Program-made: the position numbers and the translations under genes | Shown here: in pieces, positions 1 to 64,000 of the stretch | Layout: the number at the start of each line of letters is the position of its first letter | Numbering within the stretch: the first letter of the stretch is position 1 | From: Escherichia coli | GTDB lineage: Bacteria > Pseudomonadota > Gammaproteobacteria > Enterobacterales > Enterobacteriaceae | Reading direction: 5' to 3' (one strand) | Assembly: GCF_003334355.1 (NCBI RefSeq) | Contig: NZ_QOWP01000002.1 | Length of the DNA: 64,000 nucleotides | The notes under the pieces: generated by a model | Told to the model about the DNA's origin: nothing | Database searches by the model: none | What the model saw: only the letters and a program-made list of their open reading frames with translations

Positions 1-833
<833 letters not shown>

Positions 834-1026
834 TATTCCCCTCTCCAGTTAATTATTGAGAATAATTATTACTTCACCTGATAAGCTGCGGATATCACAT
901 TCCTAACCGCAGCTATTTGTGAATCTTTTCACAGTTTAAATTCCCCCGCACGCTTAGCCTTAATATCAGTACATTATTATTTACTAAACGCTCGCCTTAA
1001 TTACCTATAGCATTAAGGAAGATCAC

Positions 1027-2265
1027 ATGCCGCAACAAAATTATCTGGATGAACTCACTCCGGCTTTTACGTCTTTACTGGCGATTAAAGAAGCCTCTCG
1101 CTGTTTATTATGTCACGACGCTCCCTGTAGTCAGGCTTGCCCGGCACAGACCGATCCGGGGAAATTTATTCGCTCATTCTACTTTCGTAATTTTAAAGGC
1201 GCTGCCGAGACAATTCGCGAAAATAATGCCCTCGGTGCCGTTTGTGCCAGAGTGTGCCCGACGGAGAAATTATGCCAAAGCGGTTGTACCCGTGCCGGTG
1301 TTGATGCTCCCATTGATATCGGCCGCTTACAGCGTTTTGTTACTGATTTTGAACAACAAACCGGAATGGAAATTTATCAGCCCGGTACTAAAACGCTCGG
1401 CAAAGTCGCGATTATTGGCGCAGGTCCTGCCGGATTGCAGGCCAGTGTGACACTGACAAACCAGGGTTATGACGTCACGATTTATGAGAAAGAAGCGCAC
1501 CCCGGTGGCTGGTTGCGTAACGGTATTCCGCAATTCCGGTTACCGCAATCAGTGCTGGATGCAGAGATCGCCCGTATTGAAAAAATGGGCGTGACCATTA
1601 AGTGCAACAACGAAGTCGGTAACACACTCACCCTTGAGCAGCTGAAAGCAGAAAACCGCGCGGTACTGGTCACCGTGGGGTTATCAAGCGGTTCCGGGCT
1701 ACCGCTGTTTGAGCATAGTGACGTTGAGATTGCCGTCGACTTCTTGCAACGTGCACGACAGGCGCAAGGCGATATCAGCATTCCACAAAGCGCATTAATT
1801 ATCGGCGGCGGTGATGTCGCGATGGACGTAGCCAGCACGCTGAAAGTTCTCGGCTGTCAGGCGGTAACTTGCGTAGCGCGTGAAGAGTTAGATGAGTTTC
1901 CGGCAAGCGAAAAAGAGTTTACCAGCGCCCGGGAGCTGGGCGTTTCGATCATCGATGGATTCACGCCAGTAGCCGTGGAAGGCAATAAAGTCACGTTTAA
2001 GCATGTACGGTTATCGGGCGAACTGACGATGGCGGCAGATAAAATTATTCTCGCCGTCGGTCAGCATGCCAGACTAGATGCCTTTGCGGAGTTAGAGCCG
2101 CAGCGTAACACCATCAAAACACAAAATTACCAGACCCGCGACCCGCAAGTCTTTGCTGCTGGCGATATTGTTGAGGGTGACAAAACCGTGGTCTATGCCG
2201 TGAAAACCGGGAAAGAAGCCGCCGAGGCGATTCATCACTATTTAGAGGGAGCTTGCTCATGTTAA
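1027..2265 (+). CDS. preT: NAD-dependent dihydropyrimidine dehydrogenase subunit PreT
   Basis: 412-aa ORF with Cys clusters (CxxC) and a GAGPAG dinucleotide-binding motif; overlaps the next gene. Confidence 0.9.
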
Positions 2266-3494
2266 CGAAAGATCTTTCGATTACTTTTTGCGGCGTGAAG
2301 TTTCCCAACCCGTTCTGCCTCTCTTCTTCGCCGGTAGGCAACTGCTATGAGATGTGTGCCAAAGCCTACGACACAGGTTGGGGCGGTGTGGTGTTTAAAA
2401 CGATCGGCTTTTTTATCGCCAACGAAGTCTCGCCGCGTTTTGATCATCTGGTGAAAGAAGATACCGGTTTTATCGGCTTCAAAAATATGGAGCAGATTGC
2501 TGAACATCCGTTGGAAGAGAATCTGGCCGCCCTGCGTCGGCTGAAGGAAGATTACCCGGACAAAGTATTGATCGCTTCGATCATGGGGGAAAATGAGCAG
2601 CAATGGGAGGAGCTGGCGCGCCTGGTGCAAGAAGCTGGCGCGGATATGATCGAGTGTAACTTCTCCTGTCCGCAAATGACTTCTCATGCGATGGGTAGCG
2701 ATGTCGGGCAAAACCCGGAGCTGGTAGAAAAATATTGTCGGGCAGTGAAACGGGGTTCCACGCTGCCAATGCTGGCGAAGATGACGCCGAATATCGGTGA
2801 TATGTGCGAAGTGGCGCTGGCGGCGAAGCGCGGCGGCGCAGATGGCATTGCGGCGATTAACACCGTTAAATCCATCACCAATATCGATCTTAATCAGAAA
2901 ATCGGTATGCCGATCGTTAACGGAAAATCGAGTATTTCCGGATATTCCGGTAAAGCGGTAAAACCGATCGCCCTGCGCTTCATTCAGCAAATGCGCACCC
3001 ATCCAGAACTGCGCGATTTCCCAATCAGCGGTATCGGCGGCATTGAAACCTGGGAGGATGCGGCTGAGTTTTTATTGCTCGGCGCAGCAACGTTACAGGT
3101 GACCACCGGCATCATGCAGTACGGGTATCGGATAGTGGAAGATATGGCAAGCGGGTTGTCGCATTATCTCGCCGATCAGGGATTTGATTCGCTGCAGGAG
3201 ATGGTAGGTCTGGCGAATAACAATATTGTCCCGGCGGAAGATTTAGACCGCAGTTATATTGTCTATCCCCGTATCAATCTTGATAAATGTGTTGGCTGTG
3301 GACGCTGTTATATTTCCTGTTACGACGGCGGTCACCAGGCGATGGAATGGAGCGAGAAAACCCGCACACCGCATTGTAATACCGAGAAATGTGTGGGTTG
3401 TCTGCTTTGTGGTCACGTCTGCCCGGTGGGTTGTATTGAGCTCGGGGAAGTGAAGTTTAAGAAAGGCGAGAAAGAACACCCGGTAACGTTGTAA
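2259..3494 (+). CDS. preA: NAD-dependent dihydropyrimidine dehydrogenase subunit PreA (dihydroorotate-dehydrogenase-like with C-terminal ferredoxin domain)
   Basis: ORF track gives 2253..3494; I chose the ATG at 2259 ([10 protein letters not shown]...) to give the 411-aa product; C-terminal CxxCxxC...CP ferredoxin motifs present. Confidence 0.88.
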
Positions 3495-3504
3495 AACCAG
3501 AGAC

Positions 3505-3690
3505 GCATCCGGCATTTGGTTCCTGTCGCCGGATGCGGCTTGAACGCCTTATCCGGCCTACAAAACCATACAAATCAGTATGTTGAGCTTATTGTAGGCC
3601 GGATAAAACGCGCCAGCGTTGCATCCGGCATTTGGCTCCTGTTGCCGGATGCGGCGTGAACGCCTTATCCGGCCTACAAAACCACACAGA
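3505..3690. repeat. Cluster of REP (repetitive extragenic palindromic) elements, BIME-like, between convergent preA and mglC
   Basis: Two near-identical copies of gcatccggcatttgg(t/c)tcctgt(c/t)gccggatgcggc(t/g)tgaacgccttatccggcctacaaaacc at about 3505-3568 and 3621-3685, plus an inverted partial copy (attgtaggccggataa) between them. Confidence 0.9.
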
Positions 3691-3736
3691 TCATGATGTT
3701 ATGTGCGTTTATGACCGAATGCGGACCACATTCACA

Positions 3737-4747
3737 TCATTTCTTACGCGCGTATTTCAGTGAATCCAGCGCTACGGCGAAGATAATAATCGCCCCTTTG
3801 ATGATGTACTGCCAGTATGGGTTTACGCCGATATACGTCAGGCCATAGTTGATGACGGTAAAAATAATTACCCCGGTCACCACGCCAATCACCGTCCCCA
3901 CACCGCCGCTGAACGATACACCGCCTACCACGCACGCCGCGATAGCATCCAGCTCATACATAAAGCCGAGGTTGTTGGTGGCAGAGCCGATACGTCCGGC
4001 TTCTAACATCCCGCCGAAGGCATAGAACACACCAGACAACGCGTAGATCATCAGCAGGTTCAGGCCGACGTTGACACCAGATACTTTTGCCGCTTCCGGG
4101 TTACCGCCAATGGCAAAAATGTTCTTACCGAAGCGGGTTTTGTTCCACAACACCCAGACGAACGCCACCGCAATCAACGCGTAGAAGGTGATGTAAGAGA
4201 GACGGAAACTCCCCAGCGCGACAAAGCCCTGAGCAAAGGTAGAGAAGCCACTGTCAAAACCAGAAATTGGCGACGCCCCGACAAAGTCGTAATAGAGCGA
4301 GTTGATGCCATAGACGATGATCATCGTGCCGAGCGTGGTAATGAACGGCGTCACGTTGAGATAAGCGATAATCAGACCGTTGATCAAACCGATCACCGCA
4401 CCAATGGCACAGACAATCAGAATAACCAGCGCAATCGGCATCGTCGCCATTTCCGGGAACACTTTGTTGGCGTTATCCATGGACTGCAATAATGTCGCAG
4501 CCACCACTGCCGCCAGCCCTACCTGACGACCAGCAGAAAGATCGGTCCCCTGGGTGACAATTAACCCTGCCACACCGAGCGCGATAATAATACGCACCGA
4601 TGACTGGGTGAGAATATTACTTAAGTTCAACAGACTTAAAAATGTTGGGTCCTGGAAAATAATAATCGCCAGCAAAACTAAAAGAACGACGTAAATACCG
4701 CCCTCTTTCAGGTAAGTAAGAAAACTTTTCTTATTTAACGCACTCAT
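3737..4747 (-). CDS. mglC: Galactose/methyl-galactoside ABC transporter permease MglC
   Basis: 336-aa polytopic membrane ORF downstream of mglA. Confidence 0.93.
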   Translation of the reverse strand: MSALNKKSFLTYLKEGGIYVVLLVLLAIIIFQDPTFLSLLNLSNILTQSSVRIIIALGVAGLIVTQGTDLSAGRQVGLAAVVAATLLQSMDNANKVFPEMATMPIALVILIVCAIGAVIGLINGLIIAYLNVTPFITTLGTMIIVYGINSLYYDFVGASPISGFDSGFSTFAQGFVALGSFRLSYITFYALIAVAFVWVLWNKTRFGKNIFAIGGNPEAAKVSGVNVGLNLLMIYALSGVFYAFGGMLEAGRIGSATNNLGFMYELDAIAACVVGGVSFSGGVGTVIGVVTGVIIFTVINYGLTYIGVNPYWQYIIKGAIIIFAVALDSLKYARKK

Positions 4748-4762
4748 GGGAAGCCCCTAATC

Positions 4763-6283
4763 TTAAAGGTGCAAAGACGCAAGACGCAGAATTTCGTTTT
4801 GCGTTGTTGTTTTTGTGTCGACAATTCCGGAAACGAGACCATTGCTCATGACCAGAATACGGTCTGTTATCCCTAACAACTCAGGCATTTCAGAGGAGAT
4901 AATAATAATCCCCTTGCCTTTCTTCGCCAGTTCGGCAATTAACTGATAAATTTCAAACTTCGCCCCGACATCAATACCGCGCGTCGGTTCATCGAGCATT
5001 AATATTTCTGGTTGCGTTAACAGCCAGCGACCAATAATCACCTTTTGCTGATTACCACCTGAGAGCGAACCAATTTGCGTCCGATGACCCGGCGTTTTCA
5101 CCCGCATCGAATCAATCACCCACTGGGTATCGCTTTTCATCCGCGAGTTATCCAGTAAACCAACTTTATTTTTGTAGTTGCGAATATTGGAAATTAACGA
5201 GTTAAAACCGATATCCAGATAGGCATAAATTCCCGTTGAGCGGCGCTCCTCAGTTACCAGTGCAAATCCGTGGTTTATGGCTTCGTTGGCATTATGGTTA
5301 TTGATCTGTTTGCCGTGCAACGTTATGGTGCCAGCCGATTTCTCGCGAATACCAAATAACGTCTCAACAATATCGGTACGTTTCGCCCCCACCAGACCGG
5401 CAATACCGAGGATCTCCCCTTTATGCAGATCAAACGAGACATCGCGAATCGACGGCTGGCGCAGTGACGTCAGGTTACGCACCTCGAGGATGACTTCGCC
5501 CGGCTTGTTTTCTTTGTCAGGGAAACGCTGGTTAAGAGAACGCCCAACCATCATGGCGATGATCTTGTCCATCGTCAGTCCTGCCAGCGGTTCAGTGGCG
5601 ATCCACTGACCGTCGCGCAATACGGTAACTTCATCACATAACTGGAAGATTTCTTCCATTTTATGCGAGATATAAACAATACCGCAGCCGCGCTCTTTTA
5701 ATTTACGAATAATAGTGAACAGATGATTGACCTCTTTTTCGGTTAACGAAGAAGTCGGTTCATCCATAATCACAATTTTCGCGTTATAGGAAAACGCTTT
5801 GGCGATTTCGATCATCTGCATTTGCGAAACAGATAATGTGCCGACGCGCGCACGCGGATCGATATCAATATCCAGTTCATCAAAAATCGCTTTGGTTTCG
5901 CGGTACATTTTGTCCTGATCGACAAACATGCCTTTGGTGGGGTATCGCCCCAGCCACATGTTATCCATCACCGAACGTTGTAATACCAGGTTTAACTCCT
6001 GGTGTACCATCGAAATACCATTTTCCAGGGCTTCTTTTGCAGAATGGAAATCGATCTCTTTACCCTGGAATAAAATGGTGCCGGAGTCTTTTTGATAAAT
6101 ACCAAACAGGCATTTTAATAATGTCGATTTTCCTGCACCGTTTTCCCCCATTAATGCATGGATAGAATGTGGCCGGACTTTTAAATTAACGTTATCAAGT
6201 GCCTTAACACCAGGAAAGGACTTGTTGATACCGCTCATTTCCAACAAGTATTCCCCGGAGGACGGAGTCGTTGAGCTGACCAT
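4763..6283 (-). CDS. mglA: Galactose/methyl-galactoside ABC transporter ATP-binding protein MglA (duplicated ATPase domains)
   Basis: 506-aa ORF with Walker [10 protein letters not shown] and an LSGG signature in both halves. Confidence 0.93.
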
Positions 6284-6343
6284 ATAATTTTACCTTGTTG
6301 GTCATACAATAAGGGCGCAGTAATAGACTGCGCCCAATCAGTC

Positions 6344-7342
6344 TTATTTCTTGCTGAATTCAGCCAGGTTGTCTTTATCTACGCCAACATAAGGTACGCG
6401 GACCACTTTGTTGTCGATTTTCCAGTTGGTGCCATCAGCCGCACCTTTGCCATCGGCCAGGTTTTTCGCCAGATCAAAGGTCGCTTTCGCCTGGTTGTTA
6501 GCATCGTTCAGTACGGTGCCCGCCAGTGCACCGGATTTCACCAGCGCCAGCGCTTCTGGCAGCGCATCGACGCCAAACACCGGAATGCTGGACTTGTTGT
6601 GTGCTTTCAGTGCTTCTACCGCGCCCATTGCCATCGCATCGTTGTTGGCGATAACCACTTCGATTTTGTTGGCGTTCGGGCCAGACAGCCAGGCGTCCAT
6701 CTTATCTTTCGCCTGAGCGGTATCCCACATAGCGGTATCTAACTGTAACTGTTCAGTTTTAATGCCTTTGTCGTTCAGCTCTTTAATCACGTAAGTGGTA
6801 CGTGCTTCTGCATCCGGATGGCCCGGTTCACCTTTCAGCAATACGAATTGAATCTGACCGTCTTTGTTCAGATCCCAACCCTGATTCGCCGCCCAGTGTT
6901 TAGCAATCAAATCGCCCTGAATAATGCCGGACTCTTTGGAATCAGTGCCAACGTAGTAGGCTTTGTCGTAGCTATCCAGCGCCTTACGAGACGGTTCTTT
7001 GTTGAAGAAAACCACCGGCACGTTTTGCCCACGCGCTTTCTCAATCACCGTACCCGCAGCTGCCGGGTCAACCAGGTTGATTGCCAGTGCCTTCACCCCT
7101 TTCGCCAGCAATACGTCGATCTGATCGTTCTGCTTGGACTGGTCATTCTGAGAATCATTCATCAGCAGCTGAACATCTGGCGCGGCTTTCGCATCTTGCT
7201 CAATAGCCTTGCGCACTACAGACATAAAGTTATCGTCGTACTTATAGATTGTTACACCAATGCGAGTATCAGCAGCGTGTGCAGCGGCACCGAATAACAT
7301 GCTGGCCATCACAGCAGACAGGGTTAACACCTTCTTATTCAT
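6344..7342 (-). CDS. mglB: Periplasmic D-galactose/D-glucose-binding protein MglB
   Basis: 332-aa ORF with N-terminal signal peptide [23 protein letters not shown]; first gene of mglBAC. Confidence 0.93.
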
Positions 7343-7593
7343 GGTATCTCCGGTTTTTCTTATGCAGGGTAGTGCTTGAGATAAATGCTCGGCGGGGCAG
7401 TAGAGTTAATGAAGTGTTACTGAACGCCGAAGCTCACTTTTTAAAATTCGTTCTTCCATGCCCGGTAACGCTCCAGAAAACGGCTTTAATTGTTGTTATG
7501 ACGCTATTACCTCGGTGAAAGTGATTATTCACTGTTACATACGGGTTACAACGTTAAAACGGTGCAATCATAGCCATCACATTGTTAAGATAC

Positions 7594-7609
7594 TGTGAAA
7601 TCACTCACA
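7594..7609. promoter_or_regulatory. CRP-binding site (TGTGA-N6-TCACA) in the mglB upstream region
   Basis: Perfect tgtgaaatcactcaca, about 250 bp upstream of the mglB start codon. Confidence 0.7.
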
Positions 7610-7611
7610 GA

Positions 7612-7627
7612 TTGAAAGCGGTTACAT
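7612..7627. promoter_or_regulatory. Putative GalR/GalS operator adjacent to the CRP site (mgl operator), overlapping the galS stop codon
   Basis: ttgaaagcggttacat resembles gal operators (GTGGTAGCGGTTACAT-like); my recollection of the consensus is approximate. Confidence 0.55.
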
Positions 7628-8662
7628 CGCCTGATTTGTTGAGTTAGTGATCGCCGCCGCATTCTGGCGCGTTGCGACAGAATGGCGACGCACTAACGTC
7701 GGCATAAAACAGTGGCTGGCACGAGGATCAATATTGCCTGCTGCCCCCTGCAAGGCCAGTTCGGTGGCTAATTTAGCCATTGAAGCAATGGGATAACGCA
7801 CGGTCGTTAATTGCGGGTCGGTGTAACGGGCGATGGGAATATCATCGAAACCGATGATTGAGAGATGTAACGGAATCGCAATGCCATTATCTTTTAATGC
7901 TGTCAGTGCGCCAGCGGCCATATTGTCGTTATAAGCAAATACAGCGGTAAGTTGTAGATTGCGCCCCAGCAGTTCAACCATCGCCGCCTCACCGCCCGGC
8001 ATGTCCGGCGTACCAGTGCCAATCCAGCTTTCCGGCGGAATAATATCCTGCTCTTTCAACGCACTCATCCAGCCTGCTTTACGCATGGCGTCATCTTCAA
8101 TGCCGTGACTGGAAGAAAGATAACCAATACGTTGATGACCGTTATTCAGCAACATGCGCGTCGCCATTCGGGCACCGCTGAGATTATCCAGGCAAACGCA
8201 ACGATGGGCGTACCCCGGCACAACGCGGTTGATTAACACCATACCGGGAATGTTATCCATAAATTGCGCCAGTTCATCGTCACTCAATGCTTTTGAGTGA
8301 ACAATCAACGCATTACAACGCTGGCGAATTAACACCTCAATGGCGTGACGCTCTTTTTCCGCTTCATGATAGCTATTGCCGATTAGCACGTATTTCTGAT
8401 GCTGCTGAGCGACTAGATCCACCGCTTTTACCAGCGCGCCGAAAAACGCATCAGAAACGTCCATCACCACCACGCCAATGGTGTCGCTAACCTGAGTTGC
8501 CAGCGCCTGGGCATTGGCGTTTGGCCGATAATCCAGCTCACTCACGGCTTTCATTACTGCTTCACGCGTGTCGGCACTGACCAGCGTGCTGTTATTGAGC
8601 ACCCGGGAAACCGTTGCCACAGAGACGCCAGCCTGACGCGCTACATCACGAATGGTGATCAT
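7622..8662 (-). CDS. galS: Galactose isorepressor GalS (LacI/GalR family)
   Basis: N-terminal [27 protein letters not shown]; ATG at 8662 chosen for the 346-aa product (ORF track extends to 8668). Confidence 0.92.
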
Positions 8663-8738
8663 ATTCACTACCTGTTATGAGATTGCAGTAAATGACTGCT
8701 TGCTGGCGGCTATTTTGTCAGCACTGAATACAGGACTT

Positions 8739-8754
8739 CGTGAATCGAGTCACA
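8739..8754. promoter_or_regulatory. CRP-like site upstream of galS
   Basis: cgtgaatcgagtcaca matches TGTGA-N6-TCACA at 9 of 10 positions. Confidence 0.55.
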
Positions 8755-8757
8755 GCA

Positions 8758-8773
8758 ATGGAAACGGTTACAG
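8758..8773. promoter_or_regulatory. Putative GalR/GalS operator in the galS promoter (autoregulation)
   Basis: atggaaacggttacag is operator-like and part of a palindrome aaacgg-N6-ccgttt. Confidence 0.45.
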
Positions 8774-8803
8774 CCGTTTTGTTAACGAATGTGATCCAGA
8801 TCG

Positions 8804-9961
8804 TTATCTTGATGTTTTAGATATTGCCGGTCCGGCAGCACGCAAAGTTAACTGACGCCAGAGCCATTCCACCGGCCCCTGGCGGAAGAAACGCAGCCAG
8901 ATAACAGAGAAGAGGATATTCGCCAGCCATACCGGAATAACAAACGCCAGCAGCTCCAGGCGGTCAAAATGCATAAACAAACCGAGGTGGTAAAAAAGCG
9001 TGGTACAAATCAGCGTTTGCAATAGATAGTTGGTCAGCGCCATCCGTCCGACGCAGGCGATCGCAAGCACCAGCTTAAAGCGGCTCAATTGCGGCCAGAA
9101 ACCATAAAACAGCGACGCATAGCCTATCGCCTGAAACGGCGCACTCAGTTCCCGCGGCATCTGAAGTAAGAAGGCGCACCAGCGATATGCCCAGTCCAGC
9201 CGCCATTGCAGGGCGATGGCAGGAAGGTTAATGATCACCCCAATCGCCACCAGCACAAAACCAGTACGACGATAGTGACGTAAGCTGAACTGCCCTTTCA
9301 GCCAGCCACTGCGCATCAATGCGGCACCAATGAGCATCATCCCAGCCAGTTGCCAGCCATACTGTGCGCCCAGTGCCAGTAAACTGTTGCCAACACCATC
9401 GGCACGATTACTGATCGCATCAACGCCGCCGTGAAGCTTCCAGTATTTTTCATACAAAATAGCCGATGCATCCGGCGTCCAGGCGCGGCTGGTCTGGCTA
9501 TCGGAAATCAACCCCAATAACAGCAAAACGCCAAGCCCCACCAGATAAAGCATGACGCCTGTATTAAACAGGCTTTTTACCGATGGCGCATCGCGCACCA
9601 GCCGCCAGCAGATTAAGCCCACCAGCCCGTAAGCCAGCAGAATATCGCCGTCCCAGAACAGTAAACCGTGAATAAAGCCCAACAAGACTAACAGCGTTAA
9701 CCGCGACTGGATCCAGCGTCTGCCACGGGGCAGCAACATTTGCAGGCCCGCACCAAACAGCAGCGCAAAAAGCGTGAGGAATTTCACCTGGCCGACGAGA
9801 TCAAGAAATGCCCAAGTCCATGCATCCTGCGGCGTAATAGCGCCGTACCAGGCGGGATTAAGATAAGCCGCCTTTGGTAGCCCAAAGGCGCTGATGTTTA
9901 ATAGCAGGATCCCCAGAATGGCGACGCCGCGAACAAAATCGAGCGTGACGTTGCGCTCCAT
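8804..9961 (-). CDS. yeiB: Inner membrane protein YeiB (DUF418 family)
   Basis: 385-aa polytopic membrane ORF immediately downstream of folE on the same strand. Confidence 0.85.
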   Translation of the reverse strand: MERNVTLDFVRGVAILGILLLNISAFGLPKAAYLNPAWYGAITPQDAWTWAFLDLVGQVKFLTLFALLFGAGLQMLLPRGRRWIQSRLTLLVLLGFIHGLLFWDGDILLAYGLVGLICWRLVRDAPSVKSLFNTGVMLYLVGLGVLLLLGLISDSQTSRAWTPDASAILYEKYWKLHGGVDAISNRADGVGNSLLALGAQYGWQLAGMMLIGAALMRSGWLKGQFSLRHYRRTGFVLVAIGVIINLPAIALQWRLDWAYRWCAFLLQMPRELSAPFQAIGYASLFYGFWPQLSRFKLVLAIACVGRMALTNYLLQTLICTTLFYHLGLFMHFDRLELLAFVIPVWLANILFSVIWLRFFRQGPVEWLWRQLTLRAAGPAISKTSR

Positions 9962-9977
9962 GGTTCCTGCCTTTTAA

Positions 9978-10646
9978 TCAGTTGTGATGACGCACAGCGC
10001 GCAGAAACTCGTGGCGCGTATTCTGACTGGATTTGAACAATCCACCAAGAGAGGTCGTTGTCGTGGCACTGGTTGCATCGCGGATGCCACGCGCCTTCAC
10101 GCAGTAATGCACCGCGTCGATCGAGACAGCCACGTTATTGGTGCCCAGCAGCGTTTGTAGCGCAATAAGAATTTGCTGCGTCAGACGTTCCTGCACCTGC
10201 GGACGCTGGGCAAAGAACTGCACGATACGGTTAATTTTTGACAGACCGATCACCGAATCTTTCGGGATATAAGCCACCGTCGCTTTGCCATCGATGGTAA
10301 CAAAATGGTGTTCACAGGTACTGGTCAGAGTGATATCGCGCACGGTGACCATTTCATCGACCTTCATTTTGTTTTCAATGAGGGTGATTTTCGGGAAGTT
10401 GGCGTAATCCAGACCGGAGAAAATTTCATCGACATACATTTTAGCGATGCGATGCGGCGTTTCCATCAAACTGTCATCAGCCAGGTCGAGATTCAGCAGC
10501 TGCATGATTTCGGTCATATGACCAGCAATAAGGCTTTTGCGCGTTTCGTTATCCATTTCATGCACGGGCGGGCGCAGCGGTGTTTCCAGTCCTCGCGCAA
10601 CTAACGCTTCATGAACCAGGGCCGCTTCTTTACTGAGTGATGGCAT
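9978..10646 (-). CDS. folE: GTP cyclohydrolase I
   Basis: 222-aa [26 protein letters not shown]... with the conserved CEHH region. Confidence 0.93.
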
Positions 10647-10870
10647 TTATGATTTCTCCTGCAGGTGTGACGCCTCCGCCCTGCGTGGGGGCAAAGTTAT
10701 TAAGCTGATTTACAGCCTGATTATTGTGCGTGAGGCGGCGCACATAATCCAGTATTCACAGCGATAATTATTGTAATTGCCGCTGCCTTTCATCAGCAGA
10801 TGTTAAAACATCGTTATGCAAATACGGAAGTGAAAGTTACTCACAGCACATTGAATAAACGGTATGATGA

Positions 10871-11740
<870 letters not shown>

Positions 11741-11771
11741 AAGTCCGCCCGGTTCGCCGGGCATCTTCTCA

Positions 11772-13763
11772 TCAGAAGCGATAATCCACTGCCATAAAGT
11801 AACGACGTCCGTCTTCGTTATAGCTGTAGTCGTCACGACTGAGATCCTTGTCGCCAAGGTTCAGCACGCCTGCGCGCAGTTTGACGTCTTTAGTCACCTG
11901 CCAGGCCGCGCCGGTATTCCAGATGGTATAACCGCCCGGTGTTTTAGCCGTCGCGCTGTCGGCGCGTTTCTGCCCGGTATAGTGCCCAGAAACATAGAAT
12001 GACCAGTCTTCCAGCGCCAGCGGTTTCCAGTCCAGCGTACCGTTAGCAGTATGGAACGGCAGATCGGATAGCGGTTTGTTTTCGCCGTTGCTGACATCAC
12101 GACCATCGTTGTAGGTGTAGTTGATCGACAGTTTCCATTCATCGTTGAACGGAATTTTCAGTTCGGTTTCCACGCCCTGAATACGAGCTTTGTTAACGTT
12201 GTAGTAGCTAAATACCGGTATGCGCCGTCCGTTAGCGCCCGTCTCAAAACCAACAAAGTTTTGGTAGCCCGGTGCAGCGTTGACGTCAGACGTACGGCTG
12301 ATGCTGATACGATCTTTCACATCGTTACGGAAAACGGTAACGCTGGATTCACCCCCTTCCAGCCAGCCTTCTTCACCCATGTAGTAAAGCCCCAGCTCCC
12401 AACTTTCGCTGGTTTCTGGTTTCAGATCCGGGCTACCCACAATCTTACATGCGCCACGGCAGGAATTGCTCGTCCAGTCAGGGCTAAGTTGCAACAGAGA
12501 AGGTGCTTTAAATGCCGTCGCCCAGCCCCCTTTCACCGTTACGGTGTCGGTGGCGTTATAAACCAGGTAGGCACGCGGACTCCAGTGTTCACCGTAGGTT
12601 TCGTGATCGTCCATACGCACGCCGGTCGTCAGCGCCAGCGGCTCGAAGATCCGCCATTCATCTTCCACAAACAGCGCGTACTGGCTGGCAGACGTTTTGG
12701 AGCTGGTTCCCCCGGTCAGGTTCACCGCATCGCTAAGTTTGTCGTGACGCCATTCACCGCCAACCGTGAGAAACTGATTAATCGCCGTCAGCGGCAACGT
12801 GTATTTGCCGTCGACCGTATTGCTTTCGGAAGTTATCGGGCTGCTGTTGCCAGGGTTTTTGTTCTCGACTTTCTCACCGTAGTATTTCAGTTCGCTGGTG
12901 CCGTAATCCCAACGCCCATTATGGCTGACGGAGTAGTTCTGGCGTTCCAGGCGGTTTTTGTCCAGCGAGTCGGAATCACGATCCTGACGGTCGAAACCGT
13001 ATCCGGCAGTAAAATCGTGATTTTGATTCGGTGTCCAGGCAAATTCGACATTGCCGTCGCGGCTGGAGAATCCTTCAATACGCGGCGTTTCTCCGGTATC
13101 GGTGGTCGTTGAGTTTTGCGGGTCATCCTTTTCACGTTTTGCCAGGCTGCCGTAAGCTTTCATTCCCAGCACACCATCAATTAATGGTCCACTGGTAAAG
13201 AACTGACCGTTATAGGTGTCACCGCGATCGCGATGTTCCTGAATGGTGGTATCGACGGTAACGGTACCCGACCATTTCTGACCGATTTTTTTGGTGATGA
13301 TATTCACTACACCGCCGAGCGCATCGGAACCGTACAGCGACGACATCGGGCCACGGACCACTTCAATACGTTCGATGGAATCGACCGGGATCCAGTTCAG
13401 ATCGAAATCATTGTGGCGGAAGACGGCATTGCGGGAGTTCACGCGTTTACCGTCGACGAGAATCAGGGTATAGCTGCTGTCCAGACCACGAATACTAACG
13501 CCCTTACGGTTATCCCCTTCGTTCGTCAGTTGTACGCCAGGCACTTCTTTGAGGACATCCTTCAGATTCTGTACCGGTTTTCGCTGCAGGTCTTCCTGGG
13601 TAATGACGCTGATACTGGCAGGTGCATCTTTAAGATTTTGTTCCACGGAAGATGCAGTGACAACCATCGTTTCGCCATCATCATCGACCGCTAACACAGG
13701 CCATGCACAAGAAATAGCGGACAAACACAGCCCGACCCGTACGAAAGGGTTCAACCTAAACAT
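11772..13763 (-). CDS. cirA: TonB-dependent outer membrane receptor CirA (colicin I / catecholate siderophore receptor)
   Basis: 663-aa ORF with signal peptide, TonB box (ETMVVTA) and C-terminal aromatic residue (...YRF). Confidence 0.92.

Positions 13764-64000: not shown

Follow-up and report, generated by a model that had tools for sequence, protein, structure and literature searches.

In the window analyzed here (the whole 64,000-nt stretch of E. coli DNA), the preA gene on the plus strand (open reading frame 2253-3494) and the mglC gene on the minus strand (open reading frame 3737-4747) converge, and their stop codons are separated by a gap of 242 bp. The gap is occupied by an array of REPs that together form a BIME; knowledge of REPs and BIMEs goes back to the 1980s. 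The segment around the gap is 100% identical to E. coli K-12-type genomes, among them many complete ones, e.g., PG20180061 (O16:H48, the K-12 serotype). In MG1655, preA ends at 2236500 and mglC spans 2236743-2237753, and a window coordinate thus equals the MG1655 coordinate minus 2233006. A consensus scan found no promoter in the preA-mglC gap. We also considered a coding reading of the gap, since the open reading frames 3516-3659 (47 aa) and 3632-3763 (43 aa) cross the REPs; neither had an NCBIfam match, the reading was rejected, and both frames are treated here as by-products of REP sequence. The features of the gap are listed below, the strand given for a REP being the one that reads GCC...CCTAC.

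3492-3494, plus strand: stop codon TAA of preA, the upstream border of the gap.
3497-3514, minus strand: partial Z2-type REP, whose remaining 3' half ends GCATCCGGCA; CCAGAGACGCATCCGGCA matches the same part of the complete Z2 REP (3613-3630) at 15 of 18 positions.
3515-3527, no strand: tail-to-tail linker 1, 13 nt, TTTGGTTCCTGTC, identical to linker 2 at 11 of 13 positions.
3528-3561, plus strand: Y-type REP 1, 34 nt, GCCGGATGCGGCTTGAACGCCTTATCCGGCCTAC, with 1 mismatch to the REP consensus and 32/34 matches to the REP325 Y.
3562-3593, no strand: head-to-head linker 1, 32 nt, L-like, with the IHF-consensus core AATCAGTATGTTG at 3573-3585.
3594-3629, minus strand: complete Z2-type REP, 36 nt, inverted relative to the Y REPs, with 31/36 matches to the REP325 Z2.
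3597-3674, minus strand (the strand of the mglBAC transcript): Y-linker-Z2 pair matched by Rfam RF02564 (naRNA4), 88.3 bits against a gathering score of 59.5, over the full model (1-77).
3631-3643, no strand: tail-to-tail linker 2, TTTGGCTCCTGTT, resembling the REP325 "l" linker (in the Rfam alignment it falls on the linker of the naRNA4 consensus).
3644-3677, plus strand: Y-type REP 2, 34 nt, an exact match to the REP consensus, with 33/34 matches to the REP325 Y.
3678-3709, no strand: head-to-head linker 2, L-like and decayed, identical to linker 1 at 22 of 32 positions; its IHF core is now GATCATGATGTTA, with 2 mismatches.
3710-3730, no strand: probable decayed remnant of a fourth (Z2) REP, TATGACCGAATGCGGACCACA, the similarity being judged by eye.
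3737-3739, minus strand: stop codon of mglC, the downstream border of the gap.

A search with the REP consensus GCCGGATGCGGCGTGAACGCCTTATCCGGCCTAC returned both Y REPs, at 3528-3561 (1 mismatch) and at 3644-3677 (0 mismatches), and gave 0 matches in 100 dinucleotide-preserving shuffles of the window, so the repeats are real and beyond chance. Elsewhere in the 64 kb, the same search returned one lone REP, at 49831-49864, and no other. We observed an 88-nt direct repeat (3497-3584 and 3613-3700) that was 89% identical with a period of 116 bp, as well as dense inverted repeats, and the array amounts to ~2.3 units in the order Z2 tail (minus), Y (plus), Z2 (minus), Y (plus). The foot of a REP hairpin carries a conserved GTAG/CTAC tetranucleotide (Ton-Hoang et al., 2012, PMC3333891); ATCCGGCCTAC, which includes it, was found at 3551-3561 (plus), 3594-3604 (minus), and 3667-3677 (plus). 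All REP copies are extragenic and lie between the preA and mglC stop codons. The initial annotation, which described two direct REP copies with a partial inverted copy between them in a convergent preA/mglC gap of roughly 240 bp, was right about the gap and about the direct copies; the inverted middle copy, however, is a complete 36-nt Z2 REP (3594-3629) that folds on its own. The copy that is partial and inverted lies upstream (3497-3514), and neither this copy nor the decayed continuation at 3678-3730 had been noted. The remnant at 3710-3730 sits where three other loci of the comparative set described below (L029, L073, and L107) carry a complete inverted Z2 REP, and its decayed form is also present in E. 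albertii. Tandem Repeats Finder had no entry for 3400-3800: its threshold is not reached by 2.3 copies with 89% identity and a decayed third one. Matches to the segment were found in 5,426/5,426 E. coli genomes, with a median of 38 places per genome, at most 40 being counted in each.

The array is the catalogued REP156 of E. coli K-12, an already known and ordinary element. REP156 is listed as convergent, between preA and mglC, at MG1655 2236535-2236684 (Harris et al., 2026, supplementary table, bioRxiv 10.64898/2026.03.23.713779), which corresponds to 3529-3678 in the window and reaches from one Y REP to the other. The interval 3505-3690 that was annotated initially encloses this span, and the listing bears out the accompanying remark that the cluster is typical of E. 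coli and not novel. The element is the same, but the catalogued span leaves out 3497-3514 and 3678-3730. No repeat feature is listed at the locus in the RefSeq NC_000913.3 feature table. RF02564, a model defined on the Y-linker-Z2 units of REP325, was the only Rfam family that reached its gathering score at the locus. As defined, naRNA4 is a processed RNA of ~77 nt that binds HU and condenses the nucleoid, although its nucleoid role is disputed (Harris et al., 2026).

Published definitions distinguish three classes of BIME (Chiapello et al., 2005, PMC1187871; Ton-Hoang et al., 2012, PMC3333891). A BIME-1 consists of one Y and one Z1 separated by a long L linker, often with an IHF site, and occurs as a single copy; in a BIME-2, Y and Z2 occur in tandem copies, the linker is a short S, and the flanks are of the s, l, or r type; and an atypical BIME is a chimera of BIME-1 and BIME-2 motifs, which is also repeated. 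In our array, Y and Z REPs alternate in orientation and are joined by recurrent linkers (tail linkers 11/13 and head linkers 22/32 identical), as in a BIME. The Y and Z2 units, their tandem copies (~2.3), and the length polymorphism between isolates are features of a BIME-2, but the head linker has 32 nt, as against 17 nt in REP325, and is not a short S linker. The array also lacks the Z1 and the single copy of a BIME-1: the partner of Y is a Z2 of 36 nt, and the unit is repeated. Tandem Y and Z2 with an l-like tail linker and a long L-like head linker, with neither a Z1 nor a single copy, place the array in the atypical class, and REP156 thus fits the published definition of an atypical, chimeric BIME.

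The likeness of the head linker to the L motif appears only in direct pairwise alignment and not in BLAST. Against the L linker of the livF Y-L-Z1 BIME-1, which we located in another E. coli genome, the K-12 copy of linker 1 gave 24/32 matches (shuffle p ~0.007); among the other alleles, p was 0.002 at locus L073 and 0.09-0.2 for several others. Linker 1 showed no similarity to the 17-nt REP325 head linker, and linker 2 (3678-3709), when compared alone with the livF L linker, showed no significant similarity. Linker 1 was also considered as a dispersed repeat, which was ruled out at the BLAST level: it occurs in one place per genome and is specific to this locus. Its core AATCAGTATGTTG (3573-3585) fits the IHF core WATCARNNNNTTR, a pattern that occurs 13 times in the window versus 4.8 expected, and the IHF match alone is thus weak evidence. 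Six alleles (K-12, N21, E. albertii, L029, L073, and GPEC606) keep the WATCAR and TTG parts of the core while its four N positions vary; this pattern would fit a constraint imposed by IHF, without proving it, and binding of IHF at the linker core is only suggested by the sequence.

These observations bear on the idea, part of which was raised in the initial annotation (binding of gyrase or IHF), that the array acts mainly at the level of DNA, be it as an IHF site in the L-like linker, as a gyrase or HU site, or as the source of a nucleoid-associated RNA similar to naRNA4 that would take part in organizing the chromosome. The position of the IHF-consensus core in the center of the head linker, the WATCAR/TTG kept across the six alleles, the resemblance of that linker to the BIME-1 L motif, and an naRNA4 model score above threshold are all in its favor; furthermore, the whole gap folded as single-stranded DNA gave z = -7.4, which fits a potential to form a cruciform. 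However, the IHF consensus is weak, as its count in the window indicates, and the linker is wholly absent from ~45% of E. coli genomes. Moreover, REP325/naRNA4 was without measurable nucleoid compaction and REP-REP contacts were not seen in Hi-C (Harris et al., 2026). A mainly DNA-level role is, in our judgment, improbable.

We then turn to the array as RNA. The Y1, Z2, and Y2 REPs are each predicted to fold on both strands, at -19.7 to -21.3 kcal/mol and with the internal unpaired position typical of REPs; their lengths (34, 36, and 34 nt) lie within the 30-40 nt of such imperfect palindromes. The predicted energies were -19.7 (plus strand) and -20.1 kcal/mol (minus strand) for the Y REP 1 hairpin, which has an internal mismatch; for the two strands of the other REPs, they were -20.5 and -21.2 kcal/mol for the Z2 REP hairpin (3594-3629) and -21.3 and -20.9 kcal/mol for the Y REP 2 hairpin. 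The arms of tail-to-tail REPs can also pair across the linkers (-19 to -27.5 kcal/mol), as in a hybrid hairpin at 3504-3537, made of linker 1 and its flanking arms (-21.3 kcal/mol), and in another at 3616-3658, over linker 2 (-27.5 kcal/mol). Compared with shuffles, the RNA fold of the whole gap gave z = -6.8 on the plus strand and z = -8.0 on the minus strand.

Two published datasets place features of the transcripts at this locus.

3524, minus strand: Term-seq RNA 3' end of the mglBAC strand, mapped to the window; as read on this strand, the Y1 REP hairpin has its foot 4 nt earlier.
3458-3526 (MG1655 2236464-2236532), plus strand: peak P_N10_2270 of the Rho(+NusG) binding screen, in the preA 3' end/3' UTR, classed as "Proximal", 3 nt from REP156.

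On the mgl strand, the Term-seq 3' end was reported at 2236530 (minus), with an average read count of 51513 and an RNA that ends ...GCAUCCGGCGACA (Adams et al., 2021, PMC7815308, supplementary file 1). Given its position at 3524 in the window, RNA of the mglBAC strand runs through Y2 and Z2 and has its end immediately beyond the last REP. Among the generic roles that the initial annotation had offered for such clusters, the formation or stabilization of 3' ends is directly supported by this end, 4 nt past the last REP hairpin. The end at 2236530 appears once in the supplementary file, which spans three growth conditions (PMC7815308). A second minus-strand 3' end, at 2236360 (3354 in the window), lies 170 nt beyond the first, inside preA, after a hairpin and a GGGUUUUCUC tract (PMC7815308), indicating that some transcription passes the array and that not all of it is stopped there. 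For the plus strand, that of preA, supplementary file 1 lists no 3' end within the gap (PMC7815308).

If the alternative hybrid hairpin (3537 to 3504) were formed, the 3' end at 3524 would fall within its loop; on the mgl strand it is therefore the canonical REP fold that counts in vivo. The hybrid hairpin also enters into another reading, in which a stable hairpin 9-10 nt past the preA stop codon would hold up ribosomes at termination and reduce PreA output. Liang, Rudd, and Deutscher reportedly proposed in 2015 that REPs within 15 nt of stop codons stall ribosomes and cut output. The hybrid hairpin at 3504-3537 (-21.3 kcal/mol) does begin 9-10 nt after the TAA, and in L029 the stop codon itself shares bases with a complete Z2 REP. 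REP156, however, begins 35 nt after the stop, outside the 15-nt class, and the first complete REP starts 34 nt past the last base of the stop codon; only the non-canonical hybrid hairpin lies at 9-10 nt, where it competes with the Y1 REP fold for one arm (3528-3537), a contest that the REP fold wins in vivo on the opposite strand. We therefore regard translational control of preA as very unlikely.

There is no convincing intrinsic terminator in the gap. A consensus scan returned one weak site, inside the Z2 REP, compared with 0.7 expected in shuffles, and this candidate was rejected; no U tract directly follows a REP stem anywhere in the E. coli array. The Rho(+NusG) peak P_N10_2270 near the end of preA has a value of 0.32 (apparently log10 enrichment), barely above the cut-off of 0.3 (Harris et al., 2026, supplementary Table 15). 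In experiments, REP325 is a partly Rho-dependent terminator and a stabilizer of the upstream mRNA (Harris et al., 2026, bioRxiv 10.64898/2026.03.23.713779). The same study associated REPs between convergent genes with higher expression of both genes and reported that mRNAs with terminal REPs did not, in general, differ in half-life from those lacking them (Harris et al., 2026).

We reasoned that the array most likely works as RNA, and we consider it probable, with good confidence, that the hairpins of REP156, a chimeric BIME, define and protect the 3' ends of the two convergent mRNAs. Both transcripts would run into the array, where each REP would form, whichever strand is transcribed, a hairpin of about -20 kcal/mol; it is these hairpins, rather than an intrinsic terminator, that would set the 3' ends of the mRNAs and protect them. 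On the mgl strand, RNA polymerase would halt further downstream, and 3'-to-5' exonucleases would then trim the RNA back to the first stable REP stem; we infer the trimming from the position of the 3' end, 4 nt beyond the last REP hairpin, which is the pattern expected from a downstream stop followed by exonuclease digestion. On the preA strand, termination would probably be assisted by Rho near the start of the array. Either process may have consequences for the expression level of the adjoining genes. In origin and variability, the array is in our view a RAYT (TnpA-REP)-associated repeat, which grows and shrinks as its own repeats recombine with one another.

The array varies in length within E. 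coli. Combining several searches of 5,426 complete genomes, we estimated that the two-unit (242-bp) allele is present in ~52%, a 70-bp hairpin allele in ~45%, and a one-unit allele in 1-2%. The first head linker, whose presence implies the two-unit allele, was found in 2,825 genomes, and a query specific to the 70-bp allele was covered to at least 80% in 2,420. When an even sample of 60 genomes was searched with a flanks-only query, gaps of 242, 70, and 126 bp were returned in 31, 27, and 1 of them; the remaining genome, in which a single flank matched, has the short allele with a diverged mglC flank. The 126-bp allele (e.g., in strain HB6) has one unit, which is what recombination between the direct repeats would leave. 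The 70-bp allele is the array minus the center of its palindrome: it consists of the tail, the linker, and the 5' half of Y fused to the 3' half of Z2 (TGCCGGATGCGGCGCATCCGGCA), and while it has no complete REP, its predicted hairpin has about -26 to -29 kcal/mol. Since ~45% of genomes have only this allele, the full array is dispensable and its hairpins are not uniquely required. We also observed a rarer 258-bp allele in GPEC606 and an odd chimeric allele in O157:H7 TR01. Gaps of 242, 126, 70, and 258 bp in E. coli make real the variation in copy number that the initial annotation had proposed to look for across strains, and length polymorphism is a published behavior of composite BIMEs (PMC1187871; PMC3333891). 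The suggestion that the REPs serve as targets of IS elements found no counterpart at this site: the preA and mglC flanks were at most ~620 bp apart in 5,383/5,426 genomes, the one exception that we examined was due to a diverged mglC flank, and there was no sign of an IS insertion.

To place the locus in a wider context, one genome per species was scanned for the MglC C-terminus, and 120 loci were recovered. Among these, preA and mglC are convergent in the Escherichia-labeled loci, the Citrobacter freundii complex, and a single Pseudocitrobacter MAG. The Escherichia gaps carry BIME arrays of differing composition, and all alleles seen keep at least one strong GC-rich hairpin. The E. albertii gap (197 bp) has a decayed distal end in common with K-12, whereas those of the other Escherichia-labeled loci measure 130 bp (Escherichia sp. 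E1V33), 152 bp (locus L073, with tail, Y, L, and Z2), and 280 bp (locus L029). The last has two complete units, and its first Z2 REP is complete, with a GTAG that supplies the preA stop codon. In Citrobacter, the gap is only 56-61 bp long and holds a bidirectional intrinsic terminator, e.g., AAAAAAGCCCGGTACAG...CTGCACCGGGCTTTTT, with no REP; the terminator hairpin is predicted at about -29 kcal/mol whichever strand is read, in each case with a U tract. As the gene pair is the same and the Citrobacter terminator lies in the gap, the Escherichia BIME occupies the position of that terminator.

This variability could also mean that we are dealing with selfish or neutral repeat DNA that has no selected function here and that RAYT activity and repeat recombination seeded and reshaped in a permissive convergent gap, any effects on RNA 3' ends being incidental. 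We hold this to be possible, though not the likelier account. The spread of gap lengths, both in E. coli (242, 126, 70, and 258 bp) and in four other Escherichia-labeled loci including E. albertii (130, 152, 197, and 280 bp), the split of the species between two common alleles (~52% versus ~45%), and the decay of the distal part of the K-12 array all agree with it, and TnpA-REP cleaves and recombines BIMEs in vitro, the copy number of which varies between strains (Ton-Hoang et al., 2012, PMC3333891). On the other hand, all Escherichia alleles seen retain at least one strong hairpin after loss of the Citrobacter-type terminator, and the mapped 3' end uses a REP stem. The neutral account is compatible with our preferred explanation, in which REP hairpins set and protect the 3' ends of the mRNAs; the only point on which the two disagree is whether the array is under selection.

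A more far-reaching proposal is that a mobile BIME replaced an ancestral bidirectional preA-mglC terminator in Escherichia, and that the resulting alleles are a natural regulatory polymorphism. We advance it tentatively and consider it rather doubtful. If it were true, the alleles would alter 3'-end formation, read-through into the opposite gene, or the stability of the mglBAC and preTA mRNAs between E. coli lineages. As a discovery, the locus carries little weight, and nothing here lies outside known REP biology. What our analysis adds to the catalogue entry is a corrected anatomy, the atypical BIME class together with an naRNA4 match above threshold, the mglBAC 3' end, the contrast with Citrobacter, and the allele frequencies. 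The locus has modest value as a worked example in which the same gene pair has a terminator in Citrobacter and a variable BIME in Escherichia, with a 3' end on a REP stem. Taken with the two common alleles of very different length, these features would make it a convenient natural test bed for whether REPs act as terminators, as stabilizers, or as neither.

Of the known systems, REP325, a BIME-2 between yjdM and yjdN that we fetched from MG1655, and REP156 both join Y and Z2 tail-to-tail via a similar linker of ~13 nt, both lie in a 3' UTR, and both have the same orientation relative to the transcript of the upstream gene. Their Z2 REPs have the same 36-nt length and differ at five positions, four of which make up the compensatory pairs 4/29 and 10/23 while the fifth is in the loop; the arms read GCCGGAT in REP156 and GCCTGAT in REP325. 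REP325, however, is located between tandem genes and REP156 between convergent ones, and the unit of REP325 repeats every 100 bp, for 5.8 units in all, with a head linker of 17 nt (AAATTCCCGCACCCTCC), whereas that of REP156 repeats every 116 bp, for ~2.3 units, with an L-like head linker of 32 nt. With the BIME-1 (RIP/RIB) downstream of livF, REP156 shares a Y followed by a linker with an AAAA.C.T.CAAAT.CA.TAT.TTG-type start and a central IHF-type core; the livF element has a 30-nt Z1, a 36-nt linker, and a single unit, in contrast to the 36-nt Z2, 32-nt linker, and tandem units of REP156. Lastly, the terminator of the Citrobacter freundii complex resembles the E. coli array in its site, in the convergent genes that flank it, and in a strong hairpin usable on both strands, but it is a single hairpin between an A tract and a T tract, whereas the E. 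coli array is built of REPs with no U tract after their stems.

Three Escherichia-labelled genomes carry variant alleles of the gap between the convergent preA and mglC genes. In the record titled E. coli SCPM-O-B-8794 (L029), the gap holds an array of 280 bp in which two units are complete. Its first Z2 REP extends into the end of preA, whose TAG stop codon is supplied by the conserved GTAG of that REP. The E. coli GPEC606 allele (L128) spans 258 bp in the order Y-L-Z2-L-Z2, where Y and Z2 are REP unit types and L is the L-like linker, and has at its end the fused hairpin of the short (70-bp) allele. An array of this kind could therefore have given rise to the short allele, through recombination between the repeated GCATCCGGCATTTGG segments. 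In E. coli O157:H7 TR01 (L129), the gap is chimeric: the short allele and a duplicated mglC 3' end are followed by a partial long (242-bp) allele. This arrangement may be genuine or may have arisen in the assembly.

We also observed a hairpin followed by GGGUUUUCUC antisense within the preA coding sequence, at window 3354-3400 on the - strand (-15.8 kcal/mol, z = -2.5). Term-seq places an RNA 3' end at MG1655 2236360 (-), which corresponds to window 3354 (Adams et al. 2021, PMC7815308). This hairpin may act as a back-stop terminator for mglBAC transcripts that read through beyond the REP array. On the same strand, the Term-seq table lists a 3' end inside mglC at 2237260 (window about 4254), and the same study reports an ORF-internal sRNA candidate, 'mglC int' (Adams et al. 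2021, PMC7815308). A candidate RNase III site in mglC (-) at 2237178, window about 4172, was uncleaved in vitro (Gordon et al. 2017).

Elsewhere in the window, two Rfam matches scored above threshold:

49414-49439, + strand, L25 ribosomal-protein leader (46.9 bits)
53155-53228, + strand, tRNA (54.9 bits)

Downstream of the gene next after the L25 leader, an intrinsic-terminator-like hairpin (about 49763-49790) is closely followed by a lone Y-type REP (49831-49864, - strand), whose arms are variant yet still complementary (GCCAGAT...ATCTGGC).

The Citrobacter loci (L007, L037, L094 and others) have the same convergent preA-mglC pair as E. coli; however, their gap is only 56-61 bp and holds a canonical bidirectional intrinsic terminator without REP.

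Follow-up and report, generated by a model that had tools for sequence, protein, structure and literature searches.

The window, by which we mean the whole stretch of DNA analysed (64,000 nucleotides of contig NZ_QOWP01000002.1), belongs to an Escherichia coli chromosome and contains the genes galS, mglB and mglA, all on the minus strand. The features recognized at this locus are collected in Table 1. Positions in MG1655 were converted to window positions by subtracting 2233006. For galS, the list of open reading frames gives 7622-8668, beginning at an upstream GTG, and the MG1655 annotation leads to the shorter gene of Table 1.

The 421 bases spanning the galS/mglB region were found with 95-100% identity in 5426 of 5426 complete E. 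coli genomes. From mglB to galS the sequence differs from that of K-12 by 22 substitutions and no indels; four of the substitutions (7506, 7516, 7517 and 7575) lie between galS and mglB, none of them inside any named element. Compared with the K-12 mglBAC promoter/operator (mglBp, O_mgl), this is the same locus in a strain that is not K-12: the operator, CRP site, -10 hexamer, +1, stem-loop and Spot 42 site are identical and nothing substantial differs. The region is the canonical control region of mglBAC, the galactose/glucose transporter operon, and was already known. It has been so for a long time (Hogg 1991; Weickert & Adhya 1993, both as cited in PMC5110547).

Table 1. Features of the galS-mglB region, in window coordinates and in the order in which they are read on the minus strand.
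Feature	Position	Strand	Details and basis
galS CDS (Gal isorepressor)	7622..8662	-	MG1655 2240628-2241668 mapped; RefSeq labels
mgl operator (GalS/GalR site), ATGTAACCGCTTTCAA	7612..7627 (read 7627-7612)	-	centre -59.5; contains galS stop
CRP site, TGTGAGTGATTTCACA	7594..7609 (read 7609-7594)	-	perfect TGTGA-N6-TCACA, 10/10; centre -41.5
mglBp -10 hexamer, TATGAT	7567..7572	-	6 nt upstream of mapped start
main mglB start (+1), G	7560	-	Kim et al. 2012, supplementary table
mglB 5' untranslated leader, 218 nt	7343..7560	-	Kim et al. 2012; PMC3119520
second 5' end, 140-nt UTR	7482	-	Kim et al. 2012, 9 reads
predicted imperfect stem-loop, about 65 nt	7410..7475 (+86..+151)	-	outer helix UGGAGCGUUAC/GUAACACUUCA, inner GGAAG/CUUC
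predicted Spot 42 pairing site	7363..7385	-	leader +176..+198 with Spot 42 nt 1-19
Shine-Dalgarno, GGAG	7348..7351	-	inside invariant ACCGGAGATACCATG; sequence, 27-species alignment
mglB CDS (periplasmic galactose/glucose-binding protein)	6344..7342	-	ATG at 7342; ORF list, RefSeq label, MG1655 annotation
mglA CDS	4763-6283	-	ORF list, MG1655 annotation

Read on the coding strand, the end of galS runs into the control elements of mglB in the order ...GCG ATG TAA CCGCTTTCAA TC TGTGAGTGATTTCACA GTATCTTAACAATGTGATGGCTATGATTGCACC G... The operator lies 2 bp upstream of the CRP site, giving a centre-to-centre distance of 18 bp, and the mglB ATG follows 259.5 bp after the CRP centre (7601.5). The initial annotation, which had placed a perfect CRP site about 250 bp before mglB and next to it a gal-operator-like sequence overlapping the galS stop codon, was exact on both sites: the TAA (7624-7622) forms positions 4-6 of the operator, whose half-site TGTAAC supplies the stop.

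The sequence ATGTAACCGCTTTCAA matches the consensus GTGNAANCGNTTNCAC at 10 of its 12 specified positions, with the critical positions 3, 5, 9 and 15 intact, and fits the 16-bp hyphenated dyad GTGNAANC.GNTTNCAC, in which G3, A5, G9 and A15 are all present. The motif match alone was not significant, since two hits were found in the window against 2.2 expected when three mismatches were allowed. We accepted the operator as real because it is conserved at all 48 Enterobacterales loci described below, coincides with a GalR ChIP-chip peak and is hit by adaptive mutations. The GalR operator reported for this place, TTGAAAGCGGTTACAT at MG1655 2240618-2240633, corresponds to window 7612-7627, and the ChIP-chip peak at 2240625 was assigned to mglB (PMC5110547); the same paper labels the operator inconsistently, as 'OE (galS)' in its Table 1 and as 'mglB' in its Table 3. 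A published operator mutation 3 bp from the mglD/galS end renders mgl expression semi-constitutive. Under glucose limitation, repeated hard sweeps were observed at 2,238,647 (C>A) and 2,238,648 (G>T), in v2 coordinates (PMC7863352); in the window these sites are 7619 and 7620 and make up the CG in the middle of the operator, where mutations derepress mgl.

Further gal operators or operator-like sequences are present nearby. Within the mglB coding sequence, at 6526-6541, lies the gal-operator-like sequence GTGCACCGGATTTCAC, which has two mismatches and is devoid of the central CG; it has been named 'O (mglB)' and was linked to other GalR sites by 3C (PMC5110547). The operators of galS itself are ATGGAAACGGTTACAG at 8758-8773, upstream of the gene, and GGGAAACCGTTGCCAC at 8605-8620, just inside it, and match the published GalR ChIP-chip sites 2241771 and 2241619, respectively (PMC5110547).

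The perfect CRP consensus occurs twice in the window, against 0.03 occurrences expected, and none of 100 shuffled sequences reached two. The CRP site at mglB has also been touched by experiments: mglB serves as the CRP-activated positive control in Reg-Seq, and an adaptive mutation at v2 coordinate 2,238,630, i.e. window 7602, falls within the site (PMC7863352). In vitro, galR and galETKM were the sole operons of the gal regulon transcribed without regulatory proteins. The second perfect CRP consensus of the window, TGTGAATCTTTTCACA at 918-933, falls between yeiS and preT, some 100 bp ahead of the preT ATG (1028), which suggests that the preTA operon (dihydropyrimidine dehydrogenase) may be under CRP control through this site.

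For a comparison among bacteria, one genome per species was scanned with the mglB peptide pattern YKYDDNFM, yielding 120 loci. Each of the 48 Enterobacterales loci in which galS immediately precedes mglB has a perfect CRP site together with an operator of the form (A/G)TGTAACCGNTT(T/C)CAA, at exactly 18 bp centre to centre. The galS TAA lies inside the operator at 27 of these 48 loci, and at the others it is found 3-39 bp upstream of the first base of the operator. The 18-bp spacing occurs in Aeromonas as well, where galS is not upstream, and many Pasteurellaceae show a spacing of 19 bp. In Enterobacteriaceae the CRP site lies 229-261 bp from the mglB ATG, compared with 127-311 bp in Yersinia and 140-226 bp in Serratia; the values for Pantoea/Erwinia, Dickeya and Aeromonas were 273-305 bp, 351 bp and about 100 bp, respectively. 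The constant spacing between the two sites, taken together with their varying distance from the gene, indicates a fixed operator-CRP module followed by a leader that is long but variable.

At five Haemophilus/Rodentibacter loci (L023, L059, L018, L115 and L093), the best operator match was not 19 bp upstream of the perfect CRP site but 30-41 bp downstream, where it covers the core promoter; this position comes from a best-match scan only. If the scan is right, the same operon would be repressed with a different geometry in some Pasteurellaceae.

No terminator-like site was predicted on the minus strand between the galS stop codon and mglB, and at no locus with galS upstream is the space between galS and the mglB promoter large enough for one. 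Because the galS stop is located inside the operator, a full-length galS transcript necessarily runs through the operator and then through the CRP site and the core promoter. The earlier remark that galS read-through transcription would pass through its own target operator thus understated the case, the stop codon itself being part of that operator.

A terminator-like dyad around the -10 hexamer was considered as a galS terminator and is not supported in E. coli: 79% of the cells pair, covariation did not exceed that of shuffled alignments and the dyad is degenerate in E. coli. In many Enterobacteriaceae outside Escherichia/Citrobacter (Enterobacter, Kosakonia and relatives, e.g. loci L014, L051 and L058), the two arms of a 7-bp dyad enclose the -10 hexamer as their loop (CGCTGAC-TATGAT-GTCAGCG), and TTTT follows. 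This dyad occupies columns 49-68 of alignment A1 (window 7579-7560), its final G aligns with the mglB +1, and on a galS read-through RNA it resembles an intrinsic terminator.

An arrangement of the same kind is found in the lacI-O3-CRP-lacZ region, where, as verified in MG1655, the lacI TGA lies within O3 and the CRP site follows 20.5 bp further on, with no terminator between. Both lacI and galS are genes for LacI-family repressors that end inside an operator for the same repressor. The lac region differs from mgl in that O3 is an auxiliary operator which loops to O1, the CRP site is at -61.5 (class I) and the lacZ leader is short. LacI bound at O3 was described as a roadblock to lacI transcription, as a result of which truncated LacI becomes SsrA-tagged (Abo et al. 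2000, as cited in PMC3711431).

By this precedent, the operator at the 3' end of galS could also, or mainly, serve galS itself. Occupied O_mgl would halt RNA polymerase a few nucleotides before the galS stop, generating a stop-less mRNA, and the tmRNA-tagged product would be degraded, lowering GalS; once galactose has freed the operator, transcription of galS would continue into mglBAC. The level of GalS would then be coupled to operator occupancy. The position of the stop codon within the operator, or at most 39 bp upstream of it, at the Enterobacterales loci and the galS-mglB gap free of predicted terminators are in line with this scheme. Against it, the stop lies upstream of the operator at 21 of the 48 loci, so that the overlap is not obligatory; a lone dimer-bound operator makes a weak roadblock, LacI requiring O1-O3 looping according to PMC3711431; galS already has operators at its promoter; and galS went unmentioned among the top-ranked literature matches on roadblock, SsrA, tmRNA or nonstop. 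With one operator only, and an overlap that part of the loci lack, a galS roadblock is unlikely to be strong, and we regard this role of the operator as improbable overall. Somewhat less probable still is that the overlap is functional in the manner of lacI/O3, as a second autoregulatory loop to which the leader stem-loop might be linked.

With the operator read as the repressor site of the mglB promoter, its position and that of the CRP site can be referred to the published mglB start. A 5' end of mglB with a 218-nt 5' UTR was mapped in MG1655 with 6 reads (Kim et al. 2012; PMC3415461, supplementary file 2), in a genome-wide survey with few reads per end, carried out in K-12 rather than in the present strain. 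The published upstream sequence, ending ...TATGATTGCACCG (flanking sequence CTGTGAGTGATTTCACAGTATCTTAACAATGTGATAGCTATGATTGCACCG), places this start at window 7560. The G at +1 is invariant in alignment A1 (column 68; 27 Enterobacteriaceae), and CTATGAT is nearly invariant among the same number of Enterobacteriaceae. For mglBAC, a 5' UTR of about 250 bp has been given in both E. coli and Yersinia pestis (PMC3119520). The CRP site is centred at -41.5 from the published start, and TATGAT stands in register at -12 to -7, as in a class II promoter. The long mglB leader that the initial annotation had deduced from the distance of the two sites was in this way borne out by 5'-end mapping; a start close to the ATG with a CRP site of its own was not encountered, and no site with three or fewer mismatches to the CRP consensus was detected in 7343-7565.

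Most mglB mRNA could instead come from an independent promoter inside the leader, located either at the second 5' end (7482), which has 9 reads against 6 at the upstream start, or at the lone sigma-70-like match returned by the consensus scan of the leader, TTGTAA-16-AATAAT at 7551-7524. The latter can be turned into an active promoter by a single change: a '+30' mutation in mglBp that creates a consensus -10 was described in the Reg-Seq preprint, and it fits the conversion of AATAAT (7529-7524) into TATAAT with a start no more than 2 nt from 7560. The same result implies that the wild-type AATAAT is inactive as a -10, and the match is at the level of chance (one found, 1.0 expected). Upstream of 7482 there are only poor hexamers (such as AACAAT for the -10) and no CRP site. 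In addition, adaptive up-mutations fall in the upstream operator and CRP site and none in the leader, and 7482 lies 7 nt upstream of the conserved hairpin, a position typical of a protected processed end. A leader promoter as the main source of mglB mRNA appears very unlikely. The 7482 end may represent a weak promoter or a processing site; a processed end shielded by a 5' stem-loop would suit its location.

The AATAAT at 7524-7529 (leader +32..+37), one substitution short of TATAAT, is part of a conserved near-palindrome, GTGA(A/T)TAATCAC, which comes after a conserved ATGTAAC, a copy of the left half-site of the operator.

The reading of the operator and CRP motifs as functionless chance matches has practically no probability left, being already refuted by conservation and published genetics: the operator-like match does occur at chance frequency when three mismatches are allowed, but a perfect CRP site is expected just 0.03 times per window, both sites are kept at their exact 18-bp spacing across Enterobacterales and into Aeromonas, and ChIP-chip and genetics back their function.

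The control module so defined is followed by a leader that was analyzed for conserved structure and for small open reading frames, both raised in the initial annotation; the search was positive for the former and negative for the latter. The candidate reading frames, a 32-aa ORF with a GTG start (7532-7434) and a 17-aa ORF with an ATG start, were discarded, as frame, length and sequence were not conserved among 26 Enterobacteriaceae. Folding of the whole leader was no better than that of shuffled sequences (z = -0.40), the RNAalifold consensus was weak (-6.0 kcal/mol, with a covariation term of -0.57), and a scan of 6000-9000 on both strands against Rfam 15 produced no match at E <= 1. The leader is thus without global structure and contains a local stem-loop only.

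Of the 16 pairs proposed for the stem-loop at 7475-7410, 88% of the cells are paired and in six of them both bases have changed (1 of 500 shuffles did so), and the covariation score was 0.170 vs 0.127 (0 of 500 shuffles), slid controls giving at most 0.081; the structure was drawn after inspection of the same sequences, which favours these statistics. The same architecture appeared in single-sequence folds of seven species, with z values of -0.1 to -3.0. A covariance model searched against 52 loci with default filters returned Mixta (35 bits), one marginal Pantoea hit and nothing else; with the filters off, nothing credible was obtained in 15 further Erwiniaceae/Yersiniaceae loci. Its absence from Yersiniaceae agrees with the remark that the Yersinia leader is unrelated (PMC3119520). 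As judged from these alignments and folds, the mglB leader holds an unannotated predicted stem-loop that is conserved in Enterobacteriaceae.

Downstream, the leader between 7420 and 7361 (+141..+200) is rich in C and poor in G (21 and 7 residues, respectively, in 60 nt). The stretch spans the Spot 42 site and stops about 10 nt short of the Shine-Dalgarno sequence; in composition it resembles a putative Rho-loading region. In chemostats, rho and hfq mutations sweep together with mgl operator mutations (PMC7863352). The stem-loop and the C-rich stretch may decide what becomes of the long leader, through processing at 7482 or through access of Rho.

The leader also carries, close to the mglB start codon, a candidate pairing site for the small RNA Spot 42. 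Nucleotides 1-8 of Spot 42 (GUAGGGUA) are predicted to pair with the seed UACCCUGC at 7370-7363, i.e. -28 to -21 from the ATG, and the best duplex in a scan of the seed region had -18.4 kcal/mol, 9% of the shuffled sequences being as good. Folding of the full-length Spot 42 duplex had given unrealistic long-range duplexes that were no better than those of shuffled sequences, and was set aside for the seed-region scan. Several blocks of the leader are conserved in the alignment of 27 Enterobacteriaceae. One of them, CTACCCTGCA, lies 21-30 nt before the ATG, can pair with the Spot 42 5' end and does not vary among 26-27 Enterobacteriaceae. The motif CCCTAC/CCCTGC is kept in Yersinia, Serratia, Erwinia, Aeromonas and some Vibrio.

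In Salmonella, Spot 42 and Hfq repress mglB through a conserved site in the 5' UTR, as demonstrated with compensatory mutations (Holmqvist et al. 2016). Regarding the E. coli leader, we infer from the sequence that Spot 42 pairs in the same way; together with Hfq it would bind 21-43 nt before the mglB ATG and repress translation. At other Spot 42 targets, such as galK, the 5' seed likewise pairs just upstream of the ribosome binding site of a CRP-activated sugar-uptake gene, as predicted for mglB; the mglB target differs from these in that its validation was obtained in Salmonella, the pairing in E. coli being the prediction made here. CRP and Spot 42 would form a feed-forward loop on mglB. 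Further Spot 42 targets in CRP feed-forward loops were reportedly described by Beisel & Storz in 2011.

The perfect complement of the Spot 42 5' GUAGGG, CCCTAC, was found upstream of mglB well beyond the Enterobacterales, at four Aeromonas loci (L015, L044, L067 and L099) and at the Vibrio/Photobacterium loci L016, L092 and L096. This suggests that the interaction between Spot 42 and mglB may be older than the species set of Holmqvist et al. 2016.

Taken together, the elements of Table 1 suggest how mglB would be regulated. cAMP-CRP bound at -41.5 would activate a sigma-70 promoter (-10 TATGAT) as a class II activator, with transcription starting at 7560. In the absence of galactose, GalS, and more weakly GalR, would occupy the single 16-bp operator at -59.5, covering the position normally taken by the alpha-CTD of RNA polymerase upstream of a class II CRP dimer. 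Because the operator sits at this position and the layout copies that of galE P1, we propose anti-activation: the repressor would most likely block CRP-dependent initiation, by exclusion of alpha-CTD or by contact inhibition, and not by occlusion of the core promoter.

The parallel with galE P1 was re-derived from the MG1655 sequence, in which OE is centred at -60.5 and the CRP site at -41.5, compared with -59.5 and -41.5 at mgl. In both cases a GalR/GalS operator is placed directly upstream of a class II CRP site, with a spacing of 19 bp at gal and 18 bp at mgl. Unlike mgl, galETK has a second, internal operator, OI (+53.5), which serves HU-dependent looping; it also has a second promoter, P2, and its CRP half-site is weak. 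At mgl, a single operator accompanies a single CRP-dependent promoter; the CRP site is perfect, the leader measures 218 nt and the operon responds mainly to GalS.

The transcription start, GalR binding, the genetics of the operator and, in Salmonella, regulation by Spot 42 are supported by the literature; it is the genetics that ties GalS to the operator. The exact positions, their conservation and the lack of a CRP site nearer to mglB were established by the present analysis. The joint model, comprising class II activation by CRP, repression by GalS/GalR, a 218-nt leader, Spot 42 pairing and a galS stop codon inside the operator, is in our judgement almost certainly correct.

As such, the finding has little significance, since a region present in every E. 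coli regulatory database was re-derived from raw sequence. Its worth is that of a positive control: the position of the promoter, the long leader and the overlap of operator and stop codon had been inferred correctly by a blind reader. For the organism, the mglBAC control region is a classic target of adaptive mutations during glucose limitation. For the repressor family, lacI/O3 and galS/O_mgl have in common that the repressor gene stops inside its own operator and that a CRP site comes directly after; at galS the arrangement is conserved across Enterobacterales, which hints that autoregulation through a roadblock and nonstop mRNA may be more general among LacI-family repressors.

Follow-up and report, generated by a model that had tools for sequence, protein, structure and literature searches.

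A CRP site beside a GalR/GalS operator at the galS promoter of Escherichia coli, with a candidate distal CRP site

In this study, we analysed a stretch of 64,000 nucleotides of the Escherichia coli chromosome (hereafter the window, meaning the whole stretch) and focused on the region upstream of galS. It is almost certain that this region is a sigma-70 galS promoter that is activated by CRP at -42.5, repressed by GalS/GalR at -61.5 and negatively autoregulated. The element corresponds to galS control sites that have already been described, namely a CRP site beside a GalR/GalS operator, and as such it is already known. Its re-identification concerns a textbook element, and it illustrates that real regulatory sites are recognisable from sequence alone. 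CRP activation combined with GalS/GalR autoregulation of galS constitutes the incoherent feed-forward loop of the galactose network. An earlier note on this DNA had placed a CRP-like string at 8739-8754, an operator-like string at 8758-8773 and a palindrome at 8762-8779, and all three strings were present exactly at these positions. The functional reading of the first two was borne out by the evidence presented below, and the palindrome requires a different interpretation.

The window is gene-for-gene colinear with the chromosome of E. coli K-12 MG1655 (mglBAC-galS-yeiB-folE). Based on the RefSeq annotation of an identical E. coli strain and of MG1655, the gene order along the window is mglC-mglA-mglB-galS-yeiB-folE-yeiG-cirA, and the MG1655 coordinate of a gene equals its window coordinate plus 2233006. 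Both the list of open reading frames and the RefSeq annotation place the coding sequence of galS, which encodes the galactose isorepressor GalS, on the minus strand at 7622-8662, with its ATG at 8662. The stop codon of yeiB (TAA, 8806-8804) lies on the same (minus) strand, and the 141-bp spacer downstream of yeiB and upstream of galS (8663-8803) holds both the CRP site and the operator. These sites are located 77-111 bp upstream of the galS ATG, in agreement with the location upstream of galS that the earlier note had given them. Sequence identity to MG1655 was 100% across the yeiB-galS spacer (8640-8830). A 401-bp query around the sites had one match in each of the complete E. coli genomes (5426/5426), with yeiB and galS annotated, and its identity was at least 99% in 4575 genomes and 95-99% in the remaining 851. 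In 5391 of the 5426 genomes, the promoter region (8700-8812) was present once, with an identity of at least 99%. An Rfam search of positions 8400-9100 on both strands, with E-values up to 1, gave no match. For the analysis of conservation, we used 80 GalS loci from other Enterobacteriaceae (one genome per species, approximately 25 genera, 81-99% protein identity), and alignment counts were made over 81 loci or 79 unique sequences.

The mRNA of galS (mglD) has been reported to start at -42 from the start codon (table in PMC2763269). This corresponds to an A on the minus strand at 8704, 42 nt before the ATG, and a start at 8704 also fits the published operator position of -61.5 (PMC9189660). Upstream of it, an extended -10 element, TGaCAAAAT, could be read from the sequence on the minus strand at 8712-8720; we infer this assignment, and the hexamer CAAAAT (8712-8717) is weak. 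The element was kept as CTGmCArAAT among the 79 unique loci, with 6/9 columns invariant. A sigma-70 scan that required a -35/-10 pair found none at the galS promoter and there is no recognisable -35, which is expected for a class II CRP promoter. The stretch between the CRP site and the -10 element is unconstrained, as its mean top-base frequency (0.59) is close to that of galS third codon positions (0.65).

A promoter/terminator scan revealed no terminator-like site between yeiB and galS on the minus strand; its only hit of this type was a weak one on the plus strand at 8696-8709, which is the wrong strand for yeiB. As no terminator-like structure was recognised on the minus strand along 8663-8803 and the galS transcription start follows the yeiB stop codon by only 100 bp, folE-yeiB transcription may read through the galS promoter. 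An entry in the S1 Table of PMC5957442 ('2239831 - yeiB, folE') was considered as a start site at the yeiB stop codon and rejected, because the value marks where the unit ends on the left, as is also the case in the mglBAC row. For minus-strand units in this table (mglBAC and folE-yeiB), the 'start site' column holds the left (3') end and is not readable as a list of starts.

The CRP site at 8739-8754 has the sequence CGTGAATCGAGTCACA (TGTGACTCGATTCACG on the galS strand), is part of a 22-bp site at 8736-8757 and agrees with TGTGA-N6-TCACA at 9/10 specified positions. Counted from the published start, its centre (8746.5) falls at -42.5, which differs by one base from the canonical -41.5. Both pentamers of TGTGA-N6-TCACG were 100% invariant over the 81 loci, and 0/6 columns of the N6 spacer were invariant, with a mean top-base frequency of 0.58 (79 unique loci). 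Thus, the assignment of 8739-8754 as a CRP site is supported by its sequence, its position at -42.5 and its conservation. With a consensus match, a site near -41.5 and no good -35, the galS promoter also appears to fit the definition of a class II CRP promoter. The dependence on cAMP-CRP and the binding of CRP at galS are taken from the literature, at the level of either the locus or the site. Activation of galS by CRP has been described as known and the promoter activity rises with cAMP (PMC2516365), genomic SELEX recovered galS, a CRP target in RegulonDB (PMC3105977), and a 'known CRP site' of galS is visible in Reg-Seq footprints (a 2025-26 reporter-assay preprint). These reports, together with the features of the site itself, support the CRP activation of galS that had been proposed in the earlier note. 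A full-text literature search for the exact string of the CRP site found no paper that prints it, and no printed curated CRP coordinates were found.

The adjoining GalR/GalS operator at 8758-8773, ATGGAAACGGTTACAG (CTGTAACCGTTTCCAT on the galS strand), is centred at 8765.5 and agrees with the gal operator consensus, GTGNAANC.GNTTNCAC, at 10/12 specified positions. Its mismatches are confined to the outermost positions 1 and 16, and positions 3, 5, 9 and 15, which have been reported to be genetically essential in gal operators (PMC5110547), all carry the consensus base. Among the 79 unique loci, 11/16 operator columns were invariant. A peak probe in GalR ChIP-chip experiments was located at MG1655 2241771 and assigned to galS, with ATGGAAACGGTTACA as the inferred site (PMC5110547). 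At the offset of +2233006, this sequence equals positions 8758-8772 of the window and the operator centre equals MG1655 2241771.5. A full-text literature search found the operator core string in PMC5110547 only. In another study, the PgalS site 'BS3' has its natural location at -61.5, and the binding energies of both GalR and GalS were measured, BS3 being the strongest of four tested sites for GalS (PMC9189660). Counted from the start 42 nt before the ATG, the centre of the operator falls exactly at this published position. By its dyad consensus and its position at a gal-regulon promoter, 8758-8773 can be classified as a gal-regulon operator, and repressor occupancy is taken from the literature (GalR ChIP-chip and GalR/GalS binding energies). 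Published operator positions had been set as the test of the operator assignment, and the operator coincides both with the GalR ChIP-chip site (PMC5110547) and with -61.5 (PMC9189660). The proposal that galS is autoregulated by GalS/GalR likewise held, in that both repressors bind the galS operator (PMC9189660) and that a GalR ChIP-chip peak is present (PMC5110547).

Taken one by one, the two motifs are only mildly enriched. The CRP consensus with at most one mismatch occurs at 6 sites in the 64-kb window vs 1.67 expected, and the operator consensus with at most two mismatches occurs at 7 sites vs 3.27 expected. On the other hand, two CRP/operator pairs with centres 18-20 bp apart were found in the window, at the galS and mglB promoters, vs 0.0005 expected (mean of 2000 windows simulated with a first-order Markov model, only one of which had any pair). 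TGTGA-N6-TCACG and the operator nTGTAAnCGnTTnCAn were present in 80/80 loci from other Enterobacteriaceae, and the distance between the centres of the two sites was 19 bp in every locus while the distance to the ATG varied from 84 to 100 bp. Judged from this alignment, the combination of invariant pentamers and operator columns, a free spacer and a fixed distance is what would be expected if two proteins bind functional sites here.

It is possible to propose how the galS promoter works. A cAMP-CRP dimer on TGTGA-N6-TCACG at -42.5 would replace the missing -35 and activate RNA polymerase by a class II mechanism, with the extended -10 (TGaCAAAAT) supplying the rest of the promoter. When D-galactose is absent, a GalS or GalR dimer would bind the 16-bp operator at -61.5, which abuts the 22-bp CRP site. 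Directly upstream of class II CRP is the usual docking place of the polymerase alpha C-terminal domain, which a repressor at -61.5 would occupy, thereby blocking activation. Galactose would then release the repressor. As the layout copies that of galE P1, it is most likely that repression occurs by interference with the alpha subunit and with CRP-dependent activation rather than by exclusion of the polymerase.

Upstream of the operator, we identified a 35-bp block that extends from the yeiB stop codon to the operator (8774-8808). It was nearly invariant over the 81 loci and approximately 25 genera, being conserved like the known sites, with conservation declining over the final codons of yeiB before its stop. 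The operator-proximal part is a conserved linker, rTTAACAAAAyGG (8774-8786, minus strand), with an A-tract at about -79 to -73, at which the alpha C-terminal domain of RNA polymerase could dock. Its mean top-base frequency was 0.93, vs 0.54-0.59 in neighbouring unconstrained promoter stretches and 0.65 at galS third codon positions. The remainder is a CRP-like site, GAATGTGATCCAGATCGTTATC on the plus strand, at 8787-8808 (core 8790-8805), which overlaps the yeiB stop codon (8804-8806). Its centre (8797.5) is located at -93.5 and is 51 bp from that of the proximal CRP site. In this candidate site, one half is a perfect TGTGA, the spacer TC..GA is that of the CRP consensus and the other half, AACGA, is poor (2/5); overall, it matches 15/22 positions of the 22-mer CRP consensus. 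In the 22-mer, 16/22 columns were invariant, and variation was concentrated in the two central bases, at which eight different dinucleotides were observed among the 81 loci; the flanking GATC..GATCACA was otherwise constant, with one substitution in one locus. Such a pattern suggests that a dyad-binding protein acts at 8797.5.

In the Reg-Seq preprint (2025-26), an activator site was reported at about -95 in galSp, the effect of which was strongest in stationary phase, acetate or galactose, and its authors assigned no factor to it. This activator site coincides with the candidate site at -93.5, and the three conditions could all be interpreted as high-cAMP conditions. In addition, the genome-wide CRP motif peaks at -41.5, -61.5 and -93.5 (PMC5957442). 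It is plausible, though somewhat short of probable, that the 35-bp block is the Reg-Seq activator site and is bound by a second cAMP-CRP dimer at -93.5; GalS/GalR would then lie between the two dimers, in the manner of CytR at deoP2.

By the same token, we tentatively propose that galS might be a tandem-CRP (class III-like) promoter, in which a distal CRP occupies a half-consensus site at -93.5 and a LacI-family repressor lies between the two CRP dimers; this proposal extends the main explanation of the promoter. The near invariance of the 35 bp, the central-base variation that fits a dyad-binding protein with the CRP spacer TC..GA, the distance of 51 bp between the CRP-like centres (vs 53 bp at deoP2 in MG1655), the motif peak at -93.5 and the Reg-Seq activator site argue for it. 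However, one half-site is poor, and by sequence alone such sites are common. Invariance also extends to the poor half and to the linker; CRP binding alone does not explain this, and the yeiB stop codon covers only part of it. It should also be mentioned that the Reg-Seq authors left the site without a factor and that every locus checked has yeiB directly upstream, so that a constraint from the 3' end of yeiB is inseparable from a regulatory one. With regard to distant GalS relatives, the matches listed had at least 84% identity in the protein search, and the 50%-cluster representatives had at most 47% identity over their full length, in addition to fragments. Binding of another CRP/FNR-type protein or of some other regulator to the block is less likely. 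Fur-box, DnaA-box, ArcA and second-operator readings of 8774-8808 were also considered, and on comparison by eye they gave poor matches. The block contains two invariant GATC sites, and a literature search for galS and GATC methylation found nothing relevant. The candidate distal CRP site, which ranks with the best-conserved non-coding parts of the locus, offers a concrete candidate, with defined bases, for the activator site that the reporter study left unassigned.

In the earlier note, the operator had been described as part of a palindrome, aaacgg-N6-ccgttt. Positions 8762-8779 (AAACGG-TTACAG-CCGTTT) indeed form an inverted repeat whose two 6-bp arms are perfectly complementary and separated by 6 nt, but as an operator element the palindrome does not stand: its axis lies between 8770 and 8771, 5 bp from the operator dyad axis between 8765 and 8766, and the repeat is not kept in other genera. 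The right arm, ccgttt (8774-8779), is located inside the conserved linker and outside the operator. None of its columns was invariant (0/6), and it varies even within Escherichia (AAATGA and AAACAG). Full 6/6 complementarity was kept in only 27/79 unique loci, with no compensatory changes; where the operator core has changed (e.g., GCGCTT in Citrobacter), the arm did not follow.

It is very unlikely that the palindrome itself is the functional unit, be it as the symmetry that the repressor really recognises or as a hairpin, such as a folE-yeiB terminator. Apart from the perfect repeat, this idea could draw on the predicted RNA fold, with -5.6 kcal/mol on the yeiB/galS strand and -8.4 kcal/mol on the opposite strand (z-scores of -2.3 and -2.5, respectively), and on the lack of any other terminator-like site on the minus strand between yeiB and galS. 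However, the palindrome failed as an intrinsic terminator or a conserved hairpin, as the stem has only 2 G-C pairs and is not followed by a U-run on the sense strand, and as most genera have lost the pairing, in line with the variable outer arm and the uncompensated changes described above. Furthermore, it is the 16-mer centred at 8765/8766, and not the palindrome axis, that agrees with the published consensus, with the positions essential in gal operators and with the site inferred from ChIP-chip (PMC5110547). We concluded that the palindrome is a by-product of the operator core and the conserved adjoining linker, and represents neither the operator symmetry nor a terminator.

The last possibility, that both the CRP and the operator matches are functionless chance resemblances to degenerate consensuses in an AT-rich spacer, could appeal to the 2-4-fold enrichment of each consensus alone and to several single matches inside coding sequence, but it is refuted by the invariance of the constrained positions across approximately 25 genera while the spacers drift and by the occupancy of the galS operator by GalR in vivo (ChIP-chip, PMC5110547), and the fixed-spacing pair at both gal-regulon promoters also speaks against it, leaving it with next to no probability.

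We also noted other CRP-like and operator-like sites in the window. An internal operator-like site, GGGAAACCGTTGCCAC, is present in galS codons 15-20 (8605-8620; centre at about +92.5) with 2 mismatches to the consensus, and it corresponds to a listed GalR site at 2241611-2241626 (ChIP-chip site 2241619) (PMC5110547). This site spans codons of the GalS helix-turn-helix (VATVSR). No extra constraint at its synonymous positions was found outside Escherichia, where other genera have 3-6 mismatches, and because of this synonymous drift the site may owe its resemblance to an operator merely to what galS encodes there. Within the reading frame of mglB, GTGCACCGGATTTCAC at 6526-6541, which is without the central CG, corresponds to the listed GalR operator 'O (mglB)' at 2239532-2239547 (PMC5110547). 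A perfect CRP core, TGTGAATCTTTTCACA, is located at 918-933 in the yeiS-preT spacer, approximately 100 bp upstream of preT (yeiT), and yeiT is among the known CRP targets recovered by genomic SELEX (PMC3105977). In the psuK-fruA spacer, two CRP-like cores with one mismatch each, TTTGAGCAGGCTCACA (26396-26411) and TGTGACGGGATGCACA (26451-26466), lie 55 bp apart upstream of psuK, and this pair is possibly another tandem arrangement.

Comparison with known systems revealed several similarities as well as differences. The galS promoter resembles galE P1, which also has an activator site over the -35 region, a 16-bp GalR/GalS operator approximately 19 bp further upstream and an extended -10. The CRP site of galE P1 lies near -41.5. 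With the 19-bp spacing, the two galS sites are at -42.5 and -61.5, and the external operator OE of galE P1 is at -60.5 (PMC5110547). Unlike the gal operon, galS is transcribed from one promoter only, lacking an overlapping P2, and it encodes one of its own repressors, which results in an autoregulatory circuit. The internal operator also differs, being at about +92.5 in galS vs +53.5 in gal. Since the internal operator of galS is distant and not conserved outside Escherichia, looping of the repressosome type at galS is doubtful.

The second pair in the window, at the mglB promoter, has a layout like that of galS, with a perfect CRP core, TGTGAAATCACTCACA (7594-7609), beside an operator, TTGAAAGCGGTTACAT (7612-7627). 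Its centre-to-centre distance is 18 bp vs 19 bp at galS, and its operator overlaps the galS stop codon. The mglB operator was bound by GalR in ChIP-chip experiments at 2240625 (PMC5110547). Mutations in the mgl operator have been selected in glucose-limited chemostats, and a G-to-T change 3 bp from the galS end is a known adaptive mutation (PMC2763269).

With respect to a possible tandem arrangement, the closest parallel is deoP2 (deoC), where two CRP-type sites are also approximately five helical turns apart (53 bp at deoP2 in MG1655 vs 51 bp at galS). At deoP2, which is a class III CRP promoter, the site of the LacI-family repressor CytR is located between the two CRP sites (PMC5957442), and the galS operator likewise lies between its two CRP-type sites. 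Unlike at deoP2, the distal CRP site at galS is one that we infer. CytR binds cooperatively with CRP, which is not known for GalR or GalS. The placement of the repressor differs as well, in that the galS operator abuts the proximal CRP site, whereas the repressor site of deoP2 lies midway between the two CRP sites.
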